Made by a program: the position numbers and the translations under genes | The notes under the pieces: generated by a model | Told to the model about the DNA's origin: nothing | Database searches by the model: none | The model's input: the letters and a program-made list of their open reading frames with translations, nothing else | Part shown: positions 1-64,000 of the stretch, one piece after another | Layout of the letters: each line of letters begins with the position of its first letter | How positions within the stretch are numbered: the first letter of the stretch is position 1 | Source of the DNA: Rhynchobatus australiae | Lineage: Eukaryota | Length of the DNA stretch: 64,000 nucleotides | Assembly (NCBI GenBank): GCA_034780895.1 | Contig: JAUZTB010000118.1 | Location: 12,211,888-12,275,887, forward strand | Direction of reading: 5' to 3'

Positions 1-1221
1 CCATTCCTGAATCTAGTGATTCTTGAAAGATCACTACTAATGCCTCCACAATCTCTTCAGCTACCTCTTTCAGAACCATCGGGTGCAGTCCATCTGGTCT
101 AGGTGACTAATCTACCTTCAGACCTTTCAGTTTCCTAAGCACCTTCTCCTTAGTAATAGCAACTACGTTCACTTCTGCATCCGACTCTCTCAGATTTCTG
201 GCATGTTGCTGGTGTATTCCACAGTGAAGACTGATGCAAAATACTTATTCAGTTCGTCTGCCATTTCTTTGTTCCCCATTACTACCTCTCCAGCAACATT
301 TTCCAGCGGTCCAATGTCCACTCTTGCCTCTCCTTTACTCTTAATATATCTGAAAAAACTTTTGGTTTCCCCTTTTATATTATAGGCTAGCGTGCCTTCA
401 TTTTTCATCTTTTCTTCCCTTATTACTTTTTTCAGTTGCCTTCTGTTGGTTTTTAAAAGCTTCCCGATCCTCTAGCTTCCTACTAATTTTTGCAATATTT
501 TATGCCCTCTCTTTTGCTTTTATGCTGTCTTTGACTTCCCTTGTCAGCCACAATTGCCTCATCCTCCCTTAGGAAAGCTCCTTCTTCTTTGGAATGAACC
601 AATCCTGCATCTTCCGAATTACTCCCAGAAACTCCTGCCATTGCTGCTCCACTGTTATCCCTGCTAGGGTCCCCTTCCAATTAACTTTGGCCAGCTCTTC
701 TCTCATGCCTCTTTAGTTACCTTTACTTAACTGTAATACTGATACATCCAATTTTAGCTTCTCTGTCTCAAACTGCAGGGTAAATGCTATCATATTATGG
801 TCACTGCCTCCTAAGGGTTCCTTTACCTTAAGCTTCCTGATCAAATCTGATTCATTGCACAACACTAAATCCAGAATTGCCTTTTCACTAGTGGGCTCAA
901 CCACAAGCTGTTCTAAAAAGCCATCTTGTAGGCATTCTACAAATTTCTTCTCTTGGGATCCAGTACCAAGCTGATTTTCCAAATCTACCTGCATATTGAA
1001 ATCCCCCATGACCACTGTAACATTGCTGCTTTTACATGCCTTTTCTGTCTCCTGTTGTAATTTGTATCCCACATCCTGGCTACTATTCGGAGGCCTGTAT
1101 ATAATTCCATTCAGGGTCTTTTTACCCATGCAGTTTCTTAACTCTACACACAAGGATTCTACATCTTCTGATCCTATGTCACTTCTTGCTAAGGATTTGA
1201 TTTAATTTTTTTACCAACACA
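1..1221 (-). mobile_element. CR1-like LINE ORF2 fragment (AP-endonuclease domain and linker), frameshifted
   Basis: Minus ORFs 713..1153 (VELRN...IYRPPNS...VVMGDFN...LDLVLCN...GGSDHNMI) and 190..408 (KSFFRYIKSK...MADELNKYFASVFT) are typical CR1 ORF2 segments, in different frames. Runs off the window start. Confidence 0.9.
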
Positions 1222-1237
1222 TGTAAGCTCCCCCCCT

Positions 1238-1460
1238 CATCTATTTTATATCAAAGAACTCCATTAAAATCATAAACATGATTTCCCTTTCTTAAATCAA
1301 GTTGACTCAGATCAATCATATAATTATTTTCTAAACACCTTGATATCACATCTTTCATTATAGATTGCAGCATTTTCCCAACTACTGAAGTCAGGCAAAC
1401 AGATCTGTAGTTCCCTGTTTTCTCTCTCCCTCCTTTCTTCAGTAGAAATTTCCTATTTAC
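1238..1460 (-). mobile_element. Degenerate CR1-like RT fragment
   Basis: The reverse complement of 1370-1440 resembles the coding sequence for GNYRPVSLTSVVGK; heavily decayed. Confidence 0.6.
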
Positions 1461-1689
1461 TATTATAAATTCTCATGTTTCTGTAAGAGACCCACATTTA
1501 ACCTCACTAGACTTTTCCTTTTTACTTAACAAAACTCTTTAAATAACAGACCCTGAACCTATTTATTATGTTCTAAGGTTAGGAAAAATCTGTGGACAGA
1601 AATACACAGAGTTCACATTACACTTTGAATACAATTCATCAGAGCTGACCAGGTGATGCAAAGTTGAAAGGCTGTATATTTTAAATATT

Positions 1690-1790
1690 GAATGGTGTTG
1701 AGGTGGAAGATTAGCCATGATTTTGTTGAATGGTGGAGCAGCCTTGACAGGATGAATGGCCTACTTCTGCTCTTATTTTGTATGTTCTAA
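1690..1790 (+). mobile_element. CR1-like LINE/SINE 3' tail
   Basis: agccatgat...gaatggtggagcag...gaatggcctacttctgctcttatt...tatgttct; the same tail recurs at ~6850 and, inverted, at ~21045 and ~30150. Confidence 0.7.
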
Positions 1791-2072
1791 TTCAATGTTA
1801 AATCCTTAAGGGTTTATCATGATTAGTCAGAGGCTGTTCCTCAAGCTTACATTGAGCTTCTTTGGTAAGAGGTCAGAGTGGTAACGGGGTGGATAATTAA
1901 AGTGACAAGCCGTTGCAAGATTAGGGACACCCCTGTGAAAGGAAGTGTTCTGCAAAGCAGTCACCCTCTTTGCACTAGTCTCTCCAACATAGCAAACATC
2001 CCAAGTACTCAGTGCCATACACTTAATTGAAAGAAGGGCAGTTGAATGGCTGCTTCACCTGGAAGGAGTGCT
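1790..2072 (-). mobile_element. Penelope-like element GIY-YIG endonuclease fragment
   Basis: Minus-strand translations SFQVKQPFNCPSFN, YVGETS and ACHFNYPPRYHSDL resemble the PLE GIY-YIG region. Confidence 0.7.
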
Positions 2073-2144
2073 GGGGGGTGGGGGGAAGAAAGAGTAGGGT
2101 GGAGTGGGGGGGGGGTGGGGGGAAGAAAGAGTAGGGTGGAGTGG
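2073..2144 (+). repeat. Two copies of a 35-bp G-rich unit abutting an assembly gap
   Basis: ggggggtggggggaagaaagagtagggtggagtgg at 2073-2107 and 2110-2144. Confidence 0.8.
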
Positions 2145-2269
2145 NNNNNNNNNNNNNNNNNNNNNNNNNNNNNNNNNNNNNNNNNNNNNNNNNNNNNNNN
2201 NNNNNNNNNNNNNNNNNNNNNNNNNNNNNNNNNNNNNNNNNNNNCCCCCCCCCCCCCCCCCCCCCCAAG

Positions 2270-2640
2270 ACGGAGTCAATGGTTCAGGTCATTGACCCTT
2301 CATCAGAATGGTTTTATCCGGAAACGTTAAGAGTTTCTTTCTCCACAATTGCTGTCTGATCAATTGAGTATTGGTAATTGGTTTATTATTGTCATATGTA
2401 CCGAGACACAGCGAAAAACTTTGTTTTGCATACCATCCATACAAGTCATTTCAAAACATAATTACATCGAGGTACTACAAAGGGAAACGCTTAAAGTCTC
2501 GGAATTTAGGCTTAAAGGAGTAGAACGATTATAATAGATATAATGAATAGATCTGCTGAGAACAGCTTGCAATGAGTCGCCAAGTGATTCTAGTACTTTC
2601 AGTTTTCATTTCAGATATTCAATACATGCAGGTTTTTTTT
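2270..2640. mobile_element. Penelope-derived short element interrupted by a minus-strand LINE 3' end (~2373-2480)
   Basis: ttcaggtcattgacccttcatcag...gaaacgttaa...ctccac...tgagta, with the tail ttcatttcagatattc...catgcag at 2600-2630. The insert begins ggtttattattgtcatatgtaccgag. Confidence 0.55.
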
Positions 2641-2939
2641 TAATTTTTAAGGAAGGTTTATGTTCCTGGATCGGAAGGGGTGAAAGGCTGTTGCATCTCC
2701 TGCAGTTGAACGGGAAGATGGCGTTAGGCGAGTGGGTGTTGCTAGATACGGTACGATAAAGACATTATGAGCCTTGAACGTGTTTGGTGAGGAGCAGCAC
2801 CATCGGGTTGGGAGCTCTCCACCACGAGTGCCATAATTGCAAGGAGGCGCCTCCAGCAGTAAGAAGCGATTTGGCGTGAACGACTAAAGTTAAGGAATGC
2901 AATAGAATAAGCATCGGTTCATACTTTCGGCTTCCTTGA

Positions 2940-3500
2940 AAGCCAGCAATGCTGAGGCGGGGTTTAGCGCACTGTCGGAGATTGGCACCTGTCATGACTG
3001 AAGCGGGCCAATGGACGAGGGGCGGAAGGGGCGCGTTGCTGGGAACAATACTCGCGCCTTTTGGAGGAGGAGCAGCGCGGATTGGTGATCGAGGGGAGTT
3101 GAGCGGCCGATCGGTGGTATTCCGTTGGTCCGTCAGCCGGTGATCGGTGGTACTCCGTTGGTCCGTCAGCGGCCTCGTTCACCAGGTAAACCCGCCGGTT
3201 ACTCCGCGTCCACGGAGGGGGCGGTTGTTCGAGGCCCCGCCGGCGGTGGCTGCCTGCCGTTCCCGGGCGGTTTCTCGGCTCCCGGGCGGTTTCTCCGGCT
3301 GGAGGGGGGACTGGGCTCCGGGCGGCCTCCGGTTTTAATGGGCGGCGGAGGGGCGAGGGCGGGAAGACACCGCAGGAAAAGATTAACGACCTGTTTCTGC
3401 GGAGGCGAAGAGGGCAACTTGGGGGAAGGGGGGAAGCTGCCCCACGTTCCCTATATCGGGAATGCAAGGCGGGCTGAGTATTTTAATCGTGCCCGCTAAG
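2940..3500 (+). promoter_or_regulatory. pik3r1: CpG-island promoter of pik3r1 (p85-alpha)
   Basis: The only CpG/GC-rich block in the window. CCAAT/ATTGG boxes at 2981, 3008 and 3081; GGGCGG at 3020, 3265 and 3284. Lies ~2 kb upstream of the first coding exon. Confidence 0.85.
3090..3185 (+). other. pik3r1: Putative non-coding exon 1 (start approximate)
   Basis: Donor CAG|GTAAAC at 3185/3186 inside the CpG island; the TSS cannot be fixed from sequence. Confidence 0.6.
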
Positions 3501-4212
3501 CAATCCAATGATTCGTCTCGTTATCCTGTTCTTAAACTTAATGTTTTATTTAACTTTTCTCCGAGATTCCTGTGTTAAAACCTTGCTTATCAGTAGTCTT
3601 TTCATTTGTATTCTGATGTAACAGTCGTCCTTAATTTAGTTTTTTTTGGAAAATATTTGCAACGAAATAAACTAAAGCCTCATTTACAAGCTCACGCCGA
3701 CCACGTATAGACATTAATACGGTCCATATGGATTGTTATGCGGAGCCTCGAGTTACTGTATGCTGTCGACCGTAAGGCCGCTTATATTTTTTACTTAAAT
3801 GACTTATTTGTCCATAAGATGCAGTAAATTGTAGACTAATTGTTTTTAGTTTTCTTTGTAATATTGCTGTGTTTGGGATATAAAGATGCGAATTGGAAGT
3901 TTTAAAAAAACTTAATATCTCTCACAGTTCTGGTTACAGTTATAATTGATCTCCTGGTTGGATGAAACGCCATTGCTGCCATGCTTGTACTGTATACCAA
4001 TCTGACAAAAAAACCAAATTGTTTTAAAATTAGATTTGAACAAACAGGTCGTTCCTGACTTCTTGATCCCCTCCCACACCTATAAAAAGACCTTATTGCC
4101 CCCAAAATGTACAATGTATTGAATGTTTGAGCTTCATTTGAGTAATCAAATCCACATGCTATAATGCCCAGAGAAACTTCTATTTCCAGTTTTCAGCTCT
4201 TTCCTCAAAGCA

Positions 4213-4365
4213 AAAAACACCAACTGCAGATGCTGGAAATCTGAAATCAAACAGGAGTACTGGAAGTAGTCAGATGGCAAGTCACCAACCTAAAATGTTA
4301 ATTCAGTTTCTCTCTTCATGGATACTGCCTTATCTGCTGAGTATTTCTTATATTTTCTGTTTTTT
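4213..4365. mobile_element. Degenerate Penelope-derived fold-back element
   Basis: ctgcagatgctggaaatctgaaat... followed by tttctctcttcatggatactgcc...tgctgagtatttc; same family as the 6463 and 7770 copies. Confidence 0.6.
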
Positions 4366-5170
4366 TTTAATTGTGGTTTTCCTCTATTCTTTTAAGGACT
4401 TGATAGTGGAAAAAGATTGTTACTGTAGGATTTAAGATGTTTGTTTATACAATAATTGCACCATGTTTACTCAGCATTGAATCAATTGTAAATGAAGTCA
4501 ATAGTTTGGTAAATGATTGAGGCATTGGTAGTCTTAAAGCTTTTCATATTTTTAGAGTTTGCTATGTAATAACTTTGAACTGTATTGCATTACCTTTGTC
4601 TTCAGTTTAACTGATGGATTGTCATGATTGAGTTGCTTTTCACTCTGTTATTCTTTGTTCCTTGTTTGCATGGATGATCAAATGCAATGACACTGGCTTT
4701 CAGTTTTTTTAGTTTTTTTTTATAGGAAGCATCAAATTTCTGTCTGGCATGTCAAGTGAATTTGCAGTTGGAATAATACCCTCTGTTAAACTTGACTTTG
4801 GAAATGGGTATTATACACAAAATGTCTCAAAATTTAACATTATTTCAAACTTGGTAATGATCTAAAGCCACTATCGTAATTTTGCTATGTTTTTAGCTGG
4901 TTCCTATTGCAGTGCCAGTATAGCTCTGCCAATTTGTTCCCTTTTTAATAACTGACCAACCTCAAAAGCTATGAGTATAAGGTTTATTATGTTGTAAATT
5001 ATAACTTCTGCATTTTCTGGAACATATTCAAATACATAATATACAGATTTTTTCATTTGGATGAGCTATTTTTATATGAATCATGAGTGGGTTGTTAACA
5101 TTTTTAACCATTGTATAAGAAATGAGGTTATATTAACTTCTGTTAACAAAACATTCCTCTTCCCTTTTAG

Positions 5171-5511
5171 GTCATTTGCCAGTCCTAAAGTGGATGCAGC
5201 TTGATGTTCACTGGATACAGTGGATGGAGCACTAAAAAGATACTTCAAATAATTCACCTCTGGAATCTGTCAGTGCAATTGAGAAGAAGAAGTAGTAGTA
5301 TCTTCTTTTTGAGGAGCAGCATTGCTAATTTTCCAAAATGGTACATAGTAGTTTAAGAGACTTTTGATTAAGCAAGCAACTGTTGGCAAATACTTCATTG
5401 GGAGAATCCATTTTCACTTGAAAAACTTCTGTAATTTTTGTATTTTATCACCTGGTGTCTACATCAAGGGCAAAACGTCTTGCATGTTTTGCATTATTAA
5501 CAATAGAGAAA
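5171..5511 (+). other. pik3r1: 5'UTR part of exon 2
   Basis: Strong acceptor ttcctcttcccttttag|G at 5170/5171; continuous to the ATG at 5512. Confidence 0.7.
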
Positions 5512-5842
5512 ATGAGTGCAGATGGATATCAATACAGAGCTTTGTATGAATACAAAAAAGAACGAGAAGAAGACATTGATTTGCATACTGGTGATGTACT
5601 GATTGTCACTAAAAGTACTCTGTTAGCCCTGGGTTTCAGCGAGGGAGATGAGACGAGACCAGAGGAGATTGGCTGGCTCACGGGTGTAAATGAAAACACA
5701 CAAGAAAGGGGAGATTTTCCAGGAACCTACGTAGAGTTTTATGGTCGCAGGAAAATTTCTCCACCGACACCCAAGCCTCGTCCTCCTAGGCCATTGCCTG
5801 TAGCTCCAAATCCATCAAGACCTGAAGATCCTGACCAGCAAG
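5512..5842 (+). CDS. pik3r1: p85-alpha exon 2: SH3 domain and proline-rich region 1
   Basis: [25 protein letters not shown]...[10 protein letters not shown]...[18 protein letters not shown]; donor CAAG|GTCAGT, phase 1. Confidence 0.97.
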
Positions 5843-6289
5843 GTCAGTCCTTTCAGTAATACTTGGGATACAAGGCTGGGAAGGATTGGTGTGGGTAGAG
5901 GGATTAGTGCTTGTAATCAAAATGTAGTGACAGTTAAGCACATCAGTAAGCAGCAGAGTTTTAGAAAAAGAACAATTCCACAGATTAATTTATTGTACCT
6001 AATGTAATAAAAAGTTGAAGCAATGTAGGTTAAATTCTATTGGCTAAATCAAAAATAAAATCTCTGGCTTGTGTTTCTGCTTTTTAACAGGATATTTACA
6101 CATTGATCTGCAGGTTCATGAAAAATGACCTTTTGAGTCAATGAACTGATTGGAAAATTGCCTGTGTAAATTTACTTTGCTCCTCATCTGAAGGTTATGA
6201 ATTCTGCTGGAGCAGAATTAGGTTGTTACCAGCAGATGTTAGTTCATAGAAACTAAATGTTCTTGCAACATTTAACAAGCTAAATACAA

Positions 6290-6915
6290 AAAGGATGTTT
6301 CCTCTGGTTGAGAAGTCTGGAAACCAGGAGTCACAGTCTCAAAATAAGAGCTAGGCCATTGGGATTGCAGTGAAGAGAACTCAAAGGGTGGTGAATGCTT
6401 GGAATTTTCTACCTCTGGGGTTTGTGGAGGCTCTGTCTCATTCAAAACAGTTCTGTAGATAAGGATGAAAAACACTATGATGCTGGAGGAATTCAGCAGG
6501 CCAGGCAGCATCCATGGAGAAAAGCAAGTGGTCAACGTTTCGGGTCAGGGTCCTTCTTCAGGACTGNNNNNNNNNNNNNNNNNNNNNNNNNNNNNNNNNN
6601 NNNNNNNNNNNNNNNNNNNNNNNNNNNNNNNNNNNNNNNNNNNNNNNNNNNNNNNNNNNNNNNNNNCCTTCTTCAGGACTGACCCGAAACGTTGACCACC
6701 TGCTTTTCTCCACGGAAACTGCCTGGCCTACTGAGTTACCCCAGGATCAGTGTTTTTCATCCATAATTTCAGCATCTGCAGTCCTTTGTTTCTCAATAGA
6801 TAGGGAATCAAGGGACATGGGGTTTCAGGAAAATGGCATTGAGGTGGAAGGTCAGCATGATCTTGATGAATGGTGGAGCATGGTCAAAAGAGTTGAATGA
6901 CTAACTTTTATTTAT
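6290..6915 (+). mobile_element. CR1-like 3' fragment split by the fold-back element at 6463-6795
   Basis: aggatgtttcctctgg...cacagtctcaaaataag...ggtggtgaat...tggaatt; resumes at ~6800 and ends in the CR1 tail. Confidence 0.7.
6463..6795. mobile_element. Penelope-derived inverted-repeat element with hammerhead-like core
   Basis: Arms 6463-6548 and 6679-6762 are near reverse complements; CTGAAGA...GAAAC on the minus strand at 6537-6561. Confidence 0.8.
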
Positions 6916-7074
6916 ATTTACAGTGTCAGGGCTTTTTTTAAACCTGTTAAATTTCTTGAAATCATGAATGTATGAATTGTTAAAGCAGAATTCATTAAAA
7001 ATTAGAGCAGGTATATTGTTTTTATCTCACTACATGGAGGTATTGGGAAGACGGTCAGTTGCACTCCGTGGCTC

Positions 7075-7265
7075 ATAAGATATCTTTATTAGTCACATGT
7101 ACATTGAAACATAGTGAAATGCATCTTTTTGGCATTGGTGCACCTGGAGGAAACCCACACAGACACAGGGAGAATGTACATACTCCTTACNNNNNNNNNN
7201 NNNNNNNNNNGCTGGAATTGAACCTGGGTCATTGGCACTCTAATAGCATTACACTACTGTGCCCT
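7075..7265 (-). mobile_element. tRNA-derived SINE fragment
   Basis: ggaggaaacccacacagacacagggagaatgtacatactcc...gaattgaacctgggtc (B-box on the minus strand). Confidence 0.7.
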
Positions 7266-7760
7266 GTGTACCCCCCCTCATAATTTTGTATACCTTTTTA
7301 TCAGGTCACCCCTCAGCCTCCTCTGCTCCAGGGAAAACAAACCCAGCCTATCCATTGTCTCCATATAACTCAAATGCTCCAATCTAGACAATCACAGTGA
7401 ATGTCCCCTGCACCCTCAAGTGTGATCACATCTTTCCTATAGTGCGTCAACCAGAACTGCTTGTAATACTCTAGGTATGGCCTGACCAATGTTTAATGAA
7501 GTTGTGTCACCTTCACCATGTGAACCACTTTCAGGGATCTGTGGACTTGTACCCAGGTCCTTCTTCATCAATACTCTCTTGGATCCAATTATTTCTACCT
7601 TTTATTTGACCAAAGTACATTGCACTTGTCAGGGTTAAACTCCATCTGTTATTGGTCCACCCAACTTTCCAGCCGATCAATATAATGCTGTAGCCTAGGA
7701 TAATCCTCTTCATTATCTACAACACCATAAATTGTCAAGTCACAACAAACTTGGTAATCA
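7265..7760 (-). mobile_element. CR1-like LINE fragment
   Basis: ctcataattttgtatacc...caggtcacccctcagcctcctctgctccagggaaaac is the reverse of the CR1 C-terminal LRGDLIEVYKIM region. Confidence 0.75.
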
Positions 7761-7768
7761 AGTTCCAA

Positions 7769-8004
7769 CACAAGATGTTGAAAGAACTCAGCAGGTCAGG
7801 CAACATCTATGGAGGAAAATGGACAGTTGGCATTTCAGGTTGAGACCTTTCATCTGGACAGGGAAGTAGACAGGTGATACTCCAGATGAAGAGTCGATCT
7901 GGAACATCGACTGTCCATTTTCTTCATTAGATGCTGCCTGACCCACTGAGTTCCTCGAGCATCTCATATTGCTCTGCATTCCAGTATCTGCAGTCTCTTG
8001 TCTC
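7769..8004. mobile_element. Penelope-derived inverted-repeat element
   Basis: Arms ~7770-7858 and ~7881-7970 are complementary. taatcaag occurs at 7755-7762 and 8005-8012 (possible target duplication). Confidence 0.8.
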
Positions 8005-8064
8005 TAATCAAGATTAGAGTTTATTGTTGTTACAGACATACATACATGCATATATTCTAGTGTG

Positions 8065-8510
8065 TGCTTATAAGGAGAGGTTGGACAAACTTGGGTAGCT
8101 TGCTCTGGAACGATGGAGGGTGAGCGGAGACCTGATAGAAATTTCTAAGATTATGAGAAGCATGGAGACACAGCTGCTATTTTTCCTAGGGTCAAAATAT
8201 CTAATACTTGACAGTATAAATGCTATGAACAGTATCTTTTTGCAACAGCAGTACACTACAAGACCAGGACAAACATAAGTTGACATAAAACTTAACAAAT
8301 TATACATGCACTAGAATTGTTTATTTTTCATGTGCAAGATAAAGAGAGACAAAAATCCTACCTCCTACATTCACACCCAAGTAATTAATGTATATCACAC
8401 AGGTCAAGCGTCCTAGCATAGATCCTTGTATGCCACTAGTCAGAGACTTCCAGTCGGAAAAATAACCTTCCATTACTACCATCTGCTTCATTGCCAAGTC
8501 AACCTTGAGA
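8065..8510. mobile_element. CR1-like fragments (+ 8065-8220; - 8355-8510)
   Basis: ggagacctgatagaaatttctaagattatgag on +; FSDWKSLTSGIQGSMLG...IYINYL on - resembles the RT SGVPQGSVLGP...YINDL motif. Confidence 0.7.
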
Positions 8511-9600
8511 AATTTGGGGTCTTTTACCATCCCAAATTACCTGAGTGAAGATGATAGTGAGCCACTTGCATGAACCACTGCAGTCCTTCTGCTGAAGGTA
8601 CTCAATGGTGTTGGGTAGGGAGTTCTGGGGTTCAGTCCTAGTGATGAAGGAACAACAGTGTATTTCCAAATCGAGATGTTGTATAAGTTGAAGGGGAAAT
8701 GTTTCCACACACTTTAAGATCTTGCCCTTCATGGTGGGGGAATGGTGGTGGTGGCTGTAGGCTTGGGAGGTGTAGTTTAGGCAAGTAGCTGCAGGGGATT
8801 TTGTAGATGATGGGCACTGCAGCCACAGTGCAATGGAGGGAATGATGGATTGAGTACTAATCAAGTGGGCTGCTTTGATCTGGATGGTGACAAACTTCAT
8901 ACGAGTTGTTGAAGCTGCACACATCTAGACTTGAGCCTTCTAGGTGGTGCAAAGACTTTTCCATATCTTGAGGTTAGTCAATTACTGCAGGATATCCAGC
9001 TTCTTACTTGCTCACCTAGCCAGAGTTTTTGTGCCTGGTCTGTTTGAGCTCCTGGTCACTTGTGACCCACATGATGTTGATGGTGGGGGATGTGGTGAAT
9101 GTAATGCCATTGAGTCACAAATAATTGTTGGAGATGGTCATTGTCTGCTATTCTTGTGACATGATTGTTGCTTGCCAGCCCATGCTTGAATGTTGTCCAA
9201 GTCTTGCTGCATGCAGGCTTCATTTATTAAGGGGAGTTAACTGTGCAATCATCAGTGAATATCCCCACTAATTGTGAAGGAAGGAAGGTTTTCGAAGCAG
9301 CTGAAGATAATTAGATATACTGTCATGAAGAACTTGTGCAGCAGTATGCTGGGGTCGGGCTCCAACCACAACCATTTTCTTTTTGCGTGAAATGACCATT
9401 TGACTGTTTCCTCCTTGATGCCTACTGATAATGTTACTAAGGCACCTTGATGCCACGTTTGGTTAAATGGTGCCTTGATGTTAAGGACAGTCACTCAATT
9501 TGCCTCTGGAATTCAGTTCTTTCGTCCACGTTTGATCTGAGGTCGTGATGGGTTTAGTGCCAAATAGTTCTGACAAACCCAAACCAGGCAGCAGTGAGTG
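8510..9600 (-). mobile_element. Old non-LTR retrotransposon RT and 3' fragment (CR1/L2/Jockey group)
   Basis: Minus ORFs TVLNIKAPFNQTWHQGAL (cf. ALDIKAAFDRVWH) and IQIKAAHLI. Confidence 0.7.
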
Positions 9601-10319
9601 GATATTGGGGAAGTTTTTTGTAAAAGAAAAGAAGTCATAACCCCCCACATGTATGTAAAAAAAAACGATGACATTCATTATGTATATTGGTTCATCTGGA
9701 ACACAGATCTCTATCAATTGCAGTTTCTTTGGTCTTGTAACTGTGGAAGAATGAGGACTGAGTTGCAAAATATTTTTCTACAGTCTTGAGGAAGGTGAGA
9801 AGTTGTGTTTCCTGGTTTGTAAAGAACCTTTTTCCATTCAAATTACACACCTTTAGTAGAAAAGACTGGCATTATTTGTTAAAATTGGAATTATAACAAA
9901 GAACTGAACAATGCTTGAGAGTTGTGTAATTGGGGCTGGTTTTAACCACAGCATTGAATCCTAACTGGAATACTAACTTTTTCCAACAATGGTCTTTGGC
10001 AATTCATAGCCAGACTATAAGTGAATAATGCATAATACTTAAGGCATACCTTCCTGCAACCTTGATTGTTGTATTGAAAAGAATTAATCCACTTAATTGC
10101 ATAAGCAACATCTTAAAGATGCCTGTGGGTTGGACTTGGATTGAGTTTTCTGCAATGTGTTGCAAGTTATGCTGAGATGCAATAATTTCAAGGGTTTGAA
10201 TACTTTATGGAGACTGACTGCTAACCTTTGCCTGAATTTTTCAATTGTAGTGACATAACTATATCAGTGGAAATGTTATTTCTGCATCTGTACCATGATA
10301 CCCTTTCCTAATTATAAGT

Positions 10320-11030
10320 CATTTGGTATGCTTGCCTACATAGGCTGAGGCATTGAGTATAAGAGTTGGGAATGTCATGTTGCAGCTGTATTAAACATTG
10401 GTTTAAGTTGCACTTGGAGTATTGTGTATAGTTCTGATTGCCGCACTACAGGAAGGATTTAACAATTGGGAAAGTGCAAACTAGATTCACCAGGATGTTG
10501 CCTGAAATGGAAGGTTTATAGTTATAAGGAGAGACTTGGATAGGCTGAGTTTATCTCACTGGACCTTAGGAGGTTGAGGGGTGATCTTGTTGAGGTTTAT
10601 GAAATTATGAGAGGCACAGATAGAATAGATGGTCAGTCTTTTTCCAAGGGCATAGGAGTCTAGAACTAAAGGGTGNNNNNNNNNNNNNNNNNNNNNNNNN
10701 NNNNNNNNNNNNNNNNNNNNNNNNNNNNNNNNNNNNNNNNNNNNNNNNNNNNNNNNNNNNNNNNNNNNNNNNNNNTATGAAATTATGAGAGGCACAGATA
10801 GAATAGAAGGTCAGTCTTTTTCAAAGGGCATAGGAGTCTAGAACTAAAGGGTGCAGGTTTATCGTGAAAGGGAAGAAATTTAAAGAGATCAGAGGGTTGT
10901 GAATATCTGGAATGAGCTGCCAGAGGAGGTGAGTGGCAGCCCATCCATTGTTTGAAAGGCATTTGGACAGTTAGTGAGGGATACGGGCAAATGGGATTAG
11001 CATAGATGAGCATCGTGGATAACCAGCATG
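10320..11030 (+). mobile_element. CR1-like LINE 3' portion
   Basis: cacttggagtattgtgtatagttctg...agattcaccaggatgttgcctg...aggttgaggggtgatcttgttgaggtttatgaaattatgag. Confidence 0.85.
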
Positions 11031-13519
11031 TTATTAAAAATGTTATTTCATTTTTAAGGTGAGGTGCATATTTAATGACTTAGAAGATGGAATATTGGAT
11101 TTTGGTATCTTGGCTGCAAATTATTGCTCAAGGATGTAAACCTTCCAAATTTCAGAGTTCCAACCTTCCAGGTGGCTTTCGGACTTCCAAGCTTATCTTA
11201 ATGATCATGGAGCAAAACTTCTGCAATGCAGAATGGTACTGTCTGGCCCACCACCATTTGTTATTCCCGCAGGGTCTGTATCTATCCTGTCTGGCTGCTT
11301 ATCATTAAAGCTGCCCTCGTCAGAGACTTGACAGTACTTCCCAGGACACTCCAATTCCATTAAAACAGTGACCTATGGCTTCATCTAGCAGAGGCACAAA
11401 GCACTGGGAGGAGTGTTGTGGAGGCTGTGTTTGCAGACGTAAAATAGAACTACTTATCCCACTGTCTGAATCCCTGGGGCCTACCTAATGCCGTCCAAAG
11501 GATTTGTTGACTAGAGACCCAGAGACTATTGGGTTCAGCCTGACCTTCTGGACCCAAATCCACATACAGGTCTGCATCTAGCTTTATATGCAGGCATATG
11601 GTACTGGTGGGTACAGGTCTTTCACTTGCACCAACTATTTCAGAGCACTTTTTAAAAAGCTGGTACAGGCATAATGAGTAGTAAGATTCTTTTGCATTAC
11701 CATCCTGCCAACACTTCCTTCCTAGATGTTACTTTTGATGGAGATGGGCATACATATATGGATTGTTAGCACAATAGTTATTAAGGATGCACAGGGAGGA
11801 AACGCATTCAGTTTCCTGACTGAGGGCAGTGGGAATTGTTGGCTTTCTGAAAGGAAGGTGTGAACAGATAGCTGCTCTTTTAAAAAGGAAACTTAGCTTT
11901 AATGTATTTTTCTGAATGGCTTGAACAAAATAAAATGTGGTTTTCATAAGTGGTCTTTGGAAGTGGTTTGGATTGTAAATCTGGCTCTTCCCACATTAAA
12001 CAATGTTGTGTATTGCTGCATCAGAACAATGTCAAAGTCTCCATCCTTGGGCGGGCCCTCTCCAGCCTGCCACTTTGCAGTTCTCATCACAAATTTTCAG
12101 ACACTGAAATTCAGACACTGGCCAATCTTGGATGAGGCCACGCAGGAAAATTGTCAATTCTTTTACATTAGAAATTATTGTATAATTGTCAAATGTTGGC
12201 AAAATTTCAACCTATGCCATATTAGAACAAAATGAAAGCATTTGCTAAAATCAAAAGTAAAGTTGCTATCAATACTGAAACACTTTGATTAGCATTTCTT
12301 GAATTCCGAGTCTCTTGGTCTGTTGTATTGTTGAAAGAATGCCCATTTCAGTTTTCCACTCCAGCCTTTTCCCCAAAAATCTTTTCTTTAGAATACATAA
12401 AACTTCTGTACATCCATTTAAAAACATCATTTAAAAAAAAATGTTAAAAGACAAGCCATGTAGCTTTATTTTCTTTCTACCACTCCTTTGGGTAGTGTTG
12501 ATATCTTAACCCACTGGGAACAGGTTTCTTCCAATTTCCTCTCTTGTTTTTGCCAGTTACTTTAAATTTGCAGCCTCTGCTTATTGATCATCACTGGTGG
12601 AAACAATTTCTCTCTTGCTGTATGAATACCCACATTTTTGAATGCCTTCTCTTAACCTGTACTCTGAGTTCCTGTATCTCCACATACTGTATTAGCAACA
12701 AGAAGCTTCTGGTCAATCTGTTCTGTATTCTCCAAGATTTTGATGCCCTGGTGTTTGCTGTGAATCATATATGTATCACTAGTTCTCCAGTAGTATTCAG
12801 TAACAAAGCAGACTATCTAATACAATAATAGTATTGTGGCAAAAGGTTCTATTTTCTTTTAACTTTGTGTAAAGGCACTCGTCTTTGTTTCTACTCTCTA
12901 CTGTAGTGACTGCACTGATTTCCCCAACTAACAAAATGAATTTTATTTGCCATTTAAAAGCATTTAGATATGTGGGATGTTGATTTAAGATTTTGGGTGG
13001 AAGGAGTACTTTCATCAAATCTCCTCTTGATCTTCTGTCTTCAGTTAGTTTCTTCCTGGTGATCTGATGTTTTAAGTGTCAGTGACATAAAGGTTCTATG
13101 TATAGTGAAGTGTGTTTAGTTTTATCTGGACATTATGATGACATTGTAAAATTTAGTCTTTGTACTCTAATGCCCTGTTTGTAAGATGCACAGCACTGTA
13201 AACCATAACTTCATCAAATTGCAGTTGTCAAGACAGGGTGGTTCCTGATTTCTATAGAGCCAAGGAGTTGGAAACTGCACCAGCCATTGCTGGCTTATTT
13301 AGTGCAGCCACATTCATTTAAACTGTGTTGTCAAATGAGATGGGAAAGATAAATGGTTTGTTTTTATCACTCTTTATTTTGATTAATATTAATGGTTTAA
13401 TTGATATATGCAAGTTAAATGTAATTTTAAATTTGGTTTTCGTGTTTAAACTTTTAGATTTATTTAACTGCAATTCAAGTGGTTCTCAATTTGATTATCA
13501 AAGGTTTTCTGTCAGCACA

Positions 13520-14345
13520 CACTGCCATCATGAAATCCATGGGGTAGTCTGGGGCTTCAGGCTCCAAAGCACCCTATTATTTGTAATGTGTAGGCTCCAT
13601 GCTCAGATGGTTGAGGTAATACAAACTGTAGGGCATTGTGGCCATGTGACCTCAAGATGATGATGTAACATCTGGACAGGGAATGGGAGGGCAGTGGGGT
13701 TGGGGGGGGTCTTGATTTGGGCTGGAGCCAATGTGTTTGCATGCTTGTTTCCCTCTTCCTGAACATGTCATACTTTCATTGAGTTTATACTCCTATCTCT
13801 TCAAAATACATGATCCTTCATTCCTTCTACTATTGGTCTGCCTGTTCCTCTAGTTCTGAAGTTACAGAGGGAAAAAAAAGTTGATATTACCTTGCCTTGG
13901 TCCATCTGAATCTCTGTCTGTTAACTCTAGACTTAACAATTCCATTCTTGGCTGGCTTCCATCAGTTAACCTTTTATAAAATTGAGGCTTTCTGAAACAC
14001 TTTTGCCTACATCTTGACATTCACCAAATCCGATTTATCCATCACCTTGGTGGTTGCTGAATTACATTGGAGTATTATTTAAATAACAATTTTCAAAGTT
14101 CTCAAACTAGTTTTCAAATCCCAGCAATATCTCTCCCCTGAATAGATAATCCCCTACAGGTTCCTAGAAGGAAAAAAAATCAGAAATGCTGAAAATACTC
14201 AACAGGCCAGGCGTGCTTGTGGAGAGAGATATGACATTCTGAGAGAGCTGTGGTCCAGTTTCATCATCTTAGTCATTCTTGAGCTTATTCACTTCATTTA
14301 TGGACATGTTTGGCTGTCAGGGCACAACACTCAGGAATGGCCTCC
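13520..14345 (+). mobile_element. Ancient L2-like LINE fragments
   Basis: tctagacttaacaattcc...ttggctggcttcc...atcttgacattcaccaaatcc...ccatcacc...ttacattgg resembles the L2 C-terminal RLDYSN...ITPVL..LHW region. Confidence 0.5.
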
Positions 14346-17300
14346 CTAAGTATTTCCACTTTTTCCCCTGTTTTTTTTAAGAAAAACTTATTTTCCAACA
14401 TTTAGATCATCTGTCATGACTTGCTAATATATTTTGTCTCAAAAGCATTATCGATGCTTTCTTAATTTTAAAGCATTCTGTAAATGTTATTTATTAATGC
14501 TTATCACCTTTGCTGTTTGTTAGACTTCCAACTTCTGTTTTATCTGAAATTATCTTTACACTGCAGTCCTGAATCTCACAATATTTTCATTCCAGAAGCC
14601 ATCAACTTGTATGGCAGATGCCAAATACTCATGGAATTGTTTTGGAAACAATTGGATGTTGCAATGGGGAAATTACAAGGTGCTGCCTAATAGACTAATT
14701 TAAGACTTATTAAATAATACCTTTCTTGTGCCTTTATCAAAAGTGAGTCCAGTACTGACTTGTTTCTTACATGCTTCATACTTTTGTGATTGATGTCATT
14801 CTTGTTATTCTTTAGAAACTAATTAATATTCTCATTAATGAAATAATTCTGATGAAAGGCAGTGATTGAATATCAATTGAATAACCAAAACCATTTGAAT
14901 TTTACTCTTGTAGCATATTATTTTGGCTTCTTGAATGCATTTTAAGTATAGCTTCCTTGAGTGATTACTATGGAATTTTTTTAAAGCTGTGAGCACTTGT
15001 CAATAGCTTTCTCAGTTTAAAATAAACATGACAGGGAATATTGACGTTACAGTGGGGCAGGAAGTTGAACTTGTTTTCCATATTGCACATGCATTGCAGC
15101 TGTATGCAAAAGTAAAGGTTCCTTGTGGCAAATTGTCCTTGGCATTGGTTTCTGTGCTGAGGCAGCAAATCTGCTGTTAACTGAAAACTACCTGCTCTTT
15201 TATCAAAGTAGTGGGGATGGGTTGTGATGGTAGGAGGGGAACTGTCATTAATCTCCAGCTTCTTGCAGTGGAATTGCACCATGAAATTTCTTTTTGTTTG
15301 CATATAAGTTCTTCAAAGTGATATCTTTAATATATAATGTAACACTGGTCTTGTAGAGTGACTACTAAAGTTCTTTTTAATACTTGATATCATAAGCACA
15401 TACATTGCGTACAGAAACGAGCTTGTACTGTGAAATTTTGAGTGTTCCAATAGGTAATTGGGCTCTCAATGTGGGTGTTAAGCAGTAAATTTTACTCTTG
15501 TAATTCTGAGTATCTGCCTAGCTTAGTTGTTGCTAACTGCGAGTATTTTATTAGTACATGTATGTTCTTCCTTTTCTTACTGAACCATCCCTACCATTCT
15601 CCCTAATTGCTCAAGTAACACAATTCCTTGCTAATTTAATCATTTTACTGTATCTGTCTTTTTCTGCTTGTCACCACTAATTTTTTATAATAGTACTTTG
15701 CATACTTACTATTCAGATCTCATTTTCTTAAAAAACGCAAAGTTCTTGTGCAGCCCTCTGTCAAGGATGATTTGCTTCTACTTGAGTTATTTGGATTCTG
15801 AGGTGAGAACTGCAGGGTCTTGCACAGATGAACCAGGTAGTGGGATGGATAGGTGGGTAGTTTGAGGTGGTGTGCTGTTTTTACTGCTTACNNNNNNNNN
15901 NNNNNNNNNNNNNNNNNNNNNNNNNNNNNNNNNNNNNNNNNNNNNNNNNNNNNNNNNNNNNNNNNNNNNNNNNNNNNNNNNNNNNNNNNNNNNNNNNNNN
16001 NNNNNNNNNNNNNNNNNNNNNNNNNNNNNNNNNNNNNNNNNNNCCCACCGCAGAATTTGGAGAATCACTTACTGAAATCTGATTGTTGGGAGTCCTTCTA
16101 TAAAGTAGCTTCTCTCTAAAGTTAGAATTCTTCAGATGTTGGAAATATGCTGCAGATCAGGCAGCATCTGTGGGGAGAGAGAAAGAAATGGAATGACTTT
16201 TTACCATGATTGTTTTACAAATGTTTTCAGTTAAGTTTAATTTTGAGGGATGGAGGGAATAGAGAGTCTATCTGTGATAGGGTGGAAACCAATAAAAGAT
16301 GGACGATACAGATTGATGTTCATTTGGGGAAAGTACTGAACATTTTTCTTCAATCAGGATTTACAAGTTCTGCCTCAGTTTTTACCATTTTCAATGAGAT
16401 GCCATCTGCTGGACACCCCTTTTCCCCCTCTCCTTTCAGCGTTTTGAAGGAACTGAATTCTCATGGCAGATTTAACATTCCAGGTTGATCATCAGATAAA
16501 AGATGATTTATCCCTCAGTTTCTCCCTCCACAAATTGCACCTGCTTTGCTTAGTACTTCTGGCATTTTTCTGTTTTTCTTCTCATTCATTTATTTTGAAT
16601 TATGGTGTAATAACATAAATGGCTTTATTGTTGAATAAACCATTGTGATTTCTTCTGCAGTTCCATTTGATTCACCAACCCAGTGTATCATTTCAGCAGT
16701 CTATATTTAGTAAAACTAGTAGATTTCCTGTGATGTTCATATGTTCTGTTCTATATTCAACCTTAATTTATTTAACGTGGGTAAGTTTATTTTAATGCAA
16801 AATAATTGGCATTATTTTCATGCACTGAAATGTCAATTATTATTGACATAATTGTCACTAATTATTGACCTGTTCATATAACCCATTTAGGATTTATTTT
16901 ATGAGAAAACTTTCCTAAGGCTTTAGTTGGACATTCGCAAGTTGAAGTAATTAATAAATTTAAATACTGCAAAATAGAAACTTCTAGTTCAAGATAATTT
17001 GCCATTCTATCTTTGATCTACAAATACCCAATCTTAAAATAATGGGTGCTCATAAAGACTGGGAAGCTAAACAAAAATACTAGTTCTCCCAAGTTAATAA
17101 TTTAAAAACTGATTTGCTTTTTCCCTTAAATTTTGTCACTTTGCGGTACCACTTCTGTAATTGTGAAAGAGTTAAATGAAAATTCTGATCTGGCTTTTAT
17201 CTACACTCATTTCAAGAATGTAGACTTGTTTCAATTAGCGTTGCCTATGAAAAATTCAAGGTCTGATTTGTGATAATCATCCACTGAGCTGCTAGATGAA

Positions 17301-18667
17301 CTTAATTTAACTATCAAGGCCATTGTGCTTTTCACAAGGGGATGTAGTCTGAATGGGCATATCCTGAAGTCAATTAAAGCTTATAAATTGCTAACTCCTG
17401 CTCCAGGAAGGGGCTGGGGGTTGGCTTTTTTCAAAAATGAATATCAAGGCCACCTCCCATTTAACACTGTACTTGTTTCAAATGTACAAATGTTAAAAGT
17501 ATATTTGTAAATTGCTAGCCTGCTTGGGCATGGAATTGTTAAGATATGGGACTAAAAAGCCGAGGATTCCCAGCTCAAATTTGATCGCTGCAAATTGTGA
17601 ACCTGAATTCAATAAGGTCCATAATATACTGGCTAGCACCCCCACACCACCAATCAAAATCAGACACAAACATCCCTGTCTGACCAGAGTGTAAATTACG
17701 TTTGTAACCACAGTACACCCATTTTCTCAATATTACAATATTGACAAGATCCAGAGAGAAGGCTGTTTGATAATAATAGCTATTTACAGTTTCTTACTGT
17801 TGTGTTTTACTGTTGTATTGTCTGAGATTGACTTTAAGAATAATCCTGATTTTCATTTGTTGAGATTTCCTACTACCAGCAGCCAAATGTATAATACTCC
17901 CACTCTCTGTGAGCACTTGTCATTTAATATGAACTAGTATTTGTAAATTAAAGAATGGTAGTGAGTGCTGAAAGTAAACACCAGTGCTTTGTATAATGAG
18001 ACTGCTAGGATAATTAATGCACTGATTTGGCATCTTGGTACAATTAAAATCTGATTTTTAAAGTTGAGGAAAATTAGAGCAGGAATAATATTTTCCAGAT
18101 TCCACAAAACTGGATTGTTTTTGATCATATTTGCTACTGGGATGTTACCATAGATTGGTGAATGGAAATTTGACCTTGTAGGATTTACAAAATTTTGAAG
18201 AGGAATTTTTAAAAAATCACTCCTATACAATTAGTTGTGTGGGGGGGGGTGGGNNNNNNNNNNNNNNNNNNNNNNNNNNNNNNNNNNNNNNNNNNNNNNN
18301 NNNNNNNNNNNNNGTGGGTGGATACCCAAGGTGTTTGCTTTGGACTAGGCAGCTTCTTCTAATACTCGTACGATGATACTTTATCAAACAATGAAAAGTC
18401 AGTTCCTAGATAATTAAAATAATGTCCCTTTTTTCTCTCTTGCCTGCCATACAATCAGAATTCCCTTGCCCATAGATTGCGCACCCATTGGAATATTACT
18501 GTTGGAAGAAAAACTTCCCGTAGGAACATATGTCCAATTGGGATTCAGTGGTGATGGTTGGGGGGGGGTGGCGGTGGGGGCAGTGTTTTCACATTACAGA
18601 AAGTTACAATACAGGCTTTTTTTTAAGGAATGCAAGAATGGGGGTGGGGGTACACTATACATAGAAG

Positions 18668-19770
18668 GAAACTTCAACNNNNNNNNNNACAATCTAAAAT
18701 CTGTTTCCTGGACTTCTATTCTCATCGTCTCTCCTCAGACAGATCAAGGATAGAGTTCCCCAATCCTTACTTTCCATCTCACCCTCACATTTAACAAATC
18801 ATCCTTCTTAATTTTGCCTTCAACGAGATTCCACCAGCAAATGCATCAACCCTTCCCTTTTCAGTATTCCAAAAGGATCATTCACTGTGCAATTCCCTGG
18901 TTTGCTCTTGCATCTGCACCAATCACTTCCCATCAAGGTACTTTGCTCTACATACAGCTTCAGGAGATGCCACATGACGATGAGAATAGAAGTCCAGGAA
19001 ACAGATTTTAGATTGTGATGTTGAAGTTTCTTTATCCTCTTCCCAGCATACAGGGACAGTTTTCTAGATGCAGCAGCGAATCATGTGCACTTCAAATCTA
19101 GTCTACTGCATGCAATGTTCATAATGTGGTCTTTTAGTTGGAGAAACCAGATGCAGATTGTGAGACTATTTTGCAGAGCACTTGCATTCAAGTCTGCTGG
19201 GGCAACCCTTTGCTTTGATTCTGTCGCATTCCCACTCTGACGTTCTGTTGATGGTCTCTGTACTGTGAAATTGAGATTCAGTGCAAGGCTGTGGAGCATT
19301 ATCTCATCCATCTGGTCACATTGCAACCTTGCAGTCTCTATATCAAATACAATTTTAGGGAAGAGTCTATTTGTAGCAGAATGAGTCATCTGATATTGGC
19401 TCAGTTTTTTTCCCCTCTCCACTATCATGGGCAGACTTGCTAGGCACTTCCTACATCTCTGCATTTCACAGCTTTTGTATATTTCTTTGTGTTTTCACTG
19501 TTGATCTTCACTCATTAACCTATCAACCAGATAGCTGCTTCAGTAGTTCATTGCCACAGCAACCCTGACCTTGCACTGTCAGAGAGATTCCCTCTGTCCT
19601 TACCCCATCCTCTGAAAATTAAAACCAGCATTTTCTCCTTTCCAGTTCTCCAGAAAGGGTCTTCGAATTGAAACATTAACTGTTTCTCTTTCCACAGGTA
19701 CTGTCTGAGCAGACAAATGCTCCTTGCATTTTCTGTTTGTATTTCAGGTATTCCAATGTGTATTTTTTGA
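18668..19770 (+). mobile_element. Degenerate Penelope-like element 3' half (RT C-terminus, GIY-YIG, 3' UTR)
   Basis: caaggatagagttccc...ttcaacgagattccacc...aaaggatcattc; tctagtctactgcat...gttggagaaaccagatgcagattg...tttgcagagcac; tail aagggtcttcgaattgaaacattaactgtttctctttccacag. Confidence 0.75.
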
Positions 19771-20859
19771 TTTTCATCAATATAATTAGTATAGAATGGG
19801 GGTGTTCTAAAGTGTGAATGGTTTAATATGATTGCAGGTTCTTACTATATGTTTATTTTGGAATTCACTTCAATGTAGCGTTTGTGGAATATAGTCTTGG
19901 GTGTGTTTGTAAACAGTAATTTTGTCATCATTTGTTACTACTTGCTGCTTAGTAATGGCGACTGACCTCCAGGTAATTCTTGCTATAATGCATAATTTAT
20001 AGATCAATAATTCTGACACTTTTGCAATATAAATTCTTTCATGTTTAAATTATATTTTGTCCATGCCTTTTTATGCTTTAAAATGGGAAAATTAGTTCAT
20101 TGGTTACAATACTACACTCAAAAGGAAACAGGATTGCGGAGAAATATTTATTGCATTTGATATACGTTGGTAATAATTTGAATTTGACTGAATAATGAAG
20201 GGCTGTTAGAGGTTCAGCTGCCTTTGTTTTGGAAAGTGGATTTGTTGATCTCTTTCAAGAAATGTGATTGGTTATGAAAGCTGAATTGGTTGGCTGCATT
20301 AGTGAAATATTCTGATGTTGCCTTGTCTAGATCTCTGAAATGAGTAGAAATGGGAGCTGCAGAGTACTTCTGTTAGAATTTCACAGTGCATCTGTTGGGA
20401 ATTGAAATCTTTTGGGCTTGCCAAAATACTAGTCTCAATAAACAACCTAAATAGTTTTCTCTGCCTTGAGCAGAAAAGTGACTTCAGCTTGAGACGTAAC
20501 ATAGTAGAGGACATGGTTTGCAATTATGTGGCCCTGTGTTCAATCCTCATCTTTTTCCTTGAGGTACAAATAATTTTTTAACATTACTGATGGCATGAAA
20601 AAGAACTTGTGTAACAAATTGTCATGATCTGGAATGTAATCCCTTAAAAGGGGGTGAAAGTTGAAGTATTTATCCAATTAACTTTCAATGGTTGATCAAG
20701 GTGGACATGTATTTTCTTTTAAAAAAAACCCTTTCATGATCTGGCTATCAGTGGCAGGCAGCATTTATTGCCTATCTCCAATTGGACTTTATCCTGGGAA
20801 CTTAAAACCAACACACCAATCTACTTTTTAATCTTTCATAACTCCCTAGATATGTTGAA

Positions 20860-21170
20860 GACTCCATTTAATTAGAAATGTAACTCCTTTTTTCAAAAAG
20901 AGGGAAAAGTGGGAAACTGCAGATCAATTAGTTCAATATTTGTCATGGGGAAAATGCTAGAAGTAATTGCTAAAAACGTAGCAGGGCATTTTGGGGGAGA
21001 AATGGAGTAATTGAGCAAAGTTATTAAGGTTCAGTGAAAAAGGCATGAGAATTAAGAGCCAGAGTGGGCTACTTAGGGCCTCCTAAGCCACCTTGCCCCA
21101 TTTAATAAGATATGGTTAAAACCTCAATTGCACATTCCTGTCTTCATTTTCATCCTTTATCTATCTACCT
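20860..21170. mobile_element. CR1-like fragments (+ RT piece; - 3' tail)
   Basis: aatgtaactcctttttttcaaaaagagg...ggaaactgcagatcaattag (cf. NVTPLFKKG...GNYRPIS). Confidence 0.6.
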
Positions 21171-21204
21171 CTGCTGCATTAATTTTTTGTTTTAAAGAAA
21201 AGGC

Positions 21205-21505
21205 ACAAACCTGCCCTTTGGCCCACCAGATGCCAACTATCAACCACTCATTGCACTAATCTTGCATTTATCACATTTCCTTTTATTGTCCCCACATTCT
21301 CATCATCTTTCTCCAGACTCTACCACTCACCTACACAATAAGGGTATTTTATAGTTTTCAGTTAACCTACCAACCCCACATCTTTGGGATGTGGGAGGAA
21401 ACTGTCTGCGTGCAAACTCCACACAGGCAGCACCCGAGGTCAGGATTGAACCTGGGTCTCTAGTACTATGAGGCATCAGCTCAACCAGCTGCACCACTGT
21501 GGTAC
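21205..21505 (-). mobile_element. tRNA-derived SINE, near full length
   Basis: B-box ggttcaatcc on minus at 21443-21452; core tctttgggatgtgggaggaaac...tgcaaactccacaca; tail ccctttggcccacc. Confidence 0.8.
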
Positions 21506-24500
21506 TAAACCTCTGAAGCATGAGGGCAGTTCTTAAATTAAAAAAGTGTTTTGGCCTTTGGAAGCTATTGACCAAGCAACACTTGTTCTCACCCGCTACA
21601 AGGGTGCACCATTATGTACCGTACATGGGAGAATTTTCTCCACAATCTCCAACCGCTGTAGGATTGTGAAGATCACATGAGCAGGCGGGGGATTACTGGG
21701 TTGTTAGTGAGAGAAAGAAAAGGTGGGGATATCGGCAGCAAGTTGTTGAGGGAGGAGGATGGAAGCAATCTCAAAGGGAGAAGGATTGAATAAGGAAGAT
21801 ACCTGTTTGAAGGAAGATGTAATCGTCAACCTCCAGAAGATCAGGAATGATCGAGCCATTTAGCCAATGCAGAAACATTTCTCAATCCTCTAGTCAATAG
21901 CTGTTTCAGTGCTGAGGCTCAGTCCGGCCCTAGAGTTTGCGTGACGTGTACAGTGGCAGAATATTGGCTGAGTGACTGCACACCCATGCTGTAGGCTGTC
22001 TGTCATTGCCCTGTGGTCTTTGTGCACCTGTCTGTCACACTCTGAATGTGCAGGAACAATTTAGCCCCAGAGACCTGCTCCAACCTGAAGATTGCCATGC
22101 AGGTACAGGTTTGGGCCCCATGCTCTATGTAAATGCAAACTGTAGCTGTTGCTACCACTTTCCCCTGCTGCCACTTGCCTCTCTTTACTTTGATTTCACC
22201 ACCACCCCACCCAATTCTCGCCTTTTATCCAGCCTTCAATCTGGAAACAGGATCTTCAGCCAAACCAGCATTTATTCCCCTTGTGAGCGAGTGATTAGAA
22301 CTTCACCCTTCCTGTTTCAAGTCCTTCTATCCCCTTGTTCATTTAAAACCAGATTGGATGAATGGAAGAATGGTATTGTTTCTGCCTCCATCACCAGTCC
22401 TGGATGTCAGTTCCACAGATTCAAAGCTCTNNNNNNNNNNNNNNNNNNNNNNNNNNNNNNNNNNNNNNNNNNNNNNNNNNNNNNNNNNNNNNNNNNNNNN
22501 NNNNNNNNNNNNNNNNNNNNNNNNNNNNNNTTCCAACATACCCAAACCTTAATGCCTTAACTTCATTCATTTGTAATTGATGTGTGAGTCTATGTGTGCA
22601 GTGACCGATCCTGTAATATGGCCAAGGGCAGAAAAGAGTCACCTTGTTGCTGTGAAGTCTTTTCACTGAAGTAATGGCTTTGTGTTTGTGTCTAGGAAAA
22701 AGATGACTAATCATCTTGTGTGTGAGGCATGGGTTGAATTTAAAAATTGGATGTAAAAAAGATTGCAGATTGGTTTGATTCTCCTAGTTTACCAATAGAT
22801 TTAGACTCACCTATAGACTTCCAGTCTTAACTGTTGGGTTTTATTTTTTTGGTCAGAAATTGCTTATAGGAGGTTTTGGATTGCATTATAGTAAATTGTA
22901 TATAAACAAAAACTTCTCAGTAGTTTGAGGTTAGTCCCATTGCATGCCTATTTATGAGAATAATTCCAGCCTACAAACATGTATTTGCATAAGCTTCATT
23001 ACAATGGTATAGGAAGAATTACTTTGCTAAAGTGTGGTATATATTTTTCTCTTCTGAGGAAAAAAGCATCAAACTATATCAAGAGGTTGGCAAACAACTG
23101 CATACTTACAAATAGATGGGTTAACCCTGTTTTTATTCAATGCCAAGAATATGTTTACTGTTTACAATTGTTTAAGATATTGCTGTGATTTGGCTTGCAT
23201 TTATGAAACCCTGTTTTCAATCCCCGTCTTCTCCTGGTACTGAGTATTTATTGAGAACCTTGGGTTTTGACCATTCAGCACTCTACACTTGAAGCATCTG
23301 ACTTTCCAAGTTTGTTTTTATGTCTTGGTTGCCACTTGCCTATTGGATTTTGTAAATTGAGGTTTTGGAAGGACTATCATGCCATTGACTTAATTGAAAT
23401 ACAAATTCTAAACTGGACCTGGAGCAACTTGGTCTGAAAAGTTAATGGATTTAAACTTTGGGGGATAAATCTAATTCTATAATGCACATTTATACTGTGA
23501 TGTAGAAAAACATGTATACCCTGATCTGAAAGTTAGAAAATCTAGTTTTGTATACAAAATTAGAGATATTTGCAGCAGTTATTTAAGATATTTTCTTTTA
23601 CATTGCAGCTCTTTACATTGCATGATAAATAATGCAAGCTAGTTGAATAAAATAAGCAAATTCAGTCACTTTATAATAGATCAACTTTTACCTTTTTAAA
23701 CTACCAATGTTAACTGGCTTTGTAGTACCTTGTCAAAATTAGCTTTTGTAAACTTTTGAATACTCCTGAGTTGTCTAGAAACTAAATTTATTTGTTTAGG
23801 ACATTTATTATTGTCTTGTGGAAGGATTAGTCTCTCCAATGATGATTACTGATTCACTACAGAACACAGTAAGTAGTGCCCTGCACCAAGTAGTAAAGAG
23901 CGTTCTTTGTGTTGTCCTGAAATTATGTAAATGGAAAACCTCTTCCTTGACGTTTTACATGTATGAACAACTAAGATTGTAGTGGATTAATGCTGAGGTT
24001 CAAATTAAGTAATTAATTGATTTTGTTTGCTCAATGTGAAGTTTTGTTAGTTGGAAAAGTTGCATGTCTTGAGCTCCACTTCATTAAAATAATGTTTATT
24101 GCTTTGTATGTTTTGCATCTGTGACAGGTTGGGCCCTTTGGCAAAGGGTGTTCTTTTTTGCATTGTTTTCATATATGTAAAATATCGTGTAATGGAGATG
24201 GGGTATTTAACAATAATTTATCAGCCAGTGTTTCTTAACAATAATCCCAAATTATTTCTTGGTCTCTCCTCAAGTTCCTTTGATTTGCGTTTTTAATTTT
24301 ATTTTAGAATATTCTGCTTGAAAGACTGCAGCAGTTTGAGCAAAATGGCTTAGATGGGCAATACATCCTGGCCTAGCTGGCAATGACCCTAATGTTTAAA
24401 AAACATGAAATTAAAATCTAGTGACCTATTCCTGTTCGTCGTTGTGTTCTTATACTTTGGAACGCTCCACTACATCAATATTCTTTGAGCTGAGGTTTCC

Positions 24501-27029
24501 AAAAAGCAAGCTGTAGAGATCATTTCAAAATCTTTGGGCAGATCAGTGATTTTAGAAATTCACAATGTTGTATTCCAAAAGGGATTAAGCATATTGCTTC
24601 TGCTGGAATTGAGGAAATGGAAATTTTCACTTGCAAATTGGCTCACTATGCCACATGGTTTCCATGGTGAACATATTTTGGATATCTTCAATGATGTGCT
24701 GCATTATCAGTTTTCATTTTGCTGTGTTAAATTTGTACTAAATTTGTGTTCACATTGAGCTGTTGCTCAAAATAAAACTGAATAAAGAATCTGAATGTGT
24801 CTTCACTAAATCAGGTCAAACTATCATCTTAAGGCAAAATTCAAACTGCATATCTCATTTCTGAACTGTCTTCTTAGGGTGTGACAAAGTCCAAGAAAAG
24901 ATTGTGGGGTGGGGGAAGTAATACTTGATGTTCTTCCAGACTGGATTATATTTCTTGAGCACAGCTGAAAAATTCAGTGAGTTCTGCTGCTAATGCAGAC
25001 TTGACAAACTACTGCCAAACCGATATAAAACCTAATTCTGCTGCAGTATTAATCCAGTTCTCAGCATGAAACTTTGGGTGAAGCAATGAAGAATGTGTGG
25101 AAATGACTTGCTGGAATGTTTCTGGAGATGAGGGATAACTTTTGTGTCTAATCTCTATCCAGTAGAGAATTGGTGGAAAACATTTTTGCAACAATCCAGT
25201 AGTTGTCACTTTTTACTCCTGATTTATTTAGTTACTTGACTTGAAATTTCTCAACCATTGTGGTTGGACCTTTAGATTATAGTCCAGTAACTTGATCATT
25301 TGAGTTACAATACCATACTGTAAAAATTTATTGTAGAGGAAAGTGCTTGGAGAGCAGGCACCTGTGTTCAATTCTGTATGCAACATCTCAAAAATAAATT
25401 GAAACCTTAATCTTGCAGTAAATGACCAGTAGAATTCTACTAGAAATGAAACTTCATAATATTGAGTTGTGGCTTTTTCTATGCAAGTGCAAAGGAAGAG
25501 CAAAAAATGTATTCAACATTATGTTTTGAGAAAGAAAATGAGTTTCTACTGGTTTAATGAACTGGTACATAAGGGATCTTGATTTTATATGATGAACAGA
25601 AAAAATTGAAATATGTTGACACATAATGTTGAAGCATAAAATTATGAGCCTCCTTAAGCAGAAACTTCCCAGTTAAGAGGGCCTCCAGTAATTATTTGCT
25701 AGCAAATGTAGAAATGTTTTGGGCAGTGAAAGATCAATGATTGGCAAAATGGCTACCATCTGTGTTGTAAGTCCATTGCATATTAAACTTTTTTTTAACT
25801 GAAAGCTAGATTAAGAATGTACTTTTTAAAAAAAATAACATTACAATGAACTCTGGCTTTTCAAATATTTTAAGCAGTGGAGGACATTGATCAGATAGTT
25901 TCATGTTTGCACTATTTTTACAGAATTGAATGGCAGCCATTTTGCCCATCTTGTCAGTCTTAATGGGGCAGGATAATTTCCTGAGTGCCTGCCAGTTCTT
26001 AATTTCTTTACAGAACCTAACATTGTCACCAATAAGTATAGGGCTGCCTCTCATCCCCTGCTTGCATAGCAAGAAATTTGTGAAATGTGTGTTTCAGTTG
26101 TATTTTAAAAATGGGAAGTCTTGTTATTCAGTCTGCATTTGGGGTGCTATACTGATTGTTGCCTAGTTTATTTGTAAATCCTTCCTATTATTAGTCTTCA
26201 AAGTACTTTCATACACTAATGAAAATCCAGCTAACTAAAATGGATTTGACCTCCATGTTTGCTGTATGCATGGTATAAAAGCTTATGGGCTTTTGCCAGA
26301 TTTTGGAACATGGCCTTTGACCTTTTGTACCATACTTCCTTGTAGAAGCAGATGGAATGCAAAAGGGCTGAATTTGTTCCAATTTTTGTGTAACTGCACT
26401 TTGTGTAAACATTTATTCTAATGTTGATGCTGGTTTGCTAGGGTGGGTTAACTTTAAATGATTGTTTCCTATCACTTTGAAGAAAACCACAATAATGTTC
26501 TTTAAGTGTGGTGAGATGATATTAATAACAGTCTAATGTAACTAAGGATGTTAAAAATAGCCTTTCATCTCACCTCTTCTGTCTTTAGATTTCACAGAAT
26601 AGAGACGTGTTGTGTATGTTCCATATTGAAATCTAATCAAAATCAGTATGGCTTGATTTGCCTGACAAGATTAAGATGTGTTGTCTTATATTCAAGTTCT
26701 GGTGAAAGTTATCCAACATTAGCTATTATTTTCTCCTTGCAGATGCTGAATGTTTGATATCACCAGCAGATTAGTAATTTTTCCTTACCTGAAGTTTTAA
26801 CTTTATTGTTCTGATTTCTAAATACCATGGAAGTTGTAAATAGGTTTTCACAAAACATTCTAGTACCTTTTTGAAGAAAGATTATTTAAGCCAAGAATTG
26901 TTGAAGTAGCCCAGGTGTGCAGCAGCAGTGTATTTTTAGTTGTAATATACTTTCTTGCCACCATGTGATGGTCAAAGTATTCTCTATTTTGTTTTAAACA
27001 ATGTACTAGAAATAGTTCAGACAGCGTAT

Positions 27030-27145
27030 GTATTTCATCAGAAATTTCATCAAGTTCTGGAGGTCATTGATCTGAAACATTTTTTTTCTCTCCACGGGTA
27101 ATGCATGATCTCCTGAGTATTTCCGGCACCTTGTTTTCAATTTAT
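27030..27145 (+). mobile_element. Penelope-derived element fragment
   Basis: ggtcattgatctgaaacatt...tctctccac...ctgagtatttccggcac. Confidence 0.55.
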
Positions 27146-30144
27146 GTAAAACTCTGGTTCAAAGTTTTTTTTCTGAGCATGCACAATTAAAATGTTAAAA
27201 TATGCATTAATTTGCAGTTGCATTAATTGTTAATATAATGGTGATTAACTGAAGGTCCTAATTAAGAATGCTTTTGGGAAGCAAGGTATTGTGGAGTGTC
27301 TTGCAGCTGTATTCTTTGGTTGAATGGCTGGGTAGTGCTACCAAATTTCATCTGTTGATTTTACATTACCATAGTGTTCTAACTGAGTATTTGGTTAATT
27401 TATTTTGTGCCATGGTTTTCATGAATCCTAGATTACTGTTGTCTAATACTACCATTTCTACACTTAAATGGTGCTTTGAACAAATAAATGAATTGTAGTT
27501 TTGAAGTTTTAACTATAGTTTAAGCAGCTTCAGGGAATGCAGACTTGATTTTTTTTTCCCCCTCCTTTAATTATACCATTAGGATTTCTAATTAATTTGG
27601 GAACTTTAGGCCTGCTTTTCCCTAGTATGTGCGTGCAAGTGTGTACATGTGTGTTTCATTACTTGATTGCTCAAGGAGCCTTTTGTTTAAATTGGCAAAG
27701 CTTGTTGTGGAAGCATAGTTTGTCTGCTGGCAGATTAACTGCATGGCAGGCAAAAAGGGCCATGTGAACCAGAGAAAATTCTAGTTATTTTTGCTAGAGA
27801 AAACTGTGCATAACATGGGTAGAGTAATGCAGGATATTGCTGGAACTTTCCCTACTACCGTATTCAGAATGACTTCAAATATGTAGACTTTAGTGTGTGA
27901 TGTACAGTATTTTTGAACACTGGGTAATGTGTATTTGTTCCCTTTTTGGAAAATTTTATGGATAAAACTTATTTTAATTTGACAGTTAACATAAATTTGG
28001 TAACTTGTACTCCATTCAGCTCGTAGATTTGGTCTGCTGTTTAATAAAATCCTAGCTGATCTACTTTAGCACTACCTTGCTGCACTATCCTTGTATATCC
28101 CTTGATTTTCTTTATATGCACAGTTGCTTTAGAAACTAGTTTTTGCTGTTACTCATCAGGGATTGAAGCTTGCCTAGTAAGTTGAGTAACAACTTCATCT
28201 ACTTACACTGAATGGTAGTAATAAACTATTATTTTCCTACTCTTCTGGGACATCTGGATAGATCTTTTCACCAGTATATGAATAGGTGCTTATGTCTTGC
28301 ACTCAAAATACTTTAAGCAAGTATATAGAAAATTACTTATTTCATTCCTGAAAATTGGTGCAAAAACAAGTCATCCTAGAGACTACCTAAGAAGATTATT
28401 TGTATTTATGTGAAGATTTGTTATTTATAGATGACTTATTAGCTATTTTGTGTTCAGTAGATTGATCCTAAAGAAATTAACTGCTTATCAGCTCCTGGTA
28501 GCTACTTAATACTCCTAGCTATATCTGTGTCTTCACATGTTGCCCATTTTACTATATCTTGTTAAATTATGGCATACTTATTAAAAGACTGCATGCAAAC
28601 GCTTCAGAAGAAATTGAACTTCCTTGGTACCCCATGATTTTTTTGGTTGAAAGATGCACGTTTATCTGCTTCATTTATTTGCTATTGGTTTATCATCAAC
28701 ACTGTCCTTCATTAGGTAAAGTTTGATCTTTCTTTCTGTGAGATCCCCTAGGGTTGGTACTCTTGCACCATTTGTGCGTTAAGTTCCTTCAAAGGAGTTA
28801 TACTTTTTAAATTGAGCACAGCTGGTTATTGACTATTTAAGAGATCACAGTCCCAAAGTTTAAAGTGAAATACAAACATATCATTGGCTTCATGCAGCTT
28901 CCTATTATATATTTATATTTGTATATTTAGTCTAACTCATTCTGTAATTTGTTGCCTCTTCCAGTTTCATTGACCTTCATTTATAATACCATGTTGATTT
29001 TGAGTCCAAGTCACTGATATGAATTAGAAACCACAATCATTGTGATACCAAACATTGTGTCACCCTAATCTGTAATTCTACCATCAACTCCCCTCTGGAC
29101 ATAAGAGTAACTTGTCTGATAACTACCAATTCATATCCAAGTTTTATTTTGGATGTGCATTGAGTTGATGTCAAGTACTCACCTTCTGAAAGGCGTATGG
29201 CAAAGTTACATCATGGAGTTTACTGTGGACTGAGTCAAGCTGGCTGTGCGTAGTGTTTTGGTCCTACTTGCCAACCTGGAAGTTAGGAAGAGAAAGATAA
29301 ACTCAGTTATTTCAATTTACTTTTAATGCTTTTAATTTTAAACCAATTAAAATTTCAGTAGTTTTCACATATTTCTGTATGAGACTTCATAAATTATTGT
29401 TAAGTCTTATTAACACTTCTGGCAGAAAATAATGCTGTTCTCCAGTTTTGTCAAAGGCATCCTTCGGCAGGTCCTCAGTGGCTCACTGTCTGAGGCATCA
29501 TTGACTGCATTTGGGGGAGACAAAACAATTGGATCTGGGTTAGCAGTTATGGGGAGGGATTGGTTTGGGTATGGGCCTGGCCAGCAGCTTGTCCCAAAGA
29601 AGCGAAGAAGCTCAGTCAAGCAGACTCTTTCCTCTCTGAATTAGTGTTGTTCAGATAATAATTTTCACCTGAGAATTATTTCTATTTTGACCTTTTAAAA
29701 TTGGTGTCAGCATTTTGAATCTGCTCACACTGGTTACTTCTAATATCTGTTGATTCCCTCATCATCGTTAATGCCTCACTTGTTTAAATATTTCTCCAAT
29801 GCAATTAAAATTACCAACATATTTAGAAAAAGCAATATTGTAATAAAAATTAATGAAGACATTAATGTTTCTTGCACTTACAGAAATTGTTTTGGGTAAA
29901 GCATACTTGGATGCATCTGATGGAATATGTTTTCTGGAGGACCTGAATGCAGATTCTGAGGTTGTTTTGAAGCTAAAAAGGTTTATGTATTATAGCCTTG
30001 TGCAAGTTGACACTTTTTTGTGGGAGTGGATGAGAAGATGGTTGTAATTGTTTTCATTGAAAAACTTGGTTGAAATTCTGATGCTAAAATGTAAATAGAT
30101 GTGATTCTTCACCTCTTTGCTAATATCCCCACTTCTAAGTTGTA

Positions 30145-30350
30145 GCATAAGAATACAAAAGCATAAGAGATTGCAAGAGTAGACATTTGGGCCGTCAAAC
30201 TTGTTCTGCCATTCATCAAGGTCATGGTTGATCTTCTACCTCAGCCTCATTTTCCTGCACATTCTCTACTTTCCACAATTCCCTTCATATCCAGCAATCT
30301 ATTGCTCTCTGCTTTGACTGAACGCTATCACTGAGCCTCTATGGACTGAG
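30145..30350 (-). mobile_element. CR1-like 3' end
   Basis: cataagaatac...cataagag...agagtagacatttgggcc...ctgccattcatcaaggtcatggttgatct. Confidence 0.7.
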
Positions 30351-33300
30351 CACAGACTGAAATTGTGTAAATTTGAACTTTATTGTTTTATCCACTATTT
30401 ATTATATTATTTTAACTTTTGCTTTTTGTTTTGGTGCATTATATCAATTGTCCATTTCCTAGTCTGACATCTGATTGTTGTGAGCTGTCAGAATCAAAAA
30501 TATTGTGAGCATTCTGGGGTGAAGGGTGGGTTGATGTTGTCGATGTAGGCCAGTTTTCTTTTTGAGTGCTCACAGACATCTTCTGTATTTCAAGTGTTTT
30601 TTAATACATGTGACTCTTGCTATTTTTTCCCCACATGCAAGCTGTTGCTATGGGAAGTCAACTGCACTATATTGCAGGTTTGATTGTGTATGCTGGCTCC
30701 TAGTGGTAAGATTATATTTTCGTCTAAGGAAGCTTTCTAACCCAGTGTTATCATTCCAAGGCAAGTTTTTTTTTGCTAGATTAGCTCAATATGGCTAGAA
30801 TTGTTTTTAATTGTCATTGTCTTTGTTACTTTGAAAGCAGAAGTGGCATGATGGTTACTTAAAATATTCAACATTCAAAATTTAAGATTTGGATGAAGCA
30901 CACTGGGCTCGCTTGCATCTCTCCTGAAGGACCCTGTCTCCAATCTTTAGTTATCCAGTCCTCAGCCACAGAAAGATGGCCATAACACCATACACTTGAA
31001 TAAAGTTGCCCTTTGTTTTGGAACTCAGCATAAAATGAATAGGGTCTCATTGATTTATCAATTTGTTTATCTCCATGAAGTGGTTATTTCTTTAAAGATC
31101 ATAGCTTGGTGGGTAAACGTGGTGTTGTGTGCATACATGCTGTAACATTGTAAGAGATAAAACTTGGGGTGGAGGGGGGAGGAGAGAAAAATCTTGAGTA
31201 TTGGCCCAAATATGATCTGCTAAGGCCACATGCATCAATTTTGCAGTTATTAATTGTTTAGTTAAAAGTAACTTTGCAGTACAATAAAATGGCAACAATC
31301 CTTTATCCAACTATTCTGAAATCCTGATGGTTTGGTATCTGGCTCACCAGGTGATATTTCCCATGCTCTTCCCAACTTGCTGGGACCACTGGAAAAACTA
31401 TTATTCTACAGTGTAACATTTAAAGAAAAATTTAGTTTGTGCACTGGAGAAAGTCTAGAAAATCTGTCAGTTCAGCATCCATCAGAATTCCAAATGGGGC
31501 TGATTGATAAGAGTTTTACTATATCTTTGTTTTGTTTCCAGAGTGATCAGTCAGCTTACTCTTTGTACATTTGTCAAACAAATTGGTTTTATTTTTCCAG
31601 AGTGAATGGAATGGGCATCCTATGTGTTCTTTAGTGATTTCTTGTTTGGTAGATAAGGGGAACTTGGTGTGTATATAAAGGGTATGATGAAGAAATCCAG
31701 TGAAATAGGTTAGGATGATTGGAGAGAAAACACTGGTATAGACCTGTTGGCCAAAGCCCTGTTTCTTTGCTGTTAGTTTCATGTAATTTTATATGATCTA
31801 AATTTTAAAATGGTTAAAGCCTCTGAACTGTGCACAGTGCATGTAATGAATTGGGATATATTATGTTTGCAGAAACTTTCTTACCCAGGAATAGAAAGTT
31901 GGCAATAGGAACCCCAAGCTTTGAGCTATCCCACAAAATATGAAAACAGTTCACAAATTTTTTGTTTTCCCTTTCTTGTGATGTGGAGGCTTTGTCTACT
32001 CGTGGGCACTCTTTATAAGGGAGAAAAATAAAGATACTGGTTCTGTAATCAGATTTGGGTGAACGTGTCAAAGTGCAATGATTGAATAGTTATATTGATA
32101 TTTAAACTGCATTGTCCTGATTTTGGCAAAATGGTCTGTGGCTAGGTTATTTGGAAACTTTAATGCTTAAGAATCTACAAAGTGACCTGGTTATAGAGGA
32201 CAACCTAATTTATCATGCTGATGAATCTTTGGTCTGTGATATGGAGCTGCAGTAATTATCAATAGACCTTAAAAAAACCATCTGTCGTTATTTATAGCAT
32301 ACTTTTCTTAGAATTTTTACTGCAGGAATTGGATGGATTACTGTGAGCTCAAAATACATTTAGTAGGCTGCTTATTAACCCATGAAGTTCTTTGAAGTCT
32401 TGTGTTTTAACATTGAGAGGGAGGTGTAGAAATGAGATTTTTTTTCTATATTTATTTCATTAAGAAATAGACAAAATGGAGGAAGTACCTGGTGAAGTGA
32501 GCTGCTTTTATAATTTGGACTTGTGCTACTTTTCACTGTGACTCACTGAAGTTGGGACTACATTGCGATCCCGTTTCCTGCTGATTCCAGTGTTATTGGA
32601 AAATATACACAGTGGATTTTTAAATTTTGTTCCATTGAAATAAGTGGTCATGTCAAGTAGAAAATTGGGGAGTAGGTTTGATAACAGTATTTGCTATTTC
32701 GTAACTGCACTGCACCATGACATGACAATTTGAAATGAGCAGAGAGGTGAAGGTGAATAAGGGGATAAAATCAGAAGTAGAGTTGAATAATAGTATTCAT
32801 ATATTAGGATCACAAAGAGTTTGAAAGCTTTCTTCGTGCATGGGATCAGCCCCAAAATGCAAATCCTTGCCATGTATTTGAAAATTCTGTGCTTTGACTT
32901 GTGGAGTACGATATACATCATACATAATGATTGAGCGGTTTTCTATCTTTCCTGTCTATTTTACCTTTACAGCTATTGTCATTTAAGAGCATAAATAAGA
33001 AAGTGTCTCAAGCAAATTGTAAACTGCTGGTCCATTAATTTGAGCAGTTTTTTGTTGTTCTCTGATTTTTGATAGAAAGTATTAAGAGTANNNNNNNNNN
33101 NNGGCTTCATTATCATAATTTAATTTGCATTAAAAAATCTTGGAAATCCTGTCCTCTGTTTCGTAAAGCAATGCTTTCACCTTCTGGTAGTTTGTTTTAA
33201 GAGAAAACTATTAGAACAAAGTACATATAGAGTTGCATGACCAAATTCTAAAGCCCAGAGGAATTTTATACCAATATCTTTCCTCATCTGTAGAAAACAG

Positions 33301-34049
33301 TTATTTTCTGAAGTTATTTTCAAATTCATATAGTCAGTGATCTTCCCTACCTCCCCTTCTTTTCTCTCTCTTACCCTACCCCCCAAAAAACTTTGGCTTA
33401 ACTTTCAGTACAGAAATAAGTCCACAACTGGGATATGATTTGTGCATTTTAATTGGCTTTCATGCCACTGCCCATATTTGTTTTGAACCTTGCCCTCCTG
33501 AGAAGTCTGGGAAAGAGTTTTTTCTGTTTAAAAGGATTTATCAGTTGCCTAGAATAGTTCATATTGGGTACCATTTCCAATTCTACCTCCTGAAGTGTGA
33601 GAACAGAGGATTAATTTTTCTCAGTCTCTTTGCATTGTTCAATTTGTTCTTTGCTGTCAAATGAAGAGCTGCAGTATGTGAACATTTTTTTTAAAAGACC
33701 TTGGAATGTCATGTGGAAGCTTGCCTTAAAGGACTAACTTGAGTTCTAGCACCACTAAGGAATATGAAATTGTAGTTACAGGGCTAATTTTGTGAACAAT
33801 ATTCATATTGATTTCTTGGGGTCTGTCAAATGACTCTGTTGATTAACCTATCCCTTTTTCAATTTAATAGAATGCTGATTACAAAAGAATCTTCCAAGCT
33901 TGCAGTGGAATAATATTTTAAGAAAGTAATGAACCTAGAAATGAATATTCTGCTTGTACTTGAAACATTTGAGTAATATTTTTTTCCCTTGGTGCTATCT
34001 GGCTGCAAGAGAAATCAATTTGGTTAAATTATTCAGCATTTATTGAGGG

Positions 34050-34425
34050 TTTAGAATATAGCATAGGAATAGGCCCTTCAGCTCGCTATGTATGTGCTGA
34101 CCAGGGTGTTGCAGGCACCTCCCCCTCTTGTGTTTAAACAAAAACTTGCATGTCTCCTTTAAACATTCCCCACCCCCACACCTTAAAGCTATGTCTGCTA
34201 GTATTTGACATTTCTAACCTGGGAGAAAGGCTACCCTATCTATGCCTCTCATAATTTTATAAACTTCTATCATGTTACCCATTTGCTTCTGATACACCAG
34301 AGAAAACAATCTGTCCAACCTCTCTCTATGGCTAATACTTTAATCCAGGCAATGTTCTGGTGAACCTCTTCTGCACTCCCTCCAAATATGGCCTAACCAG
34401 AGTTTTATACAACTGCAACATGTGG
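34050..34425 (-). mobile_element. CR1-like 3' end
   Basis: gaataggcccttcagc...ccctatctatgcctctcataattttataaacttctatcatgttaccc...ctggtgaacctcttctgcac. Confidence 0.8.
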
Positions 34426-37400
34426 AGAGGTGAAAACACGTTTTGCCTCCTATCTGGTTACTGTCACCACTTTTTTAAGCATTCATTTTTATCACAAATG
34501 AGTTGATCACGTTTGAAATATGGCCAACCTGGTTAAAATGGATCTGACAACTAATTTTGATGGTTTTTCCAAGTAGCAGGGAAAGAAGAAAGTTAGAAAA
34601 ACATGTGAAATCAGATACCATGAGAATTAATTTGCTTTGGCTACAATCTGCAGAAATATTTTAGTGGTTTTGTGGCAACAAAATCTTGACTAATTAAACA
34701 CATTAGTGTGTCATTAGTAAAAGTTGGGAAGATAATGTAATTTGAGATCAAGGGAATTGTATCAATATAAACCAGGATGTATCAGTTGTAATGTAAATAG
34801 CATTCACAGATTAACTTGTATATATCTTTTCTAAAAGCTGCCATCTGACCATGTCCTTTTGAAATGCTAGATAATTTGGACTCCATTGCTATACTGAATA
34901 TGTTGTCACGCAAGGCAGTATTGCCTGTTTCTGCTTAAGAGTTTGTTGCCAAGAACTGTGGTGTGGATGGGAAGGTTTTCTTGGGTGGATTTATATGATT
35001 GGTTGTTGCTTAGCCTAGTTAAAATATAGAACCTGTGGAATCTGACAGTTGTGATGTGTCATCAGAAGTCTGCCCTTACTGGCATCAAATTCATTGCAAA
35101 CTTTGAAAGTGCGGATAGTTGGATGGTTCTGTATACATGTAGCCTAGCGAGAAGGAGCACACCAATTTGAGCACAGCTGTTTTAACATCTAATTGATGAC
35201 CTGATCTGTCTGAATTCGACAAAGATGATTACTTTAAGCGAGAAATTGATTAAAAACAGCAGTAAAGGAATCTACAAAGTTACGCGAATACTAAAGTGCA
35301 AACTTGCTTCTCGTTATTCTTGTGCTCCATTGCTGATTCCACGAAAGGAACCTTCTCATTGTAAGCACATTTTTATGTAGTTGTATTCTAATTTGACGGT
35401 TTAAATTGTGCATAATACATAAAAATAACATAACTGAGGTTCTTGGTGGTTTTGATAATTCTAAAGGGTCAGTAATAAAAATCTGTAGTGTACTTTCTCA
35501 CCAGGCCTGAAACAGTGTTATGTTGGCATAATAGATTTGCATGACCTTCAAGCTTTGGTTATATCATTTACTACTTCCAATAATGAAATAATGAGCTATA
35601 ACAAAGGAAAAAGTGTGTAGATTTGGGTTGGAGGGCAGGGGAAATGGGGGAATTGGAAGCTTGCCTCTTTTGAAACTGTAAATGGCTGACATTAGTTATG
35701 AATAACTTTCATGTACTGAACCATCATTACACATACTTTTAAGTACAGGTTTTTCTAAAAAAAATAATGAATTGCCATGGCTATATAGGCTTTCGTTACT
35801 TGTTGGTTTTGATATGGCTAGTTGACCTTCCATGGTGGTACTGGTGAACAAAATTTCTGTAGATTTTCATCTACTCTCACATGCTCTCTGTATTTCCCAT
35901 TTATGTCCATTTTACATTTGTCATACTGTCCATTTACATGTGCAGAATGTTTTAGGTTATATGACAGTGCCACAACATTCTGCTATCCATAAAGGAGCAA
36001 AAAGGGAAGGATTTTCTAAATCACAAGAAGTTAACTAGGACATCAGACTAAAGTTGGTGGTTGGAATTTGTATAGGTAAACTAACATGAGAATGTTATCT
36101 CAATAAAACTTCATACACTGGCGTAAGAAAGAAGGTCTTATCAATCAGTTGCAACTTTAGAGAATACATACCCATTGGATGTTGTCTGATTTGAATGTAG
36201 TCATATCTGTCACTTAGACTGTATACTATTGGGCTTTATTTTCAAGCACTGGTTGAGAATGTTCTAATTAATATGTTCGTAATGAATTGGGTATGAGGCA
36301 TAGTAAAAATTAGAATCAGTTCGTTTGCTGTTGATATCAAGAAGCACCTCTTCACAGTGGGTTATTAAAATCTCGAACTCTTTCCCTGAGCCAGTTAATC
36401 CTACAATTAAATGATCAAGGCTATTATGCATTTATATTGAGTAAGGATAATTACCAAAACCCTGTGCAAGCCCTTCAGAAGGGCAAGGCTAGCAGATGCA
36501 GGGGGATGACGACACCTGCAGGTCTTCCTCCAAGTTGCGCACCATACAGGTTTGGAAATGTACCATTCCTTCATTACTGAGTTTAAATTTTGGAGCTCGC
36601 TACTCAAAAAGTCAGTAATGGAGATGAATAGAATTGAGACACAGATTAAAAAAAACGCAATTTAATTGAATGTTGGAACAGTTGAATAGCTTGTTAATAG
36701 AATATCATTATCAGTGAGAGCTAATAGTACAAAAAGTTGAAAGGGATGGTTGAGAAGACTGGGTGCTTCAGTAGGCTCTAACTTAAATTTTCATCCAGAT
36801 ATTAGTAATGTGCTGAAGTTCTTTTTGACCTGATGGACGTGAGAATCGGACAGCTGCCTGTGTTAACTTGCATAGTGAACTTTAGTGTTTTGCTTTAAGT
36901 AATAAAGTAGCTGCTTGGGGGTGGGGGTTTGGGAATAGAATGACAGACTTGACCATTTGGGTTCCATGTTGAATGTAACCAGAAAACCTGGATGCTGTCC
37001 TTTGGCATATTAGAACCTTTTGCACTAATCTGAATTTGCATGTTTAATCCAAGCGATAACATTTAAAAGTATTCAAATAGATTTAAATACAACATAAAAT
37101 AACCATTATAATGAAGTGAAATAATTCGCACGCCGACCTGCACTTGTCTTTATTCCCAAGGTTGGTAACCCTATTCAAATGCTCCAAAGCCCTCATGGTT
37201 GATGGCTGACAATTTTCTTTCCCTCCTCGGCCCATCAGCACAGATTGTAATACATTTTTTGTGATGGACTTTTTTTTTGAAGTTGATTTAATGGAGCTTG
37301 CTGTGAGCAATACTCCGCAGCTTTATAGTTTTGATTGCATGAGATTAAACTAGATTTTGGATGTTTCCTTGGTTCTTATAGTAACAGGTTTATCCAATAT

Positions 37401-38509
37401 GAGCACAAGTAGTCTGTTTACATTAGTTAGTCATTAAATTTGTTTGCTTAATACTAGAAATTAAAATTTTCAGATGTCTAGGAACTGTCCTTGCATCTTT
37501 CTGTACCTGACGAATTGAATGCATTGAACAAACAAGTGTAGTGCTTTACCATTTGCAGAGTTAAATGTTCTAAAAAGTATTGCATATAGCAAAACATTTG
37601 AATTAACTGCAATATCCTTGTGTTATTATAGTTAAATTGATTAGAAGCACCATCTGCTAAGTAATTTGACTCTTGTAAGCAGATGTATATTGATGCATGG
37701 AAAAGTTTTGACATGGTTGCAATTGTTGGCATTAGTTCTAAATTGGCTGCCAGAAGACGAGGAACAGTCAATTGCCTTTGGTCTGCTACTGGAGAGCAGT
37801 TGTATTTGGGGGAAAAAATTGTTGTTTTCTGCTAAATGATATAAAAGAATCTAAATAATACCATCAGATGAAAAATTAGCCATATTTTACAAGGTTTGGT
37901 TTGGTGACATGTAGTTGCATCGAATATTAGCAACATACTGGCACATACTAGCTCATCACCATTATTATAGCAGTATGTAAAGTATTGGTTTCTTTTAAAT
38001 TGTAGCTATTGTTTATTTTCCTAAGCAACAAAACAAATAAATATTCCTGAGTCTTCAGGATTACACAGATCATATATTTCAGTTTTGGACATGGGTAGTT
38101 GTGAACCTGATAAGAGGTCACTTGTTTCCTGTTAATCAGTTACAAGTCTAAAACAATTTACAGTCGTAAAACATTCAAGAGGGACAACTTGAATATCTTG
38201 AATCTCTCCAGTTCTCTCTCCGTGTAAGCAAGGAATTCCAGAGCTTGGGCAAAGACATCTGAAAGCACTACTGTCAATAATATGGTAAAGCAAGTGAGCC
38301 ATATCCAAGAGGCCACACAACCTTCTGAGTATCTTTTTAATTCAAAAATGCTCGTCTTTAAAACAGTGCTCCACTTGCTTTGTCTTGTATTGACATTTTA
38401 ATTAGTGTTGAGATAAGGCAAAATCATATGGCACCAATCTGCAGCTATACTTTAAATGCACCATCTATCACAATAGATCAGCGTTTGTAGTAAATGCAGA
38501 AAATTGTTA

Positions 38510-39850
38510 ATTGACTGGGTCATGGTGTTGAAACATTGGGAATATCTGATTTTATTCCATGATCTTATGGGATGATAGAGCAGGCACAAGGAGCTAAATG
38601 ACCTACTGCTCTATTTTATGTTGATAAAATAGCATTTATTAGTAACAATGTTATTGTTTTTAAAACAATCTGCTTAAACTGAGGACCCCAGTTTAATAAT
38701 ATAACCAATGGATGCCAACAGTGGTGTTAGAGCACATACTTGGTACTGCACAGAATGGAATACCCAGTGAAGGGGAAGATAGAATGTCTAGAAATCAGAA
38801 ATACTGAATAGTCGGCAAGTCAGAGCCTTCCTGACAAACCTCCTTTAATTCCTTGAGGTGGCAGAGTGGGCAAAGATAATATAATGTGTCCAATTTATTT
38901 TAATTTATGAAAGGTCTTGGACCAGGTGTCACACAGTACATTAATGAATGCAGTTGGGATGTGGAACAAATAACACAATGAATAGCTAGCAGATTTCAAA
39001 ATAGGTTTAAAGAGTAGATATTTAACAACAAAGTGAAAAATGGGGTCCCATAGATATTAGTGGTACCACTGTTCCTTGTAGTTTGTATCACTAATTTAGA
39101 TTTTGGAATCTCAAATTCCCAAATTTGTTACGAGTAATTAAGAGTATTGCAACATTAATAATCTAATCCTGTAGATTATTCCTAATTGGCCAATTAATTT
39201 TAACACTTAATGTGAGATTGCATTTTGCTAAAAAGGTCTTGTATCACTTGAAAAATAATCAAAGGGAATAAAGTACAAATGTATATGATGAAAAGGAGTG
39301 GTGATAGGAGTAAGACCACCCTACAAAAAGCAACTCAAGCACTTGTACTCTTTCTAATTCATCCCTTTAAATCTGAGTATGTCAAACCCATTAGACCACA
39401 CTTGGAGTACAATGTGTAATTCTGCCCTTCGTATTTAAAAGTATATAGTAGCACTGTGAAGGATAGAAAATAGATTTACCAAGACAATGCCAGAAATTTT
39501 GGAGTTATACCAACTCAAAAGAAAAAAATTTTTGGAAATGTTAAGTTTTGTTTCTTGGAAAAAGTTATTGTAAGATTTAACTAGGTGCTCTGATAATTAT
39601 GAAAAGTTCTGGTGGGAAGTACTTCCAGCCGTGGGGAGTAGCAAAACGATAAGTGATCAATATAGGTTTGTCACAAAAAGAGCAAATAAGGAATTTAAAA
39701 CAAAACTGTTTATTGTTATAACCTATTTATATCCAGAGAATGACATGAATATGGAACTTGCTGCAAATGCAGTAGTTGGAGTAAATGTAAAGATGCATAT
39801 AAAGGATGGTGAGATAAACAAGGGAGATGGTAATAAGTTTGATTATTCTG
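38510..39850 (+). mobile_element. Highly decayed CR1-like LINE remnants
   Basis: ggggtcccatagatattagtggtaccactg (cf. GVPQGSVLGPL), ttagaccacacttggagtac and agatttaccaagacaatgccag. Confidence 0.5.
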
Positions 39851-41275
39851 TAAAATGTGTAATTTTATACATCCAAAGCACTTCCTAGAGTTGGGGGGGG
39901 GGTGGGAAGAAAGCTTGAATTCTCTATCTTCTGCAACATATCTTGCATTTGGAGCAAATGGCAGCTTTCTTGACCATGTAGAGCCAATGCTGTATGTAAA
40001 AAGCTCCATTTTGTAGAACTTGTAAAGCACGAAACCATGTATTTCTCAGAACTTAATAGAAGTTTCACTGAACTGTAACATTCAGAGCATTTCTACCATA
40101 TAAAACACACAATTCAACTCTCATTCCTTTTCTCCATCTCGTATAGAAAGCTTAGTGGTTCATATAATCAATATTTTCCTTTTTCTTTTATTACTGACTA
40201 ATTATTACAAAATTACTATTTTGTAATTTAGGTTTCTTGCAAGGATTTTCAGTTTCATCCATGAGCATGCTTTTAGTTTAACTTGTGTTAATAATTAAAC
40301 ACAGCTGATGTGCAAAACTAAATAATATGAAATATGGACAATCTTCATTTTTTTTCTTTTGGAGAGAAACTTTATGTGCATTTTTGAATTGAACAAGGCA
40401 TCACATTTCCATCTTTCAATAATGGAGGCCTACTTGAGATGCATTAATATGTGTAATTGAAGGCTCAACATTATTATTAACAGAATACATTCAACCCAAC
40501 ATGTCACTTGTTTACAAATCTAAAGGAATTAGTTTGTTGAAGCCCAACAATCTAGGCTACATTCCTAAATGTTTAAATTAAAAGGAGGTAGAATTCTGCT
40601 CTTAATACTGATTTAATGACATTTGCTGTTTTAATTCTGATGAAATTGATAGTTGGAACTGAAATAACAACACAATTACAGACTATCTTTTCCACTTTTA
40701 ACACCATGCAAAAGGATCACTCTGGGAGCAGAAGTACAACAGCAGTGCCCTCATCTGGTGACAATAGTGCTGGGCTGTTTTTTTTAAACGTACAGGAATT
40801 TTTACCAACCACATTGAATTTCATACCCAATCCAAGTTTCTCTAGTTAGTAATTTTAAACATGTATGTAACTTGGAGCTGGACCAGGACTAGATACACAT
40901 GTTGCACAAATCTGATGTTAGTGGAGCAGTAAAGAAGTTGTTACCTTCTAGTAATATTTTGAACTCTACTTGTGTCAGGGTTTTTTTTCGTTAAATTACA
41001 ACCTGGGAATTAAACAGAACAGAGCAGCTCTTTGGTCTTTGAGATAGTGTAATAAATTACTTCAAGCCATGTAAAGTCAAACATTAAGCTTAAAAAGCTT
41101 CTCGTGATGTTTGAGGAATCGCAATGAAGGTATAATCTGTATGAGTGCCGAGTGATAGAGGGAATGTGTCTGCAATATTGACACTGTCAATAATTTATGT
41201 AGTATTTAAAATTTAAACAGTTATGCAATTATTTTCTGCCTATTAAAAGATTACATTCATTTTTAAATTCTTCAG

Positions 41276-41368
41276 GTCCTGTTCTACCAGATTTAACAGA
41301 GCAGTTCTCGCCCCCGAGTCTTGCTCCAGCAATCCTTGTGAAGTTAATAGAGGCTATTGAAAGAACAG
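41276..41368 (+). CDS. pik3r1: p85-alpha exon 3 (start of BH/RhoGAP domain)
   Basis: ttcag|...[30 protein letters not shown]...|gtaaga; 93 nt, phase 1-1. Not in the ORF track. Confidence 0.95.
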
Positions 41369-41859
41369 GTAAGATGAACAAACCACGTTCACAATTTGAG
41401 CTTCTGAAATAAAATTTTGAATTAAAGCAAATAGAAATGGTTTTGTTTTTAAAAGATGACCAAAATGAACATTATAATCATGGTGTGGACAAATGGCTTG
41501 TAACTATACTACTTGCAAGAAAAAAATGTTAGAAACAAAATATACAATTTGATAGTCAACTAGAATAGTTTGATCTTTAATTGTATATGAATTTTAATCA
41601 AAAGTATTTTTAAGAATATTGGTAGTAGTTCTACAACTTCCAACNNNNNNNNNNNNNNNNNNNNNNNNNTAAAAGTTTTGTAAAATTTCTTTATCTTCAG
41701 AGAATATCTTGTATTTTGAATGCATGAGTTACTGCATTAATAAGAGCCATAGTTTGAGGATAGTGTGGCTCATGGAAATGCAGGAGCTACTCTACATTAG
41801 TAATTTGACTATTTCTAGCCTTCTAAACTTAATGCAAGAATTTGATTTGTGTTTCCTAG

Positions 41860-41934
41860 GTCTTGAGAGTGCCAACTTATACCGGACTTCTGGTTCATGT
41901 GGTGGTGCTGAATTAAAGCAGTTGTTGGATTATG
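41860..41934 (+). CDS. pik3r1: p85-alpha exon 4 (BH domain)
   Basis: cctag|...GLESANLYRTSGSCGGAELKQLLDY...|gtaaat; 75 nt. Confidence 0.93.
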
Positions 41935-43233
41935 GTAAATACATGCTACATTTGGATCCTTTTCAAGTTGTAACACTTAAAGCCTGATATAAATATATAC
42001 ACAGCATTCCTTTGTTAATGGTTAAGTGCATTGCCACTTGTGAACTGTTGTGTTTTCTCCTTCCCTCCTTCTCTCCCTCCCCAAACCCCAATAACAAAAA
42101 GATTGGTGTAGTGGTTGAACTTCTCCATATTGCAGAAAGGAGTGTGAAGTGCTGGGAAAAGTTATTTGTTCTGACTTTTTCTTAAATTTCACAGCCTTTG
42201 CTTACTCTCAATGAAGTTTTCAAACAAAAATCATGTTGATTTGGGTAGCGTTCGTATAATCCTTGGCATGAAGCTCCTGAGAGAAACAGTTAATCTGGGT
42301 AGTCTTAGGTTTGTTTTCAATGCAGAAGTACTTTTTTTAAGTCTGTACCTTTTGGTTACCACTAGGGGGCTGCTTAATACAGCATTTCAAGTTGATCATA
42401 TTGCAGATATCATTTACCAAGGGACCAAATGATACCAGCTGATTTTTCTACAATGAATTTATCCCTTTTAATCATTGAGATCACAATTGTTGCTGCCAAT
42501 TCCACCCTTTGCTTCACATATTTTAGTTATATTCCCTGCTTTGCTTTATGTAGACTTGCACAATTCATTAGAAATAAAAGGTCAAACTTGTAAAGCAACA
42601 ATGTTTTTAATAACATATATTCCTAGGCTGATGGAAAGAATTCCTATACAACTTTTATCTTCTGTTATAATATTTCTCCTTTCAAAAAAAATTTAATATC
42701 ATGGATACCAGCTACATTTGGGGTTCGTTTGAGACCAGTTTTATATAGATATTGAACAAAGCAGACTAGCTGACTATTTGATTTTTTTTCTTCAATTATG
42801 TGACCCTGTACTCCAAGGTACACTTCAATGTAATGGGGCCCATGGCTGCTTTTCTTTCTTCTGTCTGGGGGACAAAGGCAATATTTATGTGTCCATCTGT
42901 ATTGCTCTGGTTGTGAATGAGAATGAGCTACAGACTGAACTTTGAATGCTACTGATTAGTAAGACACCACCACCACTCCATCTAATCCTACCACTGGGGA
43001 GTCCTCATATGGTTATTTGTTGAAGTTTGTATGTTTTTGTGCTGAAAATCTGCCTTGCACTTGGGCTTATCTGAAGACCTATCCCATAACAATGCCACTG
43101 CTTTTTGTAAACAGATTTCTGCTTGCTTATAACTCTGTGCTTTCTCTATAAAGTTAAAAGTTCAGTAAAACTAACAACAACCAATTTGTTTTGAAAATAG
43201 TTCTGTGTAGTTATGTGTATTTCTCTATACTAG

Positions 43234-43365
43234 ATGCAGCTTCAGTGGATGTTGAACAGTTTGATCTGCAGTCACTAACTGAGGCGTTAAGGCAATATCT
43301 TCAGGAACTACCAAATCCTGTCATTCCTACATCCATCTACAGTGATATGGTTTATATAGCTCAAG
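43234..43365 (+). CDS. pik3r1: p85-alpha exon 5 (BH domain)
   Basis: actag|...DAASVDVEQFDLQSLTEALRQYLQELPNPVIP...IAQ|gtaaga; 132 nt. Confidence 0.95.
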
Positions 43366-44474
43366 GTAAGAAAGAAATAACCTTAATTTATATTCAGGTA
43401 CTGAAATACTTAAGAAGAAAAATTATTTCCAGCAGTTAACATATATGCAAATTCTAAATCAAATTCCAGAGTCAAGAAGGTTGCCATGTTGGGAAAAATG
43501 ATGGTCAGTTTATGTATTGCAAAATTCTATATAAATTGCTATGACAAACTGGCAGATTAAGTAGTTGTACTAACGTTGAGTAGTAAATATTGCACTTAAT
43601 TTAAAAAAAGTGATTTTTAACAAATTTTCCAAGTAATAGGGCAAAACACAAGATCATATTAACTGGAGCATAGATTGGGCTTCTTGAAAATTTCAGGGAA
43701 AACTGCTTTTTATAAATTTACCTCATCCCCAACCTTGTCCTTTCACCCAGCTCTCACTCTTTCATGGTTGTATCTATATATGCTTTGATTGTAAATTCAC
43801 TTATTTTTGTGATTGTTGGCAAAATGTGTCCAGTCAATATCACAAAATTTTGTCATAATATGATTTTGCTTTATTCATTGCAAACTAGAATAAATAATCC
43901 TTTGACTGCAGTTTGTCCATGGATTTCAGTAATTGTATTTATTGAGAAATAACTGCATAAATGTGTGAACCTCTAATGTGATCTTCATCTGGCACACAAA
44001 GTACTGAGACACTTAACCACCACTTGTACTATATGGTATATAAAGTTTAGGTGTGGTTATGTAACAAAAATTTTAAAATTGCAGAAGACTTTGAGCTTCT
44101 CCGTCTGTGGCGCTGGTTAGCTTGCAGTGCGTAGACCTATTAACATCAGTGCATAATGCAATGAAAGGATGTGGTTTATCCTATCTGCTCTATCTATAAA
44201 TTGTCCAATCATTTGCATTAGAGAAAAAGCAGACCTATAGTACAGCACATACTAAGTGTTTGTGGTCTGTATCACAATGCATGCAGTTTTCCATTAGCTG
44301 CCCACAGTACCTTAAAGGTTTTCTTTTAACCCAGACGTGGATTATTAACTGTCATTATTAATCTGAATGTTTCCTTAAATTTTGGATGCAGTGAATTTTG
44401 ATCATGAATGACTACGTTATTAGATCTTTTGCCTAGTTATTGACAGCCATGATATTTAACTTTTTTAACTGCAG

Positions 44475-44676
44475 AGGTACTCAATACAGAGGAGTGTGCA
44501 CAGTTGCTGAGGAGAGCTATCCGGTCCCATAATGTGCCTCAGCAGTATTGGCTTACTCTTCATTATTTGATCAAGCATTTCTGCAAACTTTGTCAAAGCT
44601 CTGGGAAGAACAACCTGAGTGCAAGAACTTTGGCGGAAATTTTCAGCCCTTTGCTTTTTAGACAACAAGCAGCGAG
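44475..44676 (+). CDS. pik3r1: p85-alpha exon 6 (BH domain)
   Basis: tgcag|...[16 protein letters not shown]...[19 protein letters not shown]...|gtatgt; 202 nt. Confidence 0.96.
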
Positions 44677-44869
44677 GTATGTTTGCTACCAGGAAGTCTG
44701 TTTCTGAAGTATTTGAGAAACATCACAAAACATTAACTTTTTCCTGTTTAAGATTTTTAATGGTTTATAGCCAATCATTTAAAATTGAATTTGCTGTTTT
44801 AATATTTTTAAAAGCAGATATTGTGCTCTTTATGGTTTGAGATTTTGAATTAATTTTTATCTTGTCTAG

Positions 44870-44964
44870 TTCGGATACAAATCCTGAATATCTCACAAAA
44901 ATTATAGAAGTACTTATAGCCAGTGAATGCCACGAAACCCAGACTGCACAAGCACCAGCACCAG
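44870..44964 (+). CDS. pik3r1: p85-alpha exon 7 (end of BH domain)
   Basis: tctag|...SDTNPEYLTKIIEVLIASECHETQTAQAPAP...|gtaaga; 95 nt, phase 2-1. Confidence 0.92.
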
Positions 44965-46779
44965 GTAAGATTTGATATGATTGTTTGTTGCTCTCAAGAT
45001 TCAATATGACTCGCCTAAATGTTCAAAATATATGGCTTACGTGAGGCGGAATGGTGTTCTGATTCCAGCTAGATCACTGTTTTTGTATAAAGAACTAATC
45101 CAGTTTTACACCATTCATTTCTGAATAAAATTAGATTGTTAATGTAAATCTTAGTGCATTTGTTCCAGTAGAGTCAGTTTTCATTTTAGTTTGCTCTCAT
45201 TTAATAAGTTTTGTATTTGAAATTTATACTACAAGATGATTGACCTGGCACTGGATAATTTTGTTGTACAACTCTTAGTTTATTTAACAGAATCCCTCAA
45301 AATCTACATGTAGCCTATTTATTCTGCTCCCTAACATTATGTTGATAACTTTGGTGAAGCACTAACTTCGAGCTTTTTTAGTAGTTCTCATTTTTAATAT
45401 GTTCTAAAGTAATGATTTGGATGTGAAGCTGGTTAGCAAGAATGCCAAGTTCAATTATCTACCTGAAGAATTGTTTTCCTCACGTATAGTTTATCTTTTC
45501 CCATAATCATTTGAGCTTGCATATTAATCTTTAAAAATTTTAAAAGCTTTAAAATCTTTTTTTTTAAATTAAATGTTATGTGGAGAATATAGGGTATTCT
45601 TGGGTGCCCATTTCATTTCTTGATGCAAAACTGCTCTAATATGCACTTTGTTCTTTTGTACACTTCATTTATTATCAATGTAATTTCAATCAAAACTAGC
45701 CATCTGAGTAAAATGGGGAAATGATTTAATGTCCTTTCACTGATTAAGAGGGGTGTCGTAAGTGACCAGTTGCTAAACTAGATCTTCAGATATGTGACAT
45801 GGACTATCCTTGCAGGCGGAATCATTTTGTTTTCCTCCTGCCTGCATTTGTATTTTGGTGGGGTGACAGAGAAGCCCCCTTGACCTCAGTTCAGTTTTTA
45901 ATGAAGTAAAATGTTGAATCTTAATTTGAAATGGAACACTTGGTGCATGATTGAGACATTAAAATGTAGCCTTCTTTAATGACTTTTCACTGGTGGTGAA
46001 GGATGGTGGCAGCTATGAATGTAGTTTTGCTTCGTTGTCAGGGCAAACATCTCAGATATAGGAGTGGTGGAAAGTAGTCCACATGGCTGAGTCTTAAAGA
46101 TCCACTTGCATTCCCAATAGTGACCAGTGCATCGAAATTAACTTGTAAAACTCTGAAATTATTTGGGAGTCAGTGCTGGATACATCAATATCCACACTAA
46201 AAATATTTCTGAATGACTACTTGCATAGCTTCCATCTGTAATTATCCTGTCTTTAATTCAGCAGTTAAGTAGAAAATCAAACAATTGAATCATCTGCTGG
46301 GATTATTATTGGTGGTATAAGAAAAATTTGAGGCCTTTTGCTACATTTCTGCTTTCCCTTAACCATCATAGAAGTCTCTCAAATGGGAGTGTCATTTTTC
46401 TTGTATATAGCATTTATATAGCAGAAAACTGGAAAGCAAATTTGTACCATTCTTGGGATGCCTGATGAGTTATCCATAGTCTGTTTAAAATGTGGCTTAC
46501 CACTGAGTGGGTTTCAAAGTCCAATAGATGTAAAATTACCTTCTCAAAATGCTTTATTTATTACAGTGATATACTTAGTGCTATCAGTTATGTTTTTATA
46601 AATATTTGAAATCAAAATATTGTATTCTTTATCTCTTCTAATAAACCTTAATGCAAAAGGAACAAAACCTCATCTAAGTACATTATGTTCTTGTGGACTT
46701 CAACTTTCAGATAATTCCTGTTTTCTGAACAGATTCCAATTTCTATCATTCCTTTCCCATTCCTTTGGTCATCTTGGAT

Positions 46780-47065
46780 AATTATGTATTTGTACCTCCT
46801 CTGGACTTTACCTGACACTTATCCCTTTTTGGATATTTATTTTCTCTTGCCTTGCATTTTATCTTGCACCTTTTTTGCTGTGTTTCAATACTTTATTTCT
46901 CATTTTCTTATGAATGCCTGTCAATTGGAAATATTGCCTCCATTTCTCTTTGTACAGATGCTGCCTGACTTGGTACTTCCACCATTGTATGTTTGTATTT
47001 CAAACTAATTTAATGCAGCAAATCTGAAATGAAAACAGAAAATGCAGATCAGGTAGCATCTTTTT
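46780..47065. mobile_element. Penelope-derived fragments
   Basis: cagatgctgcctgacttgg...tatttca, followed by aaatctgaaatgaaaacagaaaatgc. Confidence 0.5.
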
Positions 47066-50000
47066 TTAAGAAATGCAAACTCTTACAGCTCTATAAACCC
47101 TGTAAGATGTCTGCAGTCCTCTAATTCTGGTCATCTGTGAATTTAATCACTTCTCCTTTGGCAGCCATGCCAGAAACGATCAGCTTTGGAAATCTTCCCT
47201 CAATTTCTTGTTTCTTTCTGTCCTTCTCCAAAATTATTCTTCATCTAAGCTTTGGTCATCAACACCATTACAGTTTTATGTAGTTCATTATCAACTTTTG
47301 TCTGAAAACCCTCCTGTGAGGGGCCTTCTGATGATTTACTTACAAGGTGCCTTTAAGGAACAGAGGTGGTTGTTTCTGATATCACCTGAGATCAGTTTGT
47401 TATCTGAACCNNNNNNNNNNNNNNNNNNNNNNNNNNNNNNNNNNNNNNNNNNNNNNNNNNNNNNNNNNNNNNNNNNNNNNNNNNNNNNNNNNNNNNNNNN
47501 NNNNNNNNNNNNNNNNNNNNNNNNNNNNNNNNNNNNNNNNNNNNNNNNNNNNNNNNNNNNNNNNNNNNNNNNNNNNNNNNNNNNNNNNNNNNNNNNNNNN
47601 NNNNNNNNNNNNNNNNNNNNNNNNNNNNNNNNTCTTCTACCTTTTTAACCCTACATTATATTTATCTTCCTACTCTTTGTTTTGGACTTCATACTTGGTC
47701 TTGGGTTACCAAGAAAATGAATTTGCCTTTGAGTCTAAGGAAAATTAAAGTGATAATACATTTTAAAAATCTTTTTGTAGCACTCCCCTCTCAAAAATCG
47801 TGTCCTTGTCACAATTTTTTCATAGGCACTCAATTTGGGGGTGATATATATGAATGAATTGTAGTTCCATTATTTAGAATTCATTGTTCAATGATGGTGT
47901 GTGAAATAAATGATAGTCATGTGCGTGAAATTGGACTTGGCTCACTTTTAGACATTAAGATTGCCTAGAGGTCCACAGTGGTATATATGACGTAGGAGTT
48001 GCTGCTGGATACCACATTGTTTGAGGGTGTTAGTTTGAGGCATCCACAGGAAGTATGCTGAGTAGGCAGATTATATCCATTAGTGTCCAATGCTGATTTG
48101 TTGCCAAAGCTGCCATTTTGAAGCTTGGTGCTAGTGCATACTCATTCTAATGCACTTTATTGAATATTCACTCAGAGCCAAAAGGACTCCAGTCTACATC
48201 ACCACCACTCCGAACAGTGTTATTTAAAGGTTCATGAATTATTTACAGTTTGGTTGATTTATTTCTTCATTGCTATATATCTGCAAGTGTTTTGTGGTTT
48301 TGAGAGGTGGTTTAAATTGCTGTTGTATGCAACCAGTAATGTAGCTTGCGCTGAAGGACTTCGGCTGTTCTTGGGCATCTGTACAAAGTGTTCCCAGACT
48401 TGATTCCATGGGATAGCATCTTTCCAACATAGCATGATATGAAAAATAGCTATAACTGTATAGGGTGTTCAAGGAGCAATTCTAATGAATCTCTGAAGAA
48501 AAGTATGAAATATTTATACTTCAATAAGGATGTCCTCGAATAAGGTAGAGCAAGGATATTATTGCCACTAGCTGACTATGAATTTTTTGTATCTGGCATC
48601 TTCCAGACTGGAGTGAGAAATATTTGTAATATCTCTGATTTCATCCACTTCTACATAATGATAATCACTGGTTCTCTATTCAAAAAATACCAACTGTAAT
48701 ATTCTGTCTTGTCAGAGACCAGCAGGAGGATTAGAGAAAAAATATGTGGCCTTGCAAGAATAGGTCTTCCCCATGTGACAGTGTGCAGTTGACTGCCAAT
48801 CATTTTTGTGGGCACTGAGTGAAAACTCTGCTGTATGCCAAAACCAAAAGAGATTACACTCCTTTAGTGTCCGGCTGATTATAGGATCATAGACAGTGAA
48901 TTATGCAACATGGGCTGCAAACCACCTTCCTGGCTTCACTCGTAATGTCTTCATTTCATGGACGCCATAACATAGTGATTCCAGAGCAAATGCCATATAG
49001 TGATAGCATAACAAAAGTTTCTAATGTCTAGTATAGATGTTGCTGGGCAACTTGCATATAGTGAAAGCTCTGCTGCTTCACAAAATGTGATAGAACACCA
49101 CTCTGAAGGGGTGCCTCCTTTGTTAAAGTGATTATCAAGATTTGTCTACTGTTTGCTGCACAACCTTTTTGCTATGAGAAAACTAGGTATGTGGTGAACC
49201 AGATGAGAAGTAGGAGGAGGAATTGCAACCGAGACAACTCCTTCCTGTCTGTGAAGTGCAGTTCCACTATTTGGGATCTCAATTCTCCATTTACAACCAT
49301 ATGCCTTCCTTTCTGTCGCTGCCCATAATGCTGCCTGCTCAGCCACAATGCAAAGTTGCCACAAATCAAATGATGCAAACCAGTTTGTAAGCTCATTAAT
49401 AGTGTTCAATGCAGAGTCTCAAGTTTCTTTGCTTGATCTAGTGTAACCTCACTGGGTGGAGCTTAGCTAGTGAAAGACTGCCTATTTACTTTTCCGGGGA
49501 AGACTGGTGGCTTTGCTGTTTGTCCTCCAAACAGGTCATGAGGCCTGGCTATGGACTCCTCCAGCTCAGCATGGGTAGCAGCAGTCCAGGCCAACTAGTT
49601 GACCAGCAGAGGTATCAATGGAGTAACAAGGGTGGGAGGACAAATGCTGTCCTGACAGAATATGGTTGGTTCATACCCCATTATAAACAGTATAGCCTCA
49701 AATTCAAATGATCACTTTGAAGGCTGGATTGCTTTGAGACATTGCAAGGTATTTTGCATTCTGATCTTCCATCTGTGGTGGCAGAAACCAGAATTTGGAT
49801 GTTTGTTCTCAGTGTTTGCTTGCTGTGTTCCTTGGAAGCTGCAACTTAAGGCACTGCATCAAATTGGTTCACAAGTTATGAAGCTGTTAGCTACCACAAG
49901 TTAGGCTCCAAGCTCTGTGCAAAGCCCTATACCAAATTTGTGTTGGACTTCTCTGTACTCATTGACCTTGCACACAAGATTTCTTGTAGACATTCCAATG

Positions 50001-50934
50001 TAACAAGTGTTTAATTTTGTACTTTGAGCATTTTTACATGTGGCATCTTATTGAAGTCCTTATCGGAGCCTACTGAGCAGGATGTGCGCATCTTAGCATT
50101 TAGCATTTGTGCACTCTTTACCACTGTAGCGTCTGAATCTCTTGCGGATTTCACCTCTATATAATGACAGGAGTGGCAATGTCGATTACTGAGCTGGTGG
50201 CTGAGCAAGTGAAATCAAGTATCTGTCTCATTTTATTCCTCTTGATGTGTTAACTGTTGGATACCTCAGGAACAAGGCATGGGACTAGAAGTTGTAGTGA
50301 ATGAAAAATGTTTGGGGTGGGGGAAAGAGAAAGGAATGCACCTTTGCACTTGACAATTTAAAAATCAGAAGTGTGCTTGAGTAAGGAAGAAGATTCTGTA
50401 TCACAACACTGTCGTCATTGATATTTCTAGCTCTTTTGGTAGCCATGGTCCAATGATGGCCAACGGTCTCTCTTGCATGCAGTTTGACCTGAAGGCGAAT
50501 TGAGTTGGTGAGTGGCGTGCAGTATTTGAGTCATGTGGATGTCCTGGGTGAACAGCTGACTCAGTAAATGCAATGAAATATGGCAGCACTGCTAAGATTT
50601 TGAGCATGCATGAATGTTTGGGATGAGTACTGAGAGGAAAATTTGGTAGTGAATGATATGGTGCTGTGTCTGGGGGAGTGCAGGTTAGCTTGTGGCAATA
50701 CAAGCCACTTAAAATGGTGATTTCCCCCCCCCCCCTCCTTTCCCCAACTGATTAAAGAATCTGTAAACAATATCTTTTAAAAGAAAGCTAGTGTCTGGGA
50801 TTGTACTAATACCAAGCCTTTCTAAAACTGGCAGGCTTATTGTCAGATGACCTGAAAAGTCCAAATCTAGTTCAAAGTTCATGTGCATCCAAGTTCCCTA
50901 ACCACAATTTTAGTTAGAATTTTAAGTTATGGGG

Positions 50935-51240
50935 GTAGTATTTTGAAGGACTATTGATGTGGAGAGGACTTCAAAGTCCATCATGGCAGCTGGGAAATTT
51001 GAGTAATTAAATCTGGAATAATAAAAACTAGTATTAGTAATGTTGACCATGAAACTGTTGTGTTGCTCTAAAAACCCATTTAGTTCACTATTGTCTATCA
51101 GATAAGGAAGTGCCATCCTTATCCAGTCTGACCGATATTTGACTCCAAAATGTTATTGTGGTTGACGCTTAACCATCTCAAGGGGAACTAGAGAGGCACA
51201 ATAAATTCCAACCTTGCTTGCATCCTGTCAACGAATAAAG
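50935..51240 (+). mobile_element. SINE sharing its 3' tail with the old LINE family
   Basis: catggcagctgggaaatttga...aaatctggaat...gaccatgaaac...aaaaacccatttagttcacta...tgactcca...tgtggttgacgcttaac...caataaat...gaataaa. Confidence 0.65.
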
Positions 51241-51329
51241 TAATTAAATCATTGAATCTGATTGTTGGATAACAAATGATCTGGCGCTTTTCATGCATGG
51301 ATTTTGGTAGTTATTGGTAAGCAATCGTT

Positions 51330-52600
51330 TATGGTCTATTTCTAATTCTTCTTGAGAAGGTGGTGGTCTTGAACTCCTACCTCTGTACCAAAGCAAATGC
51401 CCCAGTTCATTGGGAGGCAGTTTCAAGGATCTGGCTTAGCAGTTGGGTTAGAATGTGGTGGTCGTGGTTTTCATGTGTCTTCTATCCGCCTCTTCCTAGG
51501 TGATGGAGGTCATGAGTTGGGGAGATGCTATTGAGGACACCTTTTGAGTTGCAGTATATCTTGTAAATGATACAGACTGCAAACATAGTGAGCTGGAGTG
51601 GAAGGAGTGAATATTTAAAATTGGGTGCCAGTCAGGTGAACTGTAATATCCTGAGTGGTGATGATCTTTTTGCATTATTAGGAGCTGGACTTGTCCAGAT
51701 AAGTATAGAGCATTCCATCAGACTCTTTATGCCTTGTAGATGAAAAAAAATCATTGGATTAGTGGCTTGTACAGCCAGCCTTTGACCAGATCTTACAACC
51801 CCAATATTGGTTGTTCATTTAAAAGTTTCATCTTTAATGGTTCCAGGATGTTGGTGATTCATAAATAATGTCAAGAGGGAGGTGGTTTGATACTCTTGAT
51901 GTGAATTGACCAGTACTTTTGTGACAGGAATGTCACTTGCCACTTGTCAGAGCTATCTTAAATCTTGGGTCCTGATGTGTGGGAGCATGAACTTTCATTA
52001 TCTAAGGATCTGTGCATGTAATAGAACAAAATGCACTAAACACCAAACGTGACATTTCTGATGCTATGAAAGTTACTGAAACATCCTAAGATGTTTGGAT
52101 TTAGGAAGTCTTGCAGATTATACTGGAGCTGTGATGTTCTTTTTCCCCCTACAATAACTATCTTTCTTCCTTGCAATGTAAGACGGCAGCTAATGGAGAG
52201 TTTACTCCAACTTCTTATCAACTTCAGTTTTAAGAGCTCGTTAATGTCACACTTGGAGAAATGTTGATTTGGTATTAAACCCAGATTCCCTCAATTTACC
52301 CTTGGGTGAAATTAGGTTTTGTTTTCTGTGTTTGGACCAAAGCTTGCTTGAGGCCTCAAGCTGAGGACCTGGTGTAAAATTAAGCATCAATTAGTATTTT
52401 CTTGGAAAGTGATTTGTGTCAGTGCTGTTTACACCCCATTCCAATGTTTTGCAGGTGGTAAAAAGGAGGGCAATAAATGGCCAGATTTGGTTTGGAGTGT
52501 GGACAAGACATGACCTGTCATTTTCTGTGTTGTGTTTAAACAAAGTCATTAGGACACCAGTGTTGTTGGAACCCCTAACTTGAGCTCTATCTGCTCAGAT
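51330..52600 (-). mobile_element. Old LINE fragment (same family as 8510-9600)
   Basis: Shares cttgagaaggtggtgg, ttgttggagctg-like and tcacttgccacttgtcag segments with the 8510-9600 copy. Confidence 0.55.
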
Positions 52601-53330
52601 GTTTATTAATATCTTGGAAATCAAATTGACTGAAGACTAGTTACTGTGACAGAGACCTGAGAAAAGCCTATAAATGGGACAATGACAGTACTTTTGGTTG
52701 AAGATGGTTGTCTTGTTTTTGACTGTTATGATGAACCTTAGCACTGTTTAGGATACAAATGTTTTTAGAATGGCTGCTTCTGATTTGTCCATCCCCAATC
52801 ATATTTGGAAGTGGCAGGACCAATAATTTGTTTTGAACTGTAGAGCAAATTGAAGAGTTTTTTGGAGCATAACATTTCATATTAAGATAACTTTTCACTG
52901 GTGTGGAAGGTTAAATTAGAACAGTTCAGTTTTTTTATTGGGAGTATTTTTAAAATCTATGCGCTGAGTTGCCTGCCACGTGGGCATTTCTATTGAAATA
53001 CACTGAGGACTGAAATATGAGCTATCTAAAGTAGTGCAGTAATTTTTGTTCTGCACCTGTAGTCTGGCTTGAGGGGATTGATAGATTCTAAGTTGGACTG
53101 CTTGTGGAAGAAAGAAGGTTGAGGAAGGCTTTGATTGTATTTTTGCTGAACCAGCTTAGCTGCTTCCTGCATGTAGCTGCTAGAGATAGTCTCTGCAGAA
53201 AAGCAAACTATTTTAAGAAAGTTTGCAGTGTTTCTGAAATGGGCTTTAGTATTTTCTGTATTGGAAATACCACTTGAAGAATAACTTGGATTTTTGCTAA
53301 TGAAAGTTGATTCAAATTTCTAACTTGCAG

Positions 53331-53390
53331 CCTTCTCCTCCTCCTCTTCCTCCTCCTCCTTCCCATCATCTAACCTTCTTTCTCACCCCC
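53331..53390 (+). repeat. (CCT)n-rich polypyrimidine tract
   Basis: ccttctcctcctcctcttcctcctcctccttccc... Confidence 0.85.
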
Positions 53391-55049
53391 NNNNNNNNNN
53401 ATGCACAAAAAATAGAAATCCCAAACTCAGCAAATATTTGAGCTTGCCGAGGTTAATGTTTAATGAGAGATCTTTATCATTAGTTAAATGCAGACCACTG
53501 GCTGTGCTGGAAGTACAGACTTGGGTTCATTTTTTAATTATTAACTTTGTGCTCTGCAGAGGTACCTGCACCTTCATTGCAAAGAGTTCATACATAAGTT
53601 GCATGCATTTCTGGGGTGACTAATTACAAGAAACTAATGTTCGAATACGTTGCTTGGTGTTTTAACTGCAAGATGCTTCAAAACCTACCTTGAAATCACT
53701 TGGGGAAAGGCAGAAGCTGGTTGGCTTTAAGTTATTCTGCATTCATTTGTCTGGAATGTTATAGAGGAAGCTGTCTGAAAATAGTTCATCAAAAAACAAA
53801 AACCACATTGGTGGTGATGCACTATAAAATGTAAGCTTATCTATGAATGCATTCTTTTTAATGATCTGTTTTTATTTTTTCCTTACGAATTGCATTATGA
53901 CTTTTATTTCTTTGTTTACCTTCCCCAGCCCAACCACATCATCCCTGTCTTAGCATATAAGTGGCATTCAACTAAACCATGTGGAGGTAGTGGAAAATCA
54001 CCTGTCTGTTGGTTGTTCTGCCTATGCTGGCTTAGCATATGGTGGTGCAGTAACATTGGTTTGAGTTGAGTATTAACCTGATAGTACAAGTGTCCGCATC
54101 AAGGGCTTGGCTCTTTTGGTAAAGCCTTGAAGGTTTAAAATGTTCCCTGAGCTGGTTTCATAACTACAGATTAAAGTTTTTTTTTACACTACTGCTTACT
54201 GCTGTAAAAGTAATAACTTTGTGTGTTGCAGTTCATCGATGTATTTTTCTGCAGTGTTATGGTTTTAAATATGCTTTTTTAATATTATAATAAAAGTGTA
54301 ACTTTTAAAAACAGAATCCTCAATTGAGGAGAAACAAATGATCTGAACCGCAGCAGGTGCTTCCATGGCATTTAATGAAAACACTTGTTCAGTGTTGGAT
54401 TTTGTGCTTTTTAAAAAAAAACTTCCTGTTTCAATCTTCCTCCAGCAGACAGATGAATAACAGTAGAAAATATAAAGTTGTACATCTGTACTGTTCATAA
54501 ATGGTTTATTAAAAGCTTATATAGTTGGTTTTGCTTCGAGTTTGAATAGGTTCTTAATTGTATTTGGTTGAGTTTTTTGGCTGTTATTCCCATTGTGATA
54601 TTGATTACCAAGTGGCAATGTTGCAGTGAAGTCAGCTTTTGAGTGATGTTAAATGAAGGAATGTATCGTTGTGCTTTGATTTGGACCTACTTTCATCTTG
54701 AAAACTTACTAGGCGAAAGTGAATGCTTCATTCCAAACACTAAGGTATTTCAAGAGCAAAGCTTTATATATGTAAGCAAGTTTGTGCAGAGCTTCGCCCT
54801 CGGAGTATGTATGTGTGTATTCTTCCTGTTGGACTTTGCACTATTACCACCCATGCCTATATGGTTGCTTTATAAGGTCAGTTGATGCNNNNNNNNNNAA
54901 CTTTGTTAGATAATTTAACTGGGATTTATATTTTGTCAATTTTTAATGAATTATAGGTATTTTGAAATGTGCTGTATTTTAGTTCACCTTAGACTTGGTG
55001 TTCCAGGATTGAAATAGATTTAAAATAGTGTAAATCTTTCTAAATATTA

Positions 55050-55478
55050 ACACTTCTTGGAATGAACTAGCTGTGTCTGCTGCCAAATACATTGAGGAGC
55101 CTACGTGCTGCAGTTAAGGTTTTGTCAGCCTGCCAAAAGTGGGATGTACCAAACTGGAACCCATAAATGTGAAATAGAGAATTTTTAGTGTTAATATATT
55201 CTGCAGGATTTTGAATTGTATACTATTTCTGTTTAAATGTAGTTTTTCCATTTACTGAATTTTGAAATTGAAATATAAGATGATACTGAAATGCACTGCA
55301 TATAGGAAATGAGCAGGAGTGGTCTGGTGACATTATCTTGATTGGATTGGCTGTGGTGTATGATGTAAGAGGTTACAGTGCAGCCCTTCATAGGTTTTAA
55401 AATGAATTCCAAGACACCATTATAAAAAGACTGCATTTGTTCTTATGATTGACCCTGAACAGCAGTGCTTGAATCTTA
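55050..55478 (+). promoter_or_regulatory. pik3r1: Putative internal promoter for the p55-alpha isoform
   Basis: TTCTTGGAA at 55054, TACGTG at 55102, ATTGGATTGG at 55341, TGATGTAA at 55361 and TATAAAAA at 55421, directly upstream of the p55-alpha coding segment. Confidence 0.5.
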
Positions 55479-55584
55479 TTGTGCAATACTGTTTGGAATA
55501 TGGAAGAGCTAGAATTAGACTACCGTAGAACAGAACTTCACTGTGCCACAGATTTGATGTTTTACATAGAAATGGATCCACCAG
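55479..55584 (+). CDS. pik3r1: p55-alpha alternative first coding exon (TTG at 55479; first ATG at 55500)
   Basis: (L)CNTVWNMEELELDYRRTELHCATDLMFYIEMDPP matches the recalled p55-alpha N-terminus MYNTVWNMEDLDLEY...TDLMFYIEMDPP; donor CAG|GTAAAG, phase 1 to exon 8. Confidence 0.93.
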
Positions 55585-55907
55585 GTAAAGCTGCAATGAA
55601 ACCAAGCCAGCATTGGTTTTAATGTATATGTGTACAGTTTTTGCATATTAGAAACTTGTATGTTATCCTTTTTAAAAGTGAGCAATGCAGGTTATAGAAT
55701 ATTTTTAATCTGTCAGAAGAGGTATGTCATGTTTATTGTGAATGAGGAACATTTCCCACAACCCACATTTCTTCCCCCCCCCTCCCCCCCATCTCTTTGT
55801 ACCAGACCCATTAACTTAAGAGCTGTATGGGAATACTTTAGTTATTGCTTGTAATTCTATTTAACAACAGATAAAACTAGCTATATTTATCCTTGCAAGA
55901 ATGTTGA

Positions 55908-56046
55908 ATGACCAAAAGAAATTTTCCAAAAATGTTTTCTTGCTGTAAGGTTGATAAGCCGATGTTTAGCAAGATACATCACAGTAAATATTCCTTAGAG
56001 CTAACTGCTAATGTTAAAAGAGTACATTTAGAAAAAAAATACCAAG
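55908..56046 (+). CDS. Candidate unannotated alternative first coding exon (46 codons)
   Basis: ATG-initiated open frame ending CAAG|GTAAGT in phase 1, compatible with exon 8; no recognised homology. Confidence 0.4.
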
Positions 56047-57937
56047 GTAAGTGATTACCTAATAATGATTTTAAAGAAGCCTCTGAATCTGCACCAAAAA
56101 ATTGAACTTGTATTTAATAAGCATCCTAGTGATGTTTTATTGAGACCAGTGCAGGATTCATTTGACATTAAAATGATGTGCAATGTTAAATTCTAGTTTC
56201 ATGATACAAGGACTGAATTTTAAGAGGAAAGTTGCGCATTCCAGGATTGCTTGTGCAGTAGGAACTGAAGAATGTCTGTACTTCAGCAGCCAAATTGATG
56301 AAATGCTGCTTCACTTTAAACTCTAACGTTGACCTAATATCACAATGCTGATTTTTCTGCTTTTAATTTTAACCCTATTTTGATTTGTATATAGTTCCAA
56401 TTAACCACGCTGTAGAATATTTACCCTGAATTGTAACACTAATAAATTAGGAATAATATGCAGCTTTTAATCAGTAATCTGTTCTATGTTAAATTGTGTT
56501 TAAAATATATGGGGAAAATACAGTGGGTCTCTGAACAAATACAAGCAAGAATATTTTGTAAATTCATTTGAATTAGCTAACGTAGTCAAGGGTTTTTTAA
56601 TCTGCATTTTTAGATACCAATATTATATAATAGAGCCTGGTTCATTTTCTTTCCTGTGACATACTTAATGTGCAACTGAAAACCTATAAAGAGCCCGACT
56701 GTGTTTAGTGTCTGTATATTAATGACTAATCTTTGACGGTTTAATGTCCACTGGAGCTGAAAAAAATTCTGCAGTATTGTTTTTATTGGCTGTAGAATTT
56801 ATTTCTGTATGGTTCATTTAAAGAGCTTTTGAGCAGGGTTTCAGTGCAGTATCTTAACTCTTGCATAGCCATTTTCTTTTTTGCCTCCCCACCACCCCCC
56901 TCCCCCAAATCAAACAATTGAAGGACTTGAGTGGATCTGGAATACATTTTGATTTTTTTTGGTAAACCAAAGATTGGTAGGAGAGTATTTGAACGTTGAA
57001 GCAGAAACAGCTTTAATGTCAGATTTAATCTGACAGGTGTGCTAAGGTTTGCTGTATTGAATACCTCACTTATATATTAAAAAAATTTCAGTGACTTTAT
57101 TTCCTGATGCTATATAATCCCTGTTATGGTGATTATTTGAACATACTTTTGCTTGGGAAGCTTCTTAAATCCAGGTGTGTGTACTTTTTTCATACCTATT
57201 TGTTTTAAAAAGTGCTCTGGAATACTTTTGACTTAATTTGGTGCATGCTTTGACAATTGCTTTAGAACTTATTAACGTAAGTAATATGTGAGAATTGTCC
57301 TACAAAAAATAAGCCAAGGTATTTCAGTATAGAGCTAGACCAGCAATTAAGTTGCAATTGTGCACTGCCCATTATCAGTTAAAAGCATTTTGGAGCACCT
57401 TTGGTTTGCACTTACCCACATATAGAATTTATAGAGAAAAACTGGATTCTCCAAAGCTGAATTGGAGAGAGAGGCTCATTCTTATTGCAGTTTGTAATGT
57501 CTCCATATTGTGGAATGTTCTATTTCCTTGGGGTATATTTCCCTGGGCTGGAATAGTGTATTCAACCCCTGCATTTCAGTCATATTTAAATCAACCCCCT
57601 TAATTAAGTAATACTTGATTTCTAGTTTGTTGCCAAAGTGTGCTGTTAACACAAAATGATATATTCTTGTAAAGCTAAGCAGCATCCATTTTAACCATAA
57701 CCAACTGCAATGCTCTTAAAAACACTGTTACATTTAACTACTGTGTATGTAATTAAACATTTGAGAATAGCAAATTTAAAATGTATTCACTTTGATATTT
57801 GACGAAACTTCTGAAACCCTCACTATTATTCATATGGCTGGCGTGTTATTATAAAATGGATTTGTTATATTATAGAAAAAGAAGCATTTTAGTATTTTAA
57901 AATTGTTCTTAGGTTTCTTTATTTTCAATTCATGCAG

Positions 57938-58040
57938 CTTTGCCTCCGAAGCCACCAAAATCCACACCCGTAACTAATAACGGGATAAGTAGTAACATGT
58001 CTCTACAAGATGCTGAATGGTACTGGGGAGACATTTCAAG
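57938..58040 (+). CDS. pik3r1: Exon 8 (proline-rich region 2, start of nSH2); first exon common to all isoforms
   Basis: tgcag|...[35 protein letters not shown]|gtgagt; 103 nt. Confidence 0.97.
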
Positions 58041-58437
58041 GTGAGTCTGTAAGCTTAAAAGTTCTTTGTCTTTTTAAAAAATATAGTAACACTTTAGTTC
58101 AGCCCTAAGATGCAGCTAAAATTGCTAGCCTGTTATAGATATGAGTGCAAAGCAGGAAATGTGACTAAACATAAACACCAAACCAGAAGCTATCTTAATT
58201 ATTTGAATAGCTAAAGTGGAGTCATTGTGTATGTGGTAAAGGAGACAATTTGAAGATATTAATTAAATTGGAGAAGAAATGTTCACCAAGTCGAAGTTAG
58301 TGTTGTTAGAAGGACATTTTTGTCCTGCAACAGGCAGGTTAAAACAACAAGACAAAATGACAAAATGTTAAGTTTAATTTTTCCTCTGCTTAATTCCTAA
58401 CCTACATCCTGCTGCTTGCAGAAGGATAATAGTATAA

Positions 58438-58557
<120 letters not shown>

Positions 58558-58644
58558 TGAGTTTTCTGAATATTTATAAACTTTTCTTCACTTTTTGCCA
58601 AGTCACGATGTAGTGTTTTGCCAAACTTAAACTGGAAAATGTGA

Positions 58645-58863
<219 letters not shown>

Positions 58864-59703
58864 TGATGGTGGCATCAATTTAAGACAAATGTGCTTTGTT
58901 GGGCTTGTGCAGAGTTAAAGTCTGATTTCTTACCTTCACGATACAAAAGCAGTCCTCCTGAATTATAACAAGTTTTCTTTGTATTTAATATAAGTATAAA
59001 GGAAAGTTAATGATGTTGGGTCAGATCTTGCTAACAAGTGCCACTGCCTATGAACACCATCCATGGCCACCACATACCCATACATACAGCATACAGATGT
59101 ACAAGACCCAGCTTTCTGGCCCATTGGTATCCTGGCTCCAGCAGCGTAGACTCCCTAGCAGCACAATCTCCAATGGTGACTGATAGGCCTAGCATCTGAA
59201 ACGCTCTGTCAAAAGCTTTGACACTGACAAAATTCCACTATCAGCTTTGGTGGCTTTACCATCTGTGGTTAAATGTCCCTGATTATCCCTGATGTTCTGA
59301 AACTACATTCATTTATGATACAAGGAAGGCTTATCTTAAAACACATAATTTAACACATTTTACTCATTATTTTAGCCTAGGTTAAAGAAAGAAGGAATTT
59401 GCCTTCCTCTTCTAATCCTCATTAAAATCTACTGAAGTTGCAAATCTTGTGCCAGGTCCAACCTGGGGAATCTCAGCAGGACTGAGTTTGCCGTTGGACT
59501 CGCAGTGGGAAGCGAAAGATTCGACATTCTGAATCTGTCATTGAACTTTAGGACTTGTACAGAAGTCTTAGATTTCCATTTAAAGTGGCTAAAAATCAAT
59601 TCTCTTTGTTTGAAACTGCTAATATCTACCAGCAAGATCTGATTCATAAATGAGTTTTTTTCATTATGCCATGGGTTAACCCAATGTTTTTGGATGATGC
59701 TAG

Positions 59704-59982
<279 letters not shown>

Positions 59983-60093
59983 TGAATTGCTAATCATTCT
60001 CATTTAATAAAATTTTGTGTTTTTTAAACTGTAACAAAATTTGGTTACCAAACATGTTGAATTTGTTCGTTACTTTTTTTTATTTTCAATTAG

Positions 60094-60249
<156 letters not shown>

Positions 60250-60409
60250 TAACTTACTAGGTTTTGAGCAAAAACAAAGATGATATTTCATTTCCAGGCA
60301 ATTGTAAATGTTATGTAAAATCTCACTGTTTTATTTGAGATGTAGTTTGCAAGTATTTACACTAAGCTTGAAAGTAATTTCCGTGTCAGCTGTGGTGACA
60401 GTATGGAAG

Positions 60410-61148
60410 TCGGTACCACACAGAATGGTTTAGGCCTAGTTAATGGAAGGCTACATAAATGTATAGGAGAGAAGGAAATATAAAGTCATGGGAGAAGGTT
60501 CAAGTGGAGCATGAATGACATAGACTGGTTTAGGACTTTTCAATAATATTTATTTCATATAAAAATATAGTGCAGAAACCAATTACTTGGTCCAACTGGT
60601 CTATGCCCATATTTATATTCCAAATGAGCCTTAATGTTTGTTTTTCATAGACTCCAAGTTCCTCTTTTCTCATTGTCTATCCATATGCATGGAGCCTAAT
60701 TACATCAATCATAGCTGTTTCAACTGCTATGTGTAACAGCAGGTTCTGCATTCTTGCTGAGCAGTGTAAAGTAAACTTCTGCTAGATTCTTTGTGATGGC
60801 TATCTTTTCTTGTCTCACTGTGTTAGACTTGGCCACAATTGGAAACCAGTTTTTCCATGCCTGTCCAATTAAACCTCTTATTTTGAAGAACCTTCCTGTC
60901 TCTCATTCTTTTTCTTATCTCCAAAAGACGAAGATGATCAATAATCTGCTTTATCTTTTCTGATCGTTCTATCCTCAAGTTGTTAAACTTTTCTGTATTC
61001 ATTGCAGTGCTTCATTGTATTTTATGAAGTTCAGAAATGCACACACTACTCCAGATGTTGTGTAGTGTAGCTACATTCTATATAAATTACTATTTGCCAT
61101 ATAGTTGTTGGATTCAATTCCAGAGGAATAGAATCCAGTATTTACTCT
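60410..61148. mobile_element. Decayed CR1-like fragments
   Basis: ttggtccaactggtctatgcc...; cagaaatgcacacactactccagatgttg resemble minus-strand CR1 3' regions. Confidence 0.45.
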
Positions 61149-62401
61149 NNNNNNNNNNNNNNNNNNNNNNNNNNNNNNNNNNNNNNNNNNNNNNNNNNNN
61201 NNNNNNNNNNNNNNNNNNNNNNNNNNNNNNNNNNNNNNNNNNNNNNNNNNNNNNNNNNNNNNNNNNNNNNNNNNNNNNNNNNNNNNNNNNNNNNNNNNNN
61301 NNNNNNNNNNNNNNNNNNNNNNNNNNNNNNNNNNNNNNNNNNNNNNNNNNNNNNNNNNNNNNNNNNNNNNNNNNNNNNNNNNNNNNNNNNNNNNNNNNNN
61401 NNNNNNNNNNNNNNNNNNNNNNNNNNNNNNNNNNNNNNNNNNNNNNNNNNNNNNNNNNNNNNNNNNNNNNNNNNNNNNNNNNNNNNNNNNNNNNNNNNNN
61501 NNNNNNNNNNNNNNNNNNNNNNNNNNNNNNNNNNNNNNNNNNNNNNNNNNNNNNNNNNNNNNNNNNNNNNNNNNNNNNNNNNNNNNNNNNNNNNNNNNNN
61601 NNNNNNNNNNNNNNNNNNNNNNNNNNNNNNNNNNNNNNNNNNNNNNNNNNNNNNNNNNNNNNNNNNNNNNNNNNNNNNNNNNNNNNNNNNNNNNNNNNNT
61701 TTTATCTACTTTTTCCTTTTGATTCTTAGAATTAATTAAGGTTGTGTAAAAACTATTTTGGGAATCCATGTAAACTATTCGTTTTCATTTCGTCTTCTAG
61801 ATGTTTTGTCATCTCTTTACCATAATGCCTCTAGTGTCTTGCCTGTTTAAAAATAAAAGATCAAGACAAATGGTCTGAGGTGGCAACTAATCCAGGAACT
61901 TTTTTTTGTTTGAAAGTATGAATTACATTCCTGACTGTCCACCCTCTATCATTCAATTTTCCACGTTGAACTAGTATCTAAATATTATAAGATTATATGT
62001 TCCATCTGGTAATGCAATCCTTTTGAACCTGGGATCTTCCCCCACCCCCCCAACTTTTTTTTAAACTTACTATTGTAACATTCTTTCTTAACTTTGAAAG
62101 CTCAGATAAAATATTTCCATTTTCTTGATGCAGTTTCAATTTGACTATGGGGTTATCTAGCTTGACTCTTGGCTTGCTACATTTTATATTTACTTATTTT
62201 ATAGTAGAATATTTTTGTTTAATAGTCTGCAATATTTTCATTTTCCTTTATTGCTTAACTGTCAGTCATCAGTTTTCTGAGTCATCTGTATGGTTTTTGA
62301 TTTTCCCAGCTACATCAGATTTTTAGTGTAATGTATTTCAGAAAGTCTAGTTTTGAACCATTTCAAAAGGCTGGATTTCTTTGTTGTGATGACATAAGTG
62401 A

Positions 62402-62662
<261 letters not shown>

Positions 62663-62694
62663 TAAGCAAAATACCTAATGGTCATTTAAACTTC

Positions 62695-62810
62695 ATGGTG
62701 CTGGAAATACTTGGGAGGTGAGGCAGAATGTCTCCATAGATGCTGCCTGACTTGCTGGGTATTTCCAGCATTTTGTTTCAATTTCACATTTCCAATATCC
62801 ACATTATTTC
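62695..62810. mobile_element. Short Penelope-derived fold-back remnant
   Basis: tgctggaaatac...aggcag followed by ctgcctgac...gtatttccagca (complementary halves). Confidence 0.6.
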
Positions 62811-63169
62811 GGGCTTTGAAACTTTCTTTTTCATTATTAGAAAACAAATGTGTAGCAGTCAAATGAGTATAACTTAAGCATAATTTGCTTCATAATATTT
62901 GGGTTGTAATCTTTAGTGTTATCGTTTAGAATAGAATACATATTGCATTTTGTTTCACTGGCGAGAAATAAAATTAACACCTTCGGTATGACAGTTGACT
63001 ACCAATGCAGAGTTTGTGATTGTGATATCAAAAACATCAGCAGCCATAACTAGATTGTTCCTTTACCCAATGTAGTAATGTAAGGAGATTATAAGTAATG
63101 ACTTAAGTATCACACCTACTTGCTCAATAATAATTCACTTCCATCAATTTTACTTTTTTATTCTTAAAG

Positions 63170-63244
63170 GTGGTTGACGCAAAAGGGAGTTCGACAAAAG
63201 AAGATTAATGAGTGGCTTGGCATTAAGAATGAGAATGCTGAAGA
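63170..63244 (+). CDS. pik3r1: Exon 14 (end of iSH2)
   Basis: taaag|...WLTQKGVRQKKINEWLGIKNENAE...|gtaagt; 75 nt. Confidence 0.95.
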
Positions 63245-63349
63245 GTAAGTGACTTTCATTTTTAACTACTTTTAAAAAAGGCAATGCACAACTTTTTCAT
63301 GGTGCTTTTTTCCATTTTGATGCTTTAACAGTAAATGTTTTTGTTTTAG

Positions 63350-63520
63350 TCAATACTCTATGGTGGAGGATGATGAAGATCTACCTCATCACGATGAACG
63401 AACTTGGAATGTAGGGAGTATTAACAGGACTCGAGCAGAGAGCCTTCTAAGAGGAAAACGGGATGGAACGTTCTTGGTCCGAGAAAGTAGCAAGCCCGGC
63501 TGTTACGCATGCTCAGTCGT
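63350..63520 (+). CDS. pik3r1: Exon 15 (Tyr607/Ser608 region, first half of cSH2); final exon is outside the window
   Basis: tttag|...[22 protein letters not shown]...[20 protein letters not shown]|gtatgt; 171 nt. Confidence 0.96.
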
Positions 63521-64000
63521 GTATGTAATCTCATCCTTTGCAGCAAATTTTCTGTGTGTGTGTAAAAACTTGCCTCTTATGAAACAATTTAACACAATTC
63601 TCTGGGTACTACAGAGATTTGTCAATACAATGGATTACCTTTTGAAGTACAACCTGTCTCCAGGTAACAAATGGGTTCCTTTTCATTTACAGATGTCCAT
63701 AAGTCAATTTTGTCTGTAAATCTGAAAATCACTCTGGTAAACATACCTCCACAGTATTGTAATGAATGGCANNNNNNNNNNNNNNNNNNNNNNNNNNNNN
63801 NNNNNNNNNNNNNNNNNNNNNNNNNNNNNNNNNNNNNNNNNNNNNNNNNNNNNNNNNNNNNNNNNNNNNNNNNNNNNNNNNNNNNNNGGGAGCTCATTCA
63901 TATGTGGAGATGTCCATAGGACGTGCATTTGTAACAAGGGATAACCTGTATTGTTGCCTTGAATGTGAACACAGTTACTATTTTACAGGATTGCACATGA

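Follow-up and report, generated by a model that had tools for sequence, protein, structure and literature searches.

The window analysed here is a stretch of 64,000 nucleotides from Rhynchobatus australiae (contig JAUZTB010000118.1), and it carries pik3r1 on its plus strand. The coding exons of the gene were mapped from 5512 to 63520 by TBLASTN with named chondrichthyan proteins; the last pik3r1 exon lies beyond the end of the window, and the open-frame joins described below end with exon 15. The last p85-specific exon (44870..44964, plus strand) has its phase-1 donor at 44965. The intron that follows (44965-57937; 12,973 nt) contains the p55-alpha exon and leads into the first common exon, exon 8 (57938..58040, plus strand), which has a phase-1 acceptor and encodes a proline-rich motif and the start of the nSH2 domain. 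Common exons 9-15 (58458..63520, plus strand) encode the nSH2, the iSH2 and part of the cSH2. Over exons 8-15, residue identity to PIK3R1 proteins was 353/357 for Mustelus, 351/357 for Narcine and 350/357 for Pristiophorus; the number of identical residues was 340 for the chimaera protein and 332/355 for Latimeria. The available excerpt of PMC13155144 gives 11,252 nt for the human counterpart of this intron, a similar size, and places human p55-alpha 1,424 nt from the common exon; in the window the distance from the p55 exon to exon 8 is 2,353 nt.

Exon 8 also contains an in-frame ATG at 57997, with A at position -3, just before the nSH2. Through this ATG any non-coding first exon joined to exon 8 could give a minimal nSH2-iSH2-cSH2 subunit. 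Upstream of pik3r1, the minus strand carries a fragment of a LINE-type endonuclease domain (713-1201; Pfam PF14529, E 8.8e-11). Open reading frames rich in Pro, Arg, Gly and Ala at 2765-3499 mark GC-rich sequence some 2 kb before the p85 start codon, probably the p85 promoter or first exon.

The p55-alpha exon and the search for a p50-alpha exon

The first coding exon of p55-alpha lies at 55479..55584 on the plus strand and ends at a donor with a score of 4.22. Where the sawshark and whale shark proteins have Met1 the window has TTG (55479), and a TGA stands in frame at 55470. The earliest ATG in frame within the exon is 55500, as in the annotated Narcine protein. An out-of-frame ORF of 27 codons (55445-55528) overlaps this ATG and could damp p55 translation. 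When the p55 exon was used as a query, 33 proteins were matched, from sharks to mammals.

A p50-alpha first exon was not located in the intron 44965-57937. With a human p50 primer from the literature the best local score in the intron was 23, where the background was 22; the control primer for p55 reached 38 at its own exon. A p50-alpha exon could be concealed in one of three N gaps (47411-47632, 53391-53400 and 54889-54898). An ATG with a donor-like GTAAGC at 53817-53830 was considered as a p50-alpha exon and rejected, since it is out of frame with exon 8. At 49174-49192 an ATG frame of four codons (to 49186) runs to a phase-1 donor with a score of 4.6 and continues open into exon 8. Besides p55 and the candidate described in the next section, this is the sole phase-1 ATG-bearing donor in the intron scoring at least 4.2; two such donors of at least p55 strength were thus observed besides p55, with 1.37 expected from simulation. 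The 49174-49192 site is p50-like in size and within chance expectation. The apparent absence of p50-alpha makes it more likely a priori that another first exon exists, without pointing to the candidate. Allowing for the offset between genome builds, human p50-alpha appears to lie upstream of p55-alpha. The positions of the human p50-alpha promoter and of p55-alpha are given in different genome builds in the excerpts of PMC6815964 and PMC13155144, and the unique N-termini of p55-alpha and p50-alpha are 34 and 6 residues long according to the accessible part of bioRxiv 10.1101/2025.10.16.682970.

A 46-codon frame that ends at a strong donor sequence

The candidate coding segment (55908..56046, plus strand) starts 324 nt beyond the end of the p55 exon (last base 55584). 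From the ATG at 55908 to 56046 it measures 139 nt, that is, 46 codons plus 1 nt (phase 1), and further in-frame ATGs are found at 55932 and 55962. It ends in a donor-consensus site, AAG/GTAAGT (56044..56052, plus strand, cut between 56046 and 56047), with a score of 8.75. The initial annotation had put this segment forward as the first exon of a short PI3K regulatory isoform. The three ATGs, the phase-1 donor CAAG/GTAAGT and the 324 nt spacing that it gave were all confirmed from the sequence, and so was the in-frame join to exon 8: when the 55908 frame was joined by coordinates to exons 8-15, there was no stop over 404 codons. The segment therefore has the layout of a short isoform, an ATG frame in the alternative-first-exon intron that runs to a phase-1 donor and is open through nSH2-iSH2-cSH2 within the window. 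Scored with a generic position-weight matrix, whose weights came from general knowledge, the candidate donor was the highest of the 15 GT sites scoring at least 3 in the intron 44965-57937 and exceeded all 11 real donors scored (0.77-8.0); two more donor positions, which were off by a base, are left out of this count. The predicted peptide has a net charge of +8 and a Cys-Cys pair, at codons 12-13 when counted from 55908 and 4-5 when counted from 55932. This anatomy (intron position, phase, very strong donor and open join) fits a new first exon.

The chance expectation was obtained from a 30-Mb order-3 Markov simulation of the pik3r1 introns with the candidate removed, and counts were expressed per 12,973 nt. 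A donor scoring at least 8 was by itself expected 0.11 times per intron. For a donor preceded in frame by an ATG 38 or more codons away, the expectation was 0.0026 per intron at donor scores of at least 8, 0.010 for at least 7, 0.07 for at least 5 and 0.14 for at least 4.2 (the strength of the p55 donor); the thresholds were chosen after the candidate had been seen. The values per 56 kb of intron were 0.011, 0.045, 0.31 and 0.59, respectively, and smaller samples yielded comparable figures. Given the donor, a long open frame would arise by chance in about 2-3% of cases, and none of the five other non-exon donors scoring at least 7 in the window (one on the plus strand and four on the minus strand) had an ATG at least 28 codons upstream. 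The combination of donor and frame is uncommon, yet a scan of many windows would meet such cases. The caveat attached to the original proposal, that the exon could be a chance occurrence, is answered only in part: the combination is rare at strict thresholds (0.003-0.01) and less so at p55-donor strength (0.14).

The features of the peptide were compared with those of intron sequence. Cys-Cys was present in 19/189 stop-free intron stretches (10%) and a net charge of +8 was attained in 3 of the 189, while a Met within six residues before the Cys-Cys was found in 4% of 317 simulated exons. The GC content of the candidate was 30%, compared with 36% for introns, 38% for the p55 exon and 42% for exons. 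Coding scores came from 3-periodic Markov models trained on 14 exons, which have low power on 46 codons: 27% (order 1) and 34% (order 2) of the stop-free intron stretches (n = 190) scored at least as high as the candidate, and 12/14 (order 1) and 14/14 (order 2) of the real exons scored above it when left out of the training. A young exon would look intronic by this score. The A-rich skew of the candidate is exon-like; its A-over-T skew of 0.18 was attained by 12/363 intron windows and its purine share by 32/363. A single-sequence AlphaFold model of the peptide (helix 20-44, pTM 0.36) and a hydrophobic moment maximum of 0.58 at residues 4-14 were both obtained with no control and carry no evidential weight.

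The surroundings of the start codons were also inspected. An in-frame TGA (55905..55907, plus strand) directly precedes the ATG at 55908, which has T at -3; the ATG at 55932 has A at -3. An out-of-frame ORF of 15 codons (55901..55948, plus strand, A at -3) overlaps both ATGs and ends beyond both of these Cys-Cys-bearing starts, and the third in-frame ATG (55962) lies past the cysteines. The stretch from the p55 donor to 55907 contains ten ATGs. Upstream of the candidate on the plus strand, a WGATAR site at 55869 (stretch 55869..55889; 0.43 expected per 346 nt) and a one-mismatch TATA-like site at 55882 (0.17 expected per 346 nt) are both near chance level. A CCCTCCCC-type C-box at 55779-55780 has an expectation of 0.01, and similar C-tracts occur elsewhere in the intron, at about 50725 and 56890. 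CpG enrichment was absent (o/e 0.13-0.24). A sigma-70 promoter scan was set aside as inapplicable to a vertebrate gene. With regard to a repeat origin, self-BLAST of 55601-57930 returned short simple-sequence matches only, and no tandem repeat was found over the candidate; an exonised transposon could escape these comparisons. Rfam gave a single chance match over the intron (E 0.74).

Search for relatives of the candidate N-terminus among known proteins

The candidate peptide shared three 5-residue words with no protein of 82-2000 aa, gave 0 matches at E<=0.001 in a HMMER search of 1.84 billion representatives, and had no usable Atlas match and no Pfam family. Proteins of peptide-like length (about 25-80 aa) were covered by the HMMER search only. 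For a comparison at the level of the isoform, the p55 exon and sawshark residues 30-75 served as queries, the latter yielding the best 120 of 1236 matches, which are cluster representatives. The two queries gave 121 proteins, of which the 117 named, nearly all labelled PIK3R1, were examined and 4 unnamed were left out; chondrichthyans account for 7 rows from 5 species, one of them called chimaera by its identical N-terminus. The candidate N-terminus preceded exon-8 sequence in 0/117 named proteins among the matches listed, and a six-frame comparison of the whole intron with the 117 gave matches at the p55 exon only. For an isoform devoid of the p55 N-terminus the expected scores are 81.0 bits in sawshark, 76.9 bits in electric ray and 77.4 bits in the window. 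Since the floor of the matches listed was about 75.6 bits, a short isoform scoring 76.9-81.0 bits should rank among them if it is a cluster representative. The sawshark p55 cluster has 23 other members outside this comparison, and a lineage- or tissue-restricted exon would be missed by it.

The numbering of RefSeq isoforms points in the same direction. In 15/15 same-gene pairs among the matches listed, the lower X number belonged to the longer protein, and p55-alpha is isoform X2 in both sawshark (456 aa) and electric ray (449 aa). Neither elasmobranch annotation therefore seems to have a slot for an isoform of 459-467 aa; the argument assumes that X1 is p85, and a 449-aa form and unsampled tissues fall outside it.

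Three peptide motifs from the candidate appeared in no paper of the literature searched, which is mostly without subscription papers. In the excerpts returned, nothing relevant to the candidate was found on pik3r1 in elasmobranchs, sharks or cartilaginous fish or on the naming of its exons, and nothing on the candidate was found under palmitoylation of PI3K regulatory subunits.

Competing readings and comparison with known systems

The evidence can be read in three ways, and the weights that we give them are judgements from counts, not computed posteriors. We see an even chance that the candidate is an unused pseudo-exon. The donor at 56046 would then be cryptic, either unused or used at noise level, for want of a promoter or functional acceptor to define an exon there, and transcripts from the p85 and p55 promoters would be spliced past the candidate and into exon 8. 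An A/T-rich intron (AAA and TGY codons) would account for the 46-codon frame with its lysines and Cys-Cys as by-products, and no such protein would be made. Taken indirectly, the evidence is rather against a conserved coding exon: no homologue was found, the N-terminus was present in 0/117 named proteins among the matches listed, the isoform numbering seems to leave no slot for it, the composition is intron-like and the start context is poor. A chance look-alike is at least as likely as a used exon; the matter is unproven and our interpretation leans negative. On this most likely reading the candidate is an ordinary cryptic donor, of little consequence.

A second reading, doubtful but possible, is that the segment is a lineage- or tissue-restricted alternative first exon that is translated and gives a third short subunit of 449-467 aa, depending on the start. 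A promoter in 55620-55900 would fire and the donor at 56046 would be spliced to 57938. With transcription starting roughly 30 nt downstream of the TATA-like site, near 55910, the ATG at 55932 would come first, the Cys-Cys would stand at residues 4-5, and S-palmitoylation together with the basic segment could keep inhibited PI3K at membranes. The strength of the donor, which ranks first in the intron and exceeds the 11 real donors scored, argues for such an exon, as do the low chance expectation (0.003-0.010 per intron at donor scores of at least 7-8) and the open join to exons 8-15, but the coding score is intron-like. The setting is also favourable: the excerpts of PMC13155144 and PMC6815964 describe this as an alternative-promoter intron, mammals have two alternative first exons there, and no p50-alpha exon was located in the intron of the window. 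However, no homologue or annotated isoform was found among the matches listed, and the RefSeq isoform numbering in two elasmobranchs counts against one. The C-box, GATA and TATA-like sites upstream are consistent with a promoter, although the latter two are near chance level and the C-tracts are repeated at about 50725 and 56890. The out-of-frame ATG at 55901 would favour a restart at 55962, which gives a protein without Cys-Cys. A precedent for an exon of this kind is offered by Gab1-beta (PMC6176924, excerpt), discussed below.

The third reading, which we regard as unlikely, is a non-productive splice element: either an internal exon of 241 nt (55806-56046) or a stronger alternative donor for p55. 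A C-rich pyrimidine tract ending in CAG (55760..55805, plus strand), which also holds the C-box, forms a candidate acceptor between 55805 and 55806 with a score of 7.5. Together with the donor at 56046 it defines the putative 241-nt exon, whose length is not a multiple of three. Every frame of it contains a stop, and if it followed the p55 exon or exon 7 in a transcript, p55 or p85 would be cut short within five codons. The premature stop would lie far upstream of later junctions and lead to NMD or to a barely translated message, and the 46-codon frame would be incidental or reached by rare re-initiation only. The weak p55 donor (4.22) and the ten ATGs between it and 55908 are in line with this reading. 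High acceptor scores are infrequent, with 13/3172 intronic AGs scoring at least 7.3 and 6% of 7,247 sampled intron positions having such an acceptor 50-300 nt upstream, and the 55806/56046 pair is the best acceptor-donor pair on the plus strand (sum 16.3). However, the acceptor model favours C-rich tracts and gives the 13 real pik3r1 acceptors only -6.3 to 4.9, and 1/13 minus-strand control pairs outscored the candidate pair (17.6 vs 16.3). Under this reading the long open frame would also be a coincidence (about 2-3% once the donor is given), and the excerpts found for PIK3R1 and 'poison exon' came from a single, unrelated review. The next-best non-annotated pair on the plus strand, 19698-19972 (275 nt, scores 8.2 and 5.6), lies in the long intron after exon 2. 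Frame-preserving cassettes were considered as well: one of 147 nt from 55900 meets an immediate stop, and one of 48 nt (55999-56046) is open in frame after the p55 exon but has a weak acceptor (-4.1) and was judged unlikely.

Known short-isoform exons probably do not account for the candidate. It was rejected as a p55-alpha orthologue, since it gave no phmmer match to the 117 named proteins, in keeping with the dissimilarity to p55-alpha claimed at the outset, and the p55 exon is separate at 55479-55584; it is probably not the p50-alpha exon either, as it has 28-46 codons and lies downstream of p55, whereas the unique N-terminus of p50-alpha has 6 residues.

Adjacent N-terminal cysteines with basic neighbours can be S-palmitoylated. 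The candidate has adjacent cysteines near its N-terminus with basic and hydrophobic neighbours, a pair that is common by chance, and as judged from its sequence it would be a fair palmitoylation candidate if translated from 55908 or 55932. The full proposal, a third intronic promoter driving a subunit that starts at 55932 and is held by a dually palmitoylated, polybasic anchor in elasmobranchs, for which no p50-alpha exon was located, strikes us as quite improbable. If it were true, the class IA regulatory subunits would number six, and the new one would carry its own lipid anchor, a kind not described in the excerpts of the literature searched. According to the accessible part of bioRxiv 10.1101/2025.10.16.682970, all five known subunits inhibit p110-alpha via nSH2 and iSH2 until phosphotyrosine motifs bind, and they recruit p110-alpha to membranes equally in vitro. 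Because a subunit that bears the nSH2 inhibits until such motifs bind, a tether would localise p110 and would not activate it. The suggestion that the anchor could localise p110 without receptor docking was therefore overstated: with the nSH2 kept, the enzyme would be pre-positioned and inhibited, and receptor input would still be needed. The resulting enzyme would be a class IA PI3K with a natural lipid anchor. Kept inhibited at the membrane, it would be primed to respond to phosphotyrosine motifs and Ras faster or at a lower threshold, and it would show whether residence at the membrane is by itself enough to shift the activation threshold while nSH2 inhibition is intact.

Like the first exons of PIK3R1 p55-alpha and p50-alpha, the candidate lies in the intron that separates the BH-domain exons from the common nSH2 exon and joins in phase 1, and its product would likewise consist of a unique N-terminus followed by the proline-rich motif and nSH2-iSH2-cSH2. 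It shows no sequence similarity to p55-alpha, whose exon was found from sharks to mammals, and no relatives of it were found; unlike human p50-alpha, which appears to lie upstream of p55, it is downstream of the p55 exon. In its acceptor-like tract and strong donor 241 nt apart, with stops in all frames, it resembles cryptic pseudo-exons and poison cassette exons; among the latter, regulated examples usually show strong DNA conservation. Like GAP-43 and the G-alpha-q family, it has adjacent cysteines near the N-terminus flanked by basic and hydrophobic residues; the motifs of those proteins are conserved and tested, whereas Cys-Cys of the candidate's kind occurs in 10% of stop-free intron stretches. 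A parallel in the PI3K pathway is Gab1-beta of mouse ES cells (PMC6176924, excerpt), in which an intronic promoter and a new first exon drop the N-terminal module of an adaptor, and exposed N-terminal cysteines were shown experimentally to be palmitoylated and to give constitutive membrane targeting. The Gab1-beta exon is non-coding and its cysteines come from an existing exon, whereas those of the candidate would come from the new exon itself and are predicted from sequence alone.
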